From: an uncultured Verrucomicrobiae bacterium
GTDB taxonomy: Bacteria > Verrucomicrobiota > Verrucomicrobiia > Opitutales > JABDGR01
Assembly: GCA_963765205.1 (NCBI GenBank)
Contig: CAVXVB010000007.1
Location: forward strand, 32,001 to 96,000
Length of the DNA stretch: 64,000 bases
Direction of reading: 5' to 3'
The notes beneath the pieces were generated by a model. It made no database searches. It saw nothing but the letters and a program-made list of their open reading frames with translations, and had not been told where the DNA came from. This document shows positions 1-64,000 of the stretch, piece after piece. Position 1 is the first letter of the stretch. Every line of letters begins with the position of its first letter. Position numbers and translations under genes: made by a program.

Positions 1-2
1 TG

Positions 3-1160
3 GAAGACGGTATTCAACGAGGGGTGGTAATTATGGCGCGCGGCAAACTGGTCCAGGCTCCTTTTGTTTTTGATGCAGTTGTTGGGCAACAATACGCCTT
101 CTCTTATATTGTGGGTGAAATCCATGCAGAATTTGTTGACGCAGGCGAAGACACAATTAACACTGCAAGAAATAGCCTCGTCTGGGATACGCCAGCCAAT
201 GCGGCCCTTAAGGAATGGGGGATGCAAAAAGTGAATGAAACCGCTCGTTTATGGTCGGAGCGCAGACGACTAGACAACGAACGCAAACTCTCGGAGAATC
301 CACTATACAAAAAATTCACTCAGCAAGCAGACCAATACGGTGACAGGACTGTGAAGCGCATTGCCGATCGGCTCATCAAAAACGTCATCGCAGACAATCC
401 TATTGCAAATGAAGAATCACAGGAAAAGGCGGTGCAGATTTGCTTGGATTTTATGCAGTTCAACGCTTTTACCGAACTTGCCCGCGAAGTCAGTGACGCC
501 AAGGTCAACGATGTTGCACGCATTTTGGATTTGTTTAGAGAGTGGGAGGTTGTCGAAGCAAAGGAAATGATGCGTGTAACCGAAGGACGCATTAAAACAA
601 TCGAAAAGCTCGCTGAGCTTATCCGCACCAATGCATTGGAGGTGCCAACGTTGCACAACTTCCTCAAGGAATTTCCATGGGTGCTCGATCCACGCTGGAC
701 TCTTGTTGCGGATGAAAAACGATATAGCCAGCTTCTCAGAAAAGAGTTCCCGCAAGAAGCTGAATCGCTTGGTAACGACAGGCGCATTGATTTCTTATGC
801 GTGCGTGAAAGCACAAGCCTTGTGGTAGTTGAAATCAAACGACCTCAAGCTAAAGCTGGAGAGAAACAGCTTCGGCAAATTGAGAGCTACGTAAATTTTA
901 TGCGCAGCTATGTTAAACGGACTTCCGACCCGGATTTTCACTTTACTGACGTGATCGGTTACCTTCTGTGCGGCGATGTAGTTGACACAGCGCAGGTCAG
1001 AGGCGTACGGCAAAACTTGGAGCACGCAAAAATTTATGTGCGCAGATACAATGATTTGCTGCGTCTGGTAGAGGCCAATCACAAAGAATTCTTGTCTAGA
1101 TATGATGCGCTCCGAAAAGCGAAAGCTCGTCGTTCGGATGTAAAAACCAAATCAAAATAG
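3..1160 (+). CDS. C-terminal part of a probable GHKL/MORC-type ATPase fused to a PD-(D/E)xK nuclease (5' end outside window)
   Basis: Frame open from position 3; 'RIDFLC...VVVEIKRP...QIESYV' nuclease motif; 'LHNFLKEFPWVLDP' linker; lower GC; next to vsr. The ATPase domain itself is not visible and is inferred. Confidence 0.6.
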   Translation, partial: EDGIQRGVVIMARGKLVQAPFVFDAVVGQQYAFSYIVGEIHAEFVDAGEDTINTARNSLVWDTPANAALKEWGMQKVNETARLWSERRRLDNERKLSENPLYKKFTQQADQYGDRTVKRIADRLIKNVIADNPIANEESQEKAVQICLDFMQFNAFTELAREVSDAKVNDVARILDLFREWEVVEAKEMMRVTEGRIKTIEKLAELIRTNALEVPTLHNFLKEFPWVLDPRWTLVADEKRYSQLLRKEFPQEAESLGNDRRIDFLCVRESTSLVVVEIKRPQAKAGEKQLRQIESYVNFMRSYVKRTSDPDFHFTDVIGYLLCGDVVDTAQVRGVRQNLEHAKIYVRRYNDLLRLVEANHKEFLSRYDALRKAKARRSDVKTKSK

Positions 1161-1171
1161 GCCGATCTCGC

Positions 1172-1606
1172 GTGGTTGATGTTTTCATCCAGTCAAAACG
1201 TTCGGAAGTGATGTCCCGGATACGAGGACGCGACAATAAGTCGACTGAGCTTGTTGTGGCCGCGATGCTTCGTCATCACCACATTACTGGTTGGCGGCGA
1301 CGTTTTTGTCTCTTTGGACGGCCCGATTTCGTATTTCCCAAGCATCGACTTGCTGTTTTTGTCGATGGCTGCTTCTGGCACGGCTGCCCCAAGCATGGCA
1401 CGCAGCCAGCCAGTAATCGGGCGTTCTGGAGAAAGAAGCTGGCCAGGAATAAAGCCCGAGACCGGTTGGTCAATCGGGAACTCCGTAAACGCGGTTGGCA
1501 GGTATTGCGAATCTGGCAGCACGAGCTATTGCGAAAGAACGAAGCACGCTGTCTAAAGCGTATTCGGAAGGCTCTGGCCGCTGTGAGCGTGCGCCCTTCG
1601 CGCTGA
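1172..1606 (+). CDS. vsr: Very short patch repair endonuclease
   Basis: 'KRSEVMSRIRGRD', 'GRPDFVF', 'VFVDGCFWHGCP', 'RIWQHEL' motifs. Confidence 0.93.
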   Translation: MVDVFIQSKRSEVMSRIRGRDNKSTELVVAAMLRHHHITGWRRRFCLFGRPDFVFPKHRLAVFVDGCFWHGCPKHGTQPASNRAFWRKKLARNKARDRLVNRELRKRGWQVLRIWQHELLRKNEARCLKRIRKALAAVSVRPSR

Positions 1607-1607
1607 C

Positions 1608-1641
1608 TTTTATCCGTGCCCATCCGCGTTATCCGTGGTTC
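1608..1641. repeat. Degenerate 9-mer tandem module (ATCCGTGCC-like x3)
   Basis: tttatccgtgcccatccgcgttatccgtggtt. Confidence 0.7.
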
Positions 1642-1665
1642 AATAATTTTCCGGACTTGCCCACC

Positions 1666-2671
1666 ATGCCCTTCCCCATCCAAGCCCTGCGTTATGAACG
1701 GGACCGGATTGCCTGCGGAGGTGATTGAGGCTGTCGTGCTGGATTTGCCCGCGCCGGGGGCGGGGGAGGCGTTGGTCGCGCTGCGGTGCGCGGCGATTCA
1801 TTACTCGGACTTGGGCTTGATTAACGGCACTTACGGGAAGACGCGGAGTTTGCCGGCGGTCGCCGGGCGCGAGGCGGTCGGCGAGGTTGTCGCGCTGGGG
1901 CCGGGCGTCGCGGAGCCGGCCATCGGGGCGCTCGTGAGAATGCCGGAGGAGGCGGGGGTGTGGCGCGAGGCGGTCGTGGCGCGGGCGGCGGAGCTGTGCC
2001 CGATTCCGCCGGGCGTGCCGGTCGAGCAGGCGGCGCTGGCCTTCATCAACCCGCCGACGGCGTGGCGGCTGCTGCGCGACTTTGTCCCGCTCGAGCGGGG
2101 CGACTGGCTGGCGCAAAACGCCGGCACCTCGGCGGTCGGCGTGCTCGTCGCGCAACTGGCGCGGCATTTGGGCTATCACTGTCTCAGCGTGGTGCGCGAC
2201 GTTGCGGCGGCGGAAAAAGATTTGCGCGCGGCGGGCGCGGCGGCGGTCGTCGCGGAGGATTTGGGCTACGAAAAAGATCCCGCGCGGTGGACGGGCGGCG
2301 CGCCGGTCAAGCTGGCCTTGAACGCGGTGGGCGGCGAAAGCGTTGGCCGCCTGTGCCGGGCCGTCGCGCCCGGCGGCGTGGTGGTGACTTATGGCGGCGT
2401 GAGCGCGGAGCCGCTGCGCTTCCCGACGCGGTATTTGATTTTCAACGACATCCAGTTGCGCGGGTTCTGGCTCGACCGCTGGCTGCGCGCACAGCCGTCG
2501 GAAGTCGGGCACGCGATGATGGATGAATTTTTTCAACTGATGCGCGACGGCGTGCTGGCGCAGCCCGTCGCCGCGCGCTACCCGTTGCGCGAATGGCGCG
2601 CGGCGCTCGACCACGCCTTCCGCGCCGGCAAAGGCGGCAAGGTGCTGTTCGAGAGCCACTGGCGGCCGTAA
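1666..2671 (+). CDS. MDR-family 2-enoyl thioester reductase (MECR/Etr1-like); apparent +1 indel near 1700
   Basis: 'SDLGLINGTYG', 'INPPTAWRLL', 'QNAGTSAVG', 'VTYGG', 'IFNDIQLRGFW'. N-terminus MPFPIQALRYER (ATG 1666) is in a different frame. Confidence 0.85.
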
Positions 2672-2682
2672 AGGGTTAAGAA

Positions 2683-2783
2683 TTCACCGCCAAGGCGCGA
2701 AGAGCGCCAAGGGATTTTTTTTGACAGAATTTACAAAAATTGACAGAGCTTATTCTTGGCGTTCTTCGCGCCTTTGCGGTGAA
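2683..2783. repeat. About 100 bp palindromic MITE-like element with an internal GACAGAATT module
   Basis: Arms ttcaccgccaaggcgcgaagagcgccaag / cttggcgttcttcgcgcctttgcggtgaa; related single arms at about 38157-38186 and 55022-55050. Confidence 0.8.
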
Positions 2784-2801
2784 CCAAGCCGCCTCCGGCC
2801 C

Positions 2802-3320
2802 ATGTTCTCCACCCTCCCCGGCAAAATCACCGCGCGCTTCCAGGCGCCTGCCGCCGCGCCGCCGGGCCGCGCGACCCTGGTCCTGTTGATGACGGTGCTG
2901 CTCTTCGCGGTCGCCAACGCCTACCGCCATCCCCCCGCGCTGGTGGCCGGGCTGGATGAATCCACCGCCAAGGCCGTGCAGAACTCCCGTTACGTGGACG
3001 ATCTGTTCACCAAATACACCACCTGGCCCGCGCCGGGGAACCTCCTGCTGCGCTTCAAAGGCTACGACTATTCGCACGACGTCCTGCAACCCGCGTCCAC
3101 CTTCGAGTATATCCGCGCCTCCTACGCCGTGTATCCCAAGCGCGTTTACGTAGCGGATGACGCCACGCTCATCCCGCAGGCCGCGACCGGTGATCCTTTT
3201 CCCGCCTTTGACCCGGCGCCCGCCTGGCTCGACGCGCACCACGTCACGGGCCTCATCATCGTCGAGCAGACGGCCGACGGCGGCACGCGCTATTACCTGG
3301 TGCCGCGCACCAAGCCCTAA
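2802..3320 (+). CDS. Hypothetical membrane-anchored protein
   Basis: One hydrophobic segment; ends 5 nt before the next gene; typical codon usage. Confidence 0.65.
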   Translation: MFSTLPGKITARFQAPAAAPPGRATLVLLMTVLLFAVANAYRHPPALVAGLDESTAKAVQNSRYVDDLFTKYTTWPAPGNLLLRFKGYDYSHDVLQPASTFEYIRASYAVYPKRVYVADDATLIPQAATGDPFPAFDPAPAWLDAHHVTGLIIVEQTADGGTRYYLVPRTKP

Positions 3321-3325
3321 CCGCC

Positions 3326-4717
3326 ATGCCCTTGCTCTGCACCGCCGCCTACCTCGGCCTCTTGTTGCTGGCCGGCTATGTTTTGCTGAGCCTTTTGCTG
3401 GGCCGCGCGCAACGGCGCCTGGTGGAAATCGTCGCCCTCTCCGGGATGCTCGGCGGCGCGGCGCTGCCGTTTTTGCTGTTCTGGCTCTCGCTGGCGGGCG
3501 TGCCACCCAGCCGTGCCGCGCTCGCGCTCATTTTTCTGGCCGCTCTGGCCGCGCTTTATCCCCTTTGGCGCTGGCGCGGGCTGGTCACGCCCACCCGGTC
3601 GGCGCCCCGGCTGGCGAAGGCGGACTGGCTGCTGGCGCCCTCGTTTATCCTGGCCGGCTGGTCGCTCTACACGGTCACCGCCCTCGCCTACAAATATCCG
3701 CTGGTGGAATGGGACGCCGTATCCACCTGGGGCTTCAAGGCGAAAGTGCTGAGCCTTGCCGCGATGCCCAACCTCGGCGATTATTTCCATGATTACTCGC
3801 TGAACTTTTCACACCTTGATTATCCCCTGCTGGTGCCCTTTCTGACGGCGGGCGAATATGCCGCCCTTGGGGAAGTGAACGACATCGCCGGCAAGAGCGG
3901 GGTGCTGTTTTTGTTCTGGTGCTACGCGTTGTTTATTTACGCGGCGGTGCGCCCGATGCTGCCCCGCTGCGCGGCCGGGGCCGTGGCCGCGCTGGCCGTG
4001 AGCGCGCCTGTGGTATTGCGCTGGGCCGCGCCGGGCACCGCCGACATGCCGCTGGCGATTTTCTATGCCGGCAGCGCCTATTACCTCACCCGCTGGATTG
4101 TTGGTGGCGCGGCGGGTGACGCCTGGCTGGCCGACATTTTCAGCGCTGCGTGTTTCTTCACCAAGAATGAAGGCATCGCGCTGGCCATCATCAACCTCGT
4201 GGTCGCTGCGGCCCTCGGTTGGAAAAGCCGCCCGCGCCCGCGCTACTTTCGCGAACTGGGCGGGCCCGCTCTTGTTGGCCTGCTCGTCCTGATGCCGTGG
4301 ATTATTTTCCGCCATTCGCTGCCGCACATTGACGAGAATTATCCCGGCCACCTGACGCCCGCTAACATCACGGCCAATCTCGGGCGCGTGCCCTTGCTGC
4401 TCGGGCGTTTTTATAATTGGATGTTCCTCGATCCTGACAGCAATTACTTTTGGCAACTCGCCCTCGGCGCGCTCGTCATCGGCCTCTGCACGCGCGCCTC
4501 CGCGGCGGCCTATGTTTTGCTCCTGCTATTGCTCGCGCAACTCGCGGCCTACCTCCTCGCCTACGTTATCACCCCGCTGCCGCTGGACGATTTGGTCTTC
4601 GTGACGTTGAAGCGACTCTTGCTCCACGCCCTGCCCGTGGCCGTTTTCATTTTCGCCTTCAGCTTCTCCAAAATTTTGCCCAGCGCTGAGACACCGCCGC
4701 CGCCCGCTACGGGGTGA
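3326..4717 (+). CDS. Polytopic GT-C-fold (PMT/ArnT-like) glycosyltransferase
   Basis: Many TM helices; 'WDAVSTWGFKAK', 'HLDYPLLVP', 'ADMPLA', 'TKNEG' motifs. Confidence 0.7.
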   Translation: MPLLCTAAYLGLLLLAGYVLLSLLLGRAQRRLVEIVALSGMLGGAALPFLLFWLSLAGVPPSRAALALIFLAALAALYPLWRWRGLVTPTRSAPRLAKADWLLAPSFILAGWSLYTVTALAYKYPLVEWDAVSTWGFKAKVLSLAAMPNLGDYFHDYSLNFSHLDYPLLVPFLTAGEYAALGEVNDIAGKSGVLFLFWCYALFIYAAVRPMLPRCAAGAVAALAVSAPVVLRWAAPGTADMPLAIFYAGSAYYLTRWIVGGAAGDAWLADIFSAACFFTKNEGIALAIINLVVAAALGWKSRPRPRYFRELGGPALVGLLVLMPWIIFRHSLPHIDENYPGHLTPANITANLGRVPLLLGRFYNWMFLDPDSNYFWQLALGALVIGLCTRASAAAYVLLLLLLAQLAAYLLAYVITPLPLDDLVFVTLKRLLLHALPVAVFIFAFSFSKILPSAETPPPPATG

Positions 4718-4732
4718 AACGGTCCGCCTCCT

Positions 4733-5206
4733 TCACGCCTTTCCGCACTGCGGGCACACCCCGTAAAATTGCAGTTCGTGGTAAACCTCGCGGAAGCCGG
4801 TGCGCCGGCCTACTGCGCGCTCCAGCTTTTCCACCGGGCATTTCATCGGGAGCGCCGCGACATCACCACATTCGCGGCAGACGACGTAATCGTGGTGGTG
4901 GGCGCGATGCAAAGCGAAGTGCGCAGCGCGCTCGTGCAGGCCGATGCGTCGCACCAGCCCGATGGCCTCCAGGCGCTGCAGCAGGCGGTAGAGCGTGGCC
5001 GGGTCGCACGCGCCGCGGATGCCGCGCGCCTGCTGCAAATCGCCGATGCTCACCGGCTCGTCCCGCCCGTGCAGCACGGCGAGGACGCGCTCGAGTAGAT
5101 GTGTGCGCCGCAATCCGGCCGCGCGGCAGGCCGCCAAGAGCGCGGCGGGGGTGCCCGGCGGGCCGGGCGAAGATCCGCCGGATTCAGATTTATGCGCGTG
5201 CGCCAT
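4733..5206 (-). CDS. Fur-family transcriptional regulator
   Basis: 'ATLYRLLQRLE', 'HHHDYVVCRECG', C-terminal 'YGVCPQC'. Confidence 0.9.
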   Translation of the reverse strand: MAHAHKSESGGSSPGPPGTPAALLAACRAAGLRRTHLLERVLAVLHGRDEPVSIGDLQQARGIRGACDPATLYRLLQRLEAIGLVRRIGLHERAAHFALHRAHHHDYVVCRECGDVAALPMKCPVEKLERAVGRRTGFREVYHELQFYGVCPQCGKA

Positions 5207-5247
5207 GGGCGCATTCTAGCACAACGCGCCGCGCAAAAAAGATTAAA

Positions 5248-6084
5248 TCACCGGACGCGATTGGCACCGGCGCGCGGGCCAGCGGCGGTGGTGCCGCCCC
5301 CCCTGGCCCATTCCTCGTCCCAATTGCCCTGCTTAAAAATATCCGCCGAGGAGCACCATTCCTGGATGAGAAAATTATTGCTGTCATACACGCGCAGCCA
5401 AATGGCGGTAAGCTGGTCGGTCTCCGCGTGGGCGTTGGGCGCGGTGGGGAAATACGCGCCGCGGGCCTGAAAGGCCTGCATGTCCAGTTGGTCGGTCAGG
5501 ATGCTCTTGGTCGCCGAGGCGCCCGCTTCGTCCACCGGCAGGGTCTGGGAATGCAGTTCGAGGGCGAGGTTGTAGTTGCCGGAAATATCCGGCACGAGCG
5601 GCGTCTTGAACACCACGCAGCGCACGCGCAGGTTCGTGAACTTCATGATGGTTTCGTTTTTCAAATTGATTTTGTAGGCCGCCTTCCAACTGACCCGCAC
5701 GCCATTGGTGATGTTGGTCGTGGCCTCGCCCGCATTGACAGGGAAGGCGGTGATGGTGAAGACCGGATGGCCGCGGGCGACCCGTTGCTGGATTTGGCTT
5801 TCGAGTATGTAGGCTTGGTCGGCGGCGCTGAAGTAGGCCAGGGGTTCGCTCCACGAGTGACCGTCCGCGCGCTGTAAATTTACATTGTCGCCGCCGATGC
5901 TCACCACTGTCGCCTGCACCGGGTTGCCCTGCGGATCCGTGAAGGTATGCAACTCCGACGTGACTGCCGCGCTCGCACCAGGTGCCGCCGGCGAGTTGGA
6001 GGTGAGCCAAACGGCCAGCGCCAAGGCCGCGCCCAGCCGCCAAAGACAATGGCCATTCCTGCGCTGCGGGCGGGTCCGGGGCAT
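5248..6084 (-). CDS. Secreted SHD1-like domain protein (paralog 2)
   Basis: Signal peptide; 'HTFTDPQG...LQRADG...FSAADQAYI'. Confidence 0.7.
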   Translation of the reverse strand: MPRTRPQRRNGHCLWRLGAALALAVWLTSNSPAAPGASAAVTSELHTFTDPQGNPVQATVVSIGGDNVNLQRADGHSWSEPLAYFSAADQAYILESQIQQRVARGHPVFTITAFPVNAGEATTNITNGVRVSWKAAYKINLKNETIMKFTNLRVRCVVFKTPLVPDISGNYNLALELHSQTLPVDEAGASATKSILTDQLDMQAFQARGAYFPTAPNAHAETDQLTAIWLRVYDSNNFLIQEWCSSADIFKQGNWDEEWARGGGTTAAGPRAGANRVR

Positions 6085-6170
6085 GCGCGCCAAACTACTC
6101 TTTCCGGTCCGCTTCGTAAAGGGGAAATGTTGCCTGGGTGGCGGCGGAATCCGCCCCGCCCGCCCACCGG

Positions 6171-6917
6171 CTACTTGCCGTTTGTCGCTCCAAGGTTTGC
6201 TGCCTCGGTGATTTCTCGGCCCGACGCATCCACATTGGTAATCAAATTGCCCTTGTCCCAACTCTCAAATTGCAGGATGTCAGGCGTCGAACAATATTCC
6301 TGCACGATGCTGCCGTCACTGCTGTAAATCCGCACCCAGATGGCCAGCGGCGCGTCGCGGTTCGTCAAGGGAATGGAATTAAAAGTAATCGTCCCATTCG
6401 GGGAAATGGGCTTAAGGGTGCTTTGCCCGGTGAGGCGCGGCAAGGGGAACTGGACGATTTTGCCGCCGGTGCCCGGGAGCCGGAAGAGAACATAGCTCGC
6501 GGTCAACCCCGTCAATGATTTGGTGCTGAGATTCTTTAAGGACAGCTTGAAACTTTGCGGGCCACCCTGCCGTGCTGCGCCGACGGCGCGGTTGGGCGTC
6601 GCAGAAATCTGCAGCGCGCTCGCAGCCAGTAGATCCGCCTGGCTCTGGGCTTTGGCCCATTGCAAAATATAGGCCTGATCCGCCGCGGCAAAATCGGAAA
6701 TTTTCGTATGGATGGTATAGCCGGCCCCGTTCACCAGATACACATCCGGATTGGCGACGCGCAATAGGTTGGCTTGCAGCGTGCGGCCCAGATTATCCGT
6801 GAAAGTATGCGGCGGAGGGGTCACATCCGTAGCCGCCGCCCATCCGCTCTGATTCAAAAAAATAACCACCACGAACACACCTAGCCACGAGCCAGCCCGA
6901 TGCAGTAAGATGTGCAT
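6171..6917 (-). CDS. Secreted SHD1-like domain protein (paralog 1)
   Basis: Signal peptide; 'HTFTDNLGRTLQA...FAAADQAYILQW'; shares C-terminal 'AIWxRxY...QExCS..DI...WD' with its neighbour. Confidence 0.7.
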   Translation of the reverse strand: MHILLHRAGSWLGVFVVVIFLNQSGWAAATDVTPPPHTFTDNLGRTLQANLLRVANPDVYLVNGAGYTIHTKISDFAAADQAYILQWAKAQSQADLLAASALQISATPNRAVGAARQGGPQSFKLSLKNLSTKSLTGLTASYVLFRLPGTGGKIVQFPLPRLTGQSTLKPISPNGTITFNSIPLTNRDAPLAIWVRIYSSDGSIVQEYCSTPDILQFESWDKGNLITNVDASGREITEAANLGATNGK

Positions 6918-7486
6918 CTTCCACCGCCGCTTGTTAGCGGCGTGAAGGTTACATAGGGCCTTCATTGGGGATGGGTATTTATTATCAACACGCTTTCTGG
7001 ATGATAACCGGGTGGTTGAGGCGTGTTGGTTTGAGTCTGATACTAGCGGTCACCTGTTTTTTTGCAATAAAAGTTTCACCCTAGAAAGGGGGGGGGGGGA
7101 ACCCTGTAGTTCGATCGGTGCAGAGTTTGAGGTTCCCTCACGATTTTTTCGTGGTGCGGTAGCGGCGCTCTTTTTTAAGCTCGGCTTACTTATTCTCATT
7201 CAGTAGTTTACAAAATCCTGACGCCGGCCAGTCTGCCCAAGCGGATGAGCGGCGAGCAATTTTTAAGTACAAGGACTGGCTTCCCATGAGGATGCCACCA
7301 CAGAAATAGATAACGTGGCCAACAGGCAGGAACGATCCATCCTGGAACAGGGTGCATTTCGTGATGCTGAGCTGCTCAGGCGCTGCAAAGGGGAGGATGG
7401 TGAGGCCATATGGGCCAAGGTTTCGCACCCGCAAAATTTTTCGAGTCGCGCATTGTTTTGGATTATGCATAAAGTGGCCTACCCCC

Positions 7487-9430
7487 ATGAGCGACCAAAG
7501 ACCCCAAATCATTTTTCTGGCCAATGGGCTGAACGGGGGCGGCGCGGAACGGTCTTTATTGGAGATTTTTCACGCGGTGGACAGGCAGCGCTTCAATCCG
7601 GTCCTGTGGCGACTGGGCCCGTTGAATATGTATCCGGAATATTTGACGCCAGCCGACTCAACGGAAGTCCTGCCGAAGTTGCCGAAGGACCCCGAAACGA
7701 CCGCCCGCGTGAAACACATTGGCGCCATGCTCCCGCCCCACCTGCTGAAGGCCGAGGTGCATGAACTGGTGGCCGATGCCCTCCGGATTTTTGACCGGTT
7801 GCAGCCGGTGGTGCGGGCGGCGGCCAGCCCCGTCATCCTGGTCAGTTCCCAATCGAGCATGAATATCCGCGCCGCCATCCTGCAATGGCTGTGCGCCCAC
7901 CGCGTGCCAGTCGTCTACATCGAACAGAACGAGCCCTATGTTCGATATTTAATTGGCGAGAGTAACAAAGCGAGAACACTGCATTGGACCCGGATCCGCG
8001 AAACTTATCCACAAGCGACCTGCGTGGTGGCCGTCTCGCGCGCGGTGAAAGCCAGCCTGCAGGACCGCTTTGGGATTGCCCCCCAGCGGATCGCCGTCAT
8101 CCCCAACCCGGTCAACCTCGAAAAATTGCGGACCGCGCGGTCCACCCCACGCCCCCCACATCCCTTTTATCACGCCAACAGCCCGGTGGTGATTTGCGTG
8201 GCCCGCTTCTCCCCCCAGAAGAATCACCAGATGCTGCTCCGCAGCCTGGCGCTGGCCAGGAAGGAACTTCCCCTGAAGCTCATCTTGCTGGGCCATGGCG
8301 AACTGAAGGACGCCATCCAACGATCCATTCGGGAAATGGGCCTGGACGAGGCGGTGGCCTTGGTGGATTTTCACCCGGAGCCGTTTTCCTTGATTGCCCA
8401 TGCTGATGTGCTGGCGCTGGCTTCCTATTGTGAGGGACACCCCTTGGCCCTGCTGGAAGCCCTGGCCTGCGGCGTGCCGGTGGTGTCCACGAATTGGGCG
8501 GGCGCCCGCGAAATCATTGACGACGGCGCCAACGGGGTGATTTGCGACATGAACGATCACGCCCTGGCCGCCGGCCTCCTGGCCGGCCTCCACCTGGCCA
8601 AGTCGTCGGCCACCTCGGCCGTGGCGCAGGCCTCCGTGGAACGATTTGCCGTCTCCACGATTGCCCGAAAATATGAAAGCCTCTTCGAAAAGATTATCCG
8701 CGAGGACACGCCCGGCCCATCCTTCACGGAGGCGCCGACGCCCTGCTGCCGGCTCGAGATTCTGGCCTTATATTACAACGTCCCCCATTCGGTCATTGCG
8801 GAACTGGCCCGCCTGCCCCACGATCAGCGCAAGGAACGGTGCTGGCGCCAGGGAATTGATCCGCACATCTTTCGCACCATGCTGGATTATACCCGTTATC
8901 CCGAGGCGGCCCGCATTTACCGGGAGTTGGTCGCGCTGGGCGAAGTGGTCGGGCAGTTGGCGGTTTTGGATTTTGGCTGCCTGGTCGCGGACTATGCCCT
9001 GTATTTTGCGAGGCTGGGGGCCACGCTTGCCATCTACGACACGGCTGAAGCGACGAATTTCGCCCTTTTTCGATTCACCTTGGAAAAGCTCCGGACGCAA
9101 GCGTTCACGATTCCTACCGATTATGGCGCCATGATGGCCGGCCGGGATCTGGTCATTTTTGGCGAAGTCCTCGAACACATGGAAAACCCGCTGGCGGCTC
9201 TGCAGGCCTGCGCCGCCCAGTCCGTGAAATACATTTTCACCTCCTGTTTTCCCTTCGGCAATGAGAAATACTTTTCCTTGAGCGGGCATTCCAAGGCCGC
9301 CCAAGCCCAGCAGCCCGCCTGCGTGGAATTGCTGAACGCGCACTACGAAAACCGGCCGTTGCGCCAGCGCGCGGTCCTTTGGCGGCGAAAGCAGGATATC
9401 GCCCCGCAGGCGACCCAGAGTGCCGGCTAA
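7487..9430 (+). CDS. GT4-family glycosyltransferase fused to a class I SAM-methyltransferase-like domain
   Basis: 'GGGAER', 'VARFSPQKNH', 'EGHPLALLEALACG'; C-terminal 'VLDFGC' and 'EVLEHMENP'. Confidence 0.85.
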   Translation: MSDQRPQIIFLANGLNGGGAERSLLEIFHAVDRQRFNPVLWRLGPLNMYPEYLTPADSTEVLPKLPKDPETTARVKHIGAMLPPHLLKAEVHELVADALRIFDRLQPVVRAAASPVILVSSQSSMNIRAAILQWLCAHRVPVVYIEQNEPYVRYLIGESNKARTLHWTRIRETYPQATCVVAVSRAVKASLQDRFGIAPQRIAVIPNPVNLEKLRTARSTPRPPHPFYHANSPVVICVARFSPQKNHQMLLRSLALARKELPLKLILLGHGELKDAIQRSIREMGLDEAVALVDFHPEPFSLIAHADVLALASYCEGHPLALLEALACGVPVVSTNWAGAREIIDDGANGVICDMNDHALAAGLLAGLHLAKSSATSAVAQASVERFAVSTIARKYESLFEKIIREDTPGPSFTEAPTPCCRLEILALYYNVPHSVIAELARLPHDQRKERCWRQGIDPHIFRTMLDYTRYPEAARIYRELVALGEVVGQLAVLDFGCLVADYALYFARLGATLAIYDTAEATNFALFRFTLEKLRTQAFTIPTDYGAMMAGRDLVIFGEVLEHMENPLAALQACAAQSVKYIFTSCFPFGNEKYFSLSGHSKAAQAQQPACVELLNAHYENRPLRQRAVLWRRKQDIAPQATQSAG

Positions 9431-9589
9431 ACCCCGCGCGGCGAATGAAGCGCACCATCTATCCTGCAACGGCTAGTAGATTGCCGGGCTTGCTTTTTGC
9501 CCCAAAACATGTTTTTTTAACCATTCCGTGCTAAGCGATTGTTAATAAGTCGTTAAAACACAGCCATCAACCAACCCTCCCGCCACGCC

Positions 9590-11389
9590 ATGAAAACCGC
9601 CGCCAAGGCCAAGCCCATCGTGCCGTTCCCGCCTCAAGACGAGGTGGGACCCGAAATGCGCGGGGCGGACGTCGTCGTCCGCTGCCTTGAGCGCGAGGGC
9701 GTCGAAGTGGTGTTTGCCTATCCCGGCGGCGCTTCGATGGAGCTGCACCAGGCCCTGACGCGCCCGACCACCATCCGCACCATCCTGCCGCGCTTCGAGC
9801 AGGGTGGCGGCTTTATGGCGCACGGCTACGCCCGCGCCACAGGCAAGGCCGGCGTCTGCATGGCCACCAGCGGCCCCGGCGCGACCAACCTCGTCACCTG
9901 CATCGCCGATGCCTACATGGACTCGATTCCGCTGATCGCCATCACCGGCCAGGTCTTCCAGCAATTCATCGGCAAGGGCGCGTTTCAGGAGACGGACTTC
10001 TTCGGGATGACCCTCCCGATCACCAAGCACAGCTACCTCGTCCTTAAGGCCGAGGATTTGCCGCGCGTGTTCAAGGAGGCCTTCCATATCGCCACGACCG
10101 GCCGCCCCGGCCCCGTCGTGATTGATATTCCCAAAGACGTGCAGCAGAAAATCATTAAGCCCGTCTTCCCTGGCGCGATTCACCTCGCCGGCTATCCCGA
10201 GCCGCCCAAGGCCAGCGACGCCGAGCTGGCCAAGGTTCTTGAACTGATCGCCAAGGCCAAGAAGCCCGTCCTGTATATCGGCGGCGGCATTCTCAGCGCC
10301 GACGCCAGCGCCGAGCTGCGCCAATTCGCGGAGCTGACGGGCATCCCCGTGGCCTCGACCCTGATGGGCCTCGGCGCCTTCCCCGCCAACCACCCGCAAA
10401 GCCTCTACTGGTTCGGCATGCACGGCACCGTCGCCGGCAACTGGGCCGTGTGCGACAGCGACCTGCTCATCACCGCCGGCGCGCGTTTTGACGATCGCGT
10501 CACCGGCGTAGTCAGCAAATTCGCCCCACACGCGACCATCGTCCACTTCGACATTGACCGCGCCGAGCACAACAAAAACAAGTTCGCCCAATACCCGATT
10601 GCCTCGGACATCAAATACGCCCTCGCGCGCCTCCTCGAACTCATTGCCGAGACGAAGTGGCAGCGCCCGGACATTTCCGCGTGGATGAAGCAAATCGCCG
10701 CGTGGAAAAAGGAGCATCCCTTCCCCTTTAGCTACGCGAAAAATTCCGAATACATCCTGCCGCAGGAAGCCATCGAAATCCTGTTCGAGGAAACCAAGGG
10801 CGACGCGATTCTCACCACCGGCGTGGGCCAGCACCAGATGTGGACGCCGCAGTATTATCATTTCAAGGAGCCGCGCACCTTCATCAGCTCCCTCGGCCTG
10901 GGCACCATGGGCTTCGGCTTCCCCGCCGCCCTCGGCGCCAAAGTCGCCCGCCCCGACAAGCAAGTCGTGGACGTGGATGGCGACGGCTCCTTCCTGATGA
11001 ACATCCAGGAACTCGCCACCGCCAAAATCGAAAAGATCAACGCCAAGTGCCTGCTCCTCAATAACCAGCACCTCGGCATGGTGGTGCAGTGGGAGGACAA
11101 CTTCTACGCCGGCACCCGCGGCCACACGATCCTGTGCGACCCGGAAAACATCGGCAGCCCGAGCAACCCCGGCGGCATCTATCCTGATTTCGTCACCATC
11201 GCCAAAGGCTTCGGCGTGAAGGCCCGCCGCGTCCTCAAGCGCGAAGACCTCCGCGACGCCATCCGCGAAATGCTCGCCCACGACGGCCCCTACGTGCTCA
11301 ACGTCATCGTCCCCTACACCGAACATGTGCTTCCCTTCATCCCGCAAAGCAAATCAGCGAAGGAGATCATCACCGAGCGGGTGAAGTGA
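9590..11389 (+). CDS. ilvB: Acetolactate synthase large subunit
   Basis: 'FAYPGGAS', 'TSGPGATN', 'GMHG', TPP motif '[12 protein letters not shown]...NN'. Confidence 0.96.
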
Positions 11390-11451
11390 AGGGGGGAAAT
11401 GACCTCCTCACGTAGTCTTGCCATTTCCCCTGAAAAGGTTAATGTAACCCC

Positions 11452-11670
11452 ATGATCATCGTGCGGTATCCCGACGAGCACGCCAAAGGCCGGGCTTTGG
11501 GCTATCTGGCTGGCCGCTTTTCCTTCAAGAGTTGGGCCACGGGTGAAATGATGGTGCCGGAAAATGCCCTGCCCGCGCTGGCCGTGGAAGGAATTCCTTT
11601 TACCGTGGAAGGCCCCGCCAATTATGAGCGCCTTGCGTCGCTACGAAATCCTCCTCCCGTCCCAGTTTAA
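11452..11670 (+). CDS. Small hypothetical protein
   Basis: 72 aa ORF overlapping a second, truncated small gene. Confidence 0.55.
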   Translation: MIIVRYPDEHAKGRALGYLAGRFSFKSWATGEMMVPENALPALAVEGIPFTVEGPANYERLASLRNPPPVPV

Positions 11671-11704
11671 CGACAGCCGGCCCGTGCCGGAGGAGTGGAA
11701 ATGA
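11624..11704 (+). pseudogene. Truncated N-terminus of a small conserved hypothetical protein
   Basis: MSALRRYEILLPSQFNDSRPVPEEWK*; resembles, from memory, about 100 aa 'RRxEILLP..FNDG.PVP' proteins; stops at the AT-rich insert. Confidence 0.45.
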
Positions 11705-11714
11705 GAATGGATGC

Positions 11715-12115
11715 TCAACTGCCCGGGGAATCACTGGGCACATGATAGACGCCAACTGTTAAACGAAGGCTAAGTGATGGGTCTCGCTTACTTTTCATAA
11801 TTGCAGAAAACTCACCCTGTCGCCTCCCTGCCAAGATTTTTAGAAATCCCTCATGCGACTCTAACAATTTAGGTATCTGATCTAACACCGTTGAAATCTT
11901 GACATTGCGCACAAATAGAAGCACCGCTGTTTTTGCGTCTCGCCAAGTAAGATACTTAAGCAGCTGATCAATGGTATCGTGAAATGCTTTTGCTCCGGAC
12001 CAAAATTTGCATTCAGCAATAAACAAATTACGCCCGTCCTTCCGAATTAAAATGTCCGTCTTGCCTTCAAAATTAAAGGTTTCACCCGTTGCGGCCCCTT
12101 CAAATTGGCCGTTTA
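11715..12115 (-). pseudogene. 5'-truncated PD-(D/E)xK nuclease-domain fragment
   Basis: 'GETFNFEGKTDILI...FIAECKFW...IDQLLKYLTWRD'; AT-rich; upstream frame runs into a palindromic repeat with no credible start. Confidence 0.65.
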
Positions 12116-12275
12116 GCCCACGGAATGAATCGCGCAATTGGTTCTTGCGTCGCGTAGCGACGCTTGAATGACGGCGAGAATCAAGCGTCGGCTGCGCGAC
12201 GCCTTCGCATCTAATCATCCGCTACCGTGGGCTGAAGCGCCACGGCTATTTTCGTTGGGCCACTACGCGGCCCAA
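12112..12275. repeat. REP/MITE-like palindrome cluster
   Basis: gcgtcgcgtagcgacgcttga ... tcaagcgtcggctgcgcgacgc; ccgtgggctgaagcgccacgg; ttgggccactacgcggcccaa. Confidence 0.75.
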
Positions 12276-12320
12276 GCATCCGCTCGTCCGGTTGCTGCGG
12301 CTAAAAATTTTGCAATGGAA

Positions 12321-12782
12321 TTACTTCCCGCACAACTCCTCCAGCCGGCCCAGCGCCGCGTCCATCATCCCGCCGATGCGGTGTTGGGCTACGCGGCGCA
12401 GGAGAAATCGCTTCAGGAAATTGTCCGGCCATTGGCGCGAGTTGAGCCGCACGCGCGTGCCCGCGCCCGCCGGTTCCAGCTCGACATGAAACTCGACGCG
12501 CACCGAGATTTGCGGCGCGGGCCGGCCGTTGAGCAGCTCGCGGTCGTGCTTCCAGGCCAGCCGCCGCGGCGGCTCGTGGATGATGACGGTCTGCTCGATC
12601 TCGAAATGCTTCCGCCCCCATTGCCCGCCCACGCGCTGCCGCCGTCCCACCCCCGCTCCGCTGATCCACTCCGCCGACCTAAAGCCCGCGAACCACTCCG
12701 GCAGCCGCGCCACCGGCTCGACCACCGCCCACACGCGCTCCGGTGGGGCGGCCAAAATTCGTTCGCGGATGACTTCGATCAT
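12321..12782 (-). CDS. SRPBCC (START-like) family protein
   Basis: 'ILAAPPERVWAVV...LPEWFAG', 'EPPRRLAW', 'GTRV', C-terminal helix. Confidence 0.8.
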   Translation of the reverse strand: MIEVIRERILAAPPERVWAVVEPVARLPEWFAGFRSAEWISGAGVGRRQRVGGQWGRKHFEIEQTVIIHEPPRRLAWKHDRELLNGRPAPQISVRVEFHVELEPAGAGTRVRLNSRQWPDNFLKRFLLRRVAQHRIGGMMDAALGRLEELCGK

Positions 12783-12794
12783 AAGCCAGGGATT

Positions 12795-12948
12795 TTTAGA
12801 CAGAATTAACAAAATGGACAGAATTTTTTTCACCACGAATTTCGCGGACAGCATCTAGGCTTTTTGTATGCATCAGTGCTATTCGTGCAATCCGTGGTCA
12901 CCCGCCGTCTTTCCATAAATTCTGTCAATTCTGTTAATTCTGTCTAAA
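12795..12948. repeat. Nested inverted 9-mer modules
   Basis: Outer tttagacagaattaacaaaatggacagaattt / aaattctgtcaattctgttaattctgtctaaa; inner accacgaatttcgcgga / ttcgtgcaatccgtggt. Confidence 0.8.
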
Positions 12949-12956
12949 CTCCCCCC

Positions 12957-14147
12957 ATGGCCGCCGACCCCTTTGCCTTTTACACCGCCCTGCCCGTCTG
13001 CCCCTCGTTCGCGGATGTGACCCGCACGGAGGTTTATCGGCCGCTGCCCGACGACTGGGTCATCGTCATCGGCGATGTCGAAGGCTCGACCGCCGCCATC
13101 GCGCGCGGGCAATACAAGGACGTGAACCTCGTCGGCAGCTCGCTCCTCATCGCCTCCTTCAACGCCCTTGGGCGCTCGGATATTCCGTTTATCTTCGGCG
13201 GCGATGGCGCGACCCTCGCGCTGCCCGAGTCCGAACTCGCCCGCGTGCGCCCGGCCTTTCTCGCCACGCGGCGCATGGCGCGCGACGGGTTCGACCTCGA
13301 CCTGCGCATCGGCGTCGTGCCGATGCGCGACTTGCGCGCCGCAGGCCACGATGCCGCGGTCGCGCGCGTGCGGCTCTCCGACCGTTTTGCGCTCGCCGCG
13401 TTTTGGGGCGACGGCCTCGCCTGGGCGGAAAAAATGGTCAAAGACCCGCAGGCCGGCGCGCGCTACCGCATCGAGGAATACGCCGCGCCGACGGCGGAGA
13501 CCTTTGTCGGCCTCGAATGCCGCTGGCGCGGCGTGCCCAGCGAGCAGGGCGAAACGCTCGCGCTCCTCGTGCAGGCCACCGCGCCGCGCGCCGGCGACCA
13601 AGTGCGCATCTATGTGACCGTGGTCGAAAAACTGGTGGAAATTTTCGGCGACCAGGCCGGCAATCCCATCGCCATCACTCAACTGCAACTGGCGGGCGAC
13701 CCTGCCGCCGCCGCGCGCGAAACCCGCGTCCACCGCAGCCAGGCCGGCGTGCTCGCGCAAAAATTATTTCAACTGCGCGTTCGCTTCCTCAGCGCGCTCG
13801 GCAGTTGGTTCATGCGTCATCGCATCAAGTTCTGGAAAATTGACTGGAGCCGCTACACGGAGGATGTCGTGCGCAACAGCGATTTTCGCAAATTCGACGG
13901 CACGCTCCGCATGGTCCTCTCCGCGACCGAGGCGCAGCGCACGGCCCTCGTCGCGTGGCTCGAAGCGCGCCACCGTGCGGGCGAACTGGCCTACGGCCTC
14001 CACATCGCGAAGGAAGCCCTCGTCACCTGTCTCATCTTCGAGCGCGAAGGTGGCCACCTGCATTTCATTGACGGCGCGGGCGGCGGCTACGCCCTCGCCT
14101 CCGCCGACCTCAAAGCCCGCCTCGCCGTGCTCGCCGGCTTGGCGTGA
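12957..14147 (+). CDS. DUF3095 family protein
   Basis: 'DVEGSTAAIARGQYKDVNLVG', 'FIFGGDGA', 'GLECRW', 'NSDFRKFDG', 'HFIDGAGGGYALA'. Confidence 0.85.
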   Translation: MAADPFAFYTALPVCPSFADVTRTEVYRPLPDDWVIVIGDVEGSTAAIARGQYKDVNLVGSSLLIASFNALGRSDIPFIFGGDGATLALPESELARVRPAFLATRRMARDGFDLDLRIGVVPMRDLRAAGHDAAVARVRLSDRFALAAFWGDGLAWAEKMVKDPQAGARYRIEEYAAPTAETFVGLECRWRGVPSEQGETLALLVQATAPRAGDQVRIYVTVVEKLVEIFGDQAGNPIAITQLQLAGDPAAAARETRVHRSQAGVLAQKLFQLRVRFLSALGSWFMRHRIKFWKIDWSRYTEDVVRNSDFRKFDGTLRMVLSATEAQRTALVAWLEARHRAGELAYGLHIAKEALVTCLIFEREGGHLHFIDGAGGGYALASADLKARLAVLAGLA

Positions 14148-14196
14148 AAGGACTTCCTCCGTATGATTAAACGCAACGGAAACCTCCGCGGATTGG

Positions 14197-15273
14197 TTAA
14201 TGACGGCTTCGCCCCGGCCAGGTGGCCGGGCGCTTCCAAAAATCATCGTTGCGGCCGCCGTAGTAGGAATCCAGCACGCGGTCCATCACGCGCGAGGTGC
14301 GCGCGGCGGACGCGCCGGGGCTGGGGCAGGTGCCGCGGCCGCGTAATTCGTCCACGACGGTTTGAATCAACGGCTGCGCTACGTGCGCGGGCGGCGTGAA
14401 GGGAAATTCGCGCACGGGCCTGTCGGCGGTTTCGAGGCGCAGCGGTTCGCTGCCGAAGGTTGAAAAGGTCAGGCGCGCGTGGGTGCCGGTGATTTGGAAA
14501 AAATCTTCGGCGGGGTGGACCGCGCCGGCGAAATTCCACGTGGCGGTGCCGGGCGCGCCGGTGGGCGTGCGGAAACTCAGTGCCAGCGTGTCCTCGACGT
14601 CGTAGCCGGAGGCGAGGTTGGCGGCGTGGCCCGCGACGTCCTCGAGCGCGCCGAAAAAGAAATCGAGCAGGTCGAGCGTATGGGAACCGATATCGAGGAA
14701 AAATCCGCCGCCGGCGTTTTCGGCGTCGAGCCGCCAGGGCAAATCACCGGGGGGCGCGGCGTGGCGCGCGTCGGTGAATTGGTAATGGACGTTCGTCACG
14801 CGGCCCAGCGCGGTCTCGATCAATTCCTTCGCCTGGAGAAAGCGCGGCTGCGCGCGGCGATAATAGGCGACGAACAGCGGCAAACGCGCGCGGGCGAACT
14901 CGGCGACCATTTGGTCGCACTCGGCGGCGCTGCGCGCCATCGGTTTTTCGACATGGCAGGGCTTGCCCGCGGCGGCCACGCGGAGCGCGAGTTCGAGATG
15001 CGAACCGGGCGGCGTGGCGATATACACGGCGTCCACGTCCGGGTCGCGGATCAGCGCGTCGGCATCGCTGAACCATTTTGGCACGTGGTGGCGGAGCGCA
15101 TAATCCTCGGCCAGCGCGGCGTTGCGGCGCATGACGGCGACGAGTTGCGAACCGTCCACCTTCTGGAAACCCGGCCCGCTTTTGACTTCGGTCACGTCTC
15201 CGCAGCCGACAATGCCCCAACGAATCAGGTCGCGCGGAACCCACGCGGAAGAGGAAGAGGAGGCGGCAGCCAT
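14197..15273 (-). CDS. Gfo/Idh/MocA oxidoreductase
   Basis: 'WGIVGCGDVTEVKSGP', 'VYIATPP', 'EKP', 'DIGSH'. Confidence 0.9.
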   Translation of the reverse strand: MAAASSSSSAWVPRDLIRWGIVGCGDVTEVKSGPGFQKVDGSQLVAVMRRNAALAEDYALRHHVPKWFSDADALIRDPDVDAVYIATPPGSHLELALRVAAAGKPCHVEKPMARSAAECDQMVAEFARARLPLFVAYYRRAQPRFLQAKELIETALGRVTNVHYQFTDARHAAPPGDLPWRLDAENAGGGFFLDIGSHTLDLLDFFFGALEDVAGHAANLASGYDVEDTLALSFRTPTGAPGTATWNFAGAVHPAEDFFQITGTHARLTFSTFGSEPLRLETADRPVREFPFTPPAHVAQPLIQTVVDELRGRGTCPSPGASAARTSRVMDRVLDSYYGGRNDDFWKRPATWPGRSRH

Positions 15274-15422
15274 GCCGCAGGTTATGGCGGCCACGCCCCT
15301 CGACGGCAAAATAAATTTTCAGCACTGACTTGCGTGGAAAATTCCCTAAAAATCCACTTTTTGCATCCCGTCTTTCACATTTTCATTTCGCCATTCAGCA
15401 TTCATAACTCCGCATTCTTCCT

Positions 15423-16919
15423 ATGCCTCCTTTTCGCGACCTTCCCTTTGGCCAGCCCGTGCCCGATTCGCCGCACGCCGTGCTGTGCAGCCTGCCGCGC
15501 CTGGCTGACGTGATTGGCTACGAGGAGCGCCGGCCGGAGGTCGTTGCCGCCATGCGCTCCGGCTACCCGCGCTTTCTGACCAATCCCCTCGTCGCCCACG
15601 CCCAGCAGTGGGCCGCGCGGGAACTCGGCTGCGCAAACACCGAAGTCCGGCTCGTGCAGACGGAGCGATTGGCAACAGGTATGGCGCGGTTCGCGCGGCA
15701 AACCACCGCGCTGAAAGCCTGGCGCGGCGCGTGGGCGGTGGAGATTGAAAAAGCTCCCGAAAGTCTGGCGCGCGCGAAAGCCTTCCATCAACATACCGGC
15801 GCGGCCATCACCTCGCGCCAGGCCGAGGATATTTTAATCGCCGCGGGCGCGCCAACTTCGCCATTCGCCGAAGCCATCTACTCCGGCGATGCCGCCACCA
15901 AAGTTCGCGCCAACCTCGCCGAGGCCTTCGGTGTCGCCGACCCGGCGGATATTTTGCTCACCGGTTCGGGCATGACGGCCTTTTACGAAGTCTTCGCAGC
16001 GGTGCGCGCGGCACAGCTTCCGCGCGGGCGGGGTCTTTGGCTCCAGCTCGGCTGGCAATACGTGGATACCACCGAGATTCTGCAAAAATTCCTTGGCCCC
16101 GGCGAACGCTGCCGGTTTTGGCCCGACGTGTTTGACGCCGCGGGACTCGAAGCTTTTTTTGCCAAACACGGCCCGGAACTCGCCGGAGTCGTCGCCGAAT
16201 TTCCCACCAATCCGCTCCTGCACGCGGGTGACCTGCCGGCGCTCCACGCTCTCTGCCAAAAGCACGGTGCCGCCCTCATTGCCGACCCGACGCTCGCCAG
16301 CCCGCGCGTCGTGGACGTGCTGCCGCACAGCGATGTCGCCGTCAACAGCCTGACCAAATTTGCCGGCAACGAAGGCGATGTCATGGGTGGCGCGGTCGTG
16401 TTTAATCCCGCTTCGAGCTGGACTGGGCGGCTGCGGGAGGCGGTGGCCGCGAACCTTGCGCCGCATTATCCGCGCGATCTCGCGCGCCTCGCCGCGCAAA
16501 TTGACGGTTACGCGCCGCTGGTGGAAAAGGCCACCGTGTCCGCCGCGCGTCTTGCGCAATTTCTCGAGCGCCACCCCGCCGTGAAATCCGTGCATTGGAC
16601 TGGCGACGAAAAATCGCGGGCGAATTTCGCGCGCCTCGCCCGCCGGCCCGGGCTGAACGGCAGTGTGTTCAGTTTCGTGCTGCATGGCGACCTCGCGCGC
16701 TTTTACGACCGGGTGCAAATTGTCAAAGGGCCGAGCTTTGGCGTGAATTTCACGCTCCTGTGCCCTTTTATGTTTCTTGCGCATTACGACCTCGTGAATA
16801 CGCCCGCCGGGCGCGCGCAGCTCGCCCGCCTCGGGCTCGATCCCGCGCTCATCCGCGTTTCCGTCGGCGCGGAGCCGTATGTGCAAATCGAGGCGGCCTT
16901 CGCTGCCGCGCTGAAGTGA
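15423..16919 (+). CDS. PLP-dependent cystathionine gamma-synthase-like enzyme (long, Str2-like type)
   Basis: 'SGM', 'EFPTNPLL', 'SLTKF.G..DVMGG', 'KGPSFG', 'IRVSVGAE'. Confidence 0.8.
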   Translation: MPPFRDLPFGQPVPDSPHAVLCSLPRLADVIGYEERRPEVVAAMRSGYPRFLTNPLVAHAQQWAARELGCANTEVRLVQTERLATGMARFARQTTALKAWRGAWAVEIEKAPESLARAKAFHQHTGAAITSRQAEDILIAAGAPTSPFAEAIYSGDAATKVRANLAEAFGVADPADILLTGSGMTAFYEVFAAVRAAQLPRGRGLWLQLGWQYVDTTEILQKFLGPGERCRFWPDVFDAAGLEAFFAKHGPELAGVVAEFPTNPLLHAGDLPALHALCQKHGAALIADPTLASPRVVDVLPHSDVAVNSLTKFAGNEGDVMGGAVVFNPASSWTGRLREAVAANLAPHYPRDLARLAAQIDGYAPLVEKATVSAARLAQFLERHPAVKSVHWTGDEKSRANFARLARRPGLNGSVFSFVLHGDLARFYDRVQIVKGPSFGVNFTLLCPFMFLAHYDLVNTPAGRAQLARLGLDPALIRVSVGAEPYVQIEAAFAAALK

Positions 16920-17065
16920 CGGGACGGGCGGCCTCTCCGCGCATCGGGCTTTGGTCCCCATCCATTGCCTCCTTGCCCTGGGCGCAAGAATTTGCTTAGT
17001 TGGTGGAACTTCCCGGATTAAACTTCAGATCGTCTTTATCACCCCCCACTCTGAAAGGTTGCCCC

Positions 17066-19237
17066 ATGAACACCCCCCTGACTCGCGGCCTGGGCCGTTT
17101 GTTGGCTTTGGTTTCCATTTTAACCGCGCTGGCCCAGCCGGCGCTGCAGGCCGCGGACGCCGCGGCCCCGGTCGTTGCCAAATCCACCGTCAACGCGCCC
17201 GTCACCGTCACCGACAATGGCGCGAACTGGACGCTCGACAACGGCATCGTCAAAGCGACGATTGGCAAGCGCGACGGCCGGATGACGGCGCTGGTTTTTC
17301 ACGGCATCAACACCATGGGCAGCACCGGCGGCGGTTACTGGGAGTCGTTGCCAGCCGGCGCGACCGACAGTCTGACGATTGACCCGGCGACCAACGGCGG
17401 CGAGCGCGCTGAAGTCTCCATCAAAGGCACGCCCGGCCGGGCCATTGATATTGAGCTGCGCTACGCGCTGGGCCGCGGCGAAAGCGGCATTTACGCCTAC
17501 GCGATTTACAACCACCCGGCGGCCAACGGCGCGGGCAGTTACGGCGAAAACCGTTATATCACGAAGCTGAACAAGGACTTTAACTGGCTCTCCGTGGATG
17601 CCGACCGCAACCTGCTCGAATGCACGCCGCAGGACTGGGGCGCGGGCGTCGTCGTCCACGCCAAGGAGCAACGCATCCTGAACACCGGCCTCTTCAAGAA
17701 TTCCGTCGAGCACAAATACAGCTACAACGCCGTGCAATACAAAATCCCCGCCTACGGCTGGTCCAGCACCCAGGACCATGTCGGCGTCTGGTTAATCAAC
17801 CCCACCACCGAATACCTCTCGGGCGGCGCTTCCAAACTGGAACTCGTCTGCCATTTCGACGCCAATAACGACCCCGACCCGATCATTCTTGATTACTGGT
17901 GCGCCGGCCACTACGCCGGCGGCGCGGGCTGCAACATCCCTGCGGGTGAAGAATGGAGCAAAGTCGTCGGCCCAGTTTTCGTCTATTGCAACACCCTGGC
18001 CAACCCCAAGACCCCCTCGCAGGCCGACCTCGACACCCTGAACGCCACGGCGGGCAACCCCACCGTGCCGGCCGCTTGGAAGGATAACGCGACCGCCTTG
18101 TTTCAGGATGCCCTCGCTCAGGCCAAAATTGAAAAAGCCCGGTGGCCCTACGATTGGGTCAATGGCGTAGACTACCCGCATAAAGACCAGCGCGGCAACG
18201 TCACCGGCCAGCTCGTGCTCAACGACCCGCAGGCGGCCACCACCAAGCTGCCCCATCTGACGGTCGGCCTCGCCCATCCCGATTACATCAGCAACGCCGG
18301 CGGCTTCGTGGCGCGGGCCGGCAACGGCAATGTCATTACCTGGCCGCACGACGGCAATTACTACCAATTCTGGACCGACGGCGCCGAGGACGGCCAGTTC
18401 TCCATCACCAATGTCCGCCCCGGCACCTACACCCTGCACGCGTTTGCCGACGGCGTGCTCGGCGAGTTTGCCCAAACCAACATCACGGTCGAGGCGGGCA
18501 AATCGCTGGAACTGGGCAAGCTCGTCTGGCAGCCCGTGCGCTACGGCAAGCAGGTTTGGGAAATCGGCTACCCCGACCGCACCGGCGGGAAATTCTTCAA
18601 GGGCGACGGCGCCAATTACTGGCTCTGGGGCTGGAATATGCGCTACGCCCTCTTGTTCCCGAACGACATTACCTACACCGTCGGCAAGAGCGATTACCAC
18701 AAGGACTGGTTCTTTGAGGAAGTCCCCCATGCGACGGACCTGTCCTTTGTCAATCCCGCCGCCAAAGACCCCGCCAACCAGCGCTATGGCTGGGTCCAGT
18801 CCTTCCCGACCGGCTCCCCCGACCCTTGGCGCACCTGGGGCCGCGGCCGCGCGACGACGTGGACCATCAAGTTCAATATGGACAAACCTTCGCAGGGCTA
18901 CGCGGCCTTGCGTGTGGCGCTGGCTGGCGCGGACGGTGGTGGCACCCTGGCCGTGGCCGTTAATGGCCAGAGTGTCGGGGCCATCGGCGATAACAGCTCC
19001 GCCGCCAACGCCCGCATCGTGGCCACCAACGCCATCCGCTACAACACCGACACCGGCGTCTGGCAAGAGCGCACCAAAACCTTCGATGCCTCCCTCCTCA
19101 AAACGGGCGAAAATGAAATTACCCTCACTGTGCCCGCTGGCGATCTCGAAAGCGGCGTCGTTTATGACTATCTGCGTCTCGAACTGAACAATGCTTACAA
19201 AGTGGACGGCACGCCGATCACGCCGCCCAAGTCGTAA
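17066..19237 (+). CDS. Secreted rhamnogalacturonan lyase (PL4)
   Basis: Signal peptide; 'VEHKYSY', 'EYLSGG', 'WPY', 'NVRPGTYTL', 'WEIGYPDR', 'YDYLRLE'. Confidence 0.85.
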   Translation: MNTPLTRGLGRLLALVSILTALAQPALQAADAAAPVVAKSTVNAPVTVTDNGANWTLDNGIVKATIGKRDGRMTALVFHGINTMGSTGGGYWESLPAGATDSLTIDPATNGGERAEVSIKGTPGRAIDIELRYALGRGESGIYAYAIYNHPAANGAGSYGENRYITKLNKDFNWLSVDADRNLLECTPQDWGAGVVVHAKEQRILNTGLFKNSVEHKYSYNAVQYKIPAYGWSSTQDHVGVWLINPTTEYLSGGASKLELVCHFDANNDPDPIILDYWCAGHYAGGAGCNIPAGEEWSKVVGPVFVYCNTLANPKTPSQADLDTLNATAGNPTVPAAWKDNATALFQDALAQAKIEKARWPYDWVNGVDYPHKDQRGNVTGQLVLNDPQAATTKLPHLTVGLAHPDYISNAGGFVARAGNGNVITWPHDGNYYQFWTDGAEDGQFSITNVRPGTYTLHAFADGVLGEFAQTNITVEAGKSLELGKLVWQPVRYGKQVWEIGYPDRTGGKFFKGDGANYWLWGWNMRYALLFPNDITYTVGKSDYHKDWFFEEVPHATDLSFVNPAAKDPANQRYGWVQSFPTGSPDPWRTWGRGRATTWTIKFNMDKPSQGYAALRVALAGADGGGTLAVAVNGQSVGAIGDNSSAANARIVATNAIRYNTDTGVWQERTKTFDASLLKTGENEITLTVPAGDLESGVVYDYLRLELNNAYKVDGTPITPPKS

Positions 19238-19498
19238 ATTTCCTTTGCGCCATTTTTGCGCAAACTCGGAAGCTTGGGATAAATCTGCCCGTCCCTCTCT
19301 GGCCTGTGGAACGGCGGCGACCGACTTACCTAACACCTTGCCCGTTTGGCACTTGCTGCCGGATCATAGGCCCGACGGCAATTTTGTGGGCGAATTATCT
19401 CCCGTCCCGAAAACTTGGCACGAAACGTGGTATAATGGAGGCGCAACATCTCCTCCGGGAGAATGGGGTAACAAGCAGCAACGAGATCGAAAATCAGT

Positions 19499-19537
19499 GG
19501 CGGGCCGCTTAGGGGTAGGCGGCCCGCCTTTATTTTT
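19499..19537 (+). terminator. Intrinsic terminator
   Basis: Stem ggcgggccgc/gcggcccgcc followed by tttattttt. Confidence 0.7.
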
Positions 19538-19627
19538 GGAAGTGGAGGCGCCCCGCCCAACCACCGGCCTCCATTCCAAGTGCCGGCCGGTTCAAATTTT
19601 CATTCTTCTTTTTCCATATTCCATTCA

Positions 19628-20893
19628 TCACACGATCATTCCCGCCGCCACCGTCGCGTTCGTTTGTTCGTCAATTAAGATGAAACTCCCCGTCGCGCGG
19701 TTTTTTTGATAGCTGTCGTAGAACAGCGGGCCGGAGGTGTGGAGGCTCAGCCGCCCGATGTCGTTCAGGCCCAGCTCGAGATCGGCCTCGATTTTGTGCA
19801 GCGTGTTGATGTCCACTTTGTAGCGCACCTCGCGCACCACCGCGCGCAGCTCGCGCGTCGTGTGCCGCAAGATGTAGCGCCCCCGCGGCCGCAACTTCGT
19901 CTCGGAAAACCAGCAAACCATGGCTTCGATTTCCTGGCCGATCTGCGGCGGGTTATTCTCCTTCACCAGCATGTCGCCCCGGCCAATGTCAATCTCGTCC
20001 GCCAAAGTAATCGCCACCGACAGCGGCGAAAACGCCTCGGGCAGTTCGCCGTCCATCGTGTGGACGCCCGTCACCCGCGACTTGAAGCCCGAAGGCAGCG
20101 CCACCACCTCGTCCCCCTTCTTGAACACCCCGCCGGCCACCCGCCCGGCATAGCCGCGGAAATCGTGATATTTCGAAATATGCGGGCGGATCACATACTG
20201 CACGGGGAACCGCGCCTCGACGTGGTTCGCGTCCGGCCGCACATACACCGTTTCGAGGTGGTAGAGCAACGTCGGCCCCTGATACCAGGGCATATTGTTC
20301 GATTTATCCACCACGTTGTCGCCCTTGAGCGCCGAAATCGGGATGAATGTCATCTCGACCAGATTGTCCAAACGCGAGGCGAATTGTTTGAACGCGGCGG
20401 CGATTTCGGTGAACACGTCCTCGCGCCATTCCATCAAATCCATCTTGTTCACCGCAATGACAACGTGCTGGATGCGCAGCAGGTTGGCGATGAACGCATG
20501 CCGGCAGGTCTGCTCAATGACGCCCTTGCGTGCGTCAATCAGGATGATGGCGAGGTTCGCCGTCGAGGCGCCCGTCACCATGTTGCGCGTGTATTGGATA
20601 TGCCCCGGCGTGTCGGCGATGATGAATTTGCGCCGCGGCGTGGCGAAATAGCGGTAGGCCACGTCAATCGTGATGCCCTGTTCGCGCTCGGCCCGCAGCC
20701 CGTCCGTCAGCAGCGCAAGGTCCACATAATCGGTGCCGCGCTGCTTGGACGCGCGCTCGACCGCCTCGAGCTGGTCCTCGAAAATGTTCTTGCTGTCATA
20801 CAGCAAGCGCCCGATGAGCGTGCTCTTGCCGTCGTCCACGCTCCCCGCGGTGGTGAAGCGCAATAAGTCCATGTCCAAATATCCGGTGCTCAT
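19628..20893 (-). CDS. cysN: Sulfate adenylyltransferase subunit 1
   Basis: 'GSVDDGKSTLIGRLL', 'EREQGITIDVAY', 'DTPGH', 'NKMD'. Confidence 0.95.
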   Translation of the reverse strand: MSTGYLDMDLLRFTTAGSVDDGKSTLIGRLLYDSKNIFEDQLEAVERASKQRGTDYVDLALLTDGLRAEREQGITIDVAYRYFATPRRKFIIADTPGHIQYTRNMVTGASTANLAIILIDARKGVIEQTCRHAFIANLLRIQHVVIAVNKMDLMEWREDVFTEIAAAFKQFASRLDNLVEMTFIPISALKGDNVVDKSNNMPWYQGPTLLYHLETVYVRPDANHVEARFPVQYVIRPHISKYHDFRGYAGRVAGGVFKKGDEVVALPSGFKSRVTGVHTMDGELPEAFSPLSVAITLADEIDIGRGDMLVKENNPPQIGQEIEAMVCWFSETKLRPRGRYILRHTTRELRAVVREVRYKVDINTLHKIEADLELGLNDIGRLSLHTSGPLFYDSYQKNRATGSFILIDEQTNATVAAGMIV

Positions 20894-20964
20894 GGTAAAA
20901 AAAGATTTAAGATTTAGGATTTATGAAGCAAAAAATGGCGCTTGCGTGACTTCATAAATCATAA

Positions 20965-21869
20965 TTAGAAATAACCCTCTTTCTTCCGATCCTCCATCGC
21001 GGTCTCGGAACGCTTGTCATCCGCGCGGCCACCGCGCTCCGTGACCCGCGCCGCGGCCACCTCGTCAATGATATGGTCGAGGGTGGCGGCGGTTGATTCA
21101 ATCGCGCCCGTGCAGGTTGCATCGCCGACCGTGCGAAAGCGCACAAGGCGTTCCCCCGCCTTTTCACCGGGCTGCACGGTGATGAAATCCGTCACCGCCA
21201 GCAGCGTGCCCGCGCGTTCGAGCACCGGGCGGCGGTGCGCGAAATACAAACTGGGCAGCGGAATGTTTTGCTGCTTGATATACTGCCACACGTCCATCTC
21301 CGTCCAATTCGAAAGCGGGAACACGCGGAAGTGCTCGCCGAAATGCTTGCGCCCGTTGAAAATATTCCACAGTTCCGGCCGCTGGTTCTTCGGTCCCATT
21401 CGCCGAACTGGTTGCGGTGGGAGAAAAACCGTTCCTTGGCGCGCGCCTTTTCCTCGTCGCGCCGCCCGCCGCCCAGCGCCGCGTCGGCTTTCAGCGCAGT
21501 GAGCGTGTCCAGCAGTGTCACCGTCTGCAATTTGTTGCGGCTGGCCGCCGGGCCGCTTTCCTCGACCACCCGCCCCTGCCGGATGCTTTCCGCGACCGAG
21601 CCAACCTGCAAAACGGCCTCCATCTCCATGACGAACCGGTCGCGGAACTCAATCGTCTCCGGGAAATTGTGCCCCGTGTCAATATGCACCAGTGGAAACG
21701 GCAGCCGCGCCGGCCAGAACGCCTTGCGCGCCAGCCACGTCATCACAATAGAGTCCTTGCCGCCGGAAAACAACAGCACCGGCCGCTGAAACTGCGCCGC
21801 CGTCTCGCGCAGGACGTAAATCGCCTCAGCCTCAAGCTGGGCCAGGTGGTTGACGAGGTAGGAGGGCAT
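20965..21869 (-). CDS. cysD: Sulfate adenylyltransferase subunit 2 (one-base frameshift near 21392)
   Basis: 'FSGGKDS', 'GGRRDEEKARAKER'; 'W-D-[P]-KNQRPELW' split across two frames; ends 'KKEGYF'. Confidence 0.93.
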
Positions 21870-21875
21870 GAAATC

Positions 21876-21985
21876 AAATTTATGAATTATGAATTACAAA
21901 TTATGAAACCAAGCCACCGAGGAAATATCTTTGGAATCCTTTTGTGGCCCCGTTTCGTAATTCGTAATTCGAATTTCGTAATTTT
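21876..21985. repeat. Inverted heptamer arrays (GAATTAT / TTCGTAA)
   Basis: ttatgaattatgaattacaaattatgaa ... ttcgtaattcgtaattcgaatttcgtaa; a similar pair lies at about 20903-20965. Confidence 0.8.
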
Positions 21986-22000
21986 CCAGGTCTGGGTGGT

Positions 22001-22738
22001 TCAACTCTTTCTTAATTGATAATGCGGCTTCAGCGCCGACCAGAGTTTTTCGATGCTCGCTGCGTAGTCCATTTTCTCCGTGTCCAGCACCAGGTCGGCC
22101 CGCATGGTGTCCGGCTCCTGGAATTCCTGGTCCACGCCGGTGAATTGCTTCACCGCTCCGGCAATGGCCTGCTTATACATCCCCTTGGGATCCCGCGCCG
22201 CGCAGGCCGTGAGCGACGCTTTCACGTAAACGCCAAAAAAGTCTTTTTCGCCGATGATCTCGCGCGCCAGCTCCCGCAGCGCCTCGCGTGGCGTGATCAA
22301 GGACGCCAGCACGATCACGCCTGACTGTGCGAACAACTTCGCCACCTCGGCCACGCGCCGGATATTTTCCCGCCGCGCCAGGTCGCCAAAGCCCAGGTCA
22401 TGGTTCAGCCCGGCGCGGATATTGTCGCCATCCAGCACCTGCACCAGCCGTCCCTCCGCGAACAACGTCCGCTCCAACCCCAGCGCCAGCGTGCTCTTCC
22501 CCGCGCCTGACAAGCCAAATAACCAGCACACCACCCCGCGCTGCTTCAAGTGCGCCTCCCGCTCCGCGCGCGACAGCATCCGGTCAAAGTGCGGAAAAAG
22601 TTTTTCCGGCGCTTTGCCTGCGGCTTTGCTTGGCACCTTGCTCGCGCTTTTGCTGGAAGCGCGGCTCGATGCTTTGATTTGGATTTTCTTTTTCTTGGAC
22701 GGCACGGGGTATCTTAGGTTCGTTGCCCAACAAACCAT
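22001..22738 (-). CDS. cysC: Adenylyl-sulfate kinase (start uncertain)
   Basis: 'GLSGAGKST', 'LDGDNIR', 'RRENIRR', 'RDPKGMY', 'FTG'. Confidence 0.93.
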   Translation of the reverse strand: MVCWATNLRYPVPSKKKKIQIKASSRASSKSASKVPSKAAGKAPEKLFPHFDRMLSRAEREAHLKQRGVVCWLFGLSGAGKSTLALGLERTLFAEGRLVQVLDGDNIRAGLNHDLGFGDLARRENIRRVAEVAKLFAQSGVIVLASLITPREALRELAREIIGEKDFFGVYVKASLTACAARDPKGMYKQAIAGAVKQFTGVDQEFQEPDTMRADLVLDTEKMDYAASIEKLWSALKPHYQLRKS

Positions 22739-22782
22739 AAATAAACGTCTTTGTCCAGATTTATTTTATAATTCATTGATAA

Positions 22783-24152
22783 TCAATGAAATTTAATCTC
22801 TATGAGCAAAATCCAGATGAGGAAAATAGGATTAGATTCTAAATACTGGAACTCTTTCCAATACCACTGGCCGTTAATTTTGACAAGGGTCCGCGGGTGG
22901 AGTCCTCCATTAAAATCCTTGTAGATATAGGTGGCTTCGTCGCCAGCGTCGTTGAAAGTTGGGGACTGATTCTCAAGTTCCTCGTAAGACTCCGCTTCTG
23001 CTTCGTTGTGCCGCTGGAAACTAGAATAGTCCTGAATCGCCTCCGTGCGGGCATTGTCTATCTCCCCTTGTGTAAAGCGGGGGTCTAATTTATCGGGCGG
23101 AGTGTAATTTTGATAAAAATCCGCCCAGTCGCCAATCCGCATCAAACGCGCCATGTCCGATAAGGCGGCATTCAACTCGATTTTGGAATTAGCGTTCGGA
23201 TTGGAGGCTGGTGTAGTTTGGGGTTGAGCGGCGGCAACTGACGCAGGGTCTGGTTTCGGCGCGGGCGGCGCAATCGGCACCGTCATGACCTTAGGTGCTG
23301 TGACCAATGGCGCGGGCGCGGCGACATCTTCCTTTGCCTTGGCGGCCGTCGTCGCTTCCCTGGCGATTGCGTAAAGAACATCCACAAGACGGTGACCATT
23401 AGAATGATCGCCCCGGCGAGGAGGGTTTTGTTTTTGGTGCTCATAAGCAGAATTTTCAGGAAAATGCCTTCCGCGGCGACGCCCACGCCGATGCCCAGGC
23501 CCGCGCCAGCCTCCGCACCTGCCAGCGACGCCCCGGTCATGCTCTCGGCCAGGCCCGTCGGCGCGGCCTGCACGGAATTCGCGCTGATAGCTGCCGCCAG
23601 CAGCGCCGAGGTCGCCGTCACACCGCGCCGCGCAAAATGCCCGCGCAGTTTTTCCAGCGCGAGCTCGACGCGTTTGCGCGCGGTGTCCTCGCTCAAGCCC
23701 AGCGCCGCGCCGACTTCCTGGTGGCTCGAACCCTGGAAGAAACGCAACAGTACGGCTTGGCGGTCGTCCTCGCGCAAGCCGCCGACGGCCTCATCCAAGA
23801 GTGGGCCAATCTGCTTCCAGTTCACTGCCGACGTAGTGGAGGTGGTTTGCATGATGGCGGACTCCTGTTCGCGGGCGCGGCGGCGTTCCTCGCCGCGCAC
23901 GGCATTGATGGCGCAGTGCCGCGCCGTGGTGTGCAGCCAGCCGGCGAGGGTGTCGTAATGGGCCAGCGCCGCCGCCGACCGCGTTAGTTGGGTGAAGACG
24001 CTTTGCGCCACATCCTGCGCGAGCGCGCCGTTGGCCGTCACGCGCCAGGCGACGGAATAGACAAAATCCATCTGTCGCCGCACCAGCTCGCCAAACGCCG
24101 CCTCGTCGCGGCCCTCGGCATAGCGGCGGAGCAATTCGGCATCGGTGGTCAT
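22783..24152 (-). CDS. ECF sigma-70 factor fused via a TM helix to an extracytoplasmic domain (apparent frameshift near 23360)
   Basis: 'TDAELLRRY...AFGELVRR', 'AQDVAQSVF', region 4; then a hydrophobic segment. ORF 22783-23385 continues with a Pro/Ala linker and a domain shared with the two upstream genes. Confidence 0.85.
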
Positions 24153-24214
24153 CGGCGGCGCGGAGTTTTGCCTACTATACACCGCCGGTCCGCAAACCGG
24201 ACAAGGATTTTCCC

Positions 24215-24841
24215 TCACCGCAAATACCAATTGCCGTCCACCTTGATGAAGGTGATGGTGCCGCTCGATCCCCCGGGGCTGTTATAGACGCCGCTGGATG
24301 CGCCTGGCGTGTAGGTCGCCTGGGTGCCGTCGGCATTGAATTCCGGGGTCTGGTCTTTGACGGACTCCAGCGTTTGCTGCAACTGGGCCAGCCGCTCATC
24401 CAGGTCCGGCATCTGGCTGAATTGCGCGGCAATGTCCTCGACCGACGCCGCTTGACCGCTGGCAATCATTTTTTGGATTTCGTCCGGCGGCATCAACGTC
24501 TTGATCAGGCCGGGGATGTCTTTCGCCTCGAGTATTTTGAGGGTTTGGGCGATGCAGGCATCCAAGTCCTGCTGCGGCTGCGGCTCTAACTCACCAGTGG
24601 CTGCGGGAGCAGCGGCGGGCGCGGACACGGACTGTGCCGCGACCACCACCGGTGGCAAAATCGGCGCCGCCACCGCGGACCGCGGCGGAGCAATGCCCGG
24701 CACAATCGGCTTCGGCGTGGTCGCCAGCGCATTCGCCACGGGTTCCGGCGTGGCGGACTTTGCGGGCGCACGGAAACTCCACACGGCATAGCCCGCCCCA
24801 AGCAGCACAACGACCCCCACGAACAATCGCAAAAATTTCAT
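24215..24841 (-). CDS. Membrane-anchored hypothetical protein (paralog B)
   Basis: N-terminal TM, Pro/Ala linker, 'LEAKD...LMPPD...QTPEFNADGTQATY...FIKVDGNWYLR'. Confidence 0.8.
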   Translation of the reverse strand: MKFLRLFVGVVVLLGAGYAVWSFRAPAKSATPEPVANALATTPKPIVPGIAPPRSAVAAPILPPVVVAAQSVSAPAAAPAATGELEPQPQQDLDACIAQTLKILEAKDIPGLIKTLMPPDEIQKMIASGQAASVEDIAAQFSQMPDLDERLAQLQQTLESVKDQTPEFNADGTQATYTPGASSGVYNSPGGSSGTITFIKVDGNWYLR

Positions 24842-24864
24842 AATGTTGAATTCTAGGCCGGCGT

Positions 24865-25476
24865 TCACCGCAAATACCAATTCCCCTCGACCTTGATGAA
24901 TACGACATTGCCATTCGAACTGCCCACGCCCGTATAGGGCACAGCTATCTTGTATGTCGCCTGCGTGCCGTCCGCATTCATTTCCGGCGTCTGGCCTTTG
25001 ACCGTCTCCAGCGCCCCCTGCAACTGCAGCATCAACTGGTCCACATCCGACCGCGCGCTATACATCGCCGCGATATCGTCCACCGACGCGGCCTGCCCGC
25101 TGGCCACCATGCGCTGGATGGCATCAGGCGGCATCAGGGTTTTGACCAAACTGAGGACATCTTTGGCCTCCAACAATTGAATCGTCTGATTAATGCAATC
25201 ATTGAGGTCCGGCTGCGGCTGGTAATCAAAAGGCTTGGGCGTCGCCGCGGCCGCCGCAGGCGAGGACGCCATCGCCACCGGTGGGGCTACGGGTGGCGCC
25301 ACGGCCAGCTTCGGCGGTGCGATGACCGCCGACATAATCGGCTTAAGCGCGGGGGCGGGCGGCGCGGCATCCGCCGGTTTCGCCGGCGCATCCGCGCTCG
25401 GCGCGCTGAACTGCCAGAGCATGTAAATCCCTACGACGAGCACCACCACAATAAACAGCAAACGCGCGTATTTCAT
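24865..25476 (-). CDS. Membrane-anchored hypothetical protein (paralog A)
   Basis: Same architecture; 'QTPEMNADGTQATY...FIKVEGNWYLR'. Confidence 0.8.
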   Translation of the reverse strand: MKYARLLFIVVVLVVGIYMLWQFSAPSADAPAKPADAAPPAPALKPIMSAVIAPPKLAVAPPVAPPVAMASSPAAAAATPKPFDYQPQPDLNDCINQTIQLLEAKDVLSLVKTLMPPDAIQRMVASGQAASVDDIAAMYSARSDVDQLMLQLQGALETVKGQTPEMNADGTQATYKIAVPYTGVGSSNGNVVFIKVEGNWYLR

Positions 25477-25530
25477 AAAAAAGCGCCTTCATTATGGATT
25501 TACGCCGCCTAGTTCGACAAGATTATATTC

Positions 25531-25636
25531 GGAAGCTGGAAGCTAGAAGTTAGAAGCTGGAATCTGGAAATTGGAAGTTGGAAGTTGGAAGTTGAAGTTC
25601 GGAATTCTAACTTCTAACTCCTAGCTTCTAGCTTCT
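25531..25636. repeat. Inverted heptamer arrays (GAAGYTR x about 9 / TTCTARC x4)
   Basis: ggaagctggaagctagaagttagaagctgg...ttctaacttctaactcctagcttctagcttct, ending immediately before the folC ATG. Confidence 0.85.
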
Positions 25637-25638
25637 CC

Positions 25639-26934
25639 ATGACCTACCTTTCCACTAAAGCCTACCTTTACGGCCTCAAGCAGCAAGTCGGCCCGAAATA
25701 CGGCATTGACCGCATGGCGCTGCTGGCGGAACGCCTCGGGCACCCCGAGCGCGCGTATCCCGTCATTCACGTCGCCGGCACCAACGGCAAAGGCTCCGTC
25801 TGCGCGATGCTCGAGGCCCTCCACCGCCGCGCGGGCCGCACGGTCGGGATGTATACCTCGCCGCACCTCGTCTTTCTCGGCGAACGCATCCAGGTCAACC
25901 GCGTCCCGCTCACGCCCGATGAAATCTGCGGCTATGTCGCCGAACTGCGCCCCCACGCCGCCGCCCTCGCCGCCCGCGACCCGGACGACCAGCCGTCCTT
26001 CTTCGAGTTTATGACCGCCGCGGCCTTCCTCCACTTTGCGCGCAAAAACGTGGACCTCGCCCTCATCGAAGTCGGCCTCGGCGGCCGCCTCGACGCCACC
26101 AACGTCGTGCAGCCGCAACTCTGCGTCATCACTTCGATCGGCCTCGACCATCAGGAATACCTCGGCGACACGCTCGAGAAAATCGCGCGCGAAAAAGCCG
26201 GCATCCTCAAGCCCGGCGTCCCCGTGGTGCTGGGCCGCGTGCCGCCGGAAGCCGAGGCCGCCATCCGCGCCGTTGCCCGTGAACGCGCCGCGCCCCTGCA
26301 CAGCGTCCGTGAAATTTTTGGCGAGGATTTGGAAAAATATCCGGCGACCCGCCTCGCCGGTTCGCACCAACGCGCCAACGCCGCGACCGCCCTGCTCGCC
26401 ACCCGCGTCCTCGAAAAACCCCTGACCGTTCCTGCTGCCACCACCGCCGCCGCGCTCGCCGAAGTGGATTGGCCAGCGCGCTGGCAAAAATTCCCCCTGT
26501 CCGCCAACCGCACCCTCATCCTCGACGCCTCCCACAATCCCGAAGGCGCGCAAACCCTCGACGAACAACTCCGCCGCCTCCGCGCTGAAACGGGCCGCGC
26601 GCCGATCGTCCTCGTCGGCGCGCTCGGCGAATTCCGCGCCCGCGCGCTCCTGGAAGTCGCCGCCCGCCACGCGCGGGAAATCATTTTGCTTCAACCCGCG
26701 CAAGCCCGCGCCATCCCGCCCGCCGAACTCGCCCAATTCGTGCCCGCCGCCTTTCGCGGCCCCGTGCGCCCCGGCGTCGTCGCGGAAATTTTTCCCGCGC
26801 CCGGCCAGTGCGCGCTCGGCGCGCCCGGCGACACCCTCGTCGCCACCGGCTCAATTTACCTCCTCGGCGAAATCCTCGAACACTTCGCCCACCCCGCCCC
26901 CGTCGGCGAAGGCGCGCTGCAGGACCGGGTGTGA
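25639..26934 (+). CDS. folC: Folylpolyglutamate/dihydrofolate synthase
   Basis: 'HVAGTNGKGS', 'YTSPHL', 'EVGLGGRLDATN', 'EKAGI', 'DASHNP', 'TGSIYL'. Confidence 0.95.
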   Translation: MTYLSTKAYLYGLKQQVGPKYGIDRMALLAERLGHPERAYPVIHVAGTNGKGSVCAMLEALHRRAGRTVGMYTSPHLVFLGERIQVNRVPLTPDEICGYVAELRPHAAALAARDPDDQPSFFEFMTAAAFLHFARKNVDLALIEVGLGGRLDATNVVQPQLCVITSIGLDHQEYLGDTLEKIAREKAGILKPGVPVVLGRVPPEAEAAIRAVARERAAPLHSVREIFGEDLEKYPATRLAGSHQRANAATALLATRVLEKPLTVPAATTAAALAEVDWPARWQKFPLSANRTLILDASHNPEGAQTLDEQLRRLRAETGRAPIVLVGALGEFRARALLEVAARHAREIILLQPAQARAIPPAELAQFVPAAFRGPVRPGVVAEIFPAPGQCALGAPGDTLVATGSIYLLGEILEHFAHPAPVGEGALQDRV

Positions 26935-27145
26935 AACACCTCTTTGAGTAACGCATTTTGAAATTTGGATAAAGACAGCTCTCCAAGCCGTCCGCCTCCA
27001 CCCCACCCCCAAACCGGGATGGACGACCTTCTTCATTTTTGCCATATTTTCGCCCAACCCCCCGCCCCCATCCCGCCCGCGGCCCCTTGTTTTTCGACGC
27101 TTGGTTTCGTAATTCGTTATTCGTAATTCCCAACTTCTCCGCCCC

Positions 27146-28666
27146 ATGCCCCGCCTTTCCCGCCGCCGTTTCCTCGGCCAAGTCGCCGGCGCTTCCGTTG
27201 CTGCCTCCCTTGGCCCGACTCTCCGCGCGCAAGCCCCGGCGGCCACGCCCGTCCCCGCGCGCAAACGCAACGTGTTGTTCTTCATGTCCGATGACATGCG
27301 GGTCGAGCTGGGCTGCTACGGCAGCAGGTTTGGCGCGCAGACGCCCAACCTCGACGCCCTCGCCAAGGCCGGTGTCCGCTTCGATCGCAACTATTGCCAG
27401 TTCCCGCTCTGCAATCCCTCGCGCGCCTCGCTGATGACGGGCCGCCGCCCCACCAGCACCGGCGTCCTCGGCAATCGCACGAATTTCCGCACCCTCCATC
27501 CCGACTGGGTCAGCCTTCCGCAATTTTTCAAGAATAATGGCTACGTCACCGCCCGCACCGGCAAAATTTTCCACGGCGGTCTCGACGATCTTCAGGCCTG
27601 GACAGTCGGCGGCGGCGTGGCCGAAGGCGACGGCGGCGCGGGCGGCCACGACCTCGTCGTCACGCGCGGTCCCGTCCCACCCCAGCCCGCGAACGTTCTG
27701 CCCCCACTGCCGCAGGACATCTCCCAAGCGCCGCACTCCGACCGCCTCGTCGTCCTCGACGGCATGGGCGAACGCCACCCGGATTATCACACCGCCGACA
27801 CGGCCATCCAATACCTGAATCAATACAAGGACCAGCCGTTTTTTATCGGCTGCGGCTTCGTCAAGCCCCACAGCCCGCCCTGCGCCCCGCAGCATTTTTT
27901 CGATTTGTATGACGTGAACAAAATCGCACTCACGCCGGACTTCGCCGCGTGGCCCACCGTGCCCCCGGGCTTTCCGCCCGCCGCCATCCGCATGCTCAAT
28001 GCCGACCTGTTCATCGGCCGCGGGGCGAGCGAAGCCGAGGCCAAGGAAGTCATCCGCGCCTATATCGCCGCCATTTCGTGGGCCGACTGGAACCTCGGCC
28101 GTGTCCTCGCCGAGCTGGACCGCCTAGGCTTGCGCGATAACACCGTTATCGTGTTTGTTTGTGACCATGGATATCAACTTGGCGAAAAGGGCAAATGGTC
28201 CAAGGCCGGCTCGCTCTTCGAGATGGGCACGCGCGTGCCGCTCATCATCTCCGCCCCCGGCCTGAAGGGCCGCGGCCAGTCCTGCCTGCGCGTGGTCGAG
28301 TCGCTCGATATTTACCCCACGCTCCTCGAACTGTGCAATTTTACGACGCCCGACCCGCTCGAAGGCGTCAGCCTCGCGCCGTTGCTCAATAATCCCCAGG
28401 CCGCGTGGAACCGCCCCGCTTACAGCGTCTGGAGCGAGGATGGCGCCACCCTCCACGGCGTCGCCGTCCGCACCGAAAAATGGCGCTACGCCGAATTTGG
28501 CCCCGCCGGCAAAAACGACGCGATGCTCTTCGACCCGCACGCTGACCCGCTCGAAATGAAAAACCTGGCCGCCGACCCTGCTCAGAAGAGCGTGTGTGAC
28601 GAACTTTCCGCTCTGACCCGGAAATACGCCGCTTCCCTCAACTCCCCGCCGCCGCCACCAAAGTAG
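27146..28666 (+). CDS. Tat-exported formylglycine sulfatase (iduronate-2-sulfatase-like)
   Basis: 'SRRRFL' Tat motif; 'SDD'; 'CNPSRASLMTG'; 'GKIFH'; 'DHGYQLGEKG.W.K'. Confidence 0.92.
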   Translation: MPRLSRRRFLGQVAGASVAASLGPTLRAQAPAATPVPARKRNVLFFMSDDMRVELGCYGSRFGAQTPNLDALAKAGVRFDRNYCQFPLCNPSRASLMTGRRPTSTGVLGNRTNFRTLHPDWVSLPQFFKNNGYVTARTGKIFHGGLDDLQAWTVGGGVAEGDGGAGGHDLVVTRGPVPPQPANVLPPLPQDISQAPHSDRLVVLDGMGERHPDYHTADTAIQYLNQYKDQPFFIGCGFVKPHSPPCAPQHFFDLYDVNKIALTPDFAAWPTVPPGFPPAAIRMLNADLFIGRGASEAEAKEVIRAYIAAISWADWNLGRVLAELDRLGLRDNTVIVFVCDHGYQLGEKGKWSKAGSLFEMGTRVPLIISAPGLKGRGQSCLRVVESLDIYPTLLELCNFTTPDPLEGVSLAPLLNNPQAAWNRPAYSVWSEDGATLHGVAVRTEKWRYAEFGPAGKNDAMLFDPHADPLEMKNLAADPAQKSVCDELSALTRKYAASLNSPPPPPK

Positions 28667-28717
28667 CAACGTGGTTTTTCCTCACTCTGTTGCGCCCCGT
28701 CGGTATTTTTCAACTTC

Positions 28718-30661
28718 ATGAACTTACCCCGTCCATCTACTTTTCTCTCGTTCGCAGTAGCGCTTTGCCTCGCCTCGCCCGCCTTTGCGCAACCCGCTGG
28801 AACACCATCGAACGTCCCAGCCGTGTCCAACCATTCCCCGACTTTTTTCGGCCCCTCCTCGCAAGCCGTCCTGGTCGGCGCGACCGCCACTTTTTCCGCC
28901 GGCCCCATCGGCCAGAGCGACACTACTTACCAATGGGCCTTCAACGGCCAGCCCCTCGTTGACGGCGGCAACATCTCCGGCGCGAAAGCCAGCAAGCTCA
29001 AGATTGCCAACGCCCAGCCTGCCAACGACGGAGTCTATACCGTTACGATTACTTCGCCCGCCCTCAACGGCCCGCTGCACAGCTCGCCCGCGGTGCTCGC
29101 CGTTTCCTCCCAAACCCTGCCCGCGCAACCCAGCGGCCTTCCCCTGAATATTTTCAGCGTGACCGACTACCACGCCCTCGGCGATGGCGTGGCCGACGAC
29201 ACCGCCGCCATCCAGGTCGCCATCAATGCCGCGCGCGACGCGGGCGGCGGTTTAGTTCTCGTTCCTCCCGGCACGTATCTGTGCGGCCCGCTCACGCTCT
29301 ACGGCAAAATCAATTTTCAAATCGAAGGCACCCTACGCCTCTTCCCGCTCGCCCATTTCGGCGCGCGCGGCGCGGGTGCGGCCATGATCTCCGCCAACAA
29401 TGCCGCCGACCTCGTCATTAGCGGCCACGGTACGATTGACGGCCAGGGCGCGGATTGGTGGGCCGCGTTTCGCAGCGGCAACATCGCCCGCCCCTACCTC
29501 GTCCGCCTCTCCGGCAGCTCACGCGTGCTCCTCGAAGACATCACGCTGAAGAATTCGCCGATGTTTCACGTCGCCTTCAGCGGCAACGGCTCGAACCTCA
29601 CCGCGCTCAACCTCACCATCCAGTCGCCCGCCACCTCCCCCAACACTGATGGCATTGACCCCTCCGGCCAGCATATCTACATCGCGCACTGCAACATCTC
29701 CGTGGGCGACGACAACATCGCCGTCAAAGGCAGCAGCGTCCATTGCGCCGACATCATTGTCACCAACTGCACGTTTGGCGATGGCCACGGCCTCTCCATC
29801 GGCGGGCAGACCAATGCCGGCGTCGAAGACATGGTGGCGACCAATTGCACCTTCACCAACACCACCAGCGGCATTCGTGTGAAGGCAGACCCAACCCAGG
29901 GCGGCCTCGCCCAGAACATCAGCTATTCCAACATGACGATGACGAACGTGCAGTATCCCATTGTCATTTACAGTTATTACATTCGTGTCGGCAACCCCGG
30001 CGTCGCCAGCGGCAACAACTATATCACCCCCACCCGCGTCGCGCAGGACAACGCGAGCATCGCGGCGGACAACGGCTTCGTGAATTTCTTCGTCACGCAG
30101 GCCACTGGCACGGTGCGCAACCGCCAGGCCAACGCCATCCCCGTCTGGCGCAACCTCACCTTCCGCAACATCACCTCGACGGGCGGGCGGGGTTATAACG
30201 TCATCTGGGGCCTGCCGGGCTATCCGGTCGAAAACGTCCTGTTCGACAACGTCCACTTCTCCGGCGAATACGGCTTCGAGATTTACGACGCGGCCAATAT
30301 CCAGTTCACCGGCAACTCCAGCGTCACCACTGCCAAGAGCAAGCCCTTCATCGTCGGTTATCCCGACGGCGATCCTGATGCCAGCCATGTCACCAACTCC
30401 CTCGTCCTCACCGCCGAACCCGCGAGCCAGACCGTGCAACCCGGCGATGCCGTGGAATTCGTCGTCACCGCCGCCGCCTCGCCCGCGCCCACCTACCAAT
30501 GGTTCAAAAACGCCGCGCCCCTTCCCGGCGCGACCAACGCGCAATTAAAAATTGCCAACGCCCAAGCCGCGGACGCCGGCGACTACACCGTCACCGTCAC
30601 CAATTCCGTCGGCGCGGCCACTTCCACCCCGGCAACCCTTACCGTGGGCAAAGGCAAATGA
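28718..30661 (+). CDS. Secreted GH28 polygalacturonase flanked by two Ig-like domains
   Basis: 'NTDG', 'GDD', 'GHG.SIG', 'RVK' catalytic motifs; two 'YQW...L.I.NAQ..D.G.Y' domains. Confidence 0.9.
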   Translation: MNLPRPSTFLSFAVALCLASPAFAQPAGTPSNVPAVSNHSPTFFGPSSQAVLVGATATFSAGPIGQSDTTYQWAFNGQPLVDGGNISGAKASKLKIANAQPANDGVYTVTITSPALNGPLHSSPAVLAVSSQTLPAQPSGLPLNIFSVTDYHALGDGVADDTAAIQVAINAARDAGGGLVLVPPGTYLCGPLTLYGKINFQIEGTLRLFPLAHFGARGAGAAMISANNAADLVISGHGTIDGQGADWWAAFRSGNIARPYLVRLSGSSRVLLEDITLKNSPMFHVAFSGNGSNLTALNLTIQSPATSPNTDGIDPSGQHIYIAHCNISVGDDNIAVKGSSVHCADIIVTNCTFGDGHGLSIGGQTNAGVEDMVATNCTFTNTTSGIRVKADPTQGGLAQNISYSNMTMTNVQYPIVIYSYYIRVGNPGVASGNNYITPTRVAQDNASIAADNGFVNFFVTQATGTVRNRQANAIPVWRNLTFRNITSTGGRGYNVIWGLPGYPVENVLFDNVHFSGEYGFEIYDAANIQFTGNSSVTTAKSKPFIVGYPDGDPDASHVTNSLVLTAEPASQTVQPGDAVEFVVTAAASPAPTYQWFKNAAPLPGATNAQLKIANAQAADAGDYTVTVTNSVGAATSTPATLTVGKGK

Positions 30662-30709
30662 GATGAGGCAGCAGCAGATGCCATATGAGCTTGGAGAACT
30701 TCAAGCAAT

Positions 30710-31042
30710 TTAAAGAATCTCCAGAAAATTCAATTGAGCATTTCGCTCCAATTCCAACAATAAATCCGCATTTTTCCGCAACAGAGCCTCAACTTCGGGC
30801 GTGGTGGCATTGCCGCATCGAAGCCAGATGAGTTTTGGCGGAGACCCCTATAACCGGCTGCGTTCGGCGAAATCCGCGTCTTGGGAAACCACGGTGAAGC
30901 CGTGTTCCTTGGCATAATTCCAGATTTGCCCATCGTCAGCCTGATCCAACCCCAGCAATCGCACATGCGACGACGCGGGAAATAAATCCACCAGCCGTTT
31001 GACAAGCAAGTGGCTGAGGTTTTGATCAAACAAAAGTTTCAC
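30710..31042 (-). pseudogene. DUF5615 PIN-like (VapC45-type) toxin with in-frame TAG at 30848-30850
   Basis: 'MKLLFDQNLS...SQDADF...SRL*GSPPKLIWLRCGN...LEIL*'; frame continues for 45 codons after the stop. Confidence 0.85.
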
Positions 31043-31263
31043 GATGACGTGCTGACGAGATGGTGCTCGCGGTCGGCGGCATAGGCCAGCGCCGCGCGAA
31101 TATCCTCCACCGTCAATTCCGGAAAGTCGTGCATGATTTGCTCGTTGCTCATGCCGGCGGCCAGCCAGCCCAGAATATCATAAACGCTGATCCGCATCCC
31201 GCGGATGCACGGTCGGCCCCCGCGCTTGCCAGCTTCAATAGTGATGATATCGCGGTAGTTCAT
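31039..31263 (-). CDS. DUF433 antitoxin
   Basis: 'GKRGGRPCIRGMRISVYDIL...DFPELT.EDIRAAL.YAA'; 4-nt overlap with the toxin gene. Confidence 0.92.
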   Translation of the reverse strand: MNYRDIITIEAGKRGGRPCIRGMRISVYDILGWLAAGMSNEQIMHDFPELTVEDIRAALAYAADREHHLVSTSS

Positions 31264-31486
31264 GGCTCTAGAACCTATCTCAAATTCGATTTTATGCAGA
31301 AATTTGACCCATTTTTATGGATCCTGGAAAGCGGCTTCCCTCTAGCGCGTTATCCGAGGTTGGTAGAAAATGGGTAGATTTTTGCTTGTTCGTCAAATTT
31401 GAGATAGGTTCTAATCTAATCAAATTCAAACTAAGCTCAACACCAATTCGGCGCTCTGACACGAGTCTGTCGCCTCGGCCATGTCC

Positions 31487-31858
31487 TCACGCATTTTGCC
31501 CGTCCATTTCATCCGGCTGTGCAGGACGGACATGCTTTCTTGATCCTTCATCACAGGCGCCAAATTCCATATAATTTTTCCGCGCTTGCTCAAGACTGAG
31601 CAAACCATTGGGGCCGCCGCGCACAGTCTTGGCATCCTGTTCGGCTTGCCCGTCATCTTCCCAAAAGCATACCGGGCATATTTCGAACCCGCCACGTTGG
31701 GACAGCGTTAAAAACTTGCAGCATGGACAGGCGTAGCGAATGCCAGTTTTTGCCTCTCTGTATACTGAATTTTCCTCGAGTTGTTTGCAATAGGCCTCAA
31801 ACCAACGCCGTCGCTGGCCAAGCTCTTTCGGCGAGGGATTGAGATCGTCTGTTTGCAT
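31487..31858 (-). CDS. Cysteine-rich CPCC-domain protein
   Basis: 'CPCC..LTL...GGFEICPVCFWEDDG...GGPN..LSL.QAR.NY..FGAC'. Confidence 0.85.
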   Translation of the reverse strand: MQTDDLNPSPKELGQRRRWFEAYCKQLEENSVYREAKTGIRYACPCCKFLTLSQRGGFEICPVCFWEDDGQAEQDAKTVRGGPNGLLSLEQARKNYMEFGACDEGSRKHVRPAQPDEMDGQNA

Positions 31859-31982
31859 ATACAATCGCTTCGGAACGTTTAAGCGAACCCGGCATGAATG
31901 CATTCCATCGCATGCCCACCCTATTCACAAGGCTGAAAACCGCTTCGGTCGGACAGTCGCGTTTGCCCATTCCATATTTGCC

Positions 31983-34547
31983 TCACAAACTCTCCAAATC
32001 CTTCAAAATCTCGCGCGGGCTGGAGCCGTTTTCGGGGCCGACGATTCCCTCGGCCTCCAGAATTTCCATGATGCGCGCGGCGCGGTTGTAGCCGATTTTC
32101 AAGCGGCGCTGCAGCATCGAGGTCGAGGCCCGCTTGGTCGAACGCAGCACGTCGAGCGCCTGCGGGACCAATTTGTCGTCCCAGTCCTCGTCGTCCGGGT
32201 CGCCGCCCTCGCCGTCCTCGTCGCCGCCCGTCTCGATCTGCGCCTGCACGTCGTCGTCGTATTCCGGGTCGCCGTTGCACTTGAGGAATTCGACAATCTG
32301 CGTGATTTCCTCGTCGGACACAAAGGCGCCCTGCGCGCGCACCAAATTCGCCGAGCCGGGCGGCACAAACAGCATGTCGCCGCGCCCAATCAGCGCGTCA
32401 GCCCCGCCCGTGTCCAAAATCGTGCGCGAGTCCACTTTCGACGCGACCTTGAACGCGATGCGGCAGGGCAGGTTCGCCTTGATGATGCCGGTGATGACGT
32501 TGACGCTCGGCCGCTGGGTGGCCAAAATCAAGTGGATGCCGGCGGCGCGCGCGAGTTGCGCGAGGCGCGCCACGCACGTCTCGATGTCCGCCGGCGCCGC
32601 CATCATCAAGTCGGCCAGCTCGTCAATGATGCAGACGATATACGGCAGTTTTTCCTTTTTAATTTCAATCACATCCGCGTCGCGCGGCACGGCTAGGTCG
32701 CGCGCCGCCGCGCGTTCCTCGGGGGAAAGTTCGGCGTCGAGCTCCTCGGCTTTTTTCTGGGACCGGTCGTCCGGCACGATTTTCGCGTTGAAGCCCGCGA
32801 TGTTGCGCGCGCCCACCTGCGCGAACATCTTGTAGCGCCGCTCCATCTCGCGGATTAAATATTTCAGCGCGGCGGGGACTTTTTTCGGGTCGGTGACGAC
32901 GGGCACGAGCATGTGCGGCAAACTGTCGTAGCCCTGCATCTCGACGATTTTCGGGTCCACCATGATGAAGCGCAGGTCCTTCGCCGTCATCTTGAACAGC
33001 AGCGACGCGATGATGGCGTTGATGCAGACGGTCTTGCCCGCGCCGGTCGAGCCGGCGATGAGCGCGTGGGGCATTTTGGTCAAATCCACCACCATCGGCT
33101 TGCCCGTCACGTCCTTGCCCAGCACGATGGGAATTTCGGCGGTGGATTCATTCCAGGCCCGCGACTCGATGATCTCGCGCAGGCACACGCCCGCCGGCGT
33201 GCGGTTCGGCACCTCAATGCCCACCGTGCCTTTGCCGGGCACCGGCGCGATGATGCGCACGCCCTCCGCCTTCAAGGCCAGCGCGAGGTTTTTGTCGAGG
33301 TTGACGATTTTCTCGACGCGCACGCCCGGCGCCGGCACCACTTCATAGCGCGTGATCACCGGCCCGGTGTAAATATCGCTATATTGCACCTTGACACCGA
33401 ATTCCGAGAGCGTCTGCACCAGTTGCTCCGCGCGCTGCCGGTGGAACTCCGCGCTGTCAATCTGTCGCGCCTGCGGCGGGGCCAGCAACGACAACGGCGG
33501 GAAAACATAATCGCCCCGCTTCTGTGGCGGCGCGGGCGCGGCCTTCTCGACCTTTTCCTCGGCGATGATTTTTGGCCCCTCGCGTTCCTTCGCCGCGCGC
33601 GCGGCTTTCAACTTCGCCGCCGCGTCGCGCCCGCCGAGGATTTTGATCTCCTCCGGCGTGAGCGCGTGCCCCTCGGCCACGCCGTCATTGAACAATGTGG
33701 GCTGGGATGCCTTGAACGTCCCGTGGCCCTTTGGCGCGTCCACCCCACGCTCTTCCGCAGAGGGCGGGCTGGCGGGCGCGGCAGGTTTGGCCACCACCGC
33801 GAGCGCTGCGGCCTTGGCCGCCGTGTCCGCCAATTCGCGCGCCTTCTGCTTTTCCTGCTCGGCGCGGAGTGCCTTCGCGCTGGCCGCGCGCTGGGTGCGC
33901 CAGCCCATCCACGCCTGTAGCCACCATTCCAACGACTGCCCCGGGTGCTCGGTAAAAATCAAGACCAGGCAAACCACATAAGCCAAGCCCAGCACAATCA
34001 AACTCCCCGCGCGCCCCAGCGGCTGCGCCAGCCCGCTCCCATAGACCAAATCGCCCAGCGCGCCGCCGTAGCCATTATGCAGGTAATTTGAGGCCTGCCC
34101 ACCCGTCTCATGATACACCATATCCGCCAGGCCCGCGCCCGCCGCCAGCGCCAGCGCCATTAACACAAACTTCCACCACCGCACCAGGTGCGCCCGCTGG
34201 CCAAAAAACAAATAGGCCAGCCAGAGCGCAAAGGCTGGCGCGAGGAACATGCCGGGAAAGCCAGTCAGTCGATTCGTCAGCGCCGCATACGTTGCGCCGA
34301 CGGTGCCGGCGACTTTGTTGGGCACGCCGGCGGTGCCATCGGCCAGGTCGGACAGCCAGGAGGATAGATACACCGTCTGCCCCGGATGGTAGCTGAGGCA
34401 CGCCAGCACGGCAAACACGCCCGCCGCCAGGCAGACCAGCCCCCAAAACGGACGCACGGGCGAGCGCCGCGGCGCAAAAACCGTTGTTTCCTTCGGCTTC
34501 GCCTCCACGCGGGAACCATCCAAGTGCTTGTTTTTTTGGCCAAACAT
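31983..34547 (-). CDS. ftsK: DNA translocase FtsK
   Basis: N-terminal TMs; 'AGSTGAGKT', 'DELADLMM', 'ATQRPSV', gamma domain 'LQRRLKIGYNRAAR'. Confidence 0.96.
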   Translation of the reverse strand: MFGQKNKHLDGSRVEAKPKETTVFAPRRSPVRPFWGLVCLAAGVFAVLACLSYHPGQTVYLSSWLSDLADGTAGVPNKVAGTVGATYAALTNRLTGFPGMFLAPAFALWLAYLFFGQRAHLVRWWKFVLMALALAAGAGLADMVYHETGGQASNYLHNGYGGALGDLVYGSGLAQPLGRAGSLIVLGLAYVVCLVLIFTEHPGQSLEWWLQAWMGWRTQRAASAKALRAEQEKQKARELADTAAKAAALAVVAKPAAPASPPSAEERGVDAPKGHGTFKASQPTLFNDGVAEGHALTPEEIKILGGRDAAAKLKAARAAKEREGPKIIAEEKVEKAAPAPPQKRGDYVFPPLSLLAPPQARQIDSAEFHRQRAEQLVQTLSEFGVKVQYSDIYTGPVITRYEVVPAPGVRVEKIVNLDKNLALALKAEGVRIIAPVPGKGTVGIEVPNRTPAGVCLREIIESRAWNESTAEIPIVLGKDVTGKPMVVDLTKMPHALIAGSTGAGKTVCINAIIASLLFKMTAKDLRFIMVDPKIVEMQGYDSLPHMLVPVVTDPKKVPAALKYLIREMERRYKMFAQVGARNIAGFNAKIVPDDRSQKKAEELDAELSPEERAAARDLAVPRDADVIEIKKEKLPYIVCIIDELADLMMAAPADIETCVARLAQLARAAGIHLILATQRPSVNVITGIIKANLPCRIAFKVASKVDSRTILDTGGADALIGRGDMLFVPPGSANLVRAQGAFVSDEEITQIVEFLKCNGDPEYDDDVQAQIETGGDEDGEGGDPDDEDWDDKLVPQALDVLRSTKRASTSMLQRRLKIGYNRAARIMEILEAEGIVGPENGSSPREILKDLESL

Positions 34548-34674
34548 AAATGGTAAAATTGCCCAGCGGGCCGTCCCCATGATGGTGGAACGACCGGCTG
34601 TTTTCACATTACGCGAATTTTGCGATTCAGCAATTCAACAATCGCGCCAAGAGGGCGGATTTTTGAAAAACGGA

Positions 34675-34747
34675 GCATGGTAGGGACGGCTCACCGAGCC
34701 GTCCGCGGGTCCCGCTGAAGCGGGAGAGTGGCGTCCCTACCCCATGC
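34675..34747. repeat. GTAG-type REP-like palindrome
   Basis: ggtagggacggctcaccgagccgtcc...cgtccctacc; a related copy lies inside uvrA at 39993-40019. Confidence 0.75.
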
Positions 34748-34756
34748 CTTTTCAGT

Positions 34757-36115
<1,359 letters not shown>

Positions 36116-36151
36116 TCAAAATTATTCTCGTCGGCCGCCGCCGCCACTCCA

Positions 36152-37981
36152 TCACTTCAGTTCGTCGCCAATCAGGGTGTCGGCCGTTTGCAGGGAGTGA
36201 AATTGATCCCGCAGGGCGCCGATGGTTTGGTTGTTCTTCTCAATTTGATCCTTGATCGTGTTTTTTTCATCCGTGGATATCTGGCCGCTGACCAGGCGCT
36301 CTTCCAAGTTTACGTTGGCTTGTTGCAGGGCCGTAATGCGGTCGTTGAAATTGTTGGCGATCTCCGCCCGATTGCGGGTAATTTCGGCCTGATCCTTGCC
36401 GATTAGATTCTGCATAAACCCTTTTTGCTCGTTGGGCAAATCTGTAGACGCAAGGTCTATATTTAACTGGTCGATTTTTTTCTGGTCGTCAATCATCGTC
36501 TGGAACAACGTCTTAACTATGGGTGGTAGTGGCGGTGGCGCCACCTCCTGCTTGAGGGTTTTTGGCAGCGTGTTCAAAAAGGCCTGATCCGTGGCGGCCA
36601 GCTTGGCCACGTCGTAATCGTAGGTCTTCCCGTCCGGCAGCAGGGAAAACTTCACCGTCGTCCGGGTCTGGCCCAGCACCGACACCTGCTGGCTCCGGCC
36701 GCTACTGTCCGTCAAGGTGCAACTAAAGGGATAAGTGATCTGCAGGGTGTCCGGATACAGCCGCAGCAAATCCTGATCCGCGTCCGGCAGCGTGCTCATC
36801 AGGCCATAATGCGCCTCGCCCTTCGTCAACGCGTCGTTCACCGCGGCGGCGTCATCCGTGGGCGTCTTTTCATCCGCTCCCAGCACAAGATATTGAAATA
36901 GGTCCTTGCTGCGGGCCGTAATCTCCACGAGCAGCGTTTTGCCCGCCTGGTCAATCCGCGTCCAGCGCAGGGGAAATTGATCCTGCAGCGAAGCCGGCAG
37001 CGCATTGACAAAATCCTGCTCGACCGGCGTAAGCTTGCTGAGGGGCTTCATCTGTTCGTTGCTGTCCGTCGCCAGGGAGTATTTAACCAGGTCCGTGGAG
37101 TGGCCCAGAATTTTCACCGCGACGGCATTTCCCTGCGCATCCTTGAAGGTATAATCCACCGGATACTTGACCGTGATCTGCTGTTCAGGCAGCGACTCGA
37201 TCACTTCCTGATCCACGGCGGGCAACAGCTTGACCGCCGCCAGATGCTCGCTTCCGTCCGCCACCACCGTGTATCTGACCAGGGCTGCATCCCGCCCCAA
37301 AATCTCCACCGGCGTGCGGTTCCCCGCCGCATCCACGAAAAAATAATCGAACGGACAGGTGATCGTCAGGCCGCTTGGCAGCGCATCCACGACCGCCCGT
37401 TCCATCGTCGGCAAATCAGTCAGCGGCAAATAATGCATGACCTGATCCGCGGTGGTCTTGTATTGCAGGAGAAAATCATTGCGGCCCAGCAGGCTCACCG
37501 ATTGCGCGTTGCCCCGCGCGTCCTTGAGCATGTAGTTGAGCGGCAGCACCAACGCCGACCTCGCCAGTTTCCGCGCGAACGCCTGATCCTCGTCCGATAG
37601 TAGCGCAATCGGATACAGTTCCTTCGTGCCGTCGCCAAGCAGCGTGAGCTTGAGGAGGTTGCCCAGCCGCGCCTCCAGCCGCACCGGCAGCACCTTCCCC
37701 TCCTGCGTGGTCAATGTCCGCTCCTGCGGCAGCCGGTATTGCCAGACATAATGATAATAGCTCCACCCGCCCGCGACCACGGCCAACAGGAATACCATCA
37801 ATTTAAACCAAACCTTCGTCCAAAATGGCGGGGCTGGCTCTGGCGCGCGATACATGGGCCGGTAGGCGATGGGCGTGGCGGTCGCCCGCGTCATGGACCC
37901 CAGCAACAACGCGGCCGGCGGCATCGTGCGGGGCTCCGGATCCGGACCGGGCTCCGGGCCTAGTGGGGTAAGATCATCCAT
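36152..37981 (-). CDS. Membrane-anchored protein with six tandem SHD1-like repeats and a C-terminal coiled coil
   Basis: Repeats of about 63 aa: 'YTFKDAQG..V.ILG...V.Y....D......L...DQ.F...LP'. Confidence 0.75.
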   Translation of the reverse strand: MDDLTPLGPEPGPDPEPRTMPPAALLLGSMTRATATPIAYRPMYRAPEPAPPFWTKVWFKLMVFLLAVVAGGWSYYHYVWQYRLPQERTLTTQEGKVLPVRLEARLGNLLKLTLLGDGTKELYPIALLSDEDQAFARKLARSALVLPLNYMLKDARGNAQSVSLLGRNDFLLQYKTTADQVMHYLPLTDLPTMERAVVDALPSGLTITCPFDYFFVDAAGNRTPVEILGRDAALVRYTVVADGSEHLAAVKLLPAVDQEVIESLPEQQITVKYPVDYTFKDAQGNAVAVKILGHSTDLVKYSLATDSNEQMKPLSKLTPVEQDFVNALPASLQDQFPLRWTRIDQAGKTLLVEITARSKDLFQYLVLGADEKTPTDDAAAVNDALTKGEAHYGLMSTLPDADQDLLRLYPDTLQITYPFSCTLTDSSGRSQQVSVLGQTRTTVKFSLLPDGKTYDYDVAKLAATDQAFLNTLPKTLKQEVAPPPLPPIVKTLFQTMIDDQKKIDQLNIDLASTDLPNEQKGFMQNLIGKDQAEITRNRAEIANNFNDRITALQQANVNLEERLVSGQISTDEKNTIKDQIEKNNQTIGALRDQFHSLQTADTLIGDELK

Positions 37982-38210
37982 AACCGGAATGATGTTTGGA
38001 AAGGCAAAATACGGCCCCAAATTTGGGATTACACAATCCTAACTTCCTTTGAATTAACATCTACGCAATTCATTCCATTGTCAAGGACGCTCTGTGCATA
38101 GATTGAACCCATCGCGAGGACATAGCAGCCTGGAATTAATTCTGTCCAATAATCCTTCTTTGCGTCCTTTGCTCCTTGGCGGTGAAAAGCCTTGGGTTCC
38201 CCAACCCGCC

Positions 38211-38969
38211 CTAAATTTTTCGCAGCAAGCTCCTGGCCCGCCGTACCCAAACGCGGTCGCGTTTGCGCTGGAAGGGCGCCGCATACGCGTCGTCGGCAAT
38301 GACACTTTTCAATTCCACGCGGGCGGGTTCCGGCTGGTTCATCGCGATATAGATTTCAGCGAGCTGCACCTGGGCGCGCGGATAGGAGTGGTTTTTATTC
38401 ACCGCTTGCCAGAGCTTCAGCGCGGCGTCGGATTTGCCCAGCGCGGTCATGGTTTCCGCCAGCGCCATCATGGTGTAGCCGTAATCGTGGTTCGGGTTTT
38501 CGGCAATGACGCCCTCGAGGAGCGGGCGTGCCTCGGCGGGCCGTTTCAACCGCAGCAGGCACTGGCCCAAATGCGCGCGCGTGGCCAGGTCCTCCGGCTC
38601 GCGCTCCAACGCCGCGCGATAGCAGGCTTCGGCCTGCGTGAGTTTGCCTTGCTGGAAGTAAATGTCGCCCAGTTGCGAATGATGATACGCCTTGTCCAGA
38701 TGGTGGATTTGCGACTGCAATTCCTTGATGCGCCGCCGGTCATACGAGCCCGGCAGCTCAAATCCCTGCGTCGTCGAAACCGACCCGCGGAAAACCAGGA
38801 AGAAATACAGCAGGGTGCATAAACCGGGGAAAATCAGCATCAGGACCAGCCACAGCCACTCCCCGCGCCGCGCGGCGTCCACCACCATCCAAAGCTCGAA
38901 CAAGGCCAGCAGCAGGAACAGCGGATTATGCAGCCACGCCCCCGATAAAATGTAAAAAAGCCAAGACAT
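38211..38969 (-). CDS. TPR-repeat membrane protein
   Basis: Two N-terminal TMs; TPR pattern 'LGDIYFQQG...AEACYRAAL'. Confidence 0.8.
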   Translation of the reverse strand: MSWLFYILSGAWLHNPLFLLLALFELWMVVDAARRGEWLWLVLMLIFPGLCTLLYFFLVFRGSVSTTQGFELPGSYDRRRIKELQSQIHHLDKAYHHSQLGDIYFQQGKLTQAEACYRAALEREPEDLATRAHLGQCLLRLKRPAEARPLLEGVIAENPNHDYGYTMMALAETMTALGKSDAALKLWQAVNKNHSYPRAQVQLAEIYIAMNQPEPARVELKSVIADDAYAAPFQRKRDRVWVRRARSLLRKI

Positions 38970-39084
38970 CAGACACATTAGCGTGCGAGATTTCCGCCGT
39001 TTGGCAACGAAAGTTTCTCAAGGCTGGCGATGGCCCGCGACACGAAGTCCGTTCCTCTTTTGGCTATTTCATAATTCATAATTC

Positions 39085-42000
39085 TTAACTCTTAATTCTT
39101 AATTTTTCTTTCAAGAACGGCGCCGTCGGCGAGTTTTTCCGTCCTACCAATTCTGCCACCGGACCTTGATACAAAATCTTTCCGCCCGCGTCGCCGCCCT
39201 CCGGGCCCAGCTCGAGTACCCAGTCCGCCTCCGCGATCAAATCCAGGTGGTGCTCGATGACGATCACGGTGTGTCCCTGGCTCCACCAACCGGTGCAGCA
39301 AATCAATCAGCCGCGCCACGTCGGCCTGGTGCAGCCCGATGGTCGGCTCCTCCAATATATATAGGTGCTGCTCCGCCGCTCCGCCGCGCAACCGCGCCGC
39401 CTGGCCCGGCAGCCCGCGCGCCAGCTCGCTCACCAGTTTCAGCCGCTGCGCCTCGCCGCCCGAGAGCGTCGGGCTGCTCTGCCCCAGCGTCAAATAACCC
39501 AACCCCGTTTCGTTCATCAGCTCGAGTAGCGCGCGCAGCTTCCGGTGGGCGGCGAAAAAGCCCGCCGCCTCCTCGAACGACATCTTCAGCACCTCCGCCA
39601 GATTTTTCCCATTCCAGCGCAGCTCGCGCAACTCCGGCCCATAGCGGTCGCCTCCGCACTCCTCGCATGGCAGCCACGCCTCCGGCAAAAAACTCATCTC
39701 CAATTTCACGCGCCCCGCGCCCGCGCACGTCTCGCAGCGCCCACCCTTGGTGTTGAACGAAAACCACCCCGCCTCGTGCCCGCGCACCCGCGCCTCCGGC
39801 AATTGTGCGAACAACGCGCGAATGTGCTCGAACGCCCCGATATACGTCGCCGGCGTCGAGCGGGGCGTCTGCCCAATCGGGTCCTGCCCGACCTCAATCA
39901 CCCGCGCCAACGCCTGCGCCCCCGCCACCTCCCGCCACGGCGGCGGCGCAGTTTTCTGCCGCGCCATTTTCTGCCCCGGTGGAGAGCGCCCCGGTAGGGA
40001 CGCCTCTCCGAGGCGTCCGCTCTGCGCCGACAGTTTGCCCGCCATAGCCGTGTCGTAGGTGGGCCATTCCACCCGCGCCAACCCGCGCTCCGCCGCCCAG
40101 GCCGCCGCCGGCTCGAGCACCTCGCGCACCAACGTGCTCTTCCCCGCGCCCGACGGCCCGCACACCATAATCAACCGCCCGAGTGGAAACCACGCATTCC
40201 CACCCTTCAGATTTCTCAACCGCGCCTCCCACACCACCAGCCAATTTTTGGTTTTTGTATTTGTTTTCTCATTGGATGTTCGATGGTGAATGCTGGATGT
40301 TCGATGTTCGCCGGGGCCGCCCGGTGGCACGCTCCGCCAACTTCCCCGCCGCGGATGTCGCAAGCCCTCGCGCAAAAATTTCCCCGTCAGTGACTCGGGA
40401 TGTTTCATCACTTCCGCGACCGACCCCTGCGCCACCACGCGCCCGCCATGCGTGCCCGCCCCCGGCCCGAGGTCAATAATCCGGTCCGCCTGCCGCAGCA
40501 TGTCCTCATCGTGCTCGACCACGAGCAGCGAATTGCCGTGCTCTTGCAACGCGCGCAACGACTCGATCAGCCGTCGGTTGTCTCGCGCGTGCAAGCCGAT
40601 GGACGGTTCGTCGAGCACATACAGCACCCCGGCCAAATTCGACCCCAACTGCGCCGCCAGCCGGATGCGCTGCGCCTCGCCGACCGACAACGTGTCCGCC
40701 GACCGGTCCAGCGTCAAGTAATCCAGCCCAACCCGGTCCAAAAATTTCAACCGCTCGGCTATCTGCGGAATAATTTCGTCCGCGATTAGTTTGCCCCGCG
40801 CATCCGTCTGCAAATGTTTTAGCCGCTTCAGCAACACCGCCGGTGCGAGCGCCAGCAATTCCGGCAGAGACTGCGCCGGCCCCCGAGCGAAATATAGTTT
40901 CACCGCCCGCGCAATCGGGTTCAGCCGCGCGCCCTGGCACGCGGGACAAATCTCCTCAATCGGCTCCGCGTAACTCGGCGCTTCCGCATACAAATCCTCG
41001 TTCGCATCCACCTCCGCAAACAACCGCCCGTGCCCGCGGCAGCGCGGACACCACCCGCGCATCGAATTCCACGAAAAATTCTTCGGATCCAATTCGGCGA
41101 AGGCCTCGCCCGTCGCCGGGTCCGTCCGCGTCGTCGAGAACCACACCGGTTCGCCGCCCTTCGGCTCCAACAAGAAACACGCGCCCTCGCCGACCTTCAG
41201 CGCGCCGTCCAGCGCGCGTGCGATTTCCGCGCCGGAAAATTTCCGCGCCGCTTGGGTTCCAAAATCCGCCACGGCCACCTCCACGTCATGCTCGCGGTAA
41301 CGATCCAGCTTTTGAAATTTATCCACCGGCACCAACTGCCCGTCGCACCGCAGCAGCGCGTGCCCGTGCTTGCGCGCCCATTCGGCCAGCGGCTGGTGGT
41401 GCCCCTTGCGCCCGCGCACCAGCGGCGCGAACAAATATAAATGCGCCGCGCGCCGCCGGCGCGCCAGCTCCACCCGCAACCGTCGCGCCACCGCCTCGCG
41501 CCCCAGCGCCACCAGTGGCTTTCCCGTCACCAAACTGTGCGGCACGCCCAGCCGCGCAAACAGCAGCCGCAAATACGGCGCGACCTCCGTCACCGTCGCC
41601 ACCGTGCTTTTGCGCCCGCCGCGCGTCACGCGCTGCTCGATGGCCACCGTCGGCGGCAGCCCCGCCACTTCGTCCACGTCCGGCCGCGGCAGTTGCTCCA
41701 CAAACTGCCGTGCATACGACGACATGCTCTCCATAAACCGCCGCTGCCCTTCCGCGAAAATAATGTCGAACGCCAGCGTGGATTTCCCCGACCCCGACAC
41801 GCCGGTGATGACGGCGAATTCGCCCCGCGGCAACTCCAGCGATAAATTTTTCAGGTTATGTTCGCGGGCGCCAATGACGCGCAGCGTCGTTGCAGGTTGC
41901 CACTCGGTTGCAAGTTGCAGGTTGCAAGTTGCAGGTTGGCCGACCAGCGCCTTTTCATTTTCCTCAACTTGCAACTTTTCCCCGTCTTTAATTCGAAACC

Positions 42001-45000
42001 CCAAGCTCGAAACCTGAACCCCGTCTTCCTCAACTTGCAACCTGCAACTTGCAACCTGCAACCCGCCTTCTTCTGCCCCCTGCAACTGCTTCCGCAAAAA
42101 TCCCGCCGTCTCCGTCGTTCCCCGCGCCACTTCCTCCGGCGTGCCCTCCGCCACGATTTGCCCGCCCCGCGCGCCTGCCTCCGGCCCCAACTCGATCAAC
42201 CAGTCGCACGCCGCCAGTACGTCTTAACTGATGCTCGACCACCACCACGCTGTGCCCGCGATCCACCAGCCGCTGCAACACTTGCAGCAACCGCCCAACG
42301 TCGTCGCGGTGCAGCCCCGTCGTCGGTTCATCCAATAACAAGAGCGACGGCCCCGCGCCATCCTCGAGTCCGCCTAAATAGCGTACCAGTTTCAACCGCT
42401 GCGACTCGCCGCCCGACAGCGTGTTCAACGGCTGCCCCAGCGGCAAATAGCCCAGCCCGACCTCGACCAGCGCCCGCAGCCGCGCCGCGATTTTTTCCTC
42501 CTTCGTAAAAATTTCCGCCGCCTCGCCTACTTCGAGCGCCAGCACCTCCGCCACGCTGTGCCCCTGCCACGCGCAGGCCAGCACCTCCGGCTTGAAGCGC
42601 CGCCCGCCGCACTCCGGGCACGGCACATACAAATCGCTCATGAATTGCATCTCGACGCGTTCGCTACCCAATCCCTGGCAATGCGCGCACCGCCCCTCGC
42701 CCGCGTTGAACGAAAACTCCCGCGCTGTGAAGCCCGCCGCGCGCGCGCCTTCGCCGGACGCGAACAATTGCCGGACGCCCTCCCACGCGCCGCAATACGA
42801 CGCCGCGTTGCTGCGCGGCGTGCGGCTCACCGGCGATTGATCCACCAGCATCAATTCGGCAAATTTCGGCATCCACACCCGCGCCATCGCCGCCGGCTCC
42901 TGCGCCGGCTCGCCCCGCCGCGCGCGCAATCCCTCATACAACGCGTGCTCGAGGAACGTGCTCTTTCCCGACCCCGACACCCCGCAAAGGCCGACCAGAC
43001 GACCGAGGGGGATGGAGACATCGAGATTGTGCAAATTATGCAGGGTGATGCCTTGCAGGGTGAGAAATGCGGAATGCGGAGTTCGGAATTCGGAATTTTT
43101 CCGACCGGAATTCCTCCTGGCAAAAGATTCCGCACTCCGAACTCTGCGCTCCGCATTCCTTCGCTTCGCCAGCGTCTTCCGCCCGCTCAAATACTGCCCC
43201 GTCAAACTCTCCGGCGACTTCAGCAACTCCGCCACCGTTCCGCTGAAGACCAGCCGCCCGCCCAGCTTGCCCGGCGCCGGCCCAATCTCGACGATGTGGT
43301 CGGCGGCCCGCATCACCGCCTCGTCATGCTCGACCACGACCACGGTGTTCCCCTGGTCGGCCAGCCGCCGCAAAATCCCAATCAGCCGGTGAATGTCCCG
43401 CGGATGCAGTCCCACACTCGGCTCATCCAGCACAAACAACGTTTCCACCAGCGCCGAGCCCAGGCACGTTGTCAAATTCACCCGCTCCGTCTCGCCGCCC
43501 GAAAGCGTCCGCGTCGGCCGGTCCAGCGTCAAATAACCCAAGCCTACCTCGCGCAAATAGCGCAAGCGGGTGAAAATCCCCTCGAGCGCCAAGTCACTCT
43601 GATGCCGGTCTCGCCAGCGGTTCTTTTCCCATTTCAGATTTCAAATTTCTGATTGCAAATTCCTTTTCCAACAACCCCAACAATTCTTCCACCGGCATCC
43701 GATACAAATCCGGCAGCGTCCGTCCGCGCCACTTCCACCACAGCGCCTCCGGCTGCAGCCGCGCGCCGCCGCAATCCGGGCACGTCGAATACGTGCGGTA
43801 TTTCGATAGGAACACCCGCACATGCATCTTATACGTCTGGCCCTCGAGCCAGGCGAAAAACCGCCGCACGCCATACCAATGCTTCTGCCACGTCCCCTCG
43901 CGGTAGCCCGGCTCGCCCGCCAGCACAAACTCCCGCTGCGCCGCGCTCAACTCCCGCCACGCGATCTGCGTCGGAATTTTATGCTTCGCGCACGCCCGCA
44001 GCAAATCGCGCTGGCTCTCGCCGTAAACCTCGCCCTGAAACGGCCGCAGCGCCCCGCCCGCAAGGCTCAGTTTCGGATCAGGAATCACCAACCGCTCGTC
44101 CACTTCAATCACCCGCCCAAACCCCTTGCAACGCGGGCACGCCCCCAAGGGCGAGTTGAAGGAAAACAGCCCCGGCGTCGCCGGCCGGAATTTCCGCCCC
44201 GTGTGCGGCGAATGCAAACCCTCGGAAAACCGGCCCAGCTCGAGGCCCTCGTCGTCAAGCAAACGCAGCGCGCCCTGCCCGAAATGCAGCGCCGCCCGCG
44301 CCGCCTCGAGAAACCGCGTCTCGTTCGCCGCCGCCAGCGCCACCCGGTCCTGCACCACCAGCAACACCGCCCCCGTCGGCAACTCCGCAAAATTCTTTTC
44401 CAAGTCCTCCAGCCGCGCCACTGCCGGGCCATCGCTTGCGCCGGCCCCCCCTGGTTTATTCCGGTTTTTCCCTTTTCCCTTTTCCATTCTTTCTCCGACC
44501 ACCACCGCCCGCGTATACCCCTGCGCCCGCAGCGGCCCGAAAATCTCCGCCCATGACAACTGCGCGGGCTTCCGCACCGCGAACGCCACCAGTACCATCC
44601 GCCCCTCGTCCGGCCATTGCGCGCGCGCCTGGTGCCAAATCGTCCGCGGATTGTCGTCCGCGATCACTTCTCCCGTCTCCGGGTCGTGCAGCCGCGCCGC
44701 GTGCGGCCACCACGCTTTGAAATAATCGCACAGTTCCGTCATCGTCCCCACTGTCGAGCGCGAGGCCTTCACCGTGTTCGTCTGCTCGATGGCGATGGAT
44801 GGGCGGATGTTCTCGATGCTGTCCACCCGCGGCCGGTCCAGCCGCTCCAAAAACTGCCGAGTGTAGGCGCTGAACGTCTCGACATAGCGCCGCTGCCCCT
44901 CCGCGTGCAGCGTCTCAAACACCAGCGACGATTTCCCCGTCCCGCTCAAACCCGTCACCACGATCAACTTCCCCAGCGGCAAATCCAGGTGCAGCCCCCG

Positions 45001-45051
45001 CAAATTATTCTCGCGCACGCCGCGCAGGCGGATGGAATCGGAAGCAGGCAT
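39085..45051 (-). CDS. uvrA: Double-length (tandem-fused) UvrA, about 1980 codons; frameshifts near 43630, 42225 and 39280; carries repeat inserts
   Basis: Four Walker A motifs (GLSGTGKS, GVSGSGKS x2, GPSGAGKS), two 'AEGQRR' starts, signature motifs and Zn fingers across four ORF pieces. Confidence 0.93.
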
Positions 45052-45075
45052 GTCACAATTTCAGGAAAGAATTTT

Positions 45076-45150
45076 TACCACGGAGGCACAGAGAACACGG
45101 AGAAAATTATCAAGTCAATCCCCCTCTGTGTCCTCCGTGCCCTCCGTGGC
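45076..45150. repeat. Inverted 9-mer (CACGGAG) hairpin
   Basis: accacggaggcacagagaacacggag ... ctctgtgtcctccgtgccctccgtgg. Confidence 0.8.
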
Positions 45151-45166
45151 TTTATTTTCTTTCAAA

Positions 45167-47041
45167 CTAACTTCCGCCTTCCGCCCGGTGCGCCGCGATT
45201 TTCGTCAGGAACGTCGGGCCAAACTCGCGGAGCTTCTTCTCCCCCACCCCGCTAATGCGCGCGAATTCCGACTCGTCGCGCGGGAGCTGGCTGGCCATCT
45301 CGCGCAACGAAACGTCGGAAAAGATGATAAACGCCGGCACGTCGCGCTCGTCCGCCAGCCGGCGGCGCAGCCCGCGCAGTTTCTCGAACAACGGCTCGTC
45401 GCAGGCAATTTCCCCGGCCCGGGATTTTTCCCGGCGCGGCGCGGGCGCATTTTCCCCGCGTGGTTCGTAGGTCCGACCCTTCCGTGGCGCGGGCGCGGCC
45501 ACCGGCCGGGCGAAGGTGATTTTTTGGCGGGCGCGCAGCGCCGCCCAGCCCGCGTCCGTCAATTCAGCGATGTTAAACTGCTCCGCGTTCTGGCGCAGGT
45601 AGCCCAGCCGCACCAGCTCGCGCCCGATGGCGCCCCACTCCGCGCGGCTGTGCTCCGCGCCGATCCCGTAAGTCGAAAGCGCTTGATGATGCCACTTGCG
45701 GATTTTTTCCGTGTCGGCCCCGCCCAGCACGTCCGCCACATGCAGCAGCCCCACGCCGAAGTTGCCCTTCTCCCGGATGCGATAGACGCATGACATGAAT
45801 TTCTGCGCCGCGATGGTCCCGTCCCACGTTGCGCGCGGCGTCAGGCAATTATCGCAGGCACCGCAGTTGTCGCCCGGCAGCTTGTCGCCGAAATAATCCA
45901 GCAAATGCGCGCGCCGGCAGGACGGCACTTCGGCGTAGCGCACCATCAGCTCCAATTGCGCCCGCGCGATTTCCCGCTCTTTCGGATCGGGCTTTTCATC
46001 AATGAATTGGCCGTATTTAATCCGGTCGCCCGGGCTGAACAGCAGCAGGCATTCGCTCGGCAGCCCGTCCCGCCCCGCGCGCCCGGTCTCCTGATAATAA
46101 CCTTCGATATTCTTGGGCAAATCGTAGTGGACGACAAACCGCACGTTCGATTTGTTGATGCCCATGCCAAACGCGACCGTCGCGCAGACGACCTGGAGCC
46201 GGTCGCGCAAAAACGCCTCCTGGTTGCGCGTGCGCATTTTGCCATCCAGCCCCGCATGATACGCCGCCGCCCGCACCCCGTCGGCGGTTAGTTTTTCGGC
46301 GATGCTCTCCGTCGTCTTGCGCGCCTGGCAATAAATGATCCCGCTCTCCTTCGCGCGGCCTTGGACGAAATCCAACACCTGCTCGTAGGCCCCCTTTTTC
46401 GCCGCCACGCGGTAGTGCAGATTCGGCCGGTTGAAGCTCGCCACATAACACCCCGGCTCGCGCAAACGCAGTTGCCGCACTATGTCCTCCCGCACCCGCT
46501 CGGTCGCCGTCGCCGTCAACGCCATCACCTCGACCTGCGGAAATAAATCGCGCAACGTGGCTAGTTGCCGATACTCCGGTCGGAAATCATGCCCCCACTC
46601 GCTGATGCAATGCGCCTCGTCAATGGCGAACAAGTTCACGTCCCACCGGCGCAAGTCCTCTAAAAAGCCGGCCAGCATCAACCGCTCGGGCGCCGCATAG
46701 AGCAGCCGGTATTCCCCCTGGTGCAACCCGCGCAATCGCCTCCGCGATTCGTCGGCGCCCAGCGAGGAATTCAAAAATGTCGCCGGCACCCCCGCCGCCT
46801 GCAACGCGTCCACCTGGTCCTTCATCAACGCGATCAGCGGTGACACCACCACCGTCAACCCCGGCCGCGCCAGCGCCGGCAATTGAAAGCACAGCGACTT
46901 CCCGCCCCCCGTCGGCAAAACCACCAGCGTGTCCCGGTGCGCCAGTGTGGCGCGCATGATCTCCTCCTGCAGTGGCCGAAACGATTTAAACCCAAACCAG
47001 CGCTTGAGCAGCGCCTGCAGTTGAAACGGATCGGCGGGCAT
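45167..47041 (-). CDS. recQ: ATP-dependent DNA helicase RecQ
   Basis: 'PTGGGKSLCFQLP', 'DEAHCISEWGHDFRP', 'QETGRAGRDG', RQC and HRDC domains. Confidence 0.96.
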   Translation of the reverse strand: MPADPFQLQALLKRWFGFKSFRPLQEEIMRATLAHRDTLVVLPTGGGKSLCFQLPALARPGLTVVVSPLIALMKDQVDALQAAGVPATFLNSSLGADESRRRLRGLHQGEYRLLYAAPERLMLAGFLEDLRRWDVNLFAIDEAHCISEWGHDFRPEYRQLATLRDLFPQVEVMALTATATERVREDIVRQLRLREPGCYVASFNRPNLHYRVAAKKGAYEQVLDFVQGRAKESGIIYCQARKTTESIAEKLTADGVRAAAYHAGLDGKMRTRNQEAFLRDRLQVVCATVAFGMGINKSNVRFVVHYDLPKNIEGYYQETGRAGRDGLPSECLLLFSPGDRIKYGQFIDEKPDPKEREIARAQLELMVRYAEVPSCRRAHLLDYFGDKLPGDNCGACDNCLTPRATWDGTIAAQKFMSCVYRIREKGNFGVGLLHVADVLGGADTEKIRKWHHQALSTYGIGAEHSRAEWGAIGRELVRLGYLRQNAEQFNIAELTDAGWAALRARQKITFARPVAAPAPRKGRTYEPRGENAPAPRREKSRAGEIACDEPLFEKLRGLRRRLADERDVPAFIIFSDVSLREMASQLPRDESEFARISGVGEKKLREFGPTFLTKIAAHRAEGGS

Positions 47042-47212
47042 GGATGAAGGATGAGGGATGAGGGATGAAGAACTAAATGCAAATTGAACCACGGAGGGCG
47101 TGGAGAATCAAAGGGGAATTATAAATCAGAAATTCGAATTACGAATTACGAAAAAAAACGTCCAAAACCTCGAACAAATCACTCGCAAACTTGCAACCTG
47201 CAACTTGCAACC
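47042..47212. repeat. Compound repeat block (GGATGAG, CACGGAG, GAATTAC, TTGCAAC modules)
   Basis: Modules read directly; 47048-47107 has inverted partners at 48115-48174 and 48196-48244. Confidence 0.8.
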
Positions 47213-47222
47213 AAGCGCCCGT

Positions 47223-47558
47223 TCATTTCCGCTCCAATGCGCCAACCGTCGTAATCTTCAGCGACGTTTCACCCGTCGCATCCTCCGTCTTTTGGAAAAA
47301 CCCCCGCCGCCCGCACGCGCGCAGCAATGGATGCCCGGCCGCCATCAACGCGACCGCCGCGCACACGGTTGCAAACACCGTCGCCAACAGGCCGGAAATC
47401 CCCAGGAACAGCAACAATAGCATCAGCGTCGTAAACACCATCACCGCGCCCAGCACCGCCACGACCACCGCCACCACCAAGCCCTGCAGCAACGGATTCT
47501 TAACCTCGCGCCCGTTCGCAGTGACACGAAATTTCTTAATGTGGATACCCGCAGTCAT
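47223..47558 (-). CDS. Small membrane protein
   Basis: Long hydrophobic stretch. Confidence 0.55.
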   Translation of the reverse strand: MTAGIHIKKFRVTANGREVKNPLLQGLVVAVVVAVLGAVMVFTTLMLLLLFLGISGLLATVFATVCAAVALMAAGHPLLRACGRRGFFQKTEDATGETSLKITTVGALERK

Positions 47559-47632
47559 GCGCGAAATTCTCCGCCAACCGCCGTCCCGGCGCAAGAATTA
47601 TTTGCCGCCGTTCAGGGCGCACTCCCGGTTTA

Positions 47633-47703
47633 AAGGCGCAGCCAGACTGCGTCCCTGCATCCGGGCCAACGTGTTCTTGTAGGGGCGCAGACTTGCTGCG
47701 CCC
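47633..47703. repeat. Inverted pair of GTAG-type REP-like palindromes
   Basis: ggcgcagccagactgcgtccctgca ... tgtaggggcgcagacttgctgcgccc. Confidence 0.65.
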
Positions 47704-47737
47704 GCTTCCAGATTTTCAAGCCAAATTGTTCCCCTGC

Positions 47738-48001
47738 TCAATTCTGGCAGCAAAACGGACTCGCGCACACATGCCCGCCGCCCGCCGGCAGCGCGCACTC
47801 ACCTTGCCCGCAACCCGGAGCCGCTGGCGCGGCCGCGCCCTTGGTCATAATCCCGAAGCCGCCCAAAATCACGCGCTTGACGGGCAGGCCCGACTCCGGG
47901 TCGCGCGTCAACGGCGCATCCCGCATGGATTGGCGCACCTCAAAGCGCCGCACCTCGTCGCCCGGCTTTTCCGGAATCGTTTCGTAAACGTAAGTGGCCA
48001 T
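47738..48001 (-). CDS. FmdB-like small protein lacking the ribbon cysteines
   Basis: 'MATYVYE...FEVRQSMRDAPLT..PE.G.PVKRVI.GG'; Cys-rich tail. Confidence 0.75.
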   Translation of the reverse strand: MATYVYETIPEKPGDEVRRFEVRQSMRDAPLTRDPESGLPVKRVILGGFGIMTKGAAAPAAPGCGQGECALPAGGGHVCASPFCCQN

Positions 48002-48074
48002 AAGCAAGTTAGACCCGCATACTAGAACAAATGTTCGCCCCCTGTCAGGCCTGAAGAATGCAACTATAGGAAAA

Positions 48075-48312
48075 GAGGGACAGAGGGTCTAAGACACTGA
48101 GGAACTTCTCACTCCTCTCCGTGCCCTCCGTGCTTGAATCTGCATTTTTCTTTTCATCCTTTATCCCTCATCCTTTTCCTATCCCCCACCCCACCGTTCA
48201 ACCTGCATTTCTTTCTTCATCCTTCATCCCTCATCCGTCATCCTTCCCCCTCGCCCATCGAAACTAAAACGAAAAACCAGGAACCAGGAACCAAGAACTA
48301 GGAACCAGGAAC
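48075..48312. repeat. Compound repeat block upstream of mnmE
   Basis: gggacagaggg, ctccgtgcc, tcatccc xn, gaaccag x5. Confidence 0.8.
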
Positions 48313-48322
48313 TTACTCCCCC

Positions 48323-49897
48323 ATGCCCCTCGGAGAAACCATCGCTGCCGCCGCCACGCCCCCTGGCGAATCCGCGCTCGCCCTCGTGCGCGCCAGTGGC
48401 CCCCTTGTCCCCGTGCTCGCTGCCGCCGTCCTCGGCCGCTCCGCCGGCCAAACCCCCGCCCCCCGCCACGCCACCTTCGGCCACTACCATACCCTCGCCG
48501 GCGAATCTCTCGACCAAATCGTCCTCACCTACTACGCCGCCCCCGCCTCGGCCACCGGCGAAGACCTCCTCGAAATCGCCTGCCACGGCAACCCCCTCAT
48601 CGTCCGCCGTATCCTCGACGACCTCCTCGCCCGCGGCTGCCGCCCCGCCCAACCCGGCGAATTCACCCGCACCGCCTTTCTCGCCGGCAAACTCGACCTC
48701 GCCCAGGCCGAAGCCGTCGCCGACCTCATCCGCACCCGCTCCGACGGGGCCCTCCGCGCCGCCCGCCGCCAGCTCGACGGCGAACTCTCCCGCCGCGTCC
48801 AGGAATTCTCCGACACGCTTCTCCGAATCCAGGCCGCCACCGAGGCCTACATTGATTTCCCCGAGGAAGATTTGCCCGCCGAAGACAACGCCACCCTCCG
48901 CGCGAAAATCGCCGGCCTCGCCGCCGAGATTGAAAAACTTCTCGCCACCGCCCGCTACGGCGCCCTGCTGCGCGACGGCGCCAGCGTCGTCATCGCCGGT
49001 CCGCCCAACGCCGGCAAGTCCAGCCTTATGAACGCGCTGCTCGGGCGCCCGCGCGCCATCGTCAGCCCCACGCCTGGCACGACCCGCGATTTCCTTGAAG
49101 AAACCCTCACCGCCGGCCCCTATACTATTCAGATCACGGACACGGCCGGGTTGCCGGAGGAAGTCAGGAGTCAGGAAGACAGGAGTCAGGAATCAGGAGT
49201 CAGGAGTCAGAAGCTAGAAACTAGAAGTCAGAATTCGGACATCAGGGGTCAGAAATCAGAAATACCACCCCCCACCCCCCGGTCAACTGATTGGGAACTC
49301 GAAACTAGAAACCTGAAACGCGAAACTTTACCCAACACCCTCCCCGCCCCTTGCTCCCCGCTCCCTGCTTCTCCCGATCCTATTGAGATGGAAGGTGTTA
49401 GCAGGGCGTTTGAAAAAATCACGACTGCCGATTTTCTGCTCCTTGTCCTCGACAGCACCCTGCCCTCTCCTACACTGCCCCAGCCTCTAATCGAGGTCAT
49501 TCACCCCCAAAACACGCTTGTCATTGAGAACAAGACAGACCTGTCTGTCTCTTTTACGCATGATTCATTTCTTCCTGATATCAAGCATCTTAGACTCTCT
49601 CTCAAGACGGGTCAAGGGCTGGAACAACTTCGTGCCGCACTTGTAATCGCCCTTGAAACCTCGTATGCCCTACCCCACGACGATCTGATCCTCACCAACA
49701 CCCGGCACGCCGACGCTCTGCGGCAAACCCACGCCGCTCTGACGGCGGCCCTCGAAAAGCTGGAAACCCACGCGCCTGCCGAACTCCTCGCCGCCCACCT
49801 GCGCGATGCCCTTACCGCCCTCGCCGAAATCGCCGGCCCCCTCGACAATCACGCCATGCTCGACCGCCTCTTCGCCCAATTCTGCATCGGGAAATAA
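48323..49897 (+). CDS. mnmE: tRNA modification GTPase MnmE with an about 70 aa in-frame repeat insert
   Basis: 'TIAAAATP', 'TGED..EI.CHG', 'GPPNAGKSS', 'GTTRD', 'DTAG', 'NKTD', 'FCIGK'. Confidence 0.96.
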   Translation: MPLGETIAAAATPPGESALALVRASGPLVPVLAAAVLGRSAGQTPAPRHATFGHYHTLAGESLDQIVLTYYAAPASATGEDLLEIACHGNPLIVRRILDDLLARGCRPAQPGEFTRTAFLAGKLDLAQAEAVADLIRTRSDGALRAARRQLDGELSRRVQEFSDTLLRIQAATEAYIDFPEEDLPAEDNATLRAKIAGLAAEIEKLLATARYGALLRDGASVVIAGPPNAGKSSLMNALLGRPRAIVSPTPGTTRDFLEETLTAGPYTIQITDTAGLPEEVRSQEDRSQESGVRSQKLETRSQNSDIRGQKSEIPPPTPRSTDWELETRNLKRETLPNTLPAPCSPLPASPDPIEMEGVSRAFEKITTADFLLLVLDSTLPSPTLPQPLIEVIHPQNTLVIENKTDLSVSFTHDSFLPDIKHLRLSLKTGQGLEQLRAALVIALETSYALPHDDLILTNTRHADALRQTHAALTAALEKLETHAPAELLAAHLRDALTALAEIAGPLDNHAMLDRLFAQFCIGK

Positions 49898-49980
49898 AAC
49901 TACGGGCGCGCCGCTTGCCGACACGCCACGCCGTTTCATTATTCATTTATCATTTGCCAGCAGATTGATCGGTGGACAGG

Positions 49981-50904
49981 ATGCCCGACGTGTTACAGGA
50001 AATAAAAATTGGCTCAAAAACGACGGATGCTCCTAGTCCAGACTTGGGAGAAAGTGGCTCTGGCCTGCTGGAAGACGTGCCGGTCTCCAGCCGTCTTTTC
50101 CTTGGCGACAGCCGGAAATTGGTCCGTCTCAAAAACGAAAGCGTGCACTTGGTGATTACTTCGCCGCCCTACTGGACGCTTAAGGAATATAACGACCATC
50201 CCGACCAACTCGGGCACGTCGCAGACTACGAGCAATTTCTCGATGAGTTGGACAAGGTTTGGCGGGAATGTTTGCGCGTGCTGGTGCCCGGCGGCCGCAT
50301 CGTGTGCGTGGTCGGGGATGTTTGCCTTTCACGCAAAAAAAATGGCCGGCACTTGGTCATGCCCCTCCACGCGGACATCACCGTGCGGTGCCGCAAAATT
50401 GGCTTTGATAACCTTAATCCCATTATTTGGCTGAAAATATCCAACGCCAACTTCGAAGCCAACACGAGCAGCAAGTTTCTCGGCAAGCCCTACGAGCCGA
50501 ACGCCATCATCAAAAACGACATGGAATTTATTTTGATGCAGCGCAAGCCGGGTGGCTACCGCCAGCCCACCGAACACCAGCGCGACCTGAGCCGGCTGCC
50601 CAAGGAGGAATTCCGCGAATGGTGCCAGCAAACCTGGAGCCTGACCGGCGCCAGCACGCGCGAACATCCGGCGCCGTTTCCCCTCGAGCTCGCCCAGCGC
50701 CTCGTCCGCATGTTCAGTTTCGCGGGCGACACCGTGCTCGATCCCTTCGCCGGCACGGGCACTACCCTGCTGGCCGCCACGCAATGGGGCCGCAACTCCG
50801 TCGGCTTCGAGGTGGACGCGAAATACTTTGCGCTCGCGAAGCGCCGCCTCGAGGACGCCCAACCCGACCTTTATCGCAAAGTGACTTTCGAGGCGGTCAA
50901 ATAG
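49981..50904 (+). CDS. Beta-class N4-cytosine/N6-adenine DNA methyltransferase
   Basis: Motif IV 'TSPPY' precedes 'HPAPFP' and motif I 'DPFAGTGT'. Confidence 0.92.
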   Translation: MPDVLQEIKIGSKTTDAPSPDLGESGSGLLEDVPVSSRLFLGDSRKLVRLKNESVHLVITSPPYWTLKEYNDHPDQLGHVADYEQFLDELDKVWRECLRVLVPGGRIVCVVGDVCLSRKKNGRHLVMPLHADITVRCRKIGFDNLNPIIWLKISNANFEANTSSKFLGKPYEPNAIIKNDMEFILMQRKPGGYRQPTEHQRDLSRLPKEEFREWCQQTWSLTGASTREHPAPFPLELAQRLVRMFSFAGDTVLDPFAGTGTTLLAATQWGRNSVGFEVDAKYFALAKRRLEDAQPDLYRKVTFEAVK

Positions 50905-50926
50905 TGAGCGGAACGGGCAGCTTGCA

Positions 50927-51838
50927 CTATTTTGCTTTTAGGGCAGTGAGTGCAGCGTTCAAAATCGAGTCGGGATGCTCGCTGGCGAAAACAACGACGT
51001 AGATGTTTTCCGACTTCAACCGGCTGGAAACATTCGAGTGCTCGTCGGTGAACGGGTAATAAATGAACGCGATGAATTTCCCCCTTGGATGGGCCGCTTT
51101 GAATTTCGCGGCTTTGTTCACAATCTCATCGCAACGCTTGTGGATGTCGCGCCGCGCCTCGATGCGTTTGATATCCACGGCCAGCGCAATTGGTCCCGTA
51201 GCCTGGTAAGCGGCATCCAGTTCAAAATTCTCTCCGCCAATTTCGAAATGCCGTTTCTTGAATAATTTCGGCAGGCCGGTCTTTTTGGCCGCGTTGTCCA
51301 GGGCCGCGCGCACCATGATCTCCCAGCGGCCTTTGCCCTTGCGAATTTCCTTGTCCAAAAACATCAGTCGGTCAATGGCGCAAAAACTGTTCAATTCCGT
51401 GCGCTCGGGTAGAAACGGTTTAAGATAGCCGGCGAGGGCCTTTGCGGAATCGCGCCGAAATCGTGGACTGTAGGAATTCAATCCTTTCAAGCCCAAATCC
51501 CGCTCGATTGCGCGCTCGGCGACGTTGCACAGAATCATCAAAGGCTTAGCCAGCATCGGATGTTTTGCCAGCACGCGACCCAGCTCGGTCGCATTCATGT
51601 CCCGAAAATTAATGACCTGGCAACGCTCCTCCGTGATGTGCGCTTGAAAGGCCGCCAGGGCATTCTCGCGAATAAGCTGCATCCGAATCTCCGCCGCCGG
51701 CGATGCCCGCGAAAGATAATCCCGATGTGTTCCATAAGAACCCCGCCTCTCCTCCACGGCCGGAGCCTTAGGCTCATTTGCCACAAGAAATGGAAGTTCG
51801 TCATCCACGCTCAAACCGTAATTTAATGGAAACGCCAA
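50927..51838 (-). CDS. Putative type II restriction endonuclease (start uncertain)
   Basis: Convergent with the methyltransferase; 'ELDAAY...VDIK' PD-(D/E)xK-like motif. Confidence 0.65.
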   Translation of the reverse strand: MAFPLNYGLSVDDELPFLVANEPKAPAVEERRGSYGTHRDYLSRASPAAEIRMQLIRENALAAFQAHITEERCQVINFRDMNATELGRVLAKHPMLAKPLMILCNVAERAIERDLGLKGLNSYSPRFRRDSAKALAGYLKPFLPERTELNSFCAIDRLMFLDKEIRKGKGRWEIMVRAALDNAAKKTGLPKLFKKRHFEIGGENFELDAAYQATGPIALAVDIKRIEARRDIHKRCDEIVNKAAKFKAAHPRGKFIAFIYYPFTDEHSNVSSRLKSENIYVVVFASEHPDSILNAALTALKAK

Positions 51839-51916
51839 GGGAAGCCAGATTTCGCGGCCGCAGATTCAACCTGCTCCCGACCTGCACTTCTGCGGCTCAG
51901 CGCGAGAATGCATTAA

Positions 51917-52040
51917 TCATGGACTTTCCCCCTGGTTAAATCCGATGCGCCGGCGCGGGGTTTCGGGCGGGGACGCGAGCAGGGGTTGCAGCTTGGTCCA
52001 GATGGTCCGCAGGGCGTTCTCATGACCATCTTGTCCTTTC
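51917..52040 (-). pseudogene. Remnant C-terminus resembling ORF6N-domain proteins
   Basis: 'HENALRTIWTKLQPLLASPPETPRRRIGF'; no credible upstream body. Confidence 0.45.
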
Positions 52041-52179
52041 CTTTCGCGCTTGGAATTGTTAGGATCAAAAACTCCGCCGTAAAATCTTTCCACGCTCACT
52101 ATTTGTTCGCCCGCGCTTTGAGTCTGACGAATATTCCAGAGCGCGGGCTAAAGCACCGCGCTACGGAAGTTTCGGCAAA

Positions 52180-52320
52180 TTGATGCATGGATTTCAAATC
52201 ACAACCTGGCACTTCAACACCTTCCCTTTGTGATCTTCATTTCTTCGTGGTGAATCACCTCCCCCCACCCTTTTCTTCACTGTCAACAACTTGTGAATAA
52301 GAACAGACCGGTCTGTCTGT
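52180..52320. other. Candidate oriC region
   Basis: C-rich to G-rich skew switch independent of gene strand; DnaA box tgtgaataa (TTATTCACA) at 52292-52300; mnmE/mnmG context; parS sites nearby. Confidence 0.65.
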
Positions 52321-55003
52321 ATGAATTCTCATCCTAAAGAGATTCGCCTAGGCAAGGCCAAGCCGTATGACGTGATTGTCTGCGGGGCGGGTCATGCTGG
52401 GTGTGAGGCGGCGCTGGCGGCGGCACGGATGAGGGCCGATGTGCTGATGCTTTCGGGTAATGTAGACACGATTGCCCAGATGAGTTGCAACCCGGCGATT
52501 GGCGGCCAGGCGAAGGGGCATATGGTACGGGAGATTGATGCGCTGGGGGGCGAGATGGCGATCAACACGGATGTCACGGCGATTCAGTTTCGGTTGTTGA
52601 ACGCGTCGAAGGGGCCGGCGGTCCATGGGCCGCGGGCGCAGTGCGACAAGAAGGCTTACCAGTTTCGCATGAAGCATGTGCTGGAGTTGCAGGCGAACTT
52701 GACGCTGTTCCAAGCGGTGGTTACGGGGTTGATTTTTGAGGGCGGCGCGGTGGTGGGCGTGCGGACGAGCATGGATATCGAGTTTTATGGGCGGGCGGTG
52801 GTGGTGACGACGGGGACGTTTTTGCGGGGGTTGATGCACATCGGCCGCAACAAGAACGAGGGGGGCAGGCTGGGGGACTTTTCGTCCAAGAGCCTGTCTG
52901 CTAGTTTTCTGGAAGCGGGGATCGAGTTGGAGAGGCTGAAGACGGGGACGCCGCCGCGGATTTTGGGGTCGAGCATAGACTTTACGAAATGCCGCGAGCA
53001 GCCTGGGGATGTGGTGCCGACGCTGTTTGCTTTTTACGATACGCGATATGGGGTGGAGGGGGGAATGTTCCACGTGGAACATAAGGAGGGCAGAATGGAA
53101 GATGGAAAATGGAAAATGGAAGAAGAAGACCAGAACGCGACAATGGCGCGACGGGCAGAGGGCGAAGGGCGGGGAGCGGGGAGCGGGGAGCGGGGGAGGG
53201 AGGGAGCAGAGGAGCAAAGGAGCAGAGGAGCAGAGGCCCCACTTCGCCAAGGCTTCGAGGGGCAAGGCGAGGGGAAAGAGCAATACGGAACGTTCAACGC
53301 TCAACGTTTAACGTTTAACGCTCAAATGGAAGAGGGGACGGCTGTGGAAGGGGCGGAGGGCGAAGGGAGGAATGTGGAAGGTGGAATGGAAGATGGAAAA
53401 TGGACAATGGAAGAAAGTTGCCCTAGAGCAGAAGGGAATGAGAGCAAAGAGGGTGGGGCGAAGGACAACCGGGCAGCCTACTCCCGACTCCTGACTTCTG
53501 ATTCCCTGGCACCAATTCCAAAATCTACCCCTCACCCTTCATTCTCCACATTATCCGCCGCCCTTCGCGTAATGTTCCACGTGGAACATCGGGCGGGGCA
53601 GACTTTGCTGGGCTGGAGGCCGGGGGAGAGCCAGGTGTCGTGCTGGATGACGGATACGAGCGTGGAGACGGCGCAGATTGTGCGGGAGAACCTGCATTTG
53701 TCGGCGATGTATGCGGGGGAGATTGCGGGGGTGGGGCCGCGGTATTGTCCGTCCATCGAGGACAAGTTTGTGAGATTTAGTGATAAAACATCCCATCGCC
53801 TTTTCCTGGAGCCGGAGGGGCGGCACACGGACGAGTGGTATATCAACGGGTTGTCCACCTCGCTGCCGTTCGAGGTGCAGTTGCGGGTGCTGCACAGCAT
53901 CCCGGGGCTGGAGCGGGCGGCGATGATGCGGCCGGCTTACGCGGTGGAATACGACTTTGCGCCGCCGACGCAGTTGCAGCCGTCGCTGGAGTCGAAGAAG
54001 GTGGCGCGGCTGTTTTTCGCGGGGCAGATCAACGGCACGTCGGGCTACGAGGAGGCGGCGGCGCAGGGGTTGGTGGCGGGGATCAACGCGGTGCTGCGGG
54101 TGCGGGGCGAGGCGCCGTTCATTCTCGGGCGGCACGAGGCCTATATCGGCGTGCTGGTGGACGATTTGGTGACGAAGGGCACGTCGGAGCCATATCGGAT
54201 GTTCACGAGCCGGGCAGAGCATCGGCTGCTGTTCAACCACGGGAGCGCGGAGCTGCGGTTGGTCGAGCACGCGGCGCGACATGGGCTGGTGCCGGCGGAG
54301 CGGTTGGCGCGGATGCGGGAGAAGGCGCGGTTGGTGGAGCAGTGGACGGCGGCGCTGGAGACGGAGCGGGTGAAGGGCGGGAGTGTGGGCGATTGGCTGC
54401 GCAAGCAGGGAGCGGGGAGCGGGGAGCAAGAGGGAGGAAGAATGGAAGATGGAAAATGGAAGATGGAAAAAACGGGCGAAGAGCGAGGGGCGAAAAGAGA
54501 GGGAACGAACGCTCAACGTTCAACGTTTAACGCTTAACACTCAAGTGGAAGAGGGGAAGGGTGCGGAAGGGGCAAAGGGCGAAGGGCGCAAAGGAGAAGA
54601 TGTTAACCACGGAGGGCACGGAGAACACGGAGGAGGAAATGAAAGGGCAGAGACCCCACTTCGCCAAGGCTGCGAGGGGCAAGGGGGGATTTTGCCGGCG
54701 GAGTTTTTGGCGTTGGCTGCGGCGGTGCGCGAGGAGGTGGTGTATCGCGTGCGGTATCGGGGGTATCGGGAGCGGGAGATGCGGCAGATCGAGAAGATGC
54801 GTCACTTGGAAAATGTGCGGTTGCCGGCGGATTTGGATTATGGCGCGGTGCCGGGATTGCGCGCGGAGAGCCGGCAGAAGCTGGCGTTGGTGCGGCCGGC
54901 GACGCTGGCGCAGGCGCAGCGGATCAGCGGGGTGGGGCCGGCGGATGTGTCGTTGTTGCTCGTTGCCCTGAGGGGCAAAGGGACAGAGGGACAAAGGCAC
55001 TGA
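52321..55003 (+). CDS. mnmG: MnmG (GidA) with two repeat inserts; frame change within the second insert (about 54403-54535)
   Basis: '[10 protein letters not shown]', 'MSCNPAIGG', 'RLKTGTPPR', '[11 protein letters not shown]', '[14 protein letters not shown]', '[11 protein letters not shown]'; C-terminal '[17 protein letters not shown]' lies in ORF 54383-55003. Confidence 0.95.
53066..53081. promoter_or_regulatory. parS site 1
   Basis: Perfect palindrome TGTTCCACGTGGAACA (encodes MFHVEH). Confidence 0.88.
53573..53588. promoter_or_regulatory. parS site 2
   Basis: Identical palindrome 507 bp downstream, same reading frame. Confidence 0.88.
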
Positions 55004-55164
55004 GGGGGAGCGGAGAGATGATTCACCGCAAAGGCGCGAAGAGCGCGGAGGGTCTACGGTCAAAGGCCCGCCTTGCCAGGGTCTTTCTATTTGACCCCCA
55101 ACCAAAATCGCCGTCAAATCAAGGCGGCTTCCAAGTTAAAAAAATCGCGCCAACCTAATCTGCC

Positions 55165-55924
55165 ATGGATGAACCAATGCCAAAGTTGAAAAACGCGCCA
55201 ATTATTGAAGCGGTGCTCGACATTGATTGTGACATGCCGCCGGGGCAAGAAATTTCGACCTTGGAAGCATCCGCGCGGGCGTCATTCCAACCGCAATATC
55301 CGAAATTCCAAACTATTTTCAATCAAGAACTCCGTCTGGAGCCGAAACTGGGAGCACCAGCACAAGTGTCCACCCTGCACAAAATGCAAGGCCTTCAATT
55401 CCTGCAAGACGATGGGCGGCAACTCGTGCAGGTGCGAACGCAAGGCTTTTCCTTCAATCGCCTTGCCCCCTATTCCACGCTGGATGATTATTTGCAGGAA
55501 ATGGAACGAACCTGGAATCTGTTCGTCAAGCTTGCCTCACCCGTTCAAGTCCGGGTGATTTCGGCTACGATATATCAACCGCATCTTGTTGCCCAAGCCG
55601 GGTGTAAAAGTTCAGCTCGATGACTATCTCAAGATTGGCCCGCACTTGCCCGATGAAGAGAAATTTGAGCTTATCGGCTTTCTCCATCAACATGCCGCCG
55701 TCGAAGTGGAGACCAAGAATCAAGTGAACATAATTCTGGCGGCTCAACCTCCAGAAAACGATATGCTTCCGTTGATTTTTGATATAACTGCGGCAAGCGC
55801 GACAACGCAGGAACCCGGCAATTGGGCTGCAATCGCCGAAAAAATCCAGTCATTAAGACACTTGAAAAACCGGGTTTTTAGAAATACAATTACTGAAAAA
55901 TGTATCAGCCTATTTCAACAATAA
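55165..55924 (+). CDS. TIGR04255-family protein (extra T near 55560)
   Basis: 'LKNAPIIEAVLDI', 'FSFNRLAPY', 'RLRYINRI' restored by removing one base, 'LRHLKNRVF...ITE'. Family recognised from memory. Confidence 0.75.
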
Positions 55925-56427
55925 GCGTTTTAGCCGGATTTACCGCTTTCCATGCGATGGGTGGGGAGGGCAGCGCCATTTCGCCTGCGGCCAAGGAGAT
56001 CAATCGGGCGGCCACCGCCATCGTGGCCGCCATGGAACAATCGCAAGCGCAATTCGGGGCGAAGGCCGAAGCAATTTCGCGTTTGATGATGCTGGCCGAT
56101 GAGTATGCCATGGATGAAACAATTGCCATCCATCCACGGACCATTTTGACCGCAGAATGCTTTCTGCGCGCGTTGCCTGACTTTTTACCGTTGCCGGAAT
56201 TTTCTGTTGAACCCGACGGGGCCATTTCCTTGGACTGGATTGAATCGCGCAACCGTCTCTTTTCTTTGAGCGTGGGCGCAAACAATCGGTTGGCTTATGC
56301 GTGGCTGGACGGAACGGATCGAGGCCACGGGGTCGCACGTTTCGATGGTCAGCAAATCCCGATGCGCGTCATTGAAGGCATCATCGCGATTACGAAAAAT
56401 GAAAACGCTTCCTTCCGGGCTGCCTGA
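55900..56427 (+). CDS. Hypothetical protein, gene 2 of the cassette
   Basis: Overlaps both neighbours; 'LPLPEFSVEPDGAISLDW...LAYAWLDG'. Confidence 0.75.
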   Translation: MYQPISTISVLAGFTAFHAMGGEGSAISPAAKEINRAATAIVAAMEQSQAQFGAKAEAISRLMMLADEYAMDETIAIHPRTILTAECFLRALPDFLPLPEFSVEPDGAISLDWIESRNRLFSLSVGANNRLAYAWLDGTDRGHGVARFDGQQIPMRVIEGIIAITKNENASFRAA

Positions 56428-56812
56428 ACAGGTCACTGACGAGGAGGATCTTGCGCGGTTTCTCACGTCGTCAAGCCAGTTCAATTCAAAGATGGTCAAA
56501 CCATCCGTCTTTTTGCCTGAACCGATTGCGCAAGAAACCTCTGTTTTTCGCCATGGGAGCGAACCCCAAGAAGGCCTATGGGCGATTGGCTACGAATATG
56601 CGGCACAGGACCGTATCCTCCACGGAGCCGCAATTATTAAGGCCCGCGAAGTTAGAATTATCCAACTTGAGGTGATGGCATACGAACCGCCGCCGCTGCA
56701 TCCGGCAATAAGAAATTGGCCTTGGGTCGACAATGATCCTGTAATGCAAAAGGCGCGGCAAAAAGAATTGGCGAATCTACTCGCAAACAAAGCCCAGCTT
56801 TCGAAAAAATGA
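56399..56812 (+). CDS. Hypothetical protein with ADP-ribosyltransferase/RES-like residue pattern, gene 3 of the cassette
   Basis: 'EDLARFL...ETSVFR...HGAAII...EPPPLHPAI..WP'; fold assignment is inference. Confidence 0.6.
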   Translation: MKTLPSGLPEQVTDEEDLARFLTSSSQFNSKMVKPSVFLPEPIAQETSVFRHGSEPQEGLWAIGYEYAAQDRILHGAAIIKAREVRIIQLEVMAYEPPPLHPAIRNWPWVDNDPVMQKARQKELANLLANKAQLSKK

Positions 56813-56855
56813 CCGTTAGAGGATGAAACTTTAAATCGCAAGAAGTGCCGCATAT

Positions 56856-57668
56856 ATGAACATCCTCTGTCTCGACATTGGCAATACGCGGGCGCATGCG
56901 GGGGTGGTGCGCGGGGGGAGGCTGGAGTGGCAGTGCGCGGTGCCGACGCGGTTGATCGCGGATCCGGTGGCGGGGTTGGGGCCGCGGTTCGCGGAGTTGG
57001 CGGGGGGGCCTCATACGCCGGCGGGGGTGGCGTATTGTTCGGTGGTGCCGGCGGCGACGGCGGTGGTGGAGCCTTTATTGGCGGCGACGGGGTGGCCGTT
57101 GTTTCATTTGACGTGGCGGGAGTGCGCGGTGCTGGGGTTGCCGATTGATTATCCGCACCCGGAGCAGATTGGCGAGGATCGGCTGGCGCTGGCGATCGGG
57201 ACGCTGGCGGCGTATGGCGCGCCGGCGGTGGCGATTGATTTGGGCACGGCGGTGACGTTTGACGTGATCAATGCGCGGGGGGCGTATGCGGGGGGGATTA
57301 TCGCGCCGGGGTTGGCGTTGATGACGCGTTATTTGCACGAGCAGACGGCGTTGCTGCCGGAGCTGGACCCCAATGATTTGGTGGTGTCGGCGGGGATTGG
57401 GACGAGCACGGTGGAGGCGATGAAGATTGGGTGCGCGACGGGGTTTGCGGGGATGATTCGGGCGATTTTGGACCGCTTGCTCGAGGAGATGCGGCGGCGG
57501 GGGGAGGGTCATGCGCGGGTGGTGGCGACGGGGGGGAGCGCGGGGTTGTTGCCGCGGGCGTGGCTGGGGGAGATCGAGTTTGACCCGGATTTGTTGTTGA
57601 AGGGGTTGGCGGTGGGGTGGGAACGGAAGAAGAAGTTAGAAGCCAGAGCATTTTCAAAAATAGTGTAG
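56856..57668 (+). CDS. coaX: Type III pantothenate kinase (last codons read into the IS end)
   Basis: 'LDIGNT', 'SVVP', 'IGEDR', 'DLGTAVT', 'GGIIAPG', 'ATGG', 'LLLKGL'. Confidence 0.93.
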   Translation: MNILCLDIGNTRAHAGVVRGGRLEWQCAVPTRLIADPVAGLGPRFAELAGGPHTPAGVAYCSVVPAATAVVEPLLAATGWPLFHLTWRECAVLGLPIDYPHPEQIGEDRLALAIGTLAAYGAPAVAIDLGTAVTFDVINARGAYAGGIIAPGLALMTRYLHEQTALLPELDPNDLVVSAGIGTSTVEAMKIGCATGFAGMIRAILDRLLEEMRRRGEGHARVVATGGSAGLLPRAWLGEIEFDPDLLLKGLAVGWERKKKLEARAFSKIV

Positions 57669-58624
57669 CCATTTGGCAGGGAAGCTGCTACAGTTTGGGA
57701 GATGAAAACCACCTCGTTGGATTTGCGGGAACGCATCCTCGCCGCGTATGACGCGGACGAAGGCCCGCGGGCGGAGGTCGCTTGGCGGTTTCGGGTGTCG
57801 CTGGGCTTGGTCAAGAAGCTGTTGCAGCAACGTCGGCGCAGGGGGGCGACGGCCCCCAGCACCACCGCAGCGGGCGCAAGCCGCGCCTGCGCGAACAACA
57901 CCGTCAGCGCCTGCGGCGGTTGGTCGCCGAGAAGCCTGACCGCACCTTGCGCGAATTGCGGGAGGCGTTGGGCCTGGACTGCGCGCTGCCGACGATCCAT
58001 TACGCCCTGGCCGCGCTGGGCCTGACCTATAAAAAAAACGCTGCGCGCCGCCGAGCAAGAGCGGCCCGACCTCGCGCGGTTGCGGCGACGGTGGGTGCGG
58101 CGCCAACGCGGCTGGGATCCCGCGCGGCTGGTCTTCCTTGATGAATCGGCCGCCAAGACGAACATGACACGTTTGCACGGACGGGCTCCGCGCGGCCAGC
58201 GGTTGCGGGCGAAGTGCCCGCACGGACACTGGCGCACCACCACGATGCTCTCCTCCATCCGGCTGGACGGTTCGACCGCCTGCCTGACCATCGAGGCGGC
58301 CACCGACACCGACGTTTTGCGAAATCCTCGCCCCCGCGCTGCGTCCCGGCGACGTGGTGGTCCTGGACAACCTCAGCCCCCACAAAAACGACCACACCCT
58401 CGCGCTGATCCGCGCTGCCGGCGCGAGCGTCGAGTTCCTGCCCGCCTACTCGCCCGACTTTAACCCCATCGAACGGATGGGGAGCAAAGTCAAGGCCAGC
58501 CTGCGCGCCGCCGCGGCCCGCACCGCGGCTGACTTGTTCGCCGCCATCGGACGGGCCCTGCGCCAAGTCACCGCCGCCGCCCATTGGTTTGCCCACTGCG
58601 GCTACAGTTTTGTCTAAAATGATC
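57646..58624 (+). mobile_element. Decayed IS630-family element
   Basis: Ends (ca)gagcatttt / aaaatgatc(ta); 'SLDLRERI', 'VFLDES', 'VLDNL..HK', 'LPAYSPDFNPIE'; A8 run at 58031-58038; extra breaks near 57855 and 58320. Confidence 0.9.
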
Positions 58625-58878
58625 TAGGAGTTAGAAGTTAGAATCAAGGCGTCGGCGACGGAGGGGCCGAGGCAAATTGCTGAATTCTGAATGCTGATTG
58701 CTGAATATTCAACAAGCTCAATTTCGACCGGGTTTAGTTAAAGCTGGACAATATGATTTTCGCCTCAGTTCGGCATCCTCAGTCGCCTCAGTGGCCTCAG
58801 TCGCTTATAGTCACTTGCCTTCCCGCCCGTAAATCGCGTATATCTTGCGCTTCCGCGGTTTGGTCCGCTGGGTTTCCC

Positions 58879-59982
58879 ATGTCTGTCGCAATGTCCAACC
58901 CACCTTCTGCCAGCCCGCCGGCTGGGATATTGCCGCTGGTTGCGCCGGGGGTGGTGGGCAATGGCGCCGGTGCGAAGAACGGCGCGACAGCGGCGACGCC
59001 GAGTTTGCAGGCGATTGACTTGAACAAGGATTATGGGACGATTCGCGCGGTGCAGAATTTGAATTTTACGGTGGCGCGGGGGGAGATTGTGGGTTTTCTG
59101 GGGCTGAATGGGGCGGGGAAGAGCACGACGATGCGGATTTTCGCGGGGTTGTTGTCGGCGACTTCGGGGCGGGCGTATGTGGCGGGGATTCCGGTGGCGC
59201 GTTACCCGGAGGAGGCGAAGCGGCACCTGGGCTACATGCCGGAGCACAACCCGTTGCCGGACGACATGCGGGTGAGCGAATACCTGCACTTCCGCGCGCG
59301 GTTGAAGGAAATCCCGCGCAAGCAGATCAAGGGGCGGGTCGAGGAGGTGATTGAGGCGTGCGGGTTGCAGCACAAGACGCAGCGCAAGTTGATTGGGATG
59401 TTGTCGAAGGGCTACCGGCAGCGGGTGGGGATCGCGGATGCGATTCTGGCCAAGCCGGAGGTGATTTTGATGGATGAGCCGACGATTGGGCTGGATCCGG
59501 TGCAAATTCAGAGCATCCGGCGGCTGATTGATTCGTTGCGCGGGCAGTTGACGGTGTTGATTTCGAGCCATATTTTGCCGGAGATTGAATTGTGCTGCGA
59601 CCGCATGATGATCATCAACCAGGGGCGGCTGGTGGCGGCGGGGACGTTGAAGAGCCTGCGGCGGGAATTTTTCACGCGGGCGGCGTGGCGGCTGCGGCTC
59701 AGCGGGGATGTGGGGGCGTTCGAGCGGTTGCTGCCGGAGGTGAATCCGGCGCTGCGGCTGGCGGCGTGCTCGGCGGCGGACGGCGAGGGCTTTGTGGATT
59801 TGCGGCTGGAGGGGCCGATGGATGATGCGGGGTTGGGCGAGGCGCTGCTGGGGGCGGTGATGCGGCGGGGTGGTTGGCGGGTGCGCGAGTTCGCGCATAT
59901 CCAACCGGGGCTGGAGGAAATTTTCCTGGCGGCGACGAAGACGAGCCAGGATGCGTTGACGCCGTTGGCGGCGCTCAAATAA
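58879..59982 (+). CDS. ABC transporter ATP-binding protein (GldA-like; start uncertain)
   Basis: 'GLNGAGKST', 'LSKGYRQRVG', 'DEPT', 'SSH'. Confidence 0.92.
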   Translation: MSVAMSNPPSASPPAGILPLVAPGVVGNGAGAKNGATAATPSLQAIDLNKDYGTIRAVQNLNFTVARGEIVGFLGLNGAGKSTTMRIFAGLLSATSGRAYVAGIPVARYPEEAKRHLGYMPEHNPLPDDMRVSEYLHFRARLKEIPRKQIKGRVEEVIEACGLQHKTQRKLIGMLSKGYRQRVGIADAILAKPEVILMDEPTIGLDPVQIQSIRRLIDSLRGQLTVLISSHILPEIELCCDRMMIINQGRLVAAGTLKSLRREFFTRAAWRLRLSGDVGAFERLLPEVNPALRLAACSAADGEGFVDLRLEGPMDDAGLGEALLGAVMRRGGWRVREFAHIQPGLEEIFLAATKTSQDALTPLAALK

Positions 59983-59991
59983 TTTATTGTC

Positions 59992-60758
59992 ATGCGCCAT
60001 TTTCCATTATTGTTAGCGCATGAACTGCGGATGCTGGCCGTGTCGGTGGCGACGTATAGCGCGGCGGTGCTGTTCCTGCTGGTGATGGGCTTCTTCTATT
60101 ACTGGGTGCTGTATAATTACGACGCGGCGTTCCAGAGCGATCCGCCGGCGACGCTGTACTTCTCGATTTTCTACATTCCGGTTTTCTTTGTGGTGCCGCT
60201 GCTGACGATGAAGAGCCTGGCGGAGGAGCGGCGGTTTGGCACTTTGGAGACGATGCTGACGACGCCGGCCTCGACGATTGAAATTGTGCTGGCGAAATAT
60301 TTCGCGGCGTATTTTTTCTATGTGGCGCTGTGGGCGCTGACGCTGATTTTCCCGTGGATCGCGATCCGATACCTGCACGCGACGGACCGAATTCGCCGCT
60401 GCGGGACGTGGCGTCGCTGACGGGGGGCTTCCTGTTTGTGTGCAGCAGCGGGCTGTTGTATATCGCGCTGGGGATTTTCGCGAGCAGCCTGACGCGCAAC
60501 ACGCTGGTGGCGGGGATGCTGTCGTTCAGCCTGCTGCTGGTGCTGATTGTGAGCGGGAATTTGCTGCAGCATTGGTCGTTGCAGGGCGCGTGGCTGTCGC
60601 ACCTGCAGCCGGCGGTGGATTATTTGCAGGTATTCCGGCATCTGGACGACTTCACCCGGGGGGTGGTGGACACGCGGCCGTTCTTTCTCTACGCGAGCAA
60701 CACGCTGCTGGTGCTGGGCGTGACGACCCTGGTGGTCGAGGCGCGCGCGACGGCGTGA
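59992..60758 (+). CDS. ABC-2 permease (GldF-like; one-base frameshift near 60387)
   Basis: 'PLLTMKSLAEERRFGTLE.MLT.P', then 'HLDDFTRGVVD' in the second frame. Confidence 0.88.
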
Positions 60759-60791
60759 CGGCCGGCCGATATTACAAAATATTTTAATCCC

Positions 60792-62330
60792 ATGTTCGCG
60801 CGCCTGGAAGAATTTCGTTTTGCCCGCTGGGTGAAAAGCCTCAACCGGGCCACCCAGATCCTGCTCGGCCTGACGCTGGTGGGGACGCTGAATTATGTGG
60901 CGGCGCAGCATTACGAGCGGTGGGATTTGACGCCGGACCGGCATTTTTCGCTGGGGCCGGAGACGCTGGCCTACCTGCAGCAGAAGGTGCCGCACACGCC
61001 GGACGCGCCGCTGCAGATCATTTCGATATTGCCGGAAGACGCGTCGGACAGCACGCTGGTGAGCAACAAGCAGATTGACCGGCTGCTGGATGAATATGGC
61101 GAGGCGGGCAAGAAGGCGGGCATCCCACTGGAGATCAACCCGCGGCCGGGCGACCCGGGCAACCATCTGGCGCTCAACCCGCTGGTCGAGACGGCGCGCT
61201 ACGAGGATTTGCTGCGCCTGGGCATCCCGCCCTACACGCGCGTTCTGGTCATGCGGGGCGAGCATTTCCACGCGCTGAACAATGCGGATCTTTACGACAC
61301 GAAGACGACGGCGGAGGGCCAGCCGACGCCAACGGGCTTCAACGGGGAGAACGCGATCACGTCGGCGATTCTGGATGTAATCCAGACCGAGCCGGACGAA
61401 ATTTATTTCACGCAGGGGCATGGCGAGCTGGACTTCACCAGCACGGACAAAATTTACGGCTTGTCGGGCTTGAATGAGTTTCTCACCAAGCGGAATTTTG
61501 CGCTCAAGGGGATCAATCTGCTGGGGGACAAGACGGACATCCCGGAGAAGGCGAAGCTGGTGGTGATCGCCGATCCCAACCGCCCGTTCAATGAATTGGA
61601 AATCGAGAAGCTGCGGAAATACCTGGGCCAGCGCAACGGGCGGGTGCTGATTTTCATGGATCCGGGCCGGAACGCCGGGCTGGAGGGCTTGCTGCATGAC
61701 TGGGGCCTGCACGCGACGGACCGGCTGGTGGTGGAAGACACGGCGCACTCAACGGCCGATTACGGGACGATCATTGACCCGTCGGATCATCCCAGCCCGA
61801 ACCCGATGGTGCGCTTTGCGGCGATGAGCAACCATCAGATCACGCTGTTGTTTGGGCCAACGCGGCCGGTTGAAGTGGACCAGACGACGCCGGACGAGCA
61901 GCAGCAGCAGGTGACGCAACTGTTGTTCAGTTCCAAGCAAGCCATCGTGTTCAAGGATTGGACGGGGCCGAGCGGGCCGCAACCCAGCCCGCAGGACACG
62001 GTTGGCTCGGTGTCGGTGGCGGCGTTGTCCGAACAGCACGCGAATGGCACGGCGGATTTGCCGGGCGGGCGGTTGATGGTGGTGGGAGATGCCTTTGTGC
62101 TGATGAATAAATACTCGGGCCAGTCGGGCAACCCGGATTTGCTTTTGAATTGCTTCAACTACCTCACGAGCCGCGATAACCTGCTGAACATCCACCCGCG
62201 GCTGCCGGTGCAGTCGAAGCTGGAGATCAGCAGCGCGCGCTATGTGGGGCTGGCGTGGCGGCTGGGCCTGGTGCCGGCCGCGGTGGCGCTGTTGGGGCTG
62301 ATGGTTTTCTGGGTGCGCAACCGCACTTGA
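60792..62330 (+). CDS. GldG-like ABC auxiliary protein
   Basis: 'WDLT...FSL..ET', 'GENAITSAI', 'YFTQGHGE', 'GRLMVVGD', C-terminal TM. Confidence 0.88.
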   Translation: MFARLEEFRFARWVKSLNRATQILLGLTLVGTLNYVAAQHYERWDLTPDRHFSLGPETLAYLQQKVPHTPDAPLQIISILPEDASDSTLVSNKQIDRLLDEYGEAGKKAGIPLEINPRPGDPGNHLALNPLVETARYEDLLRLGIPPYTRVLVMRGEHFHALNNADLYDTKTTAEGQPTPTGFNGENAITSAILDVIQTEPDEIYFTQGHGELDFTSTDKIYGLSGLNEFLTKRNFALKGINLLGDKTDIPEKAKLVVIADPNRPFNELEIEKLRKYLGQRNGRVLIFMDPGRNAGLEGLLHDWGLHATDRLVVEDTAHSTADYGTIIDPSDHPSPNPMVRFAAMSNHQITLLFGPTRPVEVDQTTPDEQQQQVTQLLFSSKQAIVFKDWTGPSGPQPSPQDTVGSVSVAALSEQHANGTADLPGGRLMVVGDAFVLMNKYSGQSGNPDLLLNCFNYLTSRDNLLNIHPRLPVQSKLEISSARYVGLAWRLGLVPAAVALLGLMVFWVRNRT

Positions 62331-62372
62331 ATTCCGGAGTGAATCCCTGCACCTTTTTCCCCATCCGCCGCC

Positions 62373-64000
62373 ATGCGCTTCAAACTCACCCTGCTTTTGC
62401 TGCTGGCCAACCTGGCCGTGTTCTTCGTGCTGTGGCGGCTGAACCGGCCGCCGCCGATCGAGCCGAAGGCGAGCGGGCCGGTGGCGCGGGATTTCACGCC
62501 GGACCGCATCCTGATCAACGACCACGCGCGCAATGAGGTGCGCGAGATAAAACGGGACACGCCGGACAGCCCGTATCGCATCGTCCAGCCGTTTGACTGG
62601 CCGGCGAATGAATTTGCGGTGCGCGCCATCTATTCAAATTTGCAAGAGCTGGACGTGGGCGCGAACATCACGCCGGAGGAGCTCCGGCAAGGGGGGCAAA
62701 ACTTGAAGGATTTCGGCCTCGACCAGCCGATTTTGGAGGTGACGCTGGCGGATGCGACTCACACGCAAACGCTGCTGGTGGGCAAGCCGACGGCGCGGGG
62801 CGAGAATATTTACGCCATGAACCCGGCGGACAAGATCGTGCGCGTCATCGCGCAAAGCGCGCTGGCGAGCCTGTTTGCGCCGATCGAGGATTTGCGGGAC
62901 GACAGTATTTTTACGACGCAGGGGTTTGACGCGCAAAGCTTGTCCATCAAATCGCCGAACCTGGTGAAGTTTGTGAAGGATGGGGATGTGTGGTGGCTTG
63001 ACACCCCGCTGCGGCGGCCGGCGGACACGGAGAATGTAAACCGCGTCATCTCCGCGCTGGATGACCTCAAGGTGCAGCGATTTTTGACGCCGGCCGAGGC
63101 GGCGGATGCGACCCGGCTGGGGCTGGCGGAGTCGAACTACACGGTTGAGTTGCAGGGCGAAACGAGCCAGACGCTGCATGTGGGCGCGGATGTGCCCGAC
63201 GCCCCGGCCGCGGCGCCGGAAGTTTATGGACAGATGGAGGGCAGCAAGGTCGTGTTCACCCTGTCGAAAAAGGGGGACTTGTTCACGAAAATCCTGCCGC
63301 AAGCGCAGGATTTGCTGCGGCAGCGCCATTTTCTGGATTTTGACCCGACGAAGGTCACGACGCTGAGCGTCAAATCGCCGGAGAGCGAAGTCATCGTGGA
63401 CCATCTGGCGAACCAGACGTGGCAGGTGCGGGACAAGGACAGCGCGGGGCAGCCGCACCCGTTTGACGCGGACACGGCGACGGTGCAGGCACTGCTGATG
63501 GGCCTGGAAAACCTGGCCGCCAAGAATTTTGCGAGTGACGCGCCGGGCGACCTGGCGCCGTTTGGCCTGGCCGTGCCGTGGCGCACGGTCGCGCTGCACA
63601 CGACGGACCAAGTCTTGACGGTGGATTTGGGCGAGACGGCGGCGGCGGATGCGACGGCGGCCCCGCATTACTACGCCAAGGTCGAGGGCGCGGACACGGT
63701 ATATGAATTGGACGGGGCGGTGTTCAACCAGCTCGAACCGCAAATGGATGCGGAGCCGCTGCACTTCCGCGACCGCGTGCTGGAGAGCCTGCCGGCCAGC
63801 GCGCAAATCACCACGCTCAAGCTGAGCCACCTGACCGACAACCAGGACATCTATAATGGAACGTTGCCGGACAACACCACGTGGGACAAATATCTGCCCA
63901 ACACGGACACGAGCACAAGCGCGCGACGCACGGCGTTGCTGGATTTGCTCAATTACGTAAAAAAGTTTGTGGTGCAGGATTACCGCGCGGCGGCGTTCAC
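62373..64000 (+). CDS. DUF4340-repeat protein (3' end outside window)
   Basis: N-terminal TM; repeated 'P..WPA/RPAD...V', 'L..FGL..P' units; frame appears open to the window end; usual partner of Gld-like ABC genes. Confidence 0.8.
   Translation, partial: MRFKLTLLLLLANLAVFFVLWRLNRPPPIEPKASGPVARDFTPDRILINDHARNEVREIKRDTPDSPYRIVQPFDWPANEFAVRAIYSNLQELDVGANITPEELRQGGQNLKDFGLDQPILEVTLADATHTQTLLVGKPTARGENIYAMNPADKIVRVIAQSALASLFAPIEDLRDDSIFTTQGFDAQSLSIKSPNLVKFVKDGDVWWLDTPLRRPADTENVNRVISALDDLKVQRFLTPAEAADATRLGLAESNYTVELQGETSQTLHVGADVPDAPAAAPEVYGQMEGSKVVFTLSKKGDLFTKILPQAQDLLRQRHFLDFDPTKVTTLSVKSPESEVIVDHLANQTWQVRDKDSAGQPHPFDADTATVQALLMGLENLAAKNFASDAPGDLAPFGLAVPWRTVALHTTDQVLTVDLGETAAADATAAPHYYAKVEGADTVYELDGAVFNQLEPQMDAEPLHFRDRVLESLPASAQITTLKLSHLTDNQDIYNGTLPDNTTWDKYLPNTDTSTSARRTALLDLLNYVKKFVVQDYRAAAF

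Follow-up and report, generated by a model that had tools for sequence, protein, structure and literature searches.

Tandem-repeat inserts in the reading frames of uvrA, mnmE and mnmG of an uncultured Verrucomicrobiae bacterium and their match to the ends of small gene cassettes

Repeat inserts in three conserved genes

The window, a stretch of 64,000 nucleotides from the genome of an uncultured soil bacterium of the Verrucomicrobiae (G000, compared here with relatives that include G001, G002, G003, G004 and G007), contains a tandem uvrA, mnmE and mnmG with repeat modules inside their reading frames. All nine repeat sites of an initial annotation were found at or close to where it had placed them, and alignment to the relatives, which was its suggestion for defining the insert edges, gave longer loops in G000 at every one of the nine. 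The features are as follows.

39068..39104, minus strand: heptamer arm over the uvrA stop codon, purine-rich on the sense strand
39092..45051, minus strand: tandem (double-length) uvrA, 1985 aa, with extra single assembly bases at 39281, 42224 and 43611
39934..40060, minus strand: UvrA loop a, 42 aa vs 18 in G004, containing a GTAG-type REP at 39993-40019
40249..40309, minus strand: UvrA loop b, solo heptamer arm of the GATGTTC family, 20 aa vs 0 in G004
41890..42065, minus strand: UvrA inter-repeat linker c, gene-less hairpin of two GTTGCAA arms and a nested TTTCGAG arm
43066..43178, minus strand: UvrA loop d, gene-less hairpin with AATGCGG/GAATTCG arms
43614..43660, minus strand: UvrA loop e, solo ATTTCAG arm, 14 aa vs 8 in G004
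44433..44499, minus strand: UvrA loop f, degenerate AATGGAA arm, 22 aa vs 7 in G004
45081..45148, strand not assigned: intergenic gene-less 9-mer (CACGGAG) hairpin in the recQ/uvrA gap
48323..49897, plus strand: mnmE, 524 aa, with the G1-G4 motifs and the C-terminal CIGK intact
49157..49363, plus strand: 69-codon mosaic of GAGTCAG, CTAGAAR, AACTCGA and CTCCCCG arms
52321..55003, plus strand: mnmG, 893 aa, with an extra assembly base at 54493
53066..53081, strand not assigned: perfect parS palindrome, first copy, in frame and read as MFHVEH
53084..53571, plus strand: mnmG insert 1, about 163 codons, between the two parS
53573..53588, strand not assigned: perfect parS palindrome, second copy, in frame
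54401..54690, plus strand: mnmG insert 2, about 96 codons, with a CACGGAG 9-mer arm
54970..55006, plus strand: 8-mer arm (GAGGGACA) over the mnmG stop codon

The aligned UvrA blocks measure 22, 14, 36, 57, 20 and 42 aa, vs 7, 8, 22, 19, 0 and 18 aa in G004. Linker c has a paralog of 154 bp (73% identity, spacers included) that is intergenic and directly follows a stop codon at C8:256681, and its RNA fold reaches -86.3 kcal/mol (z -6.9 vs shuffles); loop d has 71-73% paralogs on contig C4 and an RNA fold with z -5.5. The element at 39993-40019 is not a heptamer module: it is a multicopy GTAG-type REP, a GTAG-tagged short palindrome with 37 matches genome-wide, none of which adjoins the five Y1/RAYT hits of the 92% complete genome. 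The second uvrA had zero inserts in the four genomes checked (the G003 copy being partial); its loops are shorter and it belongs to another paralog, which limits its value as a control. In the UvrA tree, which partly retains insert columns, G000, G002 and G003 cluster together; the MnmG tree has no resolved grouping.

The oddest site is the mosaic of mnmE, which adds 69 aa relative to the aligned relatives and lies inside switch II, having DTAG-L on one side and the catalytic glutamate E355 on the other; switch II is split at that point in none of 116 other matches in the phylum. An AlphaFold2 model of MnmE from a 7-row alignment (mean pLDDT 56.5, insert 276-350 as low-confidence coil) was kept out of the evidence because the N-terminal domain was equally low-confidence.

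Insert 1 of mnmG includes the arms AATGGAA (twice), GGGAGCG, the 8-mer GGAGCAGA, AACGCTC, an AGGGCG-type arm and CTCCTGA, as well as a 26-bp hairpin, and it shares a 120-bp block (79% identity) with insert 2. This MnmG site comprises 193 aa; family members have 42-127 there, and the parsed outgroups 21-39. The flanking palindromes are taken here to be parS on the consensus, and a search of the literature outside subscription journals and supplements found no published description of parS inside mnmG.

Reality, reading frame and position of the inserts

The assembled sequence breaks the frame three times in uvrA and once in mnmG. Short-read contigs from the best-matching run, which may be the source sample, are without one base at 39281, 42224, 43611 and 54493, and also at 55559 in a neighbour, and one-base correction restores the UvrA of 1985 aa and the MnmG of 893 aa. 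The four frame breaks are therefore one-base assembly errors and every insert is in frame, so that the initial remark that most inserts keep the frame was right about the open frames and too narrow in its "most". A frameshift-restoring splicing had been considered and was rejected once the contigs revealed these errors; as a practical lesson, what look like pseudogenes in this long-read assembly are errors of a single base. The contig pieces listed bridge 40272-40308 and mnmG insert 1 with zero differences and span both edges of the mnmE insert, while the remaining sites have read depth and no bridging piece among those listed. When phase-variable SSRs were considered, using contigs, which lose rare variants, the arrays proved degenerate and about four units long, and two one-base differences at 49176 and 49179 stem from stacked repeat contigs.

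The repeat inserts in uvrA, mnmG and mnmE are real, and the genome has 292 period-7 heptamer arrays vs 1 in a triplet-shuffled genome. That they would be assembly artefacts or marks of decaying pseudogenes could draw on the one-base errors that the assembly does carry (5 in 17.5 kb; 88 small frame junctions in 1.43 Mb). This reading is hardly credible and already largely refuted: several inserts are base-for-base identical in the short-read contigs, whereas reads lacking them had been named as a refutation, the same loops hold inserts in other assemblies, and the enzyme cores are not relaxed, the private changes at otherwise invariant columns being 33 in UvrA (relatives 14-90), 8/213 in MnmE (relatives 7-21) and 10 in MnmG (relatives 1-8).

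The coding frame of the three long mosaics has zero stops, and stops occur in all five other frames. The initial annotation had seen selection for read-through in such frames; random frames through the arrays are 65% stop-free, and non-repeat insertions are in frame in 145 of 150 cases, about the same rate as the repeat inserts, which reads as ordinary purifying selection. Frame retention is survivorship, and the inserts are likely tolerated passengers, presumably read as extra protein loops. A search for RNA data sets covering the locus listed none, which speaks neither for nor against its expression. The earlier idea of new peptide loops holds insofar as the repeat system adds loop residues, and fails at most sites, which are pre-existing variable loops. 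It had also been asked whether relatives carry equally long non-repetitive loops: those of G000 are longer, and the relatives reuse the loops with other modules, as in G003 and G002, where the same UvrA loops are filled by different ones. Excision of the inserts from mRNA or protein, like introns or inteins, would leave normal mature enzymes, an attraction since an active MnmE is hard to square with 69 aa in switch II, and hairpins bring the insert ends together. It is nevertheless very improbable, because a stop-free frame, confined here to the coding one, would be needless if the RNA were excised, the edges and lengths differ among relatives, and conserved splice or intein motifs were not seen in the alignments.

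The genome-wide tandem-repeat census that had been called for placed the densest 20-kb bin at this locus (12 arrays vs a mean of 1.8). A first census (17 of 277 clusters) undercounts, since gene calls missed part of mnmG, and was replaced by the ortholog comparison, in which uvrA, mnmE and mnmG hold 7 of the 20 coding insert sites in 0.6% of the aligned DNA; a second out-of-frame row, C8:439701, was an intergenic array in a stop-to-start gap and was removed from the site count. The statement that the coding inserts all fall within about 13 kb of the origin is thus too strong, with 13 of 20 sites elsewhere in the genome, and correct in pointing to a strong hot spot, which coincides with the parS pair and the sharpest skew flip. 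The enrichment was measured in one genome, G000. An origin near 50-52 kb is plausible from the skew flip and the two parS sites; a DnaA-box cluster is absent from the window and dnaA and parB are on another contig, so skew and parS are what the origin call is based on. G007 has strong skew and few inserts.

The arrays mostly adjoin stop and start codons with strong polarity, and genome-wide their orientation has a weak link to skew (rho 0.16, p 0.048). This polarity, the two uvrA hairpins that fold far better than shuffles, and the presence of the RNase III gene rnc would fit arms kept by selection as signals in RNA or DNA, such as stems processed by RNase III, translation sites or binding sites, whose coding copies would tune the mRNA stability of repair and tRNA-modification genes; RNase III cuts the Coxiella IVS stem bearing heptamers (PMC4990558). 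Such a function appears improbable, given that G004 gets by with about 3 arrays per Mb vs 73 in G000, that the modules at a site differ among relatives, and that the mnmE mosaic RNA folds no better than shuffles (z 0.5).

Cassettes with the same arms and a proposed origin of the inserts

Elsewhere in the genome, seven genes of the four-helix-bundle type and one of the GxxExxY type are accompanied by inverted arms, and the insert units match these arms. Inverted arms are present on both sides of six of the seven four-helix-bundle genes and of the GxxExxY gene, and on one side only of the seventh; for most units, a TIGR02436 or TIGR04256 gene lies between them. The absence of a cognate enzyme noted initially is correct within the window, candidate genes lying outside it. 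GTTGCAA, AACGCTC and GATGTTC had no cognate among the genes viewed, of which 31 were of the four-helix-bundle and 13 of the GxxExxY type. The clades of the 31 family proteins, as read by eye, track the unit families. The arms have a fixed length of roughly 30 bases (four units) and sharp ends; by eye, and with no close empty allele for comparison, neither target-site duplication nor a conserved flank, looked for as signs of a MITE, was seen around them. Gene-less derivatives occur at orthologous empty sites: of the 5 directly adjacent orthologous junctions in G004, 2 still carry remnants of arms (3 of 8 sites not being comparable). The eight cassettes are likely selfish. Most occupy the same junction across the family and so look vertically inherited, and a test of left against right arm types did not reach significance (p = 0.15). 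An exact 27-mer arm was found in distant phyla; of 33 exact arms matched across phyla, just one lies no more than 300 bp from a four-helix-bundle gene.

Here it is proposed, with a probability of roughly 55%, that the inserts are stacked arms of the cassette-end type, which were probably copied without a gene and are probably translated into loops that the enzymes tolerate. Cassettes at stop-to-start junctions would shed their gene, with hairpins and solo arms remaining. Arms and composite hairpins would then be copied as DNA to new sites, preferring existing arms, probably with help in trans from cassette-encoded proteins, the foremost candidate being the GxxExxY protein with its nuclease fold, and single-stranded DNA near the origin would be the likely preferred target. 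Purifying selection would spare only the stop-free, in-frame copies in loops, and a loop with one arm may gain further arms through re-insertion and local gene conversion, giving mosaics. The inverted arms at the cassettes, the tracking of unit families by protein clades, the G004 remnants, the 154-bp intergenic paralog with its spacers, the sharp arm ends, the single stop-free frame, the private-change counts, the sharing of 120 bp, the reuse of loops and the hot spot count for cassette-arm copying. Against it count the missing target-site duplication, the few inserts of G007, the three units without cognate, the shared junctions, the arm-type test, the single gene near 33 exact arms, the imperfect second-uvrA control, the weak link of orientation to skew, and G001, whose 9 four-helix-bundle genes and short UvrA loops mean that cassette gene number does not predict insert load.

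Several of these observations would also suit dispersal of cassette-end arms by the host's ordinary recombination, template switching and gene conversion, the cassette proteins being uninvolved: no target-site duplication was seen, both mnmG inserts have the 120-bp block in common, insert load is uncoupled from cassette gene number, several units are without a cognate gene, and reverse transcriptase (PF00078) was not found in the 92% complete genome. This alternative is tentative and rather unlikely, as it does not readily account for arms of constant four-unit length and sharp boundaries, for protein clades that go with particular units, or for the exact 27-mer in distant phyla. On the same PF00078 result in this 92% complete genome, a retroelement or diversity-generating retroelement link, considered on account of a presumed homology to Avd, was dropped.

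A wider form of cassette-arm copying is doubtful. The four-helix-bundle/GxxExxY cassettes might be a repeat spreader distinct from RAYT/REP, in which each protein clade would recognise its own 7-9-mer arm. Arms without a gene would be copied into single-stranded DNA, with a polarity set by the replication strand and most readily in the parS/origin region, and new protein segments might grow in this way, even within the catalytic switch of MnmE, with activity kept. The search outside subscription journals and supplements found no paper tying these genes to dispersed or coding arms.

Comparison with known repeat systems

Many bacterial phyla commonly carry long heptamer repeats, and the tie of coding copies to cassette arms supplies named proteins and sequences for testing. 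At this locus a single conserved enzyme has gained as many as 260 residues from dispersed repeats, and MnmE offers a direct experiment on the insertion load that a GTPase switch can bear. Intragenic heptamer blocks, heptamer polarity and REPs in Opitutus uvrA are already published. In-frame repeat inserts in genes are, as here, a property of the Rickettsia palindromic elements, and the cyanobacterial STRR are heptamer repeats akin to the Xanthomonas and Nostoc type.

In Xanthomonas and Nostoc, the G-rich strand of heptamers lies just after stops and the C-rich strand just before starts, inverted pairs are frequent and some copies are intragenic (Rehm 2015, PMC4692102), the same placement, pairing and intragenic copies as in the arrays here. 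However, those genomes each have a single unit and no origin preference, whereas many units and an origin-proximal hot spot are found here. The multicopy elements of Geobacter metallireducens have four tandem heptamers, in and between genes, and paired 7-, 8- and 9-mer arrays on opposite strands with the consensus TCTCCGTS[Y] and MTYCTGA (Aklujkar 2009, PMC2700814), resembling the 9-mer and GAGTCAG units of this genome. They were interpreted as regulator binding sites, in contrast to the cassette-arm reading proposed here, and the passages describing them mention neither a four-helix-bundle/GxxExxY link nor multi-family mosaics of 69-163 codons.

The 23S rRNA IVS that carry an ORF of the S23p/four-helix-bundle type have a stem with the gene and tandem GACAGAT heptamers on its 5' side (Warrier 2016, PMC4990558), like the cassettes in having a four-helix-bundle gene beside tandem heptamers. 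They differ in that all eight cassettes lie between apparent protein genes and not in 23S rRNA, and that the coding inserts are gene-less arms that would have to be read through. Finally, intragenic GTAG repeats are most numerous in Opitutus terrae, where they occur in both uvrA genes (Di Nocera 2013, PMC3733652); these are likewise in-frame inserts in repair and RNA-modification genes, and one site here is such a REP, whereas the other eight of the nine are tandem-unit arms without the GTAG tag and the candidate partner genes are not HUH transposases.

Repeat inserts and their reading frames

The assembly of the genome under study (G000; 4.02 Mb, 12 contigs, 92% complete; the window is C7:32001-96000) contains repeat inserts at all nine sites named in the initial annotation, within a double-length uvrA, in mnmE and in mnmG, and these inserts are real. 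Its gene content points to a member of the Opitutales. The features discussed are the following:

39092-45051, minus strand, double-length uvrA, six insert sites
39993-40019, block in uvrA, a separate GTAG REP with 37 matches genome-wide
41890-42065, uvrA linker insert
47042-47212, 48093-48312 and 52141-52250, further intergenic repeats (arms, REP-like palindromes) from several families, clustered near recQ, mnmE and the mnmG leader
49972-51838, DNA methyltransferase and convergent ORF without a family hit, between mnmE and mnmG
53066-53081 and 53573-53588, two perfect palindromes of the parS consensus flanking mnmG site 1
53084-53571 and 54401-54690, mnmG inserts 1 and 2
55165-55924, TIGR04255 gene

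As assembled, the frame is broken three times in uvrA and once in mnmG. Relative to the assembly, contigs from run X1 are one base short at each of 39281, 42224, 43611, 54493 and 55559, and the base at 43611 is also missing in X2 contigs (the runs holding the window are soil metagenomes; X1 and X2 belong to one study, and X1 may be the source sample). The four breaks are one-base assembly errors, and the corrected read-through lengths are 1985 aa for UvrA and 893 aa for MnmG. The TIGR04255 gene also looks split, by the one-base error at 55559. Among the contig pieces listed, some are identical to 40090-41399, 51890-53210 and 53193-53878 (0 differences), and both edges of the mnmE insert are spanned; instead of reads lacking the inserts, a possibility raised earlier, several inserts are matched exactly, and an artefact is the least probable of all readings considered.

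Comparison with 1314 orthologs of the congener G004 (1.43 Mb aligned, insertions of at least 21 nt scored) gave 174 insertions, 24 of them with repeat units. All but two of the 24 are in frame (22/24), the exceptions being the mnmG assembly error and an intergenic array, which was dropped. Since non-repeat insertions are also in frame (145/150) and no stop occurs in 1070 of the 1650 frames that cross heptamer arrays, frame retention corresponds to survivorship rather than to the selection for read-through first suggested. The accompanying statement that most inserts keep the frame open was right about the open frames, "most" being too low given the nature of the four breaks. Small frame junctions number at least 88 across the aligned orthologs.

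The three long mosaics have a coding frame without stops and stops in all five other frames. Private changes at invariant columns number 8 of 213 in MnmE (relatives 7-21), 33 in UvrA (14-90) and 10 in MnmG, slightly over the 1-8 of relatives; by these counts the enzyme cores are not relaxed. Stops confined to the non-coding frames, together with such cores, favour inserts that are translated through, and their removal by splicing is very unlikely.

Insert sites in relatives and position in the genome

As to whether relatives have equally long, non-repetitive loops, the UvrA loops of G002 and G003 are occupied by other modules, with a seventh loop filled in G003, and those of G001, G004, G006 and G008 are short. 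The family has both the double-length UvrA and a standard one (G000:C2:163621-165996); this second uvrA has no inserts in four genomes (the G003 copy being partial), but it is a different paralog. In MnmG, all nine family members have parS in the site-1 loop, as do 14 of the 15 outgroup loci that were parsed out of 21, so the parS-coded loop is older than the arms. An in-frame parS in mnmG thus extends across the sampled part of the order (L002-L026), several genomes having two or three exact copies, and a literature search on parS inside mnmG found nothing. A 0.9-Mb genome of the order (G027:C4:12701-14209) has an MnmG match in an 865-aa open frame with one internal TAA.

The mnmE insert lies between DTAG-L and E355, with a proline in place of the conserved arginine. 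By motif, its edges correspond to E. coli G273-L274 and the catalytic E282 of switch II (residue roles as in the available part of PMC3695501). G002 MnmE has about 11 residues at this point, and none of 116 other MnmE matches from 120 phylum genomes is split there.

The coding-site tally from the G004 comparison (rows merged by hand) gave 20 sites in 16 genes. Seven are in uvrA, mnmE and mnmG, which make up about 0.6% of the aligned DNA; the other 13 are in genes for an exosortase, Kdo transferase, CheA, chromate transporter, E2 subunit, NUDIX, PPK2, squalene cyclase and rRNA dimethylase and in four unnamed genes. Coding inserts are thus not confined to the vicinity of the origin, although among 189 bins the one with mnmE-mnmG has the highest array density (12 arrays against a mean of 1.8).

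Strand-corrected third-position skew is -0.42 in mnmE but +0.70 in mnmG, and just right of this flip sit the three genes with the strongest G skew genome-wide. Skew peaks there and fades within about 30-40 kb (25000-90000 viewed). Because dnaA and parB are located on C9 and no DnaA-box cluster was found in the window, a nearby replication origin is what we infer, from skew and parS, rather than observe. The methyltransferase and its convergent ORF are likely a restriction-modification insert at the flip; in G001, G004 and G008, no more than 100-350 bp separate mnmE from mnmG. Third-position skew is strong in G000, G002, G003, G007 and G009 and weak in G001, G004, G006 and G008, with mnmG on the G-rich side only in G000 among the genomes compared for skew. 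Of 48 arms in family genes with strong skew, 36 are oriented with the skew, 11 run against it and one is a tie; nearly all come from two genomes, and the genome-wide effect is weak. Inserts are few in G007 despite its strong skew, and also in G001 with its nine cassettes.

Arms, cassettes and a proposed mechanism

Genome-wide, 292 period-7, 40 period-8 and 96 period-9 arrays were found, whereas a triplet-shuffled genome gave 1, 4 and 4, respectively; G004 has seven period-7 arrays in the 2.36 Mb covered of its roughly 2.9 Mb. The 344 family arrays include 50 inverted pairs, 29 with spacers of at most 143 bp. Among the matches listed, arm length (four units, ~30 bases) is fixed and no conserved flanks were seen. 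Between co-directional genes, as called within this analysis, arms at most 15 bp from a stop are purine-rich (42/55) and those as close to a start pyrimidine-rich (53/62). This polarity and the stable stems would suit a regulatory RNA role of the arms, which module turnover speaks against and which is improbable.

No cognate enzyme had been recognized in the window; candidate partners are present elsewhere in G000, namely seven four-helix-bundle (TIGR02436) genes and a single GxxExxY gene. Inverted arms of four units stand on both sides of the GxxExxY gene and of six four-helix-bundle genes, and the seventh of the latter has one arm. These cassettes occupy stop-to-start codon gaps, presumably including gyrB-gyrA, atpG-atpD and argF-argG (names read from the flanking translations). 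Their units include AATGGAA, TTTCGAG, AATGCTG, GGATGAA, TTTATGA, the 8-mer GAGGGACA and the 9-mer CACGGAG, and most of those listed reappear in coding inserts; the mnmE-insert units GAGTCAG/GCTAGAA match cassettes in G001, G003 and G005. Protein clades track unit families and mostly also junctions (31 proteins, 24 from relatives and 7 own, by eye); one junction has related proteins with both arms of differing units, and one four-helix-bundle clade occurs at two junctions. At five of eight cassette sites the G004 orthologs are directly adjacent, two of the five with gene-less arm remnants. A 154-bp paralog of the uvrA linker insert (73%), starting at a stop codon on C8, includes the spacers too, so composites exist as units.

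It is proposed here, with a probability of roughly 0.55, that gene-less arms are copied with the help of cassette proteins, in-frame copies being selected and mosaics arising by gene conversion. Arms and hairpins would be copied at the DNA level into and beside existing arms, cassette proteins would presumably aid this in trans, and of the copies landing in loops selection would retain those in frame. Gene conversion would build the mosaics, the sign for it being a common block of 120 bp at 79% between mnmG inserts 1 and 2. The main rival, in which host recombination alone does this, is doubtful, if better placed than a regulatory role. Among the cassette genes viewed, none was cognate to GTTGCAA, AACGCTC or GATGTTC, and a four-helix-bundle gene lies within 300 bp of an exact 27-base arm in one of 33 stretches (Verrucomicrobia, Bacteroidota, Ignavibacteria, Acidobacteriota, Patescibacteria, a cyanobacterium and Nitratifractor).

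Outside the window, at G000:C9:1166543-1170235, a 1230-aa frame, which we take by its motifs to be alanyl-tRNA synthetase, contains in frame a RAYT-like HUH transposase domain with an inverted repeat of ~37 bp at its edges; from its sequence this reads as a whole cassette translated inside an essential enzyme.

Comparison with known repeat systems

This analysis adds the assembly-error correction, the mosaic size, the insertion in switch II and the hot spot at the parS/origin region. No paper listed in the literature search links four-helix-bundle/GxxExxY cassettes to dispersed or coding arms. The available text of PMC4692102 describes stop/start polarity and inverted pairs of heptamers, and that of PMC4990558 a four-helix-bundle IVS whose stem holds heptamers and is cut by RNase III. 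Like the G000 inserts, the Geobacter elements are four-heptamer blocks inside genes, with paired arms of similar consensus (PMC2700814, as far as its accessible part goes). Similarly, the GTAG REP in G000 uvrA resembles the intragenic REPs of Opitutus terrae, which include both uvrA genes (PMC3733652, accessible portion).
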